In this document: positions 1 to 32,000 of the stretch, piece after piece
Position numbering within the stretch: position 1 is the first letter of the stretch
How the letters are laid out: each line of letters starts with the position of its first letter
Origin: Paramicrosporidium saccamoebae KSL3
Taxonomy: Eukaryota > Fungi > Cryptomycota
DNA: 32,000 nucleotides
Assembly (NCBI GenBank): GCA_002794465.1
Contig: MTSL01000041.1
Span: forward strand, 77,113-109,112
Direction of reading: 5' to 3'
The notes under the pieces: model-generated
Told to the model about the DNA's origin: nothing
Databases searched by the model: none
The model's input: the letters and a program-made list of their open reading frames with translations, nothing else
Program-made: the position numbers and the translations under genes

Positions 1-12
1 GGTTATCAAAAC

Positions 13-124
13 TGTTATTGACTCGTAACCCAGTATCAAGGACTATTGACCCGCAACTCACTATCAGGGACTCTTGATCCGCAACTCATCATCAGAGATA
101 CTTGGCTCGCAGCCTTATCAATGA
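13..124. repeat. Degenerate 28-bp tandem repeat, 3-4 copies
   Basis: Units at 13-40 (tgttattgactcgtaacccagtatcaag), 41-68 (gactattgacccgcaactcactatcagg) and 69-96 (gactcttgatccgcaactcatcatcaga), with a weaker fourth at 97-124. Confidence 0.7.
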
Positions 125-179
125 TTTTTGCTCACTAGTACCGCTTGATTGGATACATTGTGTAATATGGTCTAATTTA

Positions 180-458
180 TTAACAGACTAGGTACTTGCG
201 TCCCTTCATGATACGTCGGTGGAGAACTTTTCGGCCTCCACGGGTGCGGAGTCGGGCAAGATATCCAAATTTTCGACGCCGTCGGAGCGAGCTAGGCTGG
301 TATTCTTGGCCATACGTTGTCCAGCGAAGCGGCATCATGTTGATACGATGCACAACTGGTAAACGTGCAGTCGGTATAATGCTGAATGTGCGAACAAGAG
401 ATGAAAGCGGCAGGACCTTGTCAGAGAGAGACTTTAATCGGCTGAGAAACGCAAACAT
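180..458 (-). CDS. MRPL34: Mitochondrial ribosomal protein bL34m (92 aa)
   Basis: The C-terminal half TYGQEYQPSSLRRRRKFGYLARLRTRGGRKVLHRRIMKGRKYL matches the L34 signature. The N-terminal ~45 aa are Ser/Arg/Leu-rich with almost no acidic residues, like a mitochondrial presequence. ATG at 458, TAA at 180. Confidence 0.92.
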   Translation of the reverse strand: MFAFLSRLKSLSDKVLPLSSLVRTFSIIPTARLPVVHRINMMPLRWTTYGQEYQPSSLRRRRKFGYLARLRTRGGRKVLHRRIMKGRKYLVC

Positions 459-640
459 TAACGATAAATGTGAGAAATGCGAGGTTTGTATTAAGAATCA
501 AAGGGTTCTGATCTGATCCGTATATATATTCGTGAGGTTTTATGGACCCAGTTTCGCGTTGTTTAGTGAAGTAATTATCACTAGTGCGATTGGTACGGGG
601 ACAGGGGCATATTCAGCCTTTCCAGTATCAATTGGGTCTG

Positions 641-1783
641 CTAATCTATGTGAAAATGACCCCCTTCATCGGTGGGATTGAGCAGATGGTAGGTATAAAT
701 AGCCAGACATCCAAACAAGTTTACCCAGCGCCATAATACGGGATCCATATAAATGGGAAGGGCAGATTGTCGTGTATAATTGAGCCAGGCAAACGTATAA
801 ATAGCGACCAGTATGGCCCTCCCAAAACACGGCCACAGATAGGCTGTCAGCCAAGTGGTAATGTCAGGCTGCTCTTCGCCATCTAATCCCACCGAACGCC
901 GATACATACGCACGGCAACTAGAAAGATTCCCATTTGAAGGAGCAATGTCATGACAATTTCAACACTAAACATGGAAAATAGTGCCTCTACGACCGCCAA
1001 TGGCTCCATTGGCAGGGCCTTCCATCCCGCATGAGAGATGAACCTGAGGAGAGAGTTGGAAGTGGCATGGAGAGCGAGACGGGGAACTGAGCGGGCAATG
1101 AGCCAGATATTGTACATGGCGTAGAGGGTCACTAGGGAAGAATCGGTAATGGTGCCGTGCGGGACAAGAATTGTGCCAAATGTCAGGACACCCACCAAGG
1201 TCAACACAATGGCTAGCAAAGTAGCACTGGTGACATTGCTCACTTGCCCTGTGTAGTAGAGATTGCCCACCACTCCCAAAGACGTGCCGTATATTAAGAT
1301 GCAACCGACAAGTACAAGGCCCTTGGTAAAGTTGGATTGGTCTGCAATGGACTCGGAAAAGAGCTGTCCAGAGCTTAGAATAACCGTCATGGCGGCAAAT
1401 CCCTCCAGTAGGATTATCAGCGGACATGCGACACTGAGTATTGTTTCATATGGTACAGTCACCCAAGTGGGCATGTATTTCAACCCAGCATAGGAGACGG
1501 ACAGGACAAGGGGCAACTCTGAAAATACAAAGATGGCTGCCACTCGATCGAGGATCGGAAAGGATACTGCATGTCTCCTTTTCTTGTCAGACTGGCTCGG
1601 CCCAAATGTGACCCCCGCCTCAACCAGCAGCTGGAATAGGCCGCGTGCCAAATAAAACAGCAGCACTGACAATGACAACTTTAGACCCTCAGTCTTGCCA
1701 AACTTGGAAAAGACGGGCGGAAAGGCCACGACAAATGCAGTGACGGCAAGGAACCTCCCGCCGGACCAGAATCCCGCCGCCAT
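641..1783 (-). CDS. ICE2: ICE2-like multi-pass ER membrane protein (380 aa)
   Basis: It has many hydrophobic helices, and LLEGFAAMTVILSSGQ and GTITDSSLVTLYAMY resemble Ice2-family motifs as I recall them. The track start at 1849 is TTG; the first ATG is at 1783 (MAAGFWSGG). Confidence 0.65.
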   Translation of the reverse strand: MAAGFWSGGRFLAVTAFVVAFPPVFSKFGKTEGLKLSLSVLLFYLARGLFQLLVEAGVTFGPSQSDKKRRHAVSFPILDRVAAIFVFSELPLVLSVSYAGLKYMPTWVTVPYETILSVACPLIILLEGFAAMTVILSSGQLFSESIADQSNFTKGLVLVGCILIYGTSLGVVGNLYYTGQVSNVTSATLLAIVLTLVGVLTFGTILVPHGTITDSSLVTLYAMYNIWLIARSVPRLALHATSNSLLRFISHAGWKALPMEPLAVVEALFSMFSVEIVMTLLLQMGIFLVAVRMYRRSVGLDGEEQPDITTWLTAYLWPCFGRAILVAIYTFAWLNYTRQSALPIYMDPVLWRWVNLFGCLAIYTYHLLNPTDEGGHFHID

Positions 1784-1848
1784 ACAGTCGTCCCCGATTG
1801 GCTGTTCTTTAGTCCGTCTGATTGGATGCCGCCTACAACTTGATTGCA

Positions 1849-3120
1849 ATGAGGCAGTTGTACGCTAATCTGGAGAATCGTTTCTTGATATCTCCCAAGC
1901 TCATTTACTTTGCGGTGAGTACGGCCTACTATGCCCTGTACCTGTTCCGCGCAAAATTCATCAAAGACTATCTGAGACTGGATGATACAACATATGGGGA
2001 CATTTCTGGTGTCATGGCCATAGTGGGCTTTGCAGGTGCTACTCTCTGGAGCTGGATAGGGGACAATTCAGGACGCCATCGACTGGTTCTGATGATAATC
2101 TGTCTGGGAATGTCGCTATCGGCCGAATTTCTGTACTTTATTGCGCCGGTCCAGGACGAATTGACGAGAACAGTGTTAACGGCAGTGGTCTTTGGGCTTT
2201 ATGCCATATTTGTGGGAGGAATGATGCCGCTGGCGGACTATCTAGTGTTGAAGATTCTGTCTAACCGGCCGGGCTTTAGTCGCGATCTCTACAGTCGGCA
2301 ATGTCTGTTCGGGACGGCTGCTTACGGAGTCACCAGCTATTTGGTGGGTTTATTAGTCAAGGCGTTCAAGTTGCCAATAGTGTTCTTTGTTCTACCAGCA
2401 AGTTCTCTATTTGCAGTGGGAATTTTGTTTCTGTGTGCGCCTGCAGATCAGCCCAAGTCTTGGGGCATGACCCCCCAACCAACCACCAAGGAACCAGAAG
2501 CGGCCGTTACTCAACATCCATTGAAAACATTGCTGTTGAATGCAAATTTCGTGTTCATGCTGTTTGTCGTCTTCCTGACGGGCAGTGCCCGTGCCGTCAT
2601 GACCACTTTTCTTGCCAAATATTGGGACGAAACGATGCGTCTCACTGAAACTCAGGTTGGAACAGCCGCCAATTTCGGCATCTTTTTGGAGATTGCCATC
2701 TTTGCAGTTGGTCCGCTGTGTATACGACTGTTCGGAGTGTATTGGATGCTGTTGATGGCACAGCTGGCAATGGTATTGCGTGCCTGGGCATATGTTGGCA
2801 TGTCGAACACGACCTCGGTCTATTTTGTATATAGCGTAGAGCTTCTCAAGGGCGTAGGATTCGGCTTTACACAAGTTTCTGGGACAAAGGTGGCCATGGA
2901 GAGTGCACCGGACGAACTAAAGGCCACTGCCCAGGCGCTATATTCTGCATTCTACTCGCAACTGCCTCTGGTTCTGACAGCGTTTGCAGGCGGGCGATGC
3001 TATCAGCTTTACGGATCGGATCTGTTGTTCAAGATTACGGCTGTAATGGCCTCCCTGGCTCTGGGATTGTGCACAATGAAGTATCTGGCCGATGGTAGTT
3101 TATTTAAACGACATAATTAA
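1849..3120 (+). CDS. MFS transporter, MFSD6-like (423 aa)
   Basis: About 12 TM segments, with LWSWIGDNSGRHRLVL (motif A region) and VELLKGVGFGF...APDELKATAQALY typical of the MFS_1_like/MFSD6 group. The track start at 1822 is TTG; the first ATG is at 1849. Confidence 0.85.
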   Translation: MRQLYANLENRFLISPKLIYFAVSTAYYALYLFRAKFIKDYLRLDDTTYGDISGVMAIVGFAGATLWSWIGDNSGRHRLVLMIICLGMSLSAEFLYFIAPVQDELTRTVLTAVVFGLYAIFVGGMMPLADYLVLKILSNRPGFSRDLYSRQCLFGTAAYGVTSYLVGLLVKAFKLPIVFFVLPASSLFAVGILFLCAPADQPKSWGMTPQPTTKEPEAAVTQHPLKTLLLNANFVFMLFVVFLTGSARAVMTTFLAKYWDETMRLTETQVGTAANFGIFLEIAIFAVGPLCIRLFGVYWMLLMAQLAMVLRAWAYVGMSNTTSVYFVYSVELLKGVGFGFTQVSGTKVAMESAPDELKATAQALYSAFYSQLPLVLTAFAGGRCYQLYGSDLLFKITAVMASLALGLCTMKYLADGSLFKRHN

Positions 3121-3135
3121 TTCCATTGTAAGTTA

Positions 3136-4299
3136 ATGAAGTGGCAGTTAGTGCTGACTGTGGTTTCAGCCAAAAGTCTATTAGTATTGCATGACGGAAC
3201 GGTAGATGAGGGACTGGTGAGCTGGCTTAATGGTGAAGACGCGGCAGATTTGTTCAATGTGAAAAACTCTGACACTCCTTACTCTCTGATTGACCCGTAC
3301 AGTGACAAACTCAGCTATGAAAACCTGCTGATGGTGACGACACAACTTCCCGCTAGCGTATCGAATGAGCAGTTTGTGGAATATGCAAAACGTGGAGGAA
3401 ATGTACTATGGATGTTGCCCATGGAGCATGCTTCATTGAAGAATAGGACGGTCAAGCTAGCGGCGGAGTTTGGACGCGAGTTGGACGTCCAACCACCCAG
3501 TGTGATGGATTATACCGACAAGGACGATTCCACAAATACAACCGTGAGAATGGTTCCAGAGACGGCAACTCGAGTCTTTGGAAAAGGCGGAATGCTTCGA
3601 TATCGAGGACGTTCACATCGGTTGATTTCGGGAAATCCGCTTGTATTTCCAGTAATCACCGCCCGAAAGGAAGCAATTGCAGTATGTCCTCCCACCGTGG
3701 GATTGGGTCAATGCACTCCATCCTTTGGGGCAGACAATGTGCTCGTCAGTGCCCTGCAAACGCGATTAAACTCGCGTATCACTCTCATCTCCTCTGATGG
3801 ATGGCTTCGAGAGCGGAACAGTGCAGCCCGTCGATTGGCTGATTGGACCTTTCAACGAAGCGGTCAATTGACCATTGAATCCTATCAACATGTGAATCTG
3901 GAAGGACGTTCCAGTTATCGGATTGGTGATCGGATGGAATTGACTGTCTGTCTAAAGCTAGATGGAAAGCCAATGCAACCAACGGACATGCAGATGGAGC
4001 TAACAATGATGGATGCATGGGTCAGGGCTGATCTTCATCCCGTGGGAGATTGTTTGAGCACGGGACCCGTTAAATTGCCCGACCGATATGGCACCTTTAC
4101 ATTAAGCATGCGATATCAACGAAAGGGTTGGCCCCATCTGATGCGCAAGGAAAAGTTTATTATCCGTCCAGTGCATTATGAGGAGGCAGTCCGATTCATG
4201 CTCTCAGCAATGCCATATTACATGTCCTGGATTGCCATGATGGCCACCTCGGCCTTTTTAGTCTTTCCCTTTATCTTTCCATCAGAAAAGCGAGGATAA
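3136..4299 (+). CDS. WBP1: Oligosaccharyltransferase 48 kDa subunit (WBP1/OST48/DDOST), 387 aa
   Basis: KLPDRYGTFTLSMRYQRKGWPHL...IRPVHYEEAVRFMLSAMPYYMSWIAMM matches the DDOST C-terminal motif. It has a short signal peptide, one C-terminal TM and a basic tail (EKRG). Confidence 0.9.
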   Translation: MKWQLVLTVVSAKSLLVLHDGTVDEGLVSWLNGEDAADLFNVKNSDTPYSLIDPYSDKLSYENLLMVTTQLPASVSNEQFVEYAKRGGNVLWMLPMEHASLKNRTVKLAAEFGRELDVQPPSVMDYTDKDDSTNTTVRMVPETATRVFGKGGMLRYRGRSHRLISGNPLVFPVITARKEAIAVCPPTVGLGQCTPSFGADNVLVSALQTRLNSRITLISSDGWLRERNSAARRLADWTFQRSGQLTIESYQHVNLEGRSSYRIGDRMELTVCLKLDGKPMQPTDMQMELTMMDAWVRADLHPVGDCLSTGPVKLPDRYGTFTLSMRYQRKGWPHLMRKEKFIIRPVHYEEAVRFMLSAMPYYMSWIAMMATSAFLVFPFIFPSEKRG

Positions 4300-4530
4300 T
4301 TATACTCTGAATGTTATTGTGCTCTTATTGTGTTATATTGTGCTGTATTGGATCCATGCACCTTGTATCTTGTGTGTCCAGTAACGCTAATGCACTAGTC
4401 ACAAACCCATTAATCTTATAGGTATATCTTTTACTTGAAATTTGATAAAGAGTCTTTCCAACCTTTGGTAAAAAGTCCTACAACTCTAAGGCGAATGGCC
4501 AACCGCTGATTCTTTGCATCCTGGACCCCC

Positions 4531-7370
4531 TTACAGGTAGCCATCAGTCGAGATTGGTCGGACAGACAGATAGAAATCATCAAAGAATGCAGCACCGCGG
4601 GGGGCAACCAACCAAGCCCACACTTCCAATGCTACTAAGGGGGACCTTGAGGCCGACATGACCAATCCGGTACTAAAGGCCATGGGCTGCCATTTTGTCT
4701 CCTCATATGGATCCCAACCGGAATAAAATTCTTGCACTTTGTCAGCCCATACATAGCGCAATCGGAGTTGGAGGGAGAGTTGGGCCGGTGGTCCAAAGAG
4801 TCGATCAACCCGCGTCCAGGCAGACACGCTAATCTGGCAAGCCATGGTATGACATTCAGAAGGCAATTCATCAACCGGGATGGTTTGATAGATGCCCCGT
4901 CCAACTGGAGTATCTGGTCCAGCTCCAATGTATATTGATATGGCATAGTCATCAGGATGGAGTGACGCCGTGTGGTGTGCTTTGCGGGCCGGAATGGCAA
5001 CTTCAGAGGGCAAAGAGTCAGCGGGACGGAGTGCCACTAATGCGGCACTGGTGCCAAGGGATCGTTCCCAATAATCATCGTTTAAATAGAAATTGCCATT
5101 TAGCACCAAATTCCGTTCATCATAGTACGGCGGGGTTCTGATTAGTAGCTCCTTGCCGGATGGATGGACGACTGTGTGATTTCCAGGTCGGACCAACAGT
5201 CGATAATAACGCTCCGGGTCCAACCCCGTAATTAGGGCGTGCTTGGGCGCAATTGGACTCGAATGAGAGGGCTCCACATAATGGCTGAACGTCAAATCGC
5301 CCGGTTGATCATCGTCGGTGGTTTCAGTAATGTCAAAGACATCAATTTGGTACAAATGATAGTCAATCTTGCTGGCCCATTTAAACTCGACAGAGAAGGG
5401 TTGCATGTCATACACACGCACATTGTCAACATCGTCGGGATCAATCTCTACAAATCAATACCAATCAGATAGAATCATTTACCTTGGATGGCCATGGTGG
5501 TCATTCCAAAGACGGACAAGGTGTCCAGAGAATGTTTCTGCAATGCCATTTTCAGAAATCCCCAGACACGCGACCTCATCCGATCATAGGGTGTCTTATT
5601 TAGCCAATGCGGGTCCTGTCGATGGGTTAGCTCCACGGAGCGGCAATTGGCCACCTTTATGTCTGCCTCCATAGCCCGTAGGAAAAAGTCTTCGTGTTCG
5701 CCCAGCTTGAGGATGGGATCCCATCGAATCTTCTCCAGCACAACTCTTCGGGCAACAAAAATGTTGGGCACCAAGTCAACACGCACACAGGTGCTGCCTG
5801 GGATGCCTCCACGATCACCATGGATTAGATGCACTTGACGGTCCCTCCTCTCAAGCAACCCGACATAGTTAAAGCCGTGTTGATTGCGATCGGCAGGACT
5901 ACTGGCAGCCACAATGTCTAATCGGTTGGAGATTAATTGGTGGACCAAATAACCCAAATCGCTATGTTCTGTAAACACGAAATCGTCATCGAGAATCATC
6001 ATTAGGGGCGTCTCTACCTTGTCAACCATAATATTGCGTGCCTCAGATAGACCGGTGTCATAGGGCAGCGGGAGATAGGTAAAGCCGCGTTTGGGTCCAG
6101 CCGGAGTGTCAAAGGCTTGGGAACCATCATTGGCTACCAAAATTGGCAAGTTGGGATAGTACTGACGAAGGGACGAGACCAGCTCAAACACCTTGTGCAT
6201 CCGGTCCATCGTCTTGACCGTCACAGTCAGTAAGGCCGACAAGTTGTAAATGGACACAATAGTGGTAGTGCCATCCATCTCAGCTTTGACAGTAGTTATT
6301 CCGAACAACGGATCAGGAGTCACTGTTACTGTGGAGAGGCACTGATTAATCTCTGCTACCGAGTCTCCAGAGCAGCTTGAGGGCGAAATCTTGCCAAAGT
6401 CAACTTCCAGTTGGACCGTCGACTTGGAGCTGGCTCTAACGTCCAAGTGGATGGAAGTGCCGTCAGTGACATGGTAAGCCACTGATCCCTCCCGCAGTAT
6501 ATCCATAATGCTCTCCTTTTCCACTGAAATGTTTTTGGTTTGGGCCCCAAAGAAATGCAGACTCACAGCCCGTCTCTTTATCCGTTCCAGCATTTCTCGT
6601 GCCGAAATTCCCTCTGGAGCAGCTTTAAACAATTGCGTGGCCTCTTTGTAGTTTACCGGATAGAATACTTCCGATGGCAATTGTATCACTAAATCCCTTG
6701 AAACTTGTTTGCTGGCCATTGTGATGGCTCTCGGTCCGGCATGGTTGAATACGGTTGGATCATATGCCCCTCCAAATCCAATTTCAAGAGCCCGTTTTAG
6801 CAGCTGCGAACCGCGCTCAGCAAGCATCACTCCGGGTGCCAAATACATTCCCCCCGTCAGACACCAATCGCATGTTTCAGGGACACGATCACGGCCGATG
6901 ACAGTGCGTCCAGCGGATGGACCGACAAGCCATTCCTGTATGGGCATTGGTCGCAGTAGCAGAGCATCAAAATCGGAATAGACTCCGCCGTCGCGATAAA
7001 GCAGAGTGAAGCGCAAGAGATCCGTCAAATGAGAATAGTAATAAGGACCAGTTTTCCATTTTTCATGGTTCTCCAGCCAGACAGTGGCTTCCTCAGACAC
7101 TTGGGCTGCCAATGTCAAAAATTCTTCGTCAATCGTCACAAGGTCCATAGAATAACCAGCCTCATAGAACGGACGCAATATCATGCGCCAGTTGGCCCAA
7201 TTAGTGTCAGTGATATAGAGCCGCAGGTGCCAATTCGGATGGTGATGAAAATAGGATTGAAGCACCTGCAAATGTCGGGGTCGCAAGGTAAAGGCAGGTG
7301 TGGTCCACATCATGTGCAACAGCATTCCATGGACACATTCCACAAACAGCACAAACACAAGAGCAAGCAT
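4531..7370 (-). CDS. Multidomain glycosyltransferase: signal peptide + GT32 (A4GALT-like) + GT12/B4GALNT-like + FN3 + CBM-like domain; exons 7370-5483 and 5447-4531, 934 aa
   Basis: A 35-nt GT-AG intron (5482-5448) joins track ORFs 5475..7394 and 4531..5421 in frame (CAA G|AG ATT GAT). GT32: HLTDLLRFTLLYRDGGVYSDFD and LPSEVFYPVNY...SLHFF. B4GALNT-like: YNLSALLTVTVKT...ARNIMVDKVETPLMMILDDDFVF. FN3: ITGLDPERYYRLLVRPGN. CBM-like: NLVLNGNF...GIYQTI...AFFDDFYL. The track start at 7394 is TTG; the first ATG is at 7370. Confidence 0.8.
5448..5482 (-). other. Spliceosomal intron, 35 nt
   Basis: GTAAATGATTCTATCTGATTGGTATTGATTTGTAG; removing it restores a continuous frame. Confidence 0.8.
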
Positions 7371-7678
7371 GTGATGAATGGAGATGTAAAACAAACGAGG
7401 TTCACCAAACGAACAATGAGAGGCGTATTTACCGAAACGGGAACGTTTATAACATACAATTGGCTTTATTGAGTTGCTACCATGCTACCATGAGACCATG
7501 AGTGTAATGACAGAAATACAAAAGTGATTGTTACTTTAGGCGTGATCATTGACTTGATCGTTCCATATTTATACTTACAGATCCTATCACTATAGCTCTA
7601 TACCTTATACCCTATACCCACACATCTATCTCTACAACTCTTCACTGACCCGCTGATTCGTTAAATCGCTGACCCACC

Positions 7679-10600
7679 TTAAAACTCTTCAAGCTTTAAT
7701 CGCGGCACAATGTTCATGGATTGTAATTCTTGAAAGAGCAATTTGCAGGCATAGGGAATCTTGATGGTGGCAACACCGGCACTGGTTTTGCACATATTAC
7801 ACCAACCGGCATAGCCGAGTAGACCACAGCTTTGACAGACACTGACGTCAAAGGCATCTGATGCAATCATTAATCTTTCAATGAGCAGAGCAGAGGCACC
7901 GTAGCCGATGAGACAATCACGCTCCATCTCGCCGAGACGCAGTCCACCGTCCCGGGAACGACCCTCTGTAGGCTGACGAGTGAGAACGGCACGGGGTCCA
8001 CGTGCACGTGCATGCATCTTGTCGAGAACCATATGTTTGAGCTTCTGATAGTAAACAGGTCCAGCAAAAATGTATGCCTCCAACGGCTCGCCAGTAATGC
8101 CAGAGGTGAGATAATCCTTTCCTGAATAGGAATAGCCGGCAGCCACAAGCAGCGCACTCATATCAGCAACCGCACTGCCACCAAAAGCGGTGCCATATTG
8201 CAATGTTCCAGCGAGGACGCCCGCCTTTCCAGCTAACAGCTCAATCATCTTCCCAACAGTCATGCGGGAGGGGAATCCATGGGGGTTCATGATAATGTCG
8301 GGACTGATGCCAGCGTCGGAAAAGGGCAAATCGGCCTGGGAGACGATCAATCCACAAACCCCCTTCTGGCCGTGGCGTGAGGAAAACTTGTCTCCGAGTT
8401 CGGGTCTTCGGGTTTGTCGGATGAGCGCCTTAATGAGCAGCTGATCGTCTGTGGTTGTCAGCAACACCTTGTCCACATATGACGCCAAGGGGCCTTTGTA
8501 TGATAACGGAGCTGGTTTGAATGCCTCCGCCAGGGTGGGTGATCCACTGGACAATGGACCATTGGACAAGGCACTATTGGATAGAGCCCCATTGGGCATT
8601 TGCTTGTTCACATAAACCTGTCCCGATAATAATCGTTCTCCAGCCCCGGCAATCCCGTCCGCCTCCAGCACTTCAAATCGCTGTGGAACAACTCCCGTGG
8701 CCGTATCCACTCCGGCTGCAACTACACGATCGTATGCACCGCTGGCGTATTTGCGTAATGTCGTGCTAAACTTTTTCATGACAATGCAACGACCAAAGCC
8801 GCGATCAAGACTGGCCTTGTTGAGGACCAATGCGTCCTCAATATCGTAGCCTGAATAGCTCATTACGGCCACTGTGGCATTTTGTCCCGCCGGCAGTGCA
8901 TCGTAATGGATCAGTTCAATGGTACGTGTTTTCACCATTGGCAATTGTGGATATACCATGAGATATAGCAACGTGTCAATGCGGGACAGTTGGTTGTGGC
9001 CAATTGTTCCAATGGCCTGTTTGCCCATGGCACATTGATATGTGTTTCGGGGCGATTGGTTGTGGTGCGGATAGGGAATTAGTCCCGCCACCGCACCCAA
9101 AATGGTAAACGGTTCAATCTCCAAATGGGTTGTGGTTCCTTGCACAATGTCCGTCTCATAAACGGCCACGGTTGCATCATTCTCCTCATTCACATCCACA
9201 TATTCCACCAGTCCCTCCGCCAGGAAATCATCAAACGTCTTGGCTCCCTCCTTCAGCAGGGCAATGTCCTTTTCCGTTATCACCGGCCTCCCTTGGGTAT
9301 CAACAATGATCAATGGACGACAGATGCGTCCGCCGTCCGAGGACACGTGGATGATCCGCTGTTTCTCATTAATGTTAATTCCCACAAAAGCATTGATTTT
9401 GCCGTTGCGACGCACTGTGCGGAAATTACGCACAAACGATAGCGGCTGTCGTGTGGCTCCCACTGCTACTCCGTTCAGGAAGATCAAAAAGGTTCCTGGA
9501 CGATAGTATTGGCCAATGGGCACTGTTGAAATATCCTCAGCGCCTAGGAGACTGATCAATCGACGGATGGGGCCCTCTTCCTCATCCGTGGTGACGTGGG
9601 TCATCAGAGCCAAATTCTTTACCAAACCGCACGCCTCTCCTTCCGGCGTGTCAGAGGGACATAACATTCCCCACTGGGAGGGCTGCAATGATCGCGGTCC
9701 TGACACTTTGCGAGTCTTCTCAAACTGACTGGTAATACGCGTCATCATTCCCAGTGCGGCTACATAGGACAGTCGTGATAGCACTTGGGTGATCCCGGCA
9801 CGTTCCATCTTGAAACGCTTTACAGTCCAATTTCCGGTGGAAATGGCACGTTCCAGACCCATTGTGATCAGCGCCGTCTGTAGTTGCAACAATCGACCGG
9901 CATCAAATTCCTGCGCCCGGTTCTGACGCGCAAGCACCTTGTCGATATTCCGTTTCAGATCCGCATTGAACCGCTTAAACAAATCCTCGAAAAGCAGTGC
10001 CAGCAGCTGTCCTGCCAGCTCCAATCGCTTGTTTCCCACATAATCGCGATCATCAATGTCCACAGTCTTGTTCATTGCCTGCAATAGACGGCGCGCCATC
10101 AGTCCCAAATACACTGCTTTGGGCGTCAGATCCAACGGACTAACTGGCACATGTGCAACTACCACGTCCGTCAGCAGTTCACGTGCCTCATCTACCGGCG
10201 ATTTTCGTGGAACATAGACGCCTGGGGCTCCGAATTTGCGTGGGAGACGTACTCGGGGACCAATGTATTCCAACGCTTGTTGTTGGGTAAAGATGCCCAG
10301 GCGAGCACATTCTTCAATGGAGGGGGCAAAGCCGTGCATAAATTCCTTTTCTATCCCCACCAATTGTGTCACAGTCTGATCAGCAACCACTCCACATGCC
10401 TTCATTGCAATCGCCAGTGGAACATCCTCTGCCAACGAATTGTGCTTTAGATATAGTCTGCCCGCCTTGGTTCCCACATACGTCTTACTCTTTCGTTCGT
10501 GGGTCGAACTGGTAACCTGAGCCAGCACACTTCCCTTGCGATCCAAGTCTACCAAGATTCGGTTCTTCGACAATTGCTCCTGCACCAGAATGACCTTTTC

Positions 10601-11172
10601 CACTCCTCGCACCACAAAATAACCGCCCGGATCGAGGGGACATTCGCCCATTTTGGCAAATTCCCGTTCTTCTCGCGCCTTGGCCAATTGGCAATGCGAG
10701 CTCCTCAGCATGATGGGCATCCTTCCCACCGTTATCCCTTTTCGTAGCACAATCTGTCGTCCTCGGACATACTCGATATCCACCATAATAGGTGCAGCAT
10801 AAGTCAGGTCCCGTAGTCGGCATTCCTGGGGAGTGACGTGGTAAGTCACCATATTCTCCTCCACCGTCGGCTGTCCAACATAAATGTCCGTGTAGCGCAA
10901 GTAAAAGTGCGGGTCCACGTCGCTGTCCACTTTTTCGTTGGCCGCTAGGATCTTGCGCAGTTCCACGTCCACAAAATAGTTGAAAGAGTCAATATGCTGT
11001 TTGACCAGTCCCTTGACCTTGAGAAAGGCCGGCACCAATAGCCATTTGTCCTACACCGGTTACACATGGTAGCATTCCATACCTCAATGCTCTTGACGGG
11101 TGCATCTATAGACAGACCACCGTATTTGGCATTGTTGTCATAATTGTCCAAAAAATCTTTACTCTCTTCCAT
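7679..11172 (-). CDS. RPC2: RNA polymerase III second-largest subunit; exons 11172-11083 and 11050-7679 (alternative ATGs at 11196 and 11241)
   Basis: [77 protein letters not shown] and the C-terminal zinc-binding Cys residues are present. A 32-nt intron at 11082-11051 (GTATGG...GTGTAG) joins APVKSIE to DKWLL. Confidence 0.96.
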
Positions 11173-11524
11173 TGAGGATTGGGCCTTTCTGCCCATGAGC
11201 CCCGGCTCGGCCGTGGTCTGTGGTCTGCGTGAGGTTTGCATTGAAGATTCTGTGAAATAGCAAGAGTAACGTTATTGAAGCTATTCATTAAAGCTTATAA
11301 AGTCATGATAGATCACAATCCTCCATGCGAATGGAATGAAATCTAGAATCGCGCAGATATCTGGATTGTCACTGCCAATAAGTTGATAATGTCCAACAGA
11401 GCTATTTTTGATAGAGTCTATCAGTAAATCTTGGACCATAAATTATCTATGAGATTTGACCATGTATTACTTAATATAAACTCTATGCTGTGAATTGCAG
11501 GCTACTCTATTCACACGTCTTTGA

Positions 11525-12756
11525 CTACTGAACGTTGACGGCGACTTTACGCGCTCGGAATGACCATGTTCGGTACACAGTCTGATGCATAGAATGCATG
11601 TTTTGTGCATACGTCGATTCCCCAAATTGCTCATGTTCAATCTCCAATCCCACCCGCTTGCATAGCAATCGAATCTCTTCCACCGATAGTTCAATGGATG
11701 GCTCCTTAGCGTGGCCCTCGAAATGGTAGAGGAGTGGCCCCGTGTTTACCCATACCCCGCCTGTCCGTAGTAATGCATGGATCAACTCAATGTATCGCAC
11801 AATGTTTTTTGCAGTGTCGATAAAGTAGCAGGTGACAATAGCATTCCATTCTTCCTGCTGATCCTCATAGACTTCCAGAAAATCACCGGCCACCATGGAA
11901 AAATCTGCAGTGGAACCTTCAATCATCACGTCGGGGATGTGCACCTTTCTAAACTGATCCTCCAGTCTGACAGTATTGGAGAATGGAAGCGCAAATGGAC
12001 AAACGTGCATCTCATTCGGCTTCAAGTGGCGTGTCAGAAACATTTCAGCAGTCAGTAACATGAAGAGTGAAAATTCATTCCCTTGACATTTGAACCCTAC
12101 TCGATCAAAAGGTGCCATCGTTCAGTACCTTTTTGGGAAATCTCATAAGCAAGCCGGCCGAGACCTGCTCCAGGCACAAGAACAGCCGTATCTCCCCGAC
12201 CATTCGGAAATTCCGTGTCCAATTCTGTGTATAAAAAGGCATATGTGGCCTGTCGTTCCGCTGCCCCTTCATCACTCCAATCCCGCATTACCTGCCGAAG
12301 TAGACTCCTCAGACTTTCACTTTCCGTTTGAGTAAGAACCACGTCCGATGCGTTAACGCTAATAGTTCTTTCATCAGTCTTGGAAACGACATTGGCAGTG
12401 TCTTGAAATTCCAACACAGTTCGATGAACGGCAATGACTGCGTCGTAAAATTTCTGATTTTCCAGAGTGGCAGCCTCCACCCTGCTGAGCTTCTCTGCAT
12501 ATTCTGGAATTAATTTCTGGTGTTGCTCAGAGAGTGCCTCGTAGTCTCCGTTATATTTTTTCAGCGACCTTTGAGTATTACTTGCAAATGAGGAGAATGC
12601 TCGTATGATACGAATGAAATGCTCCTCTTCCAGCATCACTTCGTCTTGGGTCAATTTCGACTCTGGATGGGGAGGGAAAGGAACATTATAGTCTAGATTT
12701 CTGCAACCATGACTCAATCCGCCGAACTCACTGCAGCCATGGTCGGGATGGCCCAT
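11525..12756 (-). CDS. CARNMT1: Carnosine N-methyltransferase-like (N2227 family); exons 12756-12129 and 12096-11525, 399 aa
   Basis: RQVMRDWSDEG, VLVPGAGLGRLAYEI, CQGNEFSLFML, AGDFLEVY, IVTCYFIDTAKN and WVNTGPLLYHF are present. A 32-nt intron at 12128-12097 (GTACTG...GAGTAG) restores the frame. Confidence 0.92.
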
Positions 12757-12782
12757 TACCACCAACCGCGGTTACTCGACTA

Positions 12783-13511
12783 ATGACTGCCTCGGACCGT
12801 TTGCAGGCTGAATTGGAGGCAACCTCTGCAGCTCTCCAAACTGCCACCGGCGTCAATTATCCAACCTATGTCAGGCTATTAGAGTCATTTCTCTGCGGGC
12901 GAATGACCAAGGAGGAATTGGAGGGCGCGCTGCGAGTAGTCTTGTGCGACGACCTCGCCCGGTATGACCTGCACAACAAGTACATTGGCCTCGTGCTAGA
13001 AAAGTTAGCAGTGGTGGAGGGCGAGGCAATTCAACAATGTCAAAGCATGTTCATGGACATTACCCACGAGGAAAGCGCCCATTTGCACCTATCCAACATC
13101 CAATTGACAGCCCTCGACAAGGAATACTTTACAGACGCCACCAAACGAGACCTTCCCATTGTGCCGTTTATGGAGGAGGAAGCAGAACTGGAGGAACGCC
13201 AGGTTTCAGAGTTTACCGGTGCAGAAAAGTCGCTTGGCCGGCCATTGTTATGTCAATTGTCAGGGATGTTGCCCGATGTGGCGACGTTGCGGACAATATT
13301 GACTGCATGGCTGCGAGCCTATGAGCTAGATCCGAATAGCATTGAGGATGATCACTTGGCATTGCTGGCGCAGGGCATGGAGGACTACCTGCGAATGATT
13401 GTAGACAAAGCAAAGCATCGCACATTGGGCGAGGAAGAGGTCAATTTGAATAGCGTAAATGCGGCCTACAAGGTGAATCGGTTGCCCATAATCATGTCCG
13501 ATCTGTTATAA
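12783..13511 (+). CDS. ADA1: SAGA complex ADA1/TADA1(HFI1)-like subunit (242 aa)
   Basis: The N-terminal YVRLLESFLCGRMTKEELE...LHNKYIGLVL and the C-terminal histone-fold-like LPDVATLRTIL...LLAQGMEDYLRMIV match the SAGA-Tad1 pattern. Confidence 0.7.
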   Translation: MTASDRLQAELEATSAALQTATGVNYPTYVRLLESFLCGRMTKEELEGALRVVLCDDLARYDLHNKYIGLVLEKLAVVEGEAIQQCQSMFMDITHEESAHLHLSNIQLTALDKEYFTDATKRDLPIVPFMEEEAELEERQVSEFTGAEKSLGRPLLCQLSGMLPDVATLRTILTAWLRAYELDPNSIEDDHLALLAQGMEDYLRMIVDKAKHRTLGEEEVNLNSVNAAYKVNRLPIIMSDLL

Positions 13512-13678
13512 AGTGTAAATATCTGGTAGCGTAACAAAGGAAAATGTCCGCTCATGATTGGCGATCCTCGAGTGGCAGTCTATAAAGATGCCCTTGTAAG
13601 GATGTCGCGTAGTGGGATAATGCCGCAGATCAAATCATGCGAGGACATATCACGGATCAAGTCATGCGGAAACCCGTT

Positions 13679-13776
13679 CACTGTTCTCAAGTATTTAAAT
13701 AATCAATCCTTTACGTCACATAAATCTCACTGTTCTCAAACACACAGCTAATCAATCCTCTACGTCACAAGGATCC
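13679..13776. repeat. 49-bp tandem duplication, with a 27-bp-period duplication just upstream (13628-13668)
   Basis: cactgttctcaa occurs at 13679 and 13728, and taatcaatcctYtacgtcac at 13700 and 13749 (period 49). gatcaaRtcatgcg occurs at 13628 and 13655. Confidence 0.85.
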
Positions 13777-13993
13777 ATTCTTGCTTAGTTCATCACCAGA
13801 CGGTTTATGTAAAGACCATTGACGCGTACTAACAGTTTAAATAGGTTTTACTTGAAGCGTTACGCTTTAGGCCGGCTATTAGGCTCTTTGAGCTTGCACG
13901 CAAAGCTCATTGTGCAATCTTTAGTGGCAGTTTATTAGTCACCTACACGTGGTTGTATGCACGTAGAACACTATCCATCTCTGTCGTAGTAGA

Positions 13994-14302
13994 TTAGAGT
14001 CGCTCGTATGTATGGAGCACTTGTCTGCAGGCAGAACAGCGATGCTGCACATCCCTCGTCTTTTCCATGCAAAAGGGTATCAGACAGCATCCACACGAAC
14101 AGCCTCCTACAACTAATCCGATACACGAGAGATATGCCAGCAAGCCTGCCTTGTATTCAATGACGGTGGGATTGGTACGGCCGCAGTAGGGACATTGTAC
14201 GACAGTAGGCTCAGAGCGCAGGAGGGGGAGGGGAACAGCGATCGCCGGCGCAGACATGACCAAAGCCCCGATGGGGCCACTCAAGATCCCGATCCAAGGC
14301 AT
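13994..14302 (-). CDS. LITAF-like zinc-ribbon membrane protein (start uncertain: 14302 or 14257)
   Basis: PTVVQCPYCG, a hydrophobic Cys-rich segment (GCSCGCCLIPFC) and DVQHRCSACRQVL form the LITAF/SIMPLE domain pattern. Confidence 0.88.
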   Translation of the reverse strand: MPWIGILSGPIGALVMSAPAIAVPLPLLRSEPTVVQCPYCGRTNPTVIEYKAGLLAYLSCIGLVVGGCSCGCCLIPFCMEKTRDVQHRCSACRQVLHTYERL

Positions 14303-14588
14303 ACTTCAGCTTTAACCAATCAGACTGCGCCATGACAATACTATGGATATTGGATCGTGGCTACGAACGAGATTATGGACATTGAATCGTTACTACAGCC
14401 CTACTCATGTCGTACAGCCGTCATAGACTCTCTATATGTGCAGTAGACAAAGATATAATCAAATTTCCCTTTAATGGTACTGTCCTTGGAATGCCAAATT
14501 TTTGTACATGTGGCTAACCAATGGGAACAGGGGCAGCATCTTTTCCGTAGCGCCTTCTGTAGCGTTTACTCTACCTGCAACTTCAATA

Positions 14589-14921
14589 ATGTTTCTCGTG
14601 GCACTTTCTGCTAGTGGTGTCCTCTTTGGCGTACATTCTCGAGCTTGCACTCATGAATAGCTTATGGTTATACTGATGGTGTTGCTGGGCCACCCCCAAG
14701 TAACACAGAACATGGATGCAGCCACCATCCGCGCGACTATCAAAGCCTGTCTGATCATGGTGACTTTTTACGGGGTGGTGCTGCTACTGACGCTGGTAAA
14801 GATGTGGAGAATGAGGACCAACGGTGCGGTAAGCCTGACAGACGGTGCTTATGAGGTAGACGGCCGGGTCACCGAAGCCCATTTCGCTGCAGGAGCTGCA
14901 AGTAGACCCAAAGGGGCATGA
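14589..14921 (+). CDS. Small two-TM membrane protein (~100 aa), possibly V-ATPase subunit f/RNASEK-like; putative exons 14589-14630 and 14661-14921
   Basis: A 30-nt GTACAT...AATAG intron (14631-14660) would join MFLVALSASGVLFG in frame to LMVILMVLLGHPQ...TIKACLIMVTFYGVVLLLTLVKMWRMR, giving two hydrophobic helices. The family call rests on loose recalled similarity. Confidence 0.45.
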
Positions 14922-15311
14922 TAGCGAAGAAGAAACCAAAAAACTTGCCTAAACAAGCAGTTGTGTTAATAATAGAAATGTCTATACTGAAGCGTGTAGT
15001 GTAAGGGCTACTTTGAGAGCCTTTGGTGAATTTGGATGTAAAGGAGCGTATCATGTCCGAGAAACACAGTGTATGGAGTGTAGTTGTTTTGTGGCACTTT
15101 AAACTGAGAATTGTCATGTTGTAGGTTTAGAAACCGGAGCATTACAAATCTGCATGTGCTACTTTATTTATAATATTCTCGACCTCGGCCTTGATCTCAA
15201 CCCCAATCCTAATATCAACTTTAAATCTTGTCAACATTATGGCATTGCATCACCTTGCCATTTATATATATCCTAATCCGCCCCGCTCCCCTCCCCTCCC
15301 TCCACTCAGTA

Positions 15312-17006
15312 TTAGTGGGAGTGATGCCGGTCACGATCGGCAGGATACAGCTCGATATAGGTGTGGATCACATCATCCGTCTCTGGTCGCCACGTCCGCC
15401 AGAGCTCCAGATTAACCCTCAGCTGCTCTTCGGCAAAATGCAGCTCGCTGAAATGCTCAGCCACCGCCCGATACAGAGGCGATGCGACATTGTTGAGGAA
15501 ATATTGCTGGCCCTTGGAAAGATCGGACAGGGAACGAAAGGTCATGGGAGTGCTCTGATAGCCCAGAGCCTTTTCCCAGTCGCCTTGGTGGAAAAATTCG
15601 CAAACGAGATGGAACCCCCACCGTCGCGCCGAGTCGAACGGACGGATCGAGTTGCAAATGTCGGCAAACTTGATGATTGCAATGGAAAGCAGTCGACGAT
15701 CCTTAATTGGCAAAGGACCCTCTCCGCTATTGAGACACTTCAGAGCCCTTGAGAAAGCCCCGTCAATGCCTGAAAACTCGCGAATGTATTCGAAATGTTG
15801 GGACATGTCGGTTCCCAGGATTGACGAAACAACCAAACTGCGAAAGTCCTTCCATTGTCCCCGAGGCCAACGATGGGCAAAATTGTAACGGGGATGACGA
15901 AGGATGGCAAAGAGAACGCATGAATGCATATTCTCCAGGGCTGCCGTGTCATTGTACAGCCAGGCAACGAGCGATTCATTTTCCATCAGAAACGAATTGT
16001 TAAAGCTTGGATGGCCCACATCATGCGAAAGGGCTGCCACAAACAATGCCAATGCATCCACCGGCTTGAACATTCTCCGCATCATCATTGAGGTGTTCAG
16101 GACGTAGAAACAGCACTGGAGCACATCCACGGCGTGGTAGAAATTGTGGTATGGATTGTCATGGTAATTGTGCTCCACCACCAAGATGAATTCCTGAAAG
16201 ATTTCGCGATCCACCTCTTGCAAATCCAGCAGTTCAAACCGCTCAAAAATCAGCAGAATCACATTCAGTAGCTCGGGCCGTGACAGATTGGGAGCATAAA
16301 AGTTCCAGTCGTCAATGTAGCTTCTAAGATATTCCATCCGACTGGCTTCAATTGTGGGGAATACAGAAAGCTCGACAGGAATGTGTTTGAAGCACGAATC
16401 CACTATGGTGGCCATCCAATCAGGATCAACAAGAGCATTGCGTTGTGGCCGCAACTCTTCCAACTCCCGAATCCCCGACCTTGCTGCAGCACTGCCCAAT
16501 GTAGTTCCCGACAGCAGAAAATCGCTAAACTGCTGGACCACCTGTGATGCATCCATGTCCGTCCCGAGAAAGTACACCTGGTCCACGCCGGGAACAGTGG
16601 TGGACTCGCTGCGCATGGTAACAAGGGAAACTGAGGGTTGAATGGCTCGATGTCGGTCACTGGGAACGCTCGGATACAGTGAATGCAAGTGTCCTGCAAT
16701 CCCGCCACTGCGTGACCCGCCACATCCGTCCTCCTCTCCCTCCAAAAGCAGCACATGTGATACTCCGGTTGGATTCCTCTGCGCCATACTGTTCACCACT
16801 GACTCATAGCTGCTGCTGTAATAGACATTGGTATCCGGGGGAGCATGATGGGCCCGCACAAGCTTCAATAGTGACGAATAGGGAGAGTCCACCGAGTCGG
16901 GTAATGCCACAACGCTGCTACAAAAGTCGTCAGGAACCGAAAGGTCGAGGATTAAAAGGTATCGACGGTCCCCAAAGAGGGAGACGGCACTTCCCGCACT
17001 GCTCAT
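15312..17006 (-). CDS. Class I 3',5'-cyclic nucleotide phosphodiesterase (~564 aa; start uncertain)
   Basis: YHDNPYHNFYHAVDV, ALSHDVGHPSFNN, LENMH, ILGTDMSQH, IKFADICN and EFFHQGD are the PDEase_I metal-binding motifs. The track start at 17162 is TTG; the first in-frame ATG is at 17006. Confidence 0.92.
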   Translation of the reverse strand: MSSAGSAVSLFGDRRYLLILDLSVPDDFCSSVVALPDSVDSPYSSLLKLVRAHHAPPDTNVYYSSSYESVVNSMAQRNPTGVSHVLLLEGEEDGCGGSRSGGIAGHLHSLYPSVPSDRHRAIQPSVSLVTMRSESTTVPGVDQVYFLGTDMDASQVVQQFSDFLLSGTTLGSAAARSGIRELEELRPQRNALVDPDWMATIVDSCFKHIPVELSVFPTIEASRMEYLRSYIDDWNFYAPNLSRPELLNVILLIFERFELLDLQEVDREIFQEFILVVEHNYHDNPYHNFYHAVDVLQCCFYVLNTSMMMRRMFKPVDALALFVAALSHDVGHPSFNNSFLMENESLVAWLYNDTAALENMHSCVLFAILRHPRYNFAHRWPRGQWKDFRSLVVSSILGTDMSQHFEYIREFSGIDGAFSRALKCLNSGEGPLPIKDRRLLSIAIIKFADICNSIRPFDSARRWGFHLVCEFFHQGDWEKALGYQSTPMTFRSLSDLSKGQQYFLNNVASPLYRAVAEHFSELHFAEEQLRVNLELWRTWRPETDDVIHTYIELYPADRDRHHSH

Positions 17007-17183
17007 GCCAAGGCACAGTGCGACGTTATCGGAGGCTCCTGGCCAATCAGCGTCAGCCTCCTTGTGTATCGTGGACTGCAATAATAGATTCTTTATTTGG
17101 AGTGTGGGAGAGTATATCCGAGGGATAAAGGGAACTCTTGACAAAAGGGCGCGCCATATCAAATATCACTGTTGGGTTAGAGA

Positions 17184-18680
17184 TTATTGAGGTTGAGTTT
17201 GAGTTTGAGTTTGAGTTTGAGATTGAGGTTGAGTTTGAGATTGAGATTGAGGTTGAGACTGAGATTGAGGTTGAGGCCCAGGCTCACTTGAGGAGGGGTC
17301 TAGCACTTGGGGATATTTTTTGGAAATCACTGTTTGTAGGTGAGATCCTGCCGGTAATTTCTGGGGCTCGTCCGCTAGACAAACCAAAAGCGCTGTATCT
17401 CCAGCATCAATAATTTTCAAGTAAAGTTCAGGGATGATGAGGGCAAGAAGAAAGTATCCCACAAAGCTAGCCATGCAATCGGAGAGCTTGGCATCATACA
17501 CCATAATCCTAAATGCAACATCGGTAAATGCTGACAGGAGGGCTACGAGGGTGGAAGAAAAGAGCACAAAGCTACCGATGCAAGAGTCGCCCGCCACTTT
17601 TCCCACTGGACTCAAGGCCATCAGGTCCCAAGTCTCATTAGCAGCGGCATGGTAGGACACTCCATACAGTGCCACATGACTAAAGGCAAATTTGTTAAAG
17701 TTGCGTCCAGCCTTGTCCAGTGTCTCCTTCGTATTCATCAAGGGCTCAGACTTGATCCGAGACAATTCCAAGGCAGTCCCAAAGATCCCTCGTACCGTCG
17801 ACACTGGACTGAGTAGTATCGAGCCATAGCAGATCCCACCAAGAGATTTGGCCGCCATCACACAGGAGCGCCACACAGTCTTTTGCTTAGACACATTGTT
17901 GATCGGATCGGACGGCGGTTCTTCCCCAGTTTTCGAGTGCTTCCTATGGCGACGCTCATAGTCTATTCCAACAGTGCCCGCGACAATTGTCCGCATAAAA
18001 TTAAGTATCACCTGCGCAGTCCACCAGAGAGACAATAAATAATATATGGCGATACCAAGAGTCAGGAACATGTAACGTAGGCCAAACAATCCAACCATGG
18101 CACCGATGGCAAGGCCAGCTAGTGAAGAGTAAATGTGGGCAAGAATGGCAGTAAGGACAACAAGCCAAAAGAGCGAATGGTACTTTTGCGCAAAGTGGTT
18201 CACCTGTATCAACAAGGCGGTAGTGATTTCAATATCCCTCAGATTGCTGACATAGACTATCAGTACAATGAAGCTAATTATGCCATATACGACACCTCCA
18301 AAGATGGTGGAGTACATGCCGACTAACGCAGCCCACAGCGCAAGTACAACAACCAGCCCCAAGTTCACTAGATGAATCGTTCCCTTTGGGCATAGTCTAA
18401 TCAAAAAGTGTCCAATGACTGTCAAAGTACAAGATACAACGACAACAATCCCGGTGTGGTAGGCGAGAAGAAGAGCCCAGCTTTCGACAGCATCCACAGC
18501 CACGTCTGCCACGTTGATGTGTTCACGGATGATTCCATAGGCAGTGGCGCCCATGAAGAGTATGATGTGGACAATGAATACAATACCAGCAAGCCGATCG
18601 CGCCATTTCCCAGAGTCAACGTCAAGATCTGCTACTTCAGGGTCGAGCATGATTGCGTTGGAGGGTCTGGATCCGGCCAT
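17184..18680 (-). CDS. Choline transporter-like (CTL/SLC44/PNS1 family) protein, copy 1 (498 aa)
   Basis: WTAQVILNFMRTIVAGTVG, SLGGICYGSIL, FNKFAFSHVALYGVSYHAAANETWDL and DTALLVCLADEP match the family pattern. About 10 TM segments. Confidence 0.85.
   Translation of the reverse strand: MAGSRPSNAIMLDPEVADLDVDSGKWRDRLAGIVFIVHIILFMGATAYGIIREHINVADVAVDAVESWALLLAYHTGIVVVVSCTLTVIGHFLIRLCPKGTIHLVNLGLVVVLALWAALVGMYSTIFGGVVYGIISFIVLIVYVSNLRDIEITTALLIQVNHFAQKYHSLFWLVVLTAILAHIYSSLAGLAIGAMVGLFGLRYMFLTLGIAIYYLLSLWWTAQVILNFMRTIVAGTVGIDYERRHRKHSKTGEEPPSDPINNVSKQKTVWRSCVMAAKSLGGICYGSILLSPVSTVRGIFGTALELSRIKSEPLMNTKETLDKAGRNFNKFAFSHVALYGVSYHAAANETWDLMALSPVGKVAGDSCIGSFVLFSSTLVALLSAFTDVAFRIMVYDAKLSDCMASFVGYFLLALIIPELYLKIIDAGDTALLVCLADEPQKLPAGSHLQTVISKKYPQVLDPSSSEPGPQPQSQSQPQSQSQTQPQSQTQTQTQTQPQ
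17187..17276. repeat. Coding hexamer microsatellite (TTGAGN)x15 encoding an X-Q dipeptide tail
   Basis: 15 consecutive 6-bp units. The minus strand reads PQPQSQSQPQSQSQTQPQSQTQTQTQTQPQ, then stop. Confidence 0.9.
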
Positions 18681-18779
18681 TGGTTACCTGTATTAGGACG
18701 TGCCGAGGACCAATAGGATTGAAGCTGCCTTTTCAAAGTTTATTAGATTCTGTAAGTAGAGTCCTCGGTCTGCTGAATG

Positions 18780-20081
18780 CTAACAATTCTCAACCTCTGA
18801 TAGCTGGGGAAAGGTCCGCTCGAGTGTCTCAAATAATCGGGGCGCGCGCTTCTTTACCTTTTCAGGCTGCTCCGCCAAGGCAATCAGCATGGATAGATGG
18901 CCGTGGTCAAGAATCATAAAGAACAAAGTCGGTATGACTGCACCAAACACGCACAGCTCTAAAAACATTAACACACTCTGCCTCTCATCTGCGCCAAAGA
19001 TCAAAATCCGCGAGAATATGGTGAGGAACGCGGAGAGGAGGGCAATCATGGAGGTGGCCTGTGAGAGACTGTAGGAGACAGTATTTGCACTGTATACAGC
19101 CATTACGCCGGTGGACTGTACCGTGTCCCAGGTTTCTCGGGAGGACTGCATAAAGGGGCGCCGGTCGGTGATATGGTTGAATGCGAAATAGTTAAAGGCC
19201 CGAGGCTGGGTGGAGGACAGACTGATGATAAACAGACCCAGGGACCAGCGAAGGACACTGTAGACGGCAGAAATCAGCAGGACCGCCGCAGAACCGACAC
19301 AGATGTTATCCATCCCGTGGGAGAGCGTGTCCTTAACAACAGATCGCATCAGGCCGCTGGGAGGAGCACCTGTGGTAGTGAAAAAATTGGCATATACTCT
19401 GGCCGTAATGCTCCGAAGCGTGCCCAATATAACCTGACACGTCCAGAAAATATTCATAAAGAGATATATCGCAATGTAATACGAGTAGGCCTGCAGAGAG
19501 TCGGGTAGAGCAGCAAGGAAGCCAGCCCATGCGAGGATTGCAAGCTGCACGTAAAAGTAGATTAGAAGTGCACCGATGGGAGGGATGTAGTACAATCCTG
19601 GGTTCGCGTCAGCACAGATACAGGTGGCCCGTAATAGTTGTCCAGAGAATTGGTACGAGGCCCGACCCCGCCAATACCTCCACCCTAAAAAGAGCGACAC
19701 CAAGACCATTAAGATGGAGATGAGATAGTTATAAGTGGCTATGAAAAGGGCGTACAGGAGGAGAAGCAAGATGGTCCCACCAGCAGCCATGTGTTGGAAT
19801 GCCACGGGGGCCTTTCTCGCAATAATCATGGCCACGACGACAAACCCCGTGGAGATGACAATCTCGTAACTGGACATCATAATGGCTCTCTTAGCAGTGC
19901 CACCAAGTCCCATGTGTTCGAGGAAGCCGACTGCAATGCAGCTGATCGCTAATATCATGCTCATCGACAAATGGATCCAGAAGGATGCTGACATGACCTG
20001 GCCCACAGTATCACAAGGCTCGTCGAATTCCTCCTCGGGATAACTGCATGGCGGCTCTCCTGACATTATCATCCAATGCAT
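18780..20081 (-). CDS. CTL/PNS1-like protein, copy 2, more diverged (433 aa; alternative ATG at 20066)
   Basis: WTCQVILGTLRSITARVY, NICVGSA, FNYFAFNHI...SSRETWDTV and LIALAEQPE...LERTFPQL align with copy 1 and with the family pattern. Confidence 0.75.
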   Translation of the reverse strand: MHWMIMSGEPPCSYPEEEFDEPCDTVGQVMSASFWIHLSMSMILAISCIAVGFLEHMGLGGTAKRAIMMSSYEIVISTGFVVVAMIIARKAPVAFQHMAAGGTILLLLLYALFIATYNYLISILMVLVSLFLGWRYWRGRASYQFSGQLLRATCICADANPGLYYIPPIGALLIYFYVQLAILAWAGFLAALPDSLQAYSYYIAIYLFMNIFWTCQVILGTLRSITARVYANFFTTTGAPPSGLMRSVVKDTLSHGMDNICVGSAAVLLISAVYSVLRWSLGLFIISLSSTQPRAFNYFAFNHITDRRPFMQSSRETWDTVQSTGVMAVYSANTVSYSLSQATSMIALLSAFLTIFSRILIFGADERQSVLMFLELCVFGAVIPTLFFMILDHGHLSMLIALAEQPEKVKKRAPRLFETLERTFPQLSEVENC

Positions 20082-20207
20082 TGGTGGACAGCTTTGTTTT
20101 ACTCGTTCTCCGGTTGGTTCAGCCTAATGAACCAATTAAAATGTATAAAATTTGAATAAATATCAAAGCCTTTGATACGATATGAGATGTAATGGAATTG
20201 AACGAAA

Positions 20208-20311
20208 TAGTCTCTCATAGTCGTCTCTCATGGCCTCTCATAGTCTTTCATAGTCTTTCATAGTCTCTCATAGTCGTCTCTCATAGTCTCTCATAACCTC
20301 TCATGGCCTCT
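20208..20311. repeat. 10-bp minisatellite (tagtctctca)n with 13-bp variants
   Basis: About 10 consecutive units in the divergent spacer between CTL copy 2 and CTF18. Confidence 0.9.
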
Positions 20312-20353
20312 TGTTCTTGCTTCGTGGTCTCATGAAATGAATTTTCTTTTTTA

Positions 20354-22551
20354 ATGAAAGGCGGCATGATGTTGGAAATCCAGGAAATGGAATATTTTGC
20401 CCAACAAATTGATGAGGATGCTGGTCCATCCATGAGGGCATCGCAGGTGGATCTGTTTCATAAGTCTGCATTCGCTGAGCAGAATATTTCGACAGACGAG
20501 CCTATGGTGTTGTTGGAAGGATGCACACTTTCTGGAGAACCTGTGCAATTCAGGGCCCGGCGTACTCTCTCCTCCCAGCCGACCAAGAACGACAATGACA
20601 GACTGGCCACGCCATTTTATCAACTTCTTCGAAAAGTTGAGAATCAAAGGGATATTCCCTCAGTAACGGCCAAGACCACCACTCATAGACTTGAGGAAGA
20701 GCTGTGGACCGATAAATACCATCCGAAGCGATTTATTGATCTTATCGGTGCCGATCGCGGAAATTTAGAAGTGCTCCAATGGGCTACGCAATGGCGAAAT
20801 CACATTGAACGCAGTGAACCGCCCCCCGAAAACAAATTGCTTCTGATTAGCGGTCCCCCGGGGCTGGGAAAGACTACCCTCGCCCATGTGGTGGCACAGA
20901 CGGCTGGCTTCCAGCTGGTGGAAATTAACGCCAGCGATGAGCGGACAGGCGATCTGGTGGTGAACAAAATTGAGGCGGCAATCAGGGCAAATTCAATGCT
21001 TCCAGGAAGGAAGCCGAATCTGCTGGTTATCGACGAAATTGACGGGGCAGCTGCAGGGTCTTCCGAAAAGAGCCTTATAGCCCATCTTGTAAAGATTGCA
21101 ATGCCAGCCGCCACAGACGGCGAGAATGACGACGGACCGACGAAAAAGAAGAAGAGAAAAATAATGTCCTTGAGACGGCCAATTATTTGCATCTGCAACG
21201 ATCTTTACGTTCCTGCTCTAAGGCCCCTGCGGAACATTGCCCAAGTGATCACAATGCGGCGGCCAAACCAATCGGTTTTGACGGGACGACTGCGGGAAAT
21301 TTGCGATGCTGAAAAGCTAAAAGCCGAGAGCAAAGCATTGGCAGAGCTGGCTGATCGGATGGACTGTGATGTACGAGCTTCTCTGCATGCACTCCAATTT
21401 ATCACCCGACAGCATCCTGGCCCCATCACGGCAGCAAAGTTGACAAAGTCGCTGTCAGGGATGAAGGATGCGAACAATACGACGTTTGCCGTTTATGACT
21501 CTATCTTTCATGCCGATTCACGAGCCAAGGGTGCTGCAAGCACCGTTCTGGAAAAGATTCAGAGCCATGGAGAATACGATAGGCTGACAATGGGGGTTTT
21601 TGAATTGTATCCACAGTGCAAATTTTACGATGACACGCGACTCAGCAAGGTAAATGACGCTTTGGACTGGTTTGCATTTTCGGACCAGTGTCACAAATTT
21701 TCCCTTGATGAGCGATTTTCGTCATACCAACCATATGCACTCGTAAAGACGTCGCATCTGTTTGCTGCGCCTGTAAATCCATCCCTCAAGTTCCCAAGGA
21801 TAGACTACGAACAGCATATGAAGACCACTGCTAATTCGCAAAATTTGGCGAGTTATATTTCAGGATTGCCCCCGATTATCCGGGCCGGACGAGCGGCATC
21901 CGATCTGGCGATGGAGCGGGTTCCAACTGTGGTAAAATTGGTCACGCCCAACTTGAGAATTGTACCAGCACATTAGTTTATAATCTTTAGGCTAATCCGC
22001 AATTGCTAAAGCCAGAGGAGAGGCAACGCCTGGAGCGGATTGTGCAAGTCATGTTGGGCAATGGTCTGACCTATCGTCAAGAACGCCGGTCTGACGGGCT
22101 ATATGATTTCAACCTTGAGCCGTAAACCTAATAATGTTTTTCATATCCTAGGCCGATTGATGCACTTGCCTGTTTCAACAAAGCAGAAAAGTCGTTGAGC
22201 GGACATGAGAATGCTGTCCGACAAATGATTGCGAGTCAGATCGAGGCGGCCAAGATCAAGTCCATTGGGCATGTCCCCAACAGCACTGTTGGCACGGGCC
22301 GCAGTGCAGAATTACTAAAGGCGTACGCAGGAATGTCGATTGTGGCGGTTGCGCCTCCAGCAAAGACTGTTGTGAAGCGAGACTTCTTTGGGAGAGCAGT
22401 CCAAAAACCGCCCAGCCCCGCCAATAACCAATCCGCCACTGAAATGCAAGTCGATGCAATGCCACCAATATGGTTTAAATATAATGAAGGCTACTCCAAC
22501 GCCGTACGGAAGACAATCCGCATCCAAGATCTCTTTCGAATAAATATGTAA
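20354..22551 (+). CDS. CTF18: Chromosome transmission fidelity protein 18 (RFC-like clamp loader); exons 20354-21961, 21991-22121 and 22152-22551, 712 aa
   Basis: LWTDKYHP, Walker A GPPGLGKTT, Walker B VIDEIDG, RPIICICNDLY and the C-terminal WFKYNEGYSNAVRK are present. Introns at 21962-21990 (29 nt) and 22122-22151 (30 nt) restore LRIANPQLL...TYRQER...LEPPIDAL. Confidence 0.94.
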
Positions 22552-22575
22552 AGCGCTGAACCAGGGATATGGGAT

Positions 22576-22628
22576 CATGAGGGAGTCACGAGGAATTCAT
22601 GAGGGAGTCACGAGAAATCCATGAGGGA
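22576..22628. repeat. 22-bp tandem repeat, about 2.4 copies
   Basis: catgagggagtcacgagRaatY starts at 22576 and 22598; a partial catgaggga starts at 22620. Confidence 0.85.
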
Positions 22629-22856
22629 TTCTCTCTCGCCTATGAATCCAAGATAGAGGTTTATTATAGGTTCTATTGTGAGAAATTTATGAAAAGTCTC
22701 CTCATCTCTACGGGTCAATGATTCTTTCATGTCCATAGATCAAATATTCTCTCGTAAATACAAATCAGGGCCCTTCAGCCGTTACTATAACCCCTATTTT
22801 CTTTTCTTTTCTAGTTTTCATTGGCTGACACCCACGGAAGACAACTTGACAATAGT

Positions 22857-23422
22857 ATGGCCTCGTTTGCTGGCTGTCCACCTTATGCGCCATTCTTTGG
22901 ACTGGCAGGCTCTTCTCTTGCCATGAGTCTGTGCTGTAAGCCGTATAGTGTTGTCTAATATCTAAGGTGTGGCGTCTGCCTACGGAACGGCGAAAGCAGG
23001 CACGGCTATCGCGGCTATCAGTACAGTGAGTCCTGCATCGGTTATGAAGTCACTGGTTCCCGTCATCATGGCCGGCATCCTCAATATTTACGGCCTCGTT
23101 ATAGCGTTATTCATTACCACCTCCAGTAATCCCCTCACCAGCGTCACTCATCTCTGTTTTAGTGGATTCAAATCGATCCTATACACTTTTCGCCGGTTCT
23201 CTCGATTTAGCGGCTGGGCTGATGGTCGGCTCGGCGTCCCTGTGTTCCGCCTGGGCTATCGGTGTTCTCGGCGATGCGGGAGTACGTGCCATCCCGAAGC
23301 AGCCTCGTTTGTTCGTTGGAATGGCGCTCATTCTTGTCTTTGCGGAAATGTTGGGACTATTTGGGTTGTTGCTGGCCATTGTAGCACATAGCAAGGCTGC
23401 CGAGTTTGGGACTTGTGGTTAA
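22857..23422 (+). CDS. VMA3: V-ATPase V0 proteolipid subunit c (VMA3/VMA11 type); exons 22857-22935, 22967-23125 and 23163-23422, 165 aa
   Basis: [38 protein letters not shown] and [21 protein letters not shown] (proton-carrying Glu present). Introns at 22936-22966 (31 nt) and 23126-23162 (37 nt). VMA3 versus VMA11 is not resolved. Confidence 0.9.
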
Positions 23423-23520
23423 ACAAAGCAGTAAATAGCGTTAGATACAGTTGGTCGTTTTCAAATTTCCATACACTACCAAATTTTGTTGAGATAAATT
23501 TAATTACACAATTCCGTAAA

Positions 23521-23833
23521 ATGCAATTCGGAGGGGGCTCTTCTTGCCATTATCACTACCCTCCTCCCTCTATACTCCGTTCTTGGTGCCCGCCGCAAAC
23601 ATCTCTATCACAGCAACAAGCACAAGGAAGGAGATGAAGCTTTAGATGTTGTTGGTGGGAAAATTGATGGGGCTATGGTCTGTGCTGTGAGACGCGCAGT
23701 TCAAATAGGGAGCTGGCCGGAATTCACCACAGAAAAGGTAGAGGCAAATAGACTGGTAGGGAAGAAAATGGCAACCAAGTCCCTCTATAACGTTGTCCAG
23801 AATAAAGCAAACCCTTTATTGATGCCCGACTAG
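23521..23833 (+). pseudogene. Frameshifted, shortened paralogue of the 24197-24970 secreted protein
   Basis: It starts ATG CAA TTC GGA (the paralogue starts ATG CAG TTC GGA). After a G5 run (23533-23537), the +1 frame (23537-23833) reads ALLAIITTLLPLYSVLGARRKHLYHSNKHKEGDEALDVVGGKIDGAMVCAVRRAVQIG..., which aligns with HNKCKNGGEIAVAVGGHIDKRMIRTVKRAIKKG. It is not in the supplied ORF track. Confidence 0.7.
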
Positions 23834-24163
23834 GGGGTAGGTGCAATGATCCTATAGTCGGAGATTTAAGTGTATTTATCAGGTCCCTGTTTATGTCAGA
23901 CTGCATCTAGAACTTGAAGCTAAAACAAGATGATATTATTGTACAGTCAATAACAGGGTGCACAATGATACTGGAAGGGACGACATGTTTACGTTCAATC
24001 AGAAAGCCGAGTGGCTTTTTGGATTTCCAAACACGGGAAATTTAGCATCAATATGGGATTATTGTGGCCAAAAGCGACTGGAAGGCGGCTAATATGCGCG
24101 CTTACATACAATATCTGTCTAATTACCCGATTCCAGCTAATTACCAATTTCTGCACAGCGCCC

Positions 24164-24169
24164 TATAAA
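24164..24169 (+). promoter_or_regulatory. Candidate TATA box
   Basis: TATAAA begins 33 nt upstream of the ATG at 24197. Confidence 0.45.
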
Positions 24170-24196
24170 GGATATTCAGTACCCCGCTCCCGCAGA

Positions 24197-24970
24197 ATGC
24201 AGTTCGGAAAGTTTCTGCTCGTCGCCGCTACCGCCGTCCTCTCCTTGTGCACCATTGCTGAGGCTGTTGGTCACAAGTCTCACCATCGTAGCCACAAGTC
24301 TCGTCATCGCGGTCACAAGTCTCGCCATCGTGGCTGGCGCAAGCTCGTCCACAACAAGTGCAAGAACGGAGGTGAAATCGCAGTGGCCGTCGGTGGACAT
24401 ATTGATAAGCGCATGATTCGCACTGTGAAGCGTGCGATCAAAAAGGGACATAAAGATCTGACCTTGGTAATTAATGGACGCGATCTTGCCAAGCCCTCCA
24501 ACCGCAAGAACAAGCGCCGCAATGTCTCCTTTGTCAAGGATGTTGCCAAGTATGTCTCGTTTGCCCTCCTTCCCTGGAACACTAAGCGCAATCTCCGTGA
24601 CATGAAGTTCCGCCGGCTCCATAGACTGTATCACAGGTCTGGAAGGGCTATTGAAAAGGTCATTGGAACTCGTCCTTTGGTTGCCCATCTGCCCGTCAGT
24701 CTGATTAAGAAGAGACGCGTCAAGTACCTGAGCCGCAAGGGGTTGATCATCTTGGGTAACACCACTCACTTCACCAACCCGAAGAAGGATCTGGCCAGAA
24801 AGACCTTTATTGCTCTCCAAACTCCTCGTGTCCATCACTTTAGCAAGCTTCTCCGAGATGCAAACAAGGCCATGCTTGATACCGTCTCTCTAGCCACTTG
24901 CTTGAATAAGAGAATCTATAAGGGTGGACTGGAAAATGAAGACGCCGATAATGCTGAAGCGGAGAATTAG
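24197..24970 (+). CDS. Secreted, highly basic protein with a degenerate polysaccharide deacetylase (CE4/NodB) fold, 257 aa
   Basis: Signal peptide MQFGKFLLVAATAVLSLCTIAEA is followed by three 7-aa His/Lys/Arg repeats (21-bp units at 24269-24331). The CE4 scaffold is recognisable (C...EIAVAVGG, LTLVING, W...L, EKVIGTRP, TVSLATCL...Y), but the catalytic motifs are absent. The track start at 24011 is GTG. Confidence 0.7.
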   Translation: MQFGKFLLVAATAVLSLCTIAEAVGHKSHHRSHKSRHRGHKSRHRGWRKLVHNKCKNGGEIAVAVGGHIDKRMIRTVKRAIKKGHKDLTLVINGRDLAKPSNRKNKRRNVSFVKDVAKYVSFALLPWNTKRNLRDMKFRRLHRLYHRSGRAIEKVIGTRPLVAHLPVSLIKKRRVKYLSRKGLIILGNTTHFTNPKKDLARKTFIALQTPRVHHFSKLLRDANKAMLDTVSLATCLNKRIYKGGLENEDADNAEAEN

Positions 24971-25122
24971 TCACGGTAATTGAAAACATAGGTGGCATAC
25001 CAAGTAATAATATGAGTGCATTTTGTCTATTAGTAGTAGTGGTGATGGTGGTGGTGATGATAGGTGCTAGTGTTTAGTACCGCTTCACTCGTCGTCTGCG
25101 CTACCTGTTGGTTATCGGTGGT

Positions 25123-25220
25123 CCATCACTAGTATTTATTAGCCATCTTCCATCACTAATCCTCACCCCTAACACCCATCACTAATCTTCACCCTTAATA
25201 CCCATCACTAATATTTATTA
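25123..25220. repeat. 26/27-bp tandem repeat with a ccatcacta core, 4 copies
   Basis: ccatcacta occurs at 25123, 25150, 25176 and 25202. The first and last copies continue with RtatttattA. Confidence 0.85.
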
Positions 25221-25323
25221 ATTATTATCTATTAAACATCACCTATTATCGGTCGGACAATGTCCCAAAAAAGACCGGACTGGTTCAATTTGCCACTTTA
25301 GTGACTTTGGTAGACTCTTCGCA

Positions 25324-26319
25324 ATGCTGGGTGGCCATAGCAGAACAAGTTCCGTGGATAGCGTCAGTTCGATAGAGTCACACGATCGGCTACAAAAGGA
25401 CATTCAAGATGTTCGTCTCGCCGTCATCAAGATCTCCAACATTTCATGGGATTTGACCAGCGGCGATGTCATGGATTTTCTAGAGTCGGTGCCGGTGCAG
25501 AAGCACTACATTCACATTCCAATTGACAGATCCACTGGAAAAACAAAGGCCGACATGTTTGTGGAGCTGTCGTCTATGGTGGAAGCTATCAAGTGCATGG
25601 CAAAGTACAACAAGCGGATTCTTAAGGGAAGGGCGGTGACGGTGAGTCTGTCCTCTTTGGAAGAACTCAATTCGGTCCACTTTCCCCCTGTGGCTGTGGG
25701 TGGCGATTTTCTTAGTCAAGCAGAGGCTGTGTCATTGGTAAACATTTGCCGCAACTACAAAGTAAGCCACAAAACAGTCAGCTGACTTCCTAATTAGGCA
25801 CACTTTTCGAGAAAATGCGCTGAACGCCCCTTTGAACATGTCATTAGCATCCTACGATTGGCCCCTTGGTATCAGATGGAACATTTCATGACAGACCGCC
25901 TCTTTGCCGTTGTATCCTCAACCGTCGACGCTCTCTCGGAACATCTCGCGCGACCCTCTGCATCCACTGGCAAGATGACCCCCAATGGAAGCCCCGCCAC
26001 CCCAAACTCACTGTTGCCAAGTACCCAGCTTAGCACCGACCTACTTGACCGTTTGTTGACAGCCACGGACCGCTTCCCGGCCTTCACGCCACACCAAAAA
26101 ATGGCCGTCCAGCGGGTCGCCGAACGAAAGCCGCGCTTTGGAGAGCCAATTCCGCTGATGGTGGAGCCCAAGCCGGCCAGACACTTGCGGAGGTCCTCCA
26201 TTGATCGAATCCTGGAAGAACTGGACACAGGAACCAAAAGGACAGAGGCAGTGGATAGGCTATTTAAGAATGCGTTTGACCAGATTATGCTATCGTCCGT
26301 GAATTCAAACAGCGACTAG
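25324..26319 (+). CDS. RRM-containing RNA-binding protein; exons 25324-25761 and 25798-26319, 319 aa
   Basis: RRM: VIKISNISWDLT...IHIPIDRSTGKTKADMFVEL...KRILKGRAVTV. A 36-nt intron at 25762-25797 (GTAAGC...CTAATTAG) joins CRNYK to AHFSRKCAERPFEHVISIL. Confidence 0.82.
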
Positions 26320-27266
26320 TAACTTATTTCATAACAATGTAAATATTTATCCTTGGCTGTGTGTGATCCTTTACTGTAAATTTGTAACTCCTCCGCACAT
26401 TCATTATTAATGATACAGCATTCGTTTATTAACACCAATATTTGCATAAACGCACACTATTTAACCGGTTGCGTTTTTTCCTACCGGCTTCTCCGCACTG
26501 GCAGAGCCCGCTTGGTTCTCCTTATTCCCAGGGCCTAACCAGTGCAGGAAGGCTTCCTGGTCTTCCGGCTCCCATCTCTGCGACCCCCGAGTCGCGTGTC
26601 TTCTCTCAATGGACGAACCCTTCAATAGTAGTCTGTAGAAATCACGCATCCCCATCCATTCAACCGCCGAATAAAAACAAATAACCTGATTTTCCGTAGA
26701 CTAACTATTGTGGGGTGTTGGGACAATGGGGCGCTCGCAAGATGAGCGATTGTTAGTTGGTATACGCCAGATCAAGCATGATGGGTGTTAAACACTATTC
26801 GCTTGCTATTGGCGAGTCCAACTCAGATGGAGATCTCGCAATCCAGCGTGCTTAAGGATGGCTACCTATGCCACATATCTTAGTAAAACTGATTCGCTCA
26901 TTAACAATGGGTCTGTTAAACAGTAGCCGCTTAGGACTGATAATCCTGATAGGTATAAAGCATGAGAGCAATGACTTATAATGGCGTCTTTAATAACAAC
27001 AAATTCCCGCTTCGCGCACTGAAAGGCCCTGCTAAGCAATATCTGCCTATAATTGGTAATTCTGATAGTTGTTGCCTCACATGGGAGTGACAGTTCATAA
27101 TGACGCCTTTGGTAGTAACCCTCTCACATCCGCTCTCACGCACTAAAGGGGGTCTTGCTATCAACCTCACAATGATAGTACAAGTGGCGCGACTCGAATT
27201 GTTGACAGTTGGTGCAATTCCTAAACGGCGTCCCATTGGTCAAAGTGCTCGGACGCCTCTGCGATC

Positions 27267-28598
27267 ATGCTAACGCCATCCATCCTCTCCGATACAGTCC
27301 GCAAATACCTTTCAACTCCAGAGTCCATCTGGTACGCACTTTTCACCGTGATGAATGTGCTGTTTCTATTCGACTTGTATGTCGATTGGCGCCAACACAC
27401 GGTGATTTCTAATCCGAAACGACCCAAAGAGTTGAGCAAACTCTGTACTGAGGAAGAATACGCAAAGTCTCGTGAGTATAATGTGGACCGCTCTCGCGTG
27501 TCGCTATACGAAAAAGTGTATAACCACATTCTTGGCCTCGCTACTTTATTTATTGCGGTCCCATGGATTTGGAAATTCACAGGAAACTATATGACCAATC
27601 GCCTTGGATTTACCTCTGACTCTGAAATTACCCACTCTGCCTTGCATCAGGTTGTGGTGACCATCATCTCTGCGCTTCAGCCCCTTCCCGTCTCAATCTA
27701 CCGCACCTTTTGGCTAGAGAGAAAGCATGGCTTCAATAAGACAACTGTCCGCACCTTTGTCATGGACCTGATCAAGGGAGTCTTGCTTGGCCTCATTCTT
27801 GGAATTCCCTTCACGTTAGTATTTTTGTGGGTGATTAAGAGGACGGGAAACTACTTTGTCGTTGCCACTTGTGCCGTCACTCTGGTTATTCAAATGCTCA
27901 TGGTGCTCATCTATCCTACTCTCATCGCCCCCCTCTTTAACAAGTTTACCCTTCTCGAGGAGGGCGAGCTGAAGAGCAAAATTAGTGCTTTGGCTAATCG
28001 AATCAACTTTCCTCTCACCAAAATCTTTGTTATCGATGGGAGTACCCGCAGTACCCACTCTAACGCTTACTTTTTTGGGTTCTACAAGAATAAGCGGATT
28101 GTCCTTTTCGATACTTTGATTGAACAAATGTCCAGCGAAGAAGTGGCTGCCATTGTTGGGCATGAACTCGGCCACTGGGCCCATAACCACATGCTCCATG
28201 GCCTGATCCAGACGCAACTGAATATTCTTTGGATGTTTTCCCTCTTTGGCCTCGTGATGAATTATGAGCCCCTCTACGCTGCTCTCGGCCTTTCGGATCG
28301 TCCCTTGGTTATTGGCATACTGCTATTTTCTCAGCTCATCTCTCCCCTGGGTATGATTGCCAACTTGTTCATGACTTGGCACAGTCGTTGCCGTGAATTC
28401 CAGGCCGATCGTTATGCGATTGATCTCGGTTATGGAAACGTCCTGCCTACTGCCATCATAAAACTCTACAAAGAAAACAAGAGTCTTGTCCACCCCGACT
28501 GGCTCTACTCGATGATGCATTATAGCCATCCTCCCCCATCCGAACGCGTAGCCGCCATGCATTCTTACTCTTCAAAAGTTTCAAAAAGGACACACTAG
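27267..28598 (+). CDS. STE24: CAAX prenyl protease 1 (peptidase M48A), 443 aa
   Basis: LIAPLFNKFT, IFVIDGSTRSTHSNAYFFG, KRIVLFDTL, zinc motif HELGHW, EFQADRYA and HYSHP are present, with multiple TM segments. Confidence 0.96.
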   Translation: MLTPSILSDTVRKYLSTPESIWYALFTVMNVLFLFDLYVDWRQHTVISNPKRPKELSKLCTEEEYAKSREYNVDRSRVSLYEKVYNHILGLATLFIAVPWIWKFTGNYMTNRLGFTSDSEITHSALHQVVVTIISALQPLPVSIYRTFWLERKHGFNKTTVRTFVMDLIKGVLLGLILGIPFTLVFLWVIKRTGNYFVVATCAVTLVIQMLMVLIYPTLIAPLFNKFTLLEEGELKSKISALANRINFPLTKIFVIDGSTRSTHSNAYFFGFYKNKRIVLFDTLIEQMSSEEVAAIVGHELGHWAHNHMLHGLIQTQLNILWMFSLFGLVMNYEPLYAALGLSDRPLVIGILLFSQLISPLGMIANLFMTWHSRCREFQADRYAIDLGYGNVLPTAIIKLYKENKSLVHPDWLYSMMHYSHPPPSERVAAMHSYSSKVSKRTH

Positions 28599-28792
28599 TG
28601 TGATAAATTATATGATATCTATGTGTCGCGTAGTGGGGATAATACCACGGCCCAGTTTAGGCGAGAAGAGGAGGTTTGTTTACTGCTAATCCTAGGATAG
28701 TATGAATACACATCGCACTGTCCTCAAATGCTCGGCCAATCGATACACCTTATCACACAAATATATCTTCTCTAAACTAGGGAAATATCCAA

Positions 28793-28813
28793 CTAATCAA
28801 TCCTCTACATCAC
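28793..28813. repeat. Dispersed copy of the 21-nt intergenic motif also found at 13748-13768 and 13700-13719
   Basis: ctaatcaatcctctacatcac versus ctaatcaatcctctacgtcac (20/21 identical). Confidence 0.7.
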
Positions 28814-28938
28814 GTATGGACCTGCAAGAGTTAAAATGAAAGTGAATTAGAGATCAATCTTTTAATAGCGAGTCTTTACTACAAGCACAATTACTGAGAA
28901 TTTCAAACTTTATATATCACGCCCATCACTCATGGTTG

Positions 28939-31071
28939 CTATGCTGCAAACTCTACGCCCGCAGAGGGGACGACCTGTTTCACAAATGCCAGGATACGCG
29001 CGTGTCTGGTCCATTTTCTCTGACTATCAACCGTGTCTTTACAGCGAACCTTTAAAATAAACTTGAGCGCATCAAAGTTCTTGTCAGCCGCACCATAATC
29101 AGCTGCAACTACGGCCCGCAACTCAAATGATTGGTAATAGTCCTTGTTGTTTGAGATCAAAAAGGCCTCAATCTGACGACGGAGATCAGCTAGTCTTTCC
29201 GTCTCCTCATCCACAGAAAGCCGGTTATGGTCTGGCGCCAGGATAGAAAATTCGACCCTCTCCCACTGCTCTCCGCCGCGTGAAAGATTGGTGAGTGGTC
29301 CAACTGCCAAGACGTGGTTCGGCATGGTCACCAGAAGCCCATTCCAGCGTTTGAAAACTGTATTTTGGATGTTAATATGCAGAACTGTGAGGATTTCCTC
29401 ATCATTATGACCCGCCTCTTTCCCAATCAGAACCCGATCACCAATGTCGTATGGATGCACAACAAAGAGAAACAGGAGGGAGCTAAAGGTCTTGTTGGCC
29501 GAGTCCATGATGATGAAATTCATTGCAAAGATGAATGATGCGGAAAAGCCCAGGATGTTCTGCACCTTGACACCCAGAATGGCCAGTAGCAGGAGGAACA
29601 GGCCTGCAGTTGACACTACCTTGCCAATAGTGTTCAGTATGGATAGCGCTGACCCAGTATTGGCGACATTTTGCACAAGGTTCCTCTGTTCGCGGAATAT
29701 TCGCACCAGTGCACCTTTGAACTCGCTCTTTGTGATTGCCCCATCTCGGTTCACATCAAAGACATAATAGGCATCTCGACAAGCATCCTTATTATCAATG
29801 ATGATTGAAAAATCCTCCATTGTTAAATAGTCGCGGCCAGCAGGGCACAAGTAGTGAAATGCCATCCTTGCCATAATCTTTGCATCGTAGTCGGTGCGTG
29901 GTGGGGCATTGGCAACAGATTCACATCCGTTCTTCTGGATCGCTCTCAAAATTTTGGACCGAAACTCGGAATAGTCTGTCGCAGCATCCTCAGGGCTTGA
30001 TTTGTTTCTTGACGCAGCAACTGTTATTGTACGACACCAATGGAACACAAATTCTGGGATAATGAATGGAAGATTGAACATGAAGTTTGAGTATTCAGTA
30101 GCACCGTTCTGCTCCTTTTGTTTATCCGCTCTTCGGGTGGAGCGCTCTTGATTTGCAGCCATCAGTAACTGATCAACAATATAAACTTTGAACTGATTCT
30201 CAATAATCCGCTTTTTAAAGGAAGTCTCTTGGAAGGAATTTTTCACCACCATCATGACCACAGAACCAACCGACATTACCAGCCCTGCCACAATACAAAA
30301 TAGGAACAGTCGCGGGACATGATCAAATCCACAAAATCCCTGAGCAACTGTGGCATCCTGTAGGAGTGTACTAGCGCCAAAATCTTCAAGACAGGATGCA
30401 GGAAAATTGGCAACCCAAAAAGCACCGGAAATGAAGGCACCTATTGAGATGGATAGTGGCACAGCCACGGCAGAGATCCTAGCAGGATGGTCAGTCTTTG
30501 ACAAAAATGTATTGGCCTGAAGATACTTTGACAACTTTTTCAGTCCTACATTTGTCCAAATTGGAGCAAAAACTAGGATTACAGCAAACAACGCCCAGGT
30601 ATCCAAGGAAGTACGTGCATAGACGGGTGTTTTTCCGTGGAGGAGCACTTTACAGGATAACCAAATTGTAGAACACAGCAGCAAGTGACCCAAAAGGAGA
30701 TTATTCAACAGATTAGGGGACAGAATATTCTTAACGGCGACATTTTCATCACGCTGTAGTTTGACTCCCTCCGTGTCCTCGCCAAAGGATTCTGCAAATT
30801 CACGCTCCTTCTCCCGATCATCCCCGATCCAATCAAAAGAATCACTGCTCGCGTTGGAGAGGCTTCCATCTTCTGATAGATTGGGTGATGAAATGGATGC
30901 GTTGGGGGATGGTTGTACTTCAAGTCTGTTGGATGCTTTGGGGGACGATTGTGCTTCAAGCTTGTTGGATGCTTTGAGGGACGATTGCGCTTCAAGCCTG
31001 TCAGATCCTGTCTCGGTAACACGTCGTCTAACTGGACCTTGAGAGTTCAATGTCTTTTGTGCGCCTTCCAT
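28939..31071 (-). CDS. MscS-like mechanosensitive channel with EF-hand (fungal Msy type), ~710 aa
   Basis: EF-hand YVFDVNRDGAITKSEF, MscS core FLFVVHPYDIGDRVLI...TVLHINIQNTVF...MPNHVL and N-terminal TM helices are present. The track start at 31089 is TTG; the first ATG is at 31071. Confidence 0.9.
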   Translation of the reverse strand: MEGAQKTLNSQGPVRRRVTETGSDRLEAQSSLKASNKLEAQSSPKASNRLEVQPSPNASISSPNLSEDGSLSNASSDSFDWIGDDREKEREFAESFGEDTEGVKLQRDENVAVKNILSPNLLNNLLLGHLLLCSTIWLSCKVLLHGKTPVYARTSLDTWALFAVILVFAPIWTNVGLKKLSKYLQANTFLSKTDHPARISAVAVPLSISIGAFISGAFWVANFPASCLEDFGASTLLQDATVAQGFCGFDHVPRLFLFCIVAGLVMSVGSVVMMVVKNSFQETSFKKRIIENQFKVYIVDQLLMAANQERSTRRADKQKEQNGATEYSNFMFNLPFIIPEFVFHWCRTITVAASRNKSSPEDAATDYSEFRSKILRAIQKNGCESVANAPPRTDYDAKIMARMAFHYLCPAGRDYLTMEDFSIIIDNKDACRDAYYVFDVNRDGAITKSEFKGALVRIFREQRNLVQNVANTGSALSILNTIGKVVSTAGLFLLLLAILGVKVQNILGFSASFIFAMNFIIMDSANKTFSSLLFLFVVHPYDIGDRVLIGKEAGHNDEEILTVLHINIQNTVFKRWNGLLVTMPNHVLAVGPLTNLSRGGEQWERVEFSILAPDHNRLSVDEETERLADLRRQIEAFLISNNKDYYQSFELRAVVAADYGAADKNFDALKFILKVRCKDTVDSQRKWTRHARILAFVKQVVPSAGVEFAA
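30895..31002. repeat. Coding 36-bp tandem repeat, 3 copies, in the MscS-like N-terminus
   Basis: Units at 30895, 30931 and 30967 encode (D/N)(R/K)LE(A/V)Q(S/P)S(L/P)(K/N)AS. Confidence 0.9.
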
Positions 31072-31582
31072 GGTGTAATGATGCTGCAATGCTAATACGA
31101 GTTACTATAGTGGCTGTAAACAACGAGGCTCATTCGCCGGCGATCATGGTTTCCTACGTTCATTGGTTCGGATGGAGCAACAAGCACCGCGATTGGCTCG
31201 GTAAGAGAGTATTGCGTGTGGTGAGGTCCCACGAACAGTAATCAATTGTCGTGTATTTGCTACGAGAGCACGCTTTCAGATATTTTACCTTTTTAATAGA
31301 ACATGATCCTTACTCAGTTCATATTTATTAAGGGCACCATTACAGATTGCCGATTATAAGTGGATATTATCTAACTGGAGCCTTTGTAAATTCACCAACG
31401 TTGCGATTATCAGGCCGACTAATACATTCGTGCAGATTTCTCTTTCCATCACACCCCTCAGTCTCAACAAACCTCGCCAATTATCATATTACTTCATGCT
31501 CTGATTGACTCAAATAAGGATGGTTGCCGAGATGGGCGCTTATGCCCGTTTATAATAATTATAAAAGTATGGATAAGTGCAA

Positions 31583-32000
31583 TCAGTTGAAATGAAACTG
31601 TGGCAATTCTGAGGCAGGGACACTGTAGCCCATTCTCCTAATATCAGTCGAGTCATCCCACCTAAATTCAAAGCTGGGCAGAGTAGGAGAATCTTCCATA
31701 GAAACAGAGTCATCCTCCACCGGCATTGGATCCTCAAATTGTGTTTGGCTCGTACCTACAGGCTTGTTTAGGGGAATAATGTCAATGATTGGCGTGTTTT
31801 CTTCAGGAATCTGTCGCACTGGATTGTCCAGTGCATCTAGGATCGTTTTGGCGGTTCTCGTCATAGCTACTGGAAGCTTTGCTGGTGCCTTTTCTACCTT
31901 GTCCACCTCGTCCATTGCAGTCCCCTTTGTCTCTATAACAGTCTCCTCTCGCCTAAGTAGCTCCCGTATTTGCCTTTTCACAGGTGTCATGTCTATTGCC
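31583..32000 (-). CDS. 3' end of an unidentified gene that extends beyond the window
   Basis: The frame is open from the window edge to the stop at 31583. It is a low-complexity acidic/Pro-rich sequence with FxF motifs (FEF, FHF) near the end. Confidence 0.55.
   Translation of the reverse strand, partial: AIDMTPVKRQIRELLRREETVIETKGTAMDEVDKVEKAPAKLPVAMTRTAKTILDALDNPVRQIPEENTPIIDIIPLNKPVGTSQTQFEDPMPVEDDSVSMEDSPTLPSFEFRWDDSTDIRRMGYSVPASELPQFHFN

Follow-up and report, generated by a model that had tools for sequence, protein, structure and literature searches.

A two-glycosyltransferase gene of Paramicrosporidium saccamoebae hints at a possible undescribed surface glycan of early-branching fungi

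A single predicted gene on the minus strand of contig MTSL01000041.1 of Paramicrosporidium saccamoebae encodes a secretory-pathway protein of 934 aa, in which a GT32 and a GT12-type glycosyltransferase (GT) module, each with an intact DxD motif, are followed by an FN3-type domain and a C-terminal beta-jelly-roll. Its most likely function, which we favor with modest confidence, is that of a lumenal dual glycosyltransferase, one and the same glycan receiving both a beta-HexNAc and an alpha-sugar. All positions refer to the window, the whole 32,000-nucleotide stretch of DNA that was analyzed, and are collected in Table 1.

Table 1. Predicted features of the GT32+GT12 gene and its product, in coordinates of the window
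Feature	Position	Strand	Residues (aa)	Basis or remark
Coding exon 1	5483..7370	-	1-629 and base 1 of codon 630	putative start at ATG 7370
Spliceosomal intron, predicted	5448..5482	-		35 nt; GTAAAT...CTGAT...TTGTAG; GT..AG; CTGAT branch-like; removal restores the frame
Coding exon 2	4531..5447	-	630-934	stop codon 4531..4533
Hydrophobic N-terminal segment MLALVFVLFVECVHG	7326..7370	-		signal peptide or type II anchor; sequence; relatives hydrophobic at the same place
GT32 domain (Gly_transf_sug and Gb3_synth region)	6486..7325	-	16-295	Pfam above curated cut-offs
GT32 DxD (D133-F-D135 in YSDFD)	6966..6974	-	131-135 (YSDFD)	invariant in 13 of 13 aligned family members
Beta-rich module, probable match to the non-catalytic "lower" domain of B4GALNT1	6255..6443	-	310-372	family profile
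GT12/B4GALNT1-like GT-A catalytic domain	5487..6254	-	373-628	phmmer, profile, Foldseek
GT12-like DxD (D461-D462-D463 in LDDDF)	5982..5990	-	460-464 (LDDDF)	equivalent to D356/D358 of B4GALNT1; invariant in the family
FN3-type beta-sandwich	5131..5442	-	632-735	profile, Pfam of orthologues, model
C-terminal beta-jelly-roll, CBM-like by predicted fold only	4546..5112	-	742-930	begins NLVLNGNF, ends RGAAFFDDFYL

Gene structure and the exon junction

The list of open reading frames (ORFs) contained two entries at this locus, 5475..7394(-) and 4531..5421(-), and an earlier note on this DNA had proposed that they join through a 35-nt intron into one protein. Combining the minus-strand segments 7370..5483 and 5447..4531 bore this out, as excision of 5482..5448 (minus-strand junction, boundaries marked by slashes: ..ATCCAAG/gtaaatgattctatctgattggtattgatttgtag/AGATTGAT..) left a 2805-nt coding sequence for 934 aa with zero internal stops. 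Each of the 12 aligned relatives, intron-free metagenome ORFs (978-1068 aa) among them, was colinear and ungapped across the exon 1/exon 2 junction and carried the tail fused in the same order, and 32-nt introns were present in two neighboring genes of the same genome region. Together, the frame restored by removal of the GT..AG intron, the colinear relatives and the nearby 32-nt introns confirm, at the level of sequence, a single gene that the public annotation of P. saccamoebae splits in two.

GenBank lists genes of 674 aa and 291 aa here. The 674-aa model has its start at 7549, where a 15-nt exon is followed by a 50-nt intron (7534..7485); this upstream piece is absent from the relatives in the family alignment. 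The 291-aa gene (P0087) spans 5406..4531. If this deposited annotation, which lists the two genes separately, were correct, a 674-aa GT32+GT12 enzyme ending in ..MAIQGK and a stop codon would lie beside an independent 291-aa protein. We consider this very improbable given that the tail is fused, without a junction gap, in 12 of 12 aligned relatives, that the 291-aa model begins at an internal Met of the FN3 domain with the ORF open upstream through VDNVRVYD, and that the same annotation also splits the neighboring CARME gene at an unrecognized 32-nt intron. This analysis corrects two genes that are each split in public annotation (the GT32+GT12 gene and CARME), and introns of 32-35 nt are being missed in the annotation of the P. 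saccamoebae genome; the genome paper makes no mention of introns or glycosyltransferases. The locus sits on a 173-kb contig between the genes for RNA polymerase III subunit 2, OST48 and CARME, and on the strength of these neighbors and the predicted spliceosomal intron, contamination or a bacterial origin was rejected.

The two glycosyltransferase modules

The signal peptide claimed in the earlier note stands as a 13-residue hydrophobic N-terminus, for which the structure model gives a low-confidence helix (aa 2-13), but which may be either a cleaved signal or an anchor. The module that follows scored above the curated Pfam cut-offs for both Gly_transf_sug (PF04488; aa 35-147, 37.2 bits, cut-off 23 bits) and Gb3_synth (PF04572; aa 185-287, 28.0 bits, cut-off 22.3 bits), the latter being found in most orthologues as well, in agreement with its prior assignment to GT32 of the A4GALT/A4GNT type, including the Gb3-synthase C-terminal part. 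The likeness to the A4GALT (Gb3 synthase)/A4GNT branch of CAZy GT32 rests on these Pfam models and extends to the donor-site motif (S/T)DxxRxxxLxxxGGxYxDxD, which, its DxD included, is invariant in the family alignment. YSDFD is intact, as had been read from the sequence, and in the alignment its DxD stands opposite the DMD of Och1 (structure 9n3s). The domain was modeled with a pLDDT of mostly 85-95 and shares 36-46% identity with its chytrid orthologues; the nearest named non-fused relatives found were GT32 proteins from fungi, namely yeasts of the Pucciniomycotina.

Human B4GALNT1 (GM2/GD2 synthase; CAZy GT12; 9h6j/9h6k/9h6l) is the best solved-structure match of the second module, both by sequence and by fold. 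A single-sequence phmmer search matched 9h6j with E = 4.6e-20 and the family profile did so with E = 5.1e-32; hhalign to platypus B4GALNT1 gave a probability of 99.5%, and Foldseek placed B4GALNT1 at ranks 1-4 (9h6k/l/j at the top, E = 2.9e-22), the next match being at 4e-11. Pfam Glycos_transf_2 was found at aa 398-501, and the domain is 42-48% identical to its chytrid orthologues. Every motif that the earlier note had named for a B4GALNT1-type domain appears in the alignment with 9h6j (YNLSALLTVTVKT/YNISALVTIATKT, GLSEARN/GWFAGRN, DDDFVFT in both, NIFVAR/NFFLAR and HEDFF/HLEFF), and LDDDF is likewise intact. The family profile stretches the 9h6j match back, with low column confidence, to chain residue 172 (native ~206; chain numbering + 34 = native numbering) and includes the LNxxL motif. 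This stretch falls in the lower domain of B4GALNT1 (residues 130-257; domain limits from PMC12217166) and is the weakest part of the match.

The UDP-GalNAc site of B4GALNT1 comprises K284, R288, D356/D358, whose role is described there, N437, R457, H483, Y501 and R505, of which K284, N437, R457, Y501 and R505 are reported to be conserved only in GT12 (PMC12217166). Six of these eight published positions align as conserved. K284, R288, D356/D358, N437 and H483 correspond to the invariant K386, R390, D461/D463, N536 and H583; R457 aligns with L556 and is not conserved, the adjoining K555 being invariant. The counterpart of Y501/R505 is an invariant Y595-D-R-M-R599, which mirrors Y-S-R-F-R of the platypus protein, in a register that is ambiguous because these residues lie beyond the HMM alignment and MAFFT shifts Y595-x-R-x-R599 by four residues. 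An invariant tryptophan, W589, aligns with W491, which in B4GALNT1 inserts into the membrane and reaches lipid substrates (PMC12217166); this alignment favors a lipid-linked acceptor over a free polymer.

Beyond the GT-A core, the DDDF motif and the equivalents of K284, R288, N437 and H483, the protein shares with human B4GALNT1 the W491-loop tryptophan and, less certainly, the Y-x-R-x-R helix motif and part of the lower domain. The two are 22-25% identical and differ at R457, which is replaced. Where the human enzyme has the 130 N-terminal residues that wrap its dimer, the P. saccamoebae protein has the GT32 domain, and the FN3 and jelly-roll modules are added. Fungi are not known to produce sialylated acceptors such as those of B4GALNT1/2, so that a different acceptor from that of the human enzyme must be used. 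The resemblance to animal B4GALNT1/2 holds for solved structures but is not exclusively animal: standalone microbial enzymes, phage-borne ones among them, gave the catalytic core higher scores than platypus B4GALNT1 did. Phage-borne GT12-like enzymes (e.g. P0085 on L002/L003, in a phage genome and adjoining LicD, methyltransferase and epimerase genes) share 32% identity over the whole catalytic core, with DDDF, KLAEHTDFF and the Y..R.R helix, but lack GT32 and the lower domain and have T in place of the K284 equivalent.

A non-catalytic partner role has been reported for some subunits of two-domain synthases. By that token, only one of the present GT modules might be catalytic and the other a structural or glycan-binding partner; the unconserved R457 position in the GT12-like module fits this, and nothing specific otherwise speaks for it. 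We regard such a division as quite unlikely, as neither the two DxD motifs nor the donor-site residues around them vary among chytrid and rozellid-type members that share 33-53% identity overall, and conservation is stronger in both GT domains (36-48% identity to chytrids) than elsewhere in the protein (15-25% for the tail). The higher conservation of both domains is an argument that selection acts on the two activities alike.

The C-terminal modules and the distribution of the family

The FN3 domain anticipated in the earlier note was recovered by several routes. The family profile matched PDB FN3 structures (contactin, Dscam, FN3con; E = 5e-4 to 1e-2), Pfam PF00041 was found in four chytrid orthologues (P0014, P0015, P0024, P0025) and the model contains a seven-strand sandwich with strands at aa 636-733; a Pfam search of the P. 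saccamoebae protein itself gave no FN3 match. For the jelly-roll, the CBM-like reading held for the fold but not for the sequence. The best Foldseek matches were CBM61, CBM16, the Fbs1 sugar-binding domain, CBM22 and CBM44, at modest scores (E 1e-5 to 1e-3, TM about 0.5; CBM61, E = 8e-6; CBM16, TMt 0.54-0.57 with rmsd 3.5-3.8 Å), and the stand-alone model of the module was only moderately confident (pLDDT 70). The C-terminal modules of seven family members had no Pfam match at E<=10, and a search against PDB sequences returned no CBM among its matches; sequence-level membership in a CBM family was rejected on these grounds. The module is, by its modeled fold, a probable sugar-binding tail. Polypeptide GalNAc-transferases (GT27) are directed to acceptors that are glycosylated by a lectin domain of the ricin type at their C-terminus. 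These enzymes likewise have a GT-A unit followed by a carbohydrate-binding module (CBM-like by fold in P. saccamoebae), and Toxoplasma GalNAc-T3 was among the Foldseek fold matches, but their lectin is a beta-trefoil rather than a jelly-roll and they have one GT domain instead of two.

The GT32+GT12 fusion is not unique to P. saccamoebae; the family is present but unstudied. It occurs in about 50 clusters at 50% identity, carried by chytrid fungi, rozellid-like metagenome proteins and other eukaryotic contigs, among them at least 13 sequenced chytrid species and many metagenome contigs. The impression that the architecture was unknown from fungi therefore survives for the literature, in which we found no paper on the GT32+GT12 family or on GT12 in fungi, but not for the sequences. 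Some chytrid copies are auto-named "Beta-1,4 N-acetylgalactosaminyltransferase 1", one variant (P0049) carries an additional sulfotransferase domain, and one fused homologue lies on a metagenome contig adjoining a dictyostelid-type STAT gene. Word-indexed homology searches with domain 2 alone (14 matches) and with P0054 (1 match) did not yield taxonomic names for the clades outside the fungi. In a rough neighbor-joining (NJ) tree without support values, the fused GT12-like domains cluster together, separate from the one animal sequence in the tree. The tree served to show this clustering and not to choose between vertical descent and horizontal transfer. An origin of the gene in the amoeba host was rejected, as the protein groups in the NJ tree with chytrid and rozellid four-module proteins and not with the amoebozoan-like clade.

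Proposed function and significance

From these features we infer the activity, donor sugars, linkages and acceptor, and any polymerization, of the favored dual glycosyltransferase. Its hydrophobic N-terminus would place the remainder, beginning with two complete and probably active GT-A modules, in the ER/Golgi lumen or outside the cell. The presumably retaining GT32 module would use D133/D135 to bind metal and a UDP-sugar, from which a hexose or HexNAc would be transferred in alpha linkage. The presumably inverting GT12-type module, with its probable lower domain, would add a beta-1,4-linked HexNAc from UDP-HexNAc, most likely UDP-GalNAc, using D461/D463, K386, R390, N536, H583 and Y595/R599. 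Both may act in turn on the same acceptor chain, with the FN3 spacer and the jelly-roll holding the acceptor or growing glycan, and the outcome would be either one transfer each, giving a capped disaccharide, or alternation, giving a polymer of repeating alpha/beta disaccharides. That the two activities are coupled is suggested by the retention of the fusion in about 50 clusters, which form one cluster in the rough tree, and the sulfotransferase-bearing P0049 is what would be expected if the product were a modified glycan chain. The unconserved R457 and the ambiguous register of Y501/R505 count as evidence against a dual synthase.

Several known co-polymerases combine two GT modules: LARGE1 (GT8+GT49), EXT1/2 (GT47+GT64), chondroitin synthases (GT31+GT7) and the Pasteurella heparosan synthase PmHS2. 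Like these, the P. saccamoebae protein has a retaining-type and an inverting-type GT-A module in one polypeptide, each with its DxD intact. Whole-model Foldseek listed LARGE1, CHSY3-CHPF and PmHS2 directly after B4GALNT1, a likeness that any GT-A pair would give (rmsd above 20 Å). It differs from them in the pairing itself (GT32+GT12), with homology not extending beyond the GT-A fold, and in the extra FN3 and CBM-like tail, and polymerization is hypothetical here. An alternating alpha/beta Gal/GalNAc glycan with the CBM-like module holding the acceptor, as proposed in the earlier note, is reasonable by analogy with LARGE, EXT and CHSY; a two-step, non-polymerizing role is equally compatible.

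That two-step role is a sub-case of dual glycosyltransferase action in which only the product differs: one beta-1,4-HexNAc would be added to a glycosphingolipid or glycoprotein glycan and then capped with one alpha-sugar. In insects, a beta4GalNAc-transferase and then the GT32 enzyme alpha4GT1 act in this way as separate enzymes. Neither animal namesake is a polymerase, each of them transferring one sugar to a glycolipid, which counts against polymerization. The family-invariant W589, at the position of the membrane-inserting W491 (PMC12217166), and the occurrence of sphingolipid mannosyltransferases among fungal GT32 enzymes (PMC13161914) point the same way. The FN3 and CBM-like tail and the sulfotransferase variant, however, suit the small head group of a glycolipid less well than an acceptor that is polymeric or multivalent, and phage-borne relatives lack the W589 tryptophan, which is thus not essential to the fold. 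Taken as a whole, two-step decoration is possible, if somewhat doubtful.

Secretion of a gal/galNAc polysaccharide into the spore coat is a long-established trait of Dictyostelium (PMC2115956). More speculatively, and in our estimate rather unlikely, the GT32+GT12(+FN3+jelly-roll) family might be the synthase of a Gal/GalNAc-type heteropolysaccharide on the surface of spores, cysts or zoosporangia of zoosporic fungi, with shorter forms serving the same role in other protists, e.g. amoebozoans. If this were true, a Gal/GalNAc-type surface glycan of the parasite could be what the amoeba host recognizes at uptake.

B4GALNT1-type enzymes are not confined to animals, and non-animal homologues are now available for the newly solved human enzyme. 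Very little is known of the surface chemistry of chytrids and rozellids apart from chitin and glucan. Should both modules prove active, a retaining and an inverting GT would here be joined in one chain for the fifth independent time, after LARGE, EXT, the chondroitin synthases and the bacterial heparosan/chondroitin synthases, and an undescribed glycan in chytrids and rozellids would be implied. That the gene is kept in a parasite of only about 3,750 genes (PMC5701793) suggests that its product, possibly a surface sugar chain of early-branching fungi, matters.

Structure and annotation of the fusion gene

Two long ORFs of 639 and 296 aa occupy different frames of the minus strand from 7394 down to 4531, and the sequence across their boundary reads, in succession, ACCATGGCCATCCAAG, gtaaatgattctatctgattggtattgatttgtag and AGATTGATCCCGAC. 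Removing the small intron at this position (see table) from the frame opened by the ATG at 7370 yields 2805 nt with no internal stop, encoding 934 aa, so the coordinates, the 5483/5447 junction and the protein length proposed in an earlier note proved correct. The spliced protein was aligned with 12 relatives, comprising four uninterrupted metagenome ORFs of 978–1068 aa (47–53% identity) and eight more distant sequences (32–38% identity), most of them belonging to named species of chytrid. All 12 run gapless across the junction, from ..FGxxTMALQ to ..(P)xxxxxIxxVRVxDLQPFSV.., and share the terminal motif ..RGxxxFDDFxL. Judged by homology and splice signals, the locus is very probably a single gene.

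Paramicrosporidium saccamoebae is a rozellomycotan that parasitises amoeba nuclei. Its GenBank record MTSL01000041.1 annotates the locus as two genes; the first 67% of the fusion protein is 100% identical to the product of the first (PSACC_00402). The second model, whose start falls within the FN3 domain, encodes a 291-aa protein with no match in Pfam. At the 5′ end, the exon/intron model of PSACC_00402 would add a basic N-terminal tail of 43 aa; three rozellid-like relatives (P0002, P0003 and P0007) begin right at the hydrophobic segment, whereas the chytrid orthologues each have a long N-terminal extension as well.

Tiny introns are, by sequence, normal for the stretch around the fusion gene, with a further example in the RNA polymerase III subunit-2 gene. 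The neighbouring carnosine N-methyltransferase gene (CARME) is cut by GenBank into two genes of 219 and 178 aa. Because removal of a 32-nt intron heals this split, giving one 399-aa frame that spans the conserved GFKCQGNEFS, the data suggest that the annotation of this assembly systematically misses introns of 32–35 nt. Elsewhere in the window, GenBank joins MFS_1 and OST48 (Pfam) in one model; only 15 nt separate the end of the MFS ORF (3120) from the ATG of the OST48 ORF, and the model probably merges two separate genes in error, or else reflects an exceptionally close gene pair.

Coordinates of the fusion gene, its neighbours and related loci (window positions unless a contig is named)
Feature	Position	Strand	Description
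Fusion gene intron	5482..5448	−	35 nt, GT..AG ends, CTGAT branch-like motif
GenBank gene 1 (PSACC_00402)		−	674 aa; runs into intron, stop after ..MAIQGK
PSACC_00402 5′ end	7549..7484	−	15-nt exon (MITPK), 50-nt intron 7534..7485
GenBank gene 2	start 5406	−	291 aa, from internal Met
RNA polymerase III subunit-2 gene intron	11082..11051		32 nt, GT..AG; directly before conserved 19-residue stretch
CARME	12756..11525	−	32-nt GT..AG intron 12128..12097
GenBank MFS_1 + OST48 model	1849..4299	+	797 aa, 57 nt of intron
OST48 ORF	ATG 3136	+	complete, 387 aa, signal-peptide-like start
P0054	L008 8001..10820		GT32+GT12 fusion, 939 aa; metagenome contig
P0049	L004 185..3799; L005 317..3931		1204 aa; Logan assemblies SRR25434978, SRR25434982
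P0085	L002 and L003 8001..9569		standalone GT12-like glycosyltransferase, 522 aa; phage genome (ERF, SSB, portal genes)

Predicted catalytic modules and C-terminal tail

The assignment of domain 1 to GT32 with a Gb3-synthase region was borne out by Pfam, where both models exceed their curated cut-offs (Gly_transf_sug, aa 35–147, 37.2 versus 23 bits; Gb3_synth, aa 185–287, 28.0 versus 22.3 bits). The motif YYYSHLTDxLRFxxLxxxGGVYSDFDA, which contains D133 and D135, shows no variation among the 13 aligned sequences and matches up with the donor-site motif of Och1, a solved GT32 structure (9n3s). On these sequence grounds, domain 1 is a GT32 of the branch with a Gb3-synthase region. Its nearest non-fused relatives include large fusions of EOS1, a GT31 galactosyltransferase and GT32/Gb3_synth (P0118 and P0093), a further uncharacterised multi-GT architecture whose sole named representative, P0118, is from the Pucciniomycotina yeast Rhodosporidiobolus microsporus.

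For domain 2, the top sequence match among solved structures is human B4GALNT1 (E = 4.6e-20 with the single sequence, 5.1e-32 with the family profile), and a Foldseek search of the predicted model (mean pLDDT 82.3) placed B4GALNT1 at ranks 1–4 (E ~3e-22; next match 4e-11). All B4GALNT1 motifs named in the earlier note are present in the printed alignment with the human protein, and the family profile carries the match back, at low column confidence, to native residue ~206, inside the non-catalytic lower domain, including an LNxxL motif. The UDP-GalNAc site of B4GALNT1 comprises K284, R288, D356/D358, N437, H483, R457 and Y501/R505 (PMC12217166). Mapped with a chain offset of 34, the first six residues correspond to K386, R390, D461/D463, N536 and H583, all conserved and family-invariant; R457 is replaced by L556, adjoining an invariant K555. 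Y595/R599, the candidate counterparts of Y501/R505, lie beyond the HMM alignment. The family-invariant Y595-D-R-M-R599 resembles Y-S-R-F-R in platypus B4GALNT1; this equivalence is ambiguous because MAFFT offsets the two by four residues.

A domain HMM built from fungal sequences scored platypus B4GALNT1 at 102 bits versus 110–250 bits for many standalone microbial enzymes. One of these relatives, the phage-encoded P0085, shares 32% identity with domain 2 over the whole catalytic core, together with DDDF, KLAEHTDFF and a Y..R.R helix, but is without an equivalent of K284. Its neighbours are LicD, methyltransferase, epimerase, ParB_N, PALP and radical-SAM genes, a setting that may represent a surface-glycan or DNA-modification module. 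Because microbial and phage enzymes also match, many above platypus B4GALNT1, we term domain 2 GT12-type and claim no formal CAZy family membership; the proposed resemblance to animal B4GALNT holds in that B4GALNT1 is the best solved match, but the domain does not appear exclusively animal-like. The same GT12-like module also occurs in P0073 (contig L006), a three-GT fusion of GT2, Caps_synth/GT32-like and GT12-like domains with ParB_N adjoining, and in P0084 (ENA metagenome, 1286 aa), a further unexplored combination with an FKRP-type stem domain and GT6.

The proposed FN3 domain is corroborated by a seven-strand sandwich in the predicted model (aa 632–735), by family-profile matches (E = 5e-4 to 1e-2) to FN3 domains from contactin, Dscam and engineered proteins, and by Pfam fn3 hits in four chytrid orthologues. 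The remainder (aa 742–930) is a predicted beta-jelly-roll (pLDDT 70 when modelled alone), closest among solved folds to CBM61 (E = 8e-6), CBM16 (TM 0.54–0.57, rmsd ~3.6 Å), the Fbs1 sugar-binding domain, CBM22 and CBM44. As these fold matches are modest and no sequence-level match of the jelly-roll to any CBM family was found, the earlier description as CBM-like applies at the level of the predicted fold and does not extend to a CBM family by sequence.

Distribution of the fusion

A profile search over 1.84 billion cluster representatives returned 691 proteins below the 1e-30 threshold, about 50 of which span both GT modules (profile positions ~20–680) and about 15 all four modules. Apart from Paramicrosporidium saccamoebae, the named members are all chytrids: Chytriomyces hyalinus, Chytriomyces sp. 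MP71, Phlyctochytrium bullatum, P. planicorne, Cladochytrium tenue, Zopfochytrium polystomum, Physocladia obscura, Entophlyctis luteolus, Quaeritorhiza haematococci, Blyttiomyces helicus, Obelidium mucronatum and Chytridiales sp. JEL 0842. Several carry the automatic name "Beta-1,4 N-acetylgalactosaminyltransferase 1". The architecture, which the earlier note did not know from fungi, is present in public chytrid proteomes. All fused sequences form one group in a rough neighbour-joining tree, separate from the standalone enzymes and from the single animal sequence.

Shorter GT32+GT12 forms lie on eukaryote-like metagenome contigs, one of them adjoining RhoGAP and LRR-patatin genes. Because P0054 adjoins a dictyostelid-type STAT gene (STATa_Ig, EF-hand_12, SH2), the fusion is probably also present in Amoebozoa; a word-index search found no named relatives of P0054. 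In P0049, a variant of the fusion, a C-terminal sulfotransferase (Sulfotransfer_1/3) stands in place of the FN3 and jelly-roll tail, which hints that some products of the family are sulfated glycans.

Proposed function

A hydrophobic N-terminus precedes two complete GT-A modules whose catalytic motifs are invariant. Both modules show stronger conservation than the tail (36–48% versus 15–25% identity to chytrids), and they have stayed fused across deep divergences. The GT32 module would perform retaining alpha-transfer and the GT12-type module inverting beta-1,4-HexNAc transfer, both acting on one shared glycan within the secretory pathway, while the tail would bind acceptor or product. We regard this general dual-transferase reading as moderately probable. 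Within it, polymer formation is tentative, with roughly a third of the weight; a polymeric or multivalent acceptor would fit both the CBM-like tail and the variant with a sulfotransferase. About level with it is two-step glycolipid decoration, consistent with the glycolipid chemistry of both animal namesakes, each of which transfers a single sugar, and with the family-invariant W589, which aligns with W491 of B4GALNT1, a residue reported to penetrate the membrane and so reach lipid substrates (PMC12217166).

By analogy, the dual transferase may work like the two-GT-domain synthases LARGE1, EXT, chondroitin synthases and PmHS2, from which it differs in its GT32+GT12 pair and its FN3 and jelly-roll tail. 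Our literature search found no publications on the GT32+GT12 family, which is already in public proteomes and unstudied. The fusion introduces no new principle; it offers a concrete lead, open to experiment, towards a so far undescribed glycan in early-diverging fungi.

Follow-up and report, generated by a model that had tools for sequence, protein, structure and literature searches.

A predicted secreted, polycationic CE4 pseudoenzyme of the intranuclear parasite Paramicrosporidium saccamoebae

Inactive CE4 proteins and a locus in the sister lineage of Microsporidia

An inactive member of the CE4 family has been described in Microsporidia. EcCDA of E. cuniculi (ECU11_0510, 254 aa) lies at the endospore/plasma membrane (PMC5855634; PMC7040029), and it lacks both the catalytic-base Asp and the metal His (PMC5855634). 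Incomplete catalytic or metal sets are also found in two CE4 barrels of Bacillus anthracis, BA3943 (7bkf, 6hm9) and BA0150 (4m1b); BA0150 keeps the catalytic Asp and His (PMC5855634), and crystals exist of a BA3943 mutant whose enzymatic activity was restored (PDB 6hm9 title). Active fungal chitin deacetylases (CDAs) such as ClCDA (2iw0), VdPDA1 (8hfa) and AnCDA (2y8u) possess the catalytic and metal residues. A separate group of microsporidian proteins, the adhesins EnP1, NbSWP25/26 and EhSWP1, are small, secreted components of the spore wall with basic motifs that bind polyanions, for example host glycosaminoglycans.

Paramicrosporidium saccamoebae, sister to Microsporidia, forms chitin-walled spores, has three chitin synthases, and lives inside the nucleus of an amoeba, where it grows as a naked protoplast (PMC5701793). 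Its genome paper proposes a life off host nucleic acids and finds the nucleotide transporter of its relatives missing; the spores have a polar filament, for which no protein could be identified by sequence (PMC5701793). The genome paper and the supplements searched make no mention of deacetylases, CE4, secreted proteins or effectors (PMC5701793).

The sequence analysed here, called the window, is a 32,000-nt stretch of P. saccamoebae contig MTSL01000041.1, and all positions are given in window coordinates. The gene under study is present there in one copy:

24197..24970, + strand: complete single-exon coding sequence, ATG to TAG, 257 aa plus stop

The gene is real: the homologues match it from Met1 through to the C-terminus, and its gene order is conserved. 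An identical product is annotated in GCA_002794465.1 (MTSL01000041.1). Two antisense open reading frames (24176-24838 and 24313-24603, minus strand) are without family match and were set aside as mirror frames of a strongly biased coding strand. No tRNA and no Rfam family was matched anywhere in the window.

The order V-ATPase c, window gene, RRM/DUF8400 is kept in L001, L004 and L007, and the upstream neighbour (V-ATPase c) is conserved in L008 as well. The window protein is 54% identical to its L001 orthologue, and most of the genes around it fall at 49-68%, with the choline-transporter paralogues lower, at about 30%. The gene thus evolves at its neighbours' rate and is single-copy and syntenic where its context was read. 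This single copy, together with the kept gene order and the neighbour-like identity, argues for a core rather than an arms-race function.

The family is small, with 22 representatives among 1.8 billion. It is a family of Paramicrosporidium-like Rozellomycota, which are sister to Microsporidia. The relatives of the window protein are metagenomic. A second word-indexed homology search, in which the 24-sequence alignment served as query, returned no new members, probably because low-complexity words crowded out candidates. One weak match from the exhaustive search, P0023 (1916 aa), is a TPR-repeat protein; it was judged spurious and excluded from the alignment.

Predicted CE4 fold and replaced catalytic residues

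The initial annotation had proposed that the protein is secreted and polycationic and has a CE4/NodB fold devoid of catalytic and metal residues, a proposal that the profiles, the model and the alignments described below all support. Because the window protein as a single sequence matches nothing in Pfam or the PDB, its CE4 membership rests on profiles and predicted structure. A profile of the 24-member family matched 8hfa (E 5.4e-10, nearly full length) and 2iw0 (E 1.1e-5) in the PDB, and hhalign aligned the family with ClCDA at 96% probability (E 2.2e-9). Three distant members of the family (P0018, P0019 and P0020) bridge the gap to recognised CE4 sequences: they score 30-49 bits against PF01522, for which the Pfam gathering score is 23.1, they match CE4 structures pairwise, and their link to the window protein has E-values of 1e-15 to 1e-20.

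An AlphaFold2 model built from 24 sequences reached a pLDDT of 88 overall and of ~97 over aa 46-240, with strands and helices alternating over aa 60-236. The NodB-type barrel expected from the sequence was recovered in this prediction as a CE4-type barrel, and the top 35 Foldseek matches in the PDB were all CE4 structures (E down to 7e-9, TM 0.6-0.73), among them 2vyo, the E. cuniculi spore-wall 'CDA', and the pseudoenzyme BA3943. An earlier run with 5 sequences (pLDDT 65), superseded by the 24-sequence run, also pointed to the CE4 fold. Profiles and model together support the placement of the protein in the CE4/NodB superfamily by fold and descent. The predicted domain and the remnants of the five CE4 motifs are:

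24359..24919, + strand: CE4/NodB-like barrel domain, aa 55-241, bounded by Cys55 and Cys235
24386..24403, + strand: motif 1 remnant, TFDDGP to AVGGHI; catalytic-base Asp and metal Asp replaced by G66 and G67
24569..24586, + strand: motif 2 remnant, H(S/T)xxH to LPWNTK; metal His replaced by L125 and K130/T129, with P126 and W127 conserved
24686..24697, + strand: motif 3 remnant, RxPY to HLPV; Arg replaced by H164, only Pro retained
24767..24781, + strand: motif 4 remnant, DxxD(W/Y) to HFTNP; buried Asp replaced by N194, aromatic lost (P195)
24809..24826, + strand: motif 5 remnant, IVLxHD to IALQTP; catalytic-acid His replaced by T209

The substitutions claimed for motifs 1 to 3 were located at aa 64 (AVGGHI, with DD aligned to GG), aa 125 (LPWNTK) and aa 164 (HLPV). 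The claim that the order and spacing of the CE4 elements are kept holds as well: the distances in the window protein and in ClCDA, respectively, are 59 and 55 residues between motifs 1 and 2, 39 and 38 between motifs 2 and 3, and 30 and 30 between motifs 3 and 4. Individual residues were mapped onto ClCDA, represented by the fragment in the PDB profile-search output, with hhalign in global mode, as an hmmbuild/hmmsearch mapping covered only part of the protein. The correspondence is D49 to G66, D50 to G67, H104 to L125, H108 to K130, R142 to H164, D172 to N194 and H206 to T209, so that all seven catalytic and metal residues are replaced.

The same replacements run through the family. The DD pair of motif 1 occurs in 0 of the 19 members that cover the region, and neither metal His of motif 2 is kept in any member. 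The position of the motif 3 Arg is occupied by H, Y, W, L or F, mostly by His or Tyr; in motif 5, QH(D/G/A) persists in a few distant members (P0019, P0020, P0024). Conservation extends to the positions of the former active site (G66 in 80%, P126 in 95% and W127 in 75% of the family, and His or Tyr at position 164). We infer that the window protein cannot deacetylate, and its assignment as a CE4 pseudoenzyme is supported by the combination of a predicted CE4 fold and the aligned loss of catalytic and metal residues.

The active fungal CDAs ClCDA, VdPDA1 and AnCDA are the best profile matches, almost from end to end; they share with the window protein the five motifs in equal order and similar spacing, and a signal peptide. 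They differ in the catalytic and metal residues, all of which are replaced here, in an insertion of ClCDA between motifs 4 and 5 that is missing from the window protein, and in pI, which is 2.7-4.8 as reported for CDAs (PMC5855634) and 11.3 for the window protein. EcCDA (2vyo) resembles the window protein in its fold (Foldseek rank 3, E 2.7e-8, TM 0.69, rmsd 3.5), in its near-equal size (254 and 257 aa), in coming from the sister lineage of P. saccamoebae, and in a C-terminal ...C(L)... motif, matched in the alignment by VSL..CLg of the window protein. Its profile match to the family is nevertheless weak and partial (E 0.005, C-terminal third), and the family is closer to the active fungal CDAs. 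The degenerate motifs also differ, since EcCDA retains the second Asp of motif 1 (FVDG) where the window protein has GG, and the extreme positive charge, basic N-terminal extension and acidic tail of the window protein have not been reported for EcCDA. BA3943 and BA0150 (Foldseek ranks 2, 4 and 6 for 7bkf, 6hm9 and 4m1b) are bacterial, have an unrelated sequence context and have lost their machinery only in part, whereas the window protein has none left and the loss is common to the whole family.

Predicted secretion, charge and codon use

Outside the barrel, the features of the protein lie at both termini and on two helices:

24197..24265, + strand: predicted signal peptide, aa 1-23, MQFGKFLLVAATAVLSLCTIAEA, probable cut after AEA (hydropathy heuristic)
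24269..24331, + strand: three [GS]HKS[HR]HR units, aa 25-45, His/Arg/Lys-rich, expanded in P. saccamoebae (pLDDT <55)
24611..24724, + strand: conserved basic stripes on helices alpha3 (R139, R143, R147, K154) and alpha4 (K172 and K176 within KKRRVK)
24932..24967, + strand: acidic C-terminal tail, aa 246-257, ENEDADNAEAEN (pLDDT ~60)

Secretion by way of a signal peptide, as initially proposed, finds heuristic support. The hydrophobic h-region spans ~16 residues, with the best 11-residue hydropathy (2.5) at aa 7-17. The family has in common an n-region with positive charge (K5), a hydrophobic core and the AEA site, and its full-length members show a hydrophobic N-terminus, then (A/V)EA, then K/H/R. 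The window protein has no second hydrophobic segment (best 19-residue hydropathy 1.0), and no GPI-type or HDEL-type signal was found at its hydrophilic C-terminus. C55 and C235 are the sole cysteines outside the signal peptide, are both invariant in the family, and align with C38 and C237 of ClCDA, the N-to-C pair of fungal CDAs. By these heuristics only, the protein appears to be secreted.

The composition is strongly basic. The count of about 59 basic against 17 acidic residues that had been made by hand is exact (31 Lys and 28 Arg; 10 Asp and 7 Glu); with 16 His, the protein has a pI of 11.3 and a net charge of ~ +42. Its K+R fraction is 0.22; across the 19 window ORFs that encode 150 aa or more, the median is 0.09 and the runner-up reaches 0.13. 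Its net charge per residue is 0.16, compared with at most 0.017 in the next six window ORFs by K+R fraction. In charge, the protein stands far outside the local background. The family is almost uniformly basic, with a pI of at least 9.3 in 22 of the 24 members, and four of them (P0007, P0016, P0022, P0025) carry Ser-rich, mucin-like inserts or tails. The high pI and these modules point, at the level of sequence, to a surface or wall role.

The distribution of the charge was resolved further. The three [GS]HKS[HR]HR units described after the signal peptide begin at aa 25, 32 and 39 and are encoded by a 21-nt tandem array (24272-24331, 2.9 copies); the closest orthologues have one KHK(R/S)R.RGW unit in their place. 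The two NLS-like runs were likewise found as described, RKNKRR at aa 103 and KKRRVK at aa 171. At the stripe positions on alpha3 and alpha4, which are spaced i, i+4, at least 75% of the family has K/R, a pattern suggestive of a polyanion-binding surface, while the basic residues of the window protein as a whole are spread over its entire surface with no single obvious site. Six acidic residues were counted within the last 12, in agreement with the initial annotation, and clearly acidic tails, with 8 to 19 D/E among the last 25 residues, occur in ~10 of the 24 family members.

Two elements precede the gene:

24139..24148, + strand: AATTACCAAT, CCAAT-box-like element; an identical 10-mer lies at a similar upstream distance at the L001 orthologue
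24164..24172, + strand: TATAAAGGA, TATA-like element, 24 nt before the ATG, also in L001

A variant of the TATA-like element, TATAAAGA, is present in L008; neither TATAAAGGA nor AATTACCAAT was found upstream of the orthologue in L004 or L007. AATTACCAAT may act in the promoter. High expression had been argued from codon use and a TATA box, an argument that stands only in part. Codon bias is present for AAG (29/31), CGC/CGT (20/28) and GTC (12/18), and is weaker in 11 neighbouring genes (fractions of roughly 0.65, 0.4 and 0.25, respectively), but it fails for CAC (8/16), and the TATA box is found in some orthologues only.

Candidate roles of the protein

The reading we favour, at a probability of roughly 55%, is that of a secreted pseudoenzyme, derived from a fungal chitin deacetylase, that serves as a non-catalytic binding or scaffold protein of the spore wall or surface. 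The protein retains the predicted barrel, signal peptide and Cys pair of its CE4/NodB ancestor and would act outside the parasite cell. By analogy with the inactive EcCDA of Microsporidia, its likeliest site would be the spore wall, which contains chitin, or the interface between wall and membrane. Together with the N-terminal extension and the loops, both basic, the alpha3/alpha4 stripes could form a surface that holds polyanionic partners, whether acidic wall proteins, anionic membrane lipids or host polyanions, and the acidic tail may mask this charge until the protein is deployed. Several observations count against such a wall-binding protein. Chitin binding is uncertain because the motif 4 aromatic that lines the sugar groove is lost, and chitosan would repel a polycation. 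The basic residues cover the whole surface, and the Cardin-Weintraub motifs XBBXBX and XBBBXXBX number 0 in the mature window protein versus 2.85 +/- 1.5 in shuffles and are not conserved in the family. The absence of these heparin-binding consensus motifs weakens the analogy to EnP1, NbSWP25/26 and EhSWP1, whose folds are unlike that of the window protein and whose resemblance to it would be functional only.

A host-directed function is unlikely but is the main rival. Here the wall-less growth stage would release the polycation in the amoeba nucleus, where it would bind host DNA, RNA or chromatin for host manipulation or for nucleic-acid capture and uptake, the dead CE4 barrel being a mere stable scaffold. 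Its charge, pI and NLS-like runs fit this, as do the conserved signal peptide and the biology of a naked, intranuclear parasite proposed to live off host nucleic acids and missing its relatives' nucleotide transporter (PMC5701793). The gene itself speaks against it, being single-copy, syntenic and neighbour-rate, unlike typical effector families; moreover, the Ser-rich mucin-like modules fit a wall or surface protein better, and the Pfam search of the window protein found no nucleic-acid-binding fold or motif. In its favour again, nucleic-acid-binding proteins can carry self-masking acidic tails, and the tails of this family are similar in kind. A stronger version, rather more doubtful, holds that a dead carbohydrate esterase became a supercharged, secreted protein resembling a histone, one that coats or captures host DNA/RNA, with the acidic tail as a charge mask during export and chromatin manipulation or nucleic-acid scavenging as its use. 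Between a wall protein that binds chitin or polyanions and a host-directed binder of nucleic acids or membranes, the two roles initially suggested, the present data lean towards the former.

The remaining alternatives are less probable. The protein might instead belong to the infection apparatus, in the polar filament, polaroplast or anchoring structures, as a functional analogue of PTP2, a microsporidian polar tube protein of roughly 30 kDa that is basic, rich in lysine and contains cysteine. The window protein is basic, about 27 kDa and has a signal peptide, the spores have a polar filament for which no protein was found by sequence (PMC5701793), and several microsporidian wall proteins localise to the polar tube too (PMC7040029). 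The analogy is purely one of size and charge, with nothing in the sequence specific to a filament, and this role is improbable. No polar tube protein is known to have a CE4 fold. It is very improbable that the protein is not secreted at all, its N-terminus acting as a signal anchor or being irrelevant, and that it is an internal basic protein of the parasite nucleus or nucleolus. The NLS-like runs and histone-like charge would suit such a protein; the h-region followed by a conserved small-x-small site (AEA), the descent from secreted CDAs with the aligned Cys pair retained, and the presence of just two cysteines beyond the signal peptide, both invariant, do not. Residual enzymatic activity through other residues, for instance a metal site formed by H68, H164 and H191, or as a non-metal hydrolase, is likewise very improbable. 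Conservation of the former active-site positions implies that the pocket is under constraint, and BA0150 has been discussed as possibly having another hydrolytic activity (PMC5855634), but the seven canonical residues are gone with no acidic substitute for the base, the family does not conserve H68 or H191, and CE4 proteins without the His pair are classed as inactive (PMC5855634).

CE4 pseudoenzymes are known as isolated cases, and here a whole family, small, deeply diverged and syntenic, combines complete catalytic loss with a reversal of charge, from the acidic pI of chitin deacetylases to a pI around 10-11. The window protein offers a concrete candidate, easy to express, for a surface, wall or host-interface protein of an intranuclear parasite whose secreted proteins are not discussed in the literature searched. 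If the nucleus-targeted, histone-like alternative were true, it would represent a previously unknown effector class and a new fate for the CE4 fold. The family gives a handle on what a retained dead enzyme does, given that the inactive CE4 protein of Microsporidia is part of the spore wall, and on when chitin deacetylation was abandoned towards Microsporidia, whether once or independently in each lineage.

The gene, its composition and its surroundings

The window belongs to the genome of Paramicrosporidium saccamoebae (accession MTSL00000000), a parasite that lives in the nucleus of Saccamoeba and whose spores are chitin-walled with a polar filament; the genome paper places Microsporidia as its sister (PMC5701793). 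The gene and two upstream sequences lie as follows:

24197-24970, + strand: pseudo-deacetylase gene, uninterrupted reading frame from ATG to TAG, 257 codons
24164-24172, 5' of the pseudo-deacetylase ATG: TATAAAGGA
24139-24148, 5' of the pseudo-deacetylase ATG: AATTACCAAT

An identical product is annotated in NCBI assembly GCA_002794465.1 (contig MTSL01000041.1). Both upstream sequences recur upstream of the orthologue on contig L001 and are absent upstream of those on L004 and L007.

The charge described in the initial annotation was reproduced on recounting: 59 Lys+Arg stand against 17 Asp+Glu, and six of the last 12 residues are acidic. The basic runs RKNKRR (aa 103) and KKRRVK (aa 171) were located, as were three [GS]HKS[HR]HR units, which derive from a 21-nt tandem array (24272-24331). 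The protein has 16 His and a pI of 11.3. Its Lys+Arg fraction reaches 0.22; for the 19 window ORFs of 150 aa or longer, the median is 0.09 and the next-highest value 0.13. The composition of the protein is an extreme outlier among neighbouring ORFs. The proposed codon bias held for AAG, CGC/CGT and GTC, exceeding eleven neighbouring genes, but not for CAC (8 of 16).

Other genes in the window encode ICE2, OST48, an Rpb2-type polymerase subunit, a phosphodiesterase, two choline-transporter-like proteins, an AAA protein, a V-ATPase c subunit and a CAAX protease, a content consistent with a compact, intron-poor fungal genome. The V-ATPase c gene (22969-23422) runs over two overlapping frames, 22969-23391 and 23162-23422, each matching PF00137; this split fits a single short intron at about 23130-23180, among the few apparent in the window. 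The GenBank model at 20354-23422 (contig L006 1-226) gives one 791-aa product with AAA/Rad17-type and V-ATPase c (ATP-synt_C) domains, which are called as two genes of 711 aa and 139 aa in L001; the 791-aa model is probably a fusion artefact. The choline-transporter-like paralogues (PF04515; 17184-18680 and 18780-20081, minus strand) share about 22-32% identity with their counterparts, far below other neighbours. L001 and L004 carry the tandem pair as well, which makes the duplication an old one.

A 639-aa ORF (5475-7394, minus strand) combines a Gly_transf_sug/Gb3_synth-type region with a family-2 glycosyltransferase domain, forming a two-domain glycosyltransferase. Downstream of the pseudo-deacetylase, the intergenic region carries a (TGGTGA)n run and a 26-nt direct repeat (25040-25059 and 25150-25213), CCATCACTAATCCTCACCCCTAACAC, with 2.4 copies, 91% matches and a 13-nt sub-period. 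An RRM protein of DUF8400/DUF8399 type follows (25324-26319, + strand) in two ORFs, 25324-25785 and 25858-26319, and adjoins the pseudo-deacetylase in every related contig extending that far. Further on, a 716-aa ORF (28939-31089, minus strand) encodes an EF-hand and, after it, a mechanosensitive channel domain of MscS type; in contig L002 this gene comes after the CAAX protease.

CE4 descent and fold with loss of all catalytic residues

Searched alone against Pfam and PDB, the sequence gave no match. The 24-member family profile, however, matched 8hfa (VdPDA1) at E 5.4e-10 (profile positions 50-244), 2iw0 (the fungal chitin deacetylase ClCDA) at 1.1e-5, and then more CE4 structures, and hhalign of the family against a ClCDA segment gave 96% probability (E 2.2e-9, aa 50-245). 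Three distant homologues (P0018, P0019, P0020) are placed in the family with E of 1e-15 to 1e-20, exceed the curated Pfam threshold for PF01522, and match CE4 structures pairwise (e.g. ClCDA, 2.7e-9). AlphaFold2, run on the 24-sequence alignment, returned a model with pLDDT 88 (about 97 across aa 46-240), and the best 35 Foldseek matches of this model in PDB were all CE4, bearing out the fold initially proposed. They include 2vyo, the inactive Encephalitozoon cuniculi protein (rank 3), BA3943 (ranks 4, 6 and 9) and the fungal deacetylases 2iw0, 2y8u (AnCDA), 7bly and 8hfa. Because profile, hhalign, distant-member and predicted-structure evidence agree, the CE4 link is robust despite the null single-sequence search, and these alignments and the model indicate descent from a chitin deacetylase.

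Motif order and spacing follow ClCDA, as was first noted, with 59 vs 55, 39 vs 38 and 30 vs 30 residues between successive motifs; an insertion that ClCDA has between motifs 4 and 5 is not present. The motifs themselves are replaced, by AVGGHI (aa 64), LPWNTK (aa 125) and HLPV (aa 164), and all seven mapped ClCDA residues are substituted.

Catalytic and metal-binding residues of ClCDA and their pseudo-deacetylase counterparts (hhalign alignment, ClCDA numbering; consistent with the profile search against PDB)
D49, catalytic base: G66
D50, metal ligand: G67
H104, metal ligand: L125
H108, metal ligand: K130 (or T129)
R142, motif 3 Arg: H164
D172, motif 4 Asp: N194
H206, catalytic acid: T209

The DD pair and both metal His residues are missing throughout the family, indicating that the loss is older than the family radiation. 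The substituted positions are conserved (G66 80%, P126 95%, W127 75%, H or Y at 164), so the former pocket is still under some constraint. As judged from these substitutions, the protein is predicted not to work as a canonical deacetylase.

A conserved, basic family with signal-peptide architecture and a cysteine pair

Four relatives at 44-60% identity came from a word-indexed homology search; exhaustively searching 1.84 billion cluster representatives with an HMM gave 23 matches, one of which, a TPR protein, was judged spurious. Of the relatives looked up, one lies in an NCBI assembly and the others in metagenome or read-archive assemblies. The order V-ATPase c, pseudo-deacetylase, RRM/DUF8400 gene is retained in L001, L004 and L007, and L008, with the most divergent member, still retains the upstream neighbour. 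The gene is single-copy in every context read. Its L001 orthologue shares 54% identity, within the range of most neighbouring genes (49-68%; choline-transporter paralogues about 30%), which argues for evolution at the pace of housekeeping neighbours rather than that of an arms race. By sequence comparison, the gene is real and conserved.

Full-length members share a short positive start, an 11-16-residue hydrophobic core and a conserved (A/V)EA with a basic residue directly after it. In the protein no further hydrophobic segment was found, and its C-terminus is hydrophilic, without a retention or anchor signal. C55 and C235, the only cysteines outside the predicted signal peptide, are invariant wherever members cover them and align with ClCDA C38 and C237, whose disulfide reportedly ties the N- and C-termini together.

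Positive charge is a family trait: pI is at least 9.3 in 22 of the 24 members, and about 10 have a clearly acidic C-terminal tail (at least 8 D/E in the last 25 residues). Basic residues are spread over helices and loops alike. Positions retained as K/R in 75% or more of the members are K41, R43, K54, R95, K104, R139, R143, R147, K154, K172, K176 and R201; of these, the residues on alpha3 and alpha4, two adjacent outer helices, are arranged as stripes with i, i+4 spacing. The triple His-rich repeat is confined to this species, the nearest orthologues having a single KHK.R.RGW unit. The homologues P0007, P0016, P0022 and P0025 have mucin-like, Ser-rich inserts or tails, such as wall and surface proteins typically have. 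P0022 (L008 1803-2969) and P0025, the two most divergent members, have long Ser/Thr-rich, mucin-like inserts, one after the signal peptide and one between the motif 4 and 5 remnants, bordered by Arg/His-rich runs.

Candidate roles of the pseudo-deacetylase

The protein is a CE4 pseudoenzyme, a kind already known from ECU11_0510 of E. cuniculi and BA3943 and BA0150 of Bacillus anthracis (PMC5855634). It differs from these in its complete loss of the catalytic residues, its reversed charge (net about +42), its basic N-terminal extension and acidic tail, and its membership of a conserved family of Paramicrosporidium-like organisms. Characterised chitin deacetylases have reported pI values of 2.7-4.8 (PMC5855634). 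ECU11_0510, a candidate orthologue, matches well in fold but weakly in sequence, and its degenerate motif 1 reads FVDG where the present protein has AVGG. The heparin-binding consensus of microsporidian wall adhesins was not found in the sequence.

The pseudo-deacetylase reading is supported; for its function, we infer an exported, non-catalytic protein that serves in binding or as a scaffold. Residual enzymatic activity is unlikely given a family-wide absence of the metal ligands, and an internal location is unlikely beside the shared signal-peptide architecture. In the leading alternative, the protein would be released into the host nucleus and bind nucleic acid there: the growth stage is a naked cell within the nucleus, and the genome paper proposes that the parasite relies on nucleic acids of its host (PMC5701793). 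The protein may also function in the polar filament. A place in the spore wall or at the wall-membrane interface is favoured over these because the ancestors act on the fungus's own chitin, because Microsporidia retain an inactive CE4 protein that matches this one in size and sits at the endospore and plasma membrane (PMC5855634, PMC7040029), because the gene behaves as a core gene, and because relatives carry Ser-rich modules. At the wall or its membrane interface, the polycationic surface would hold anionic partners, and the acidic tail may offset some of the charge during transit.
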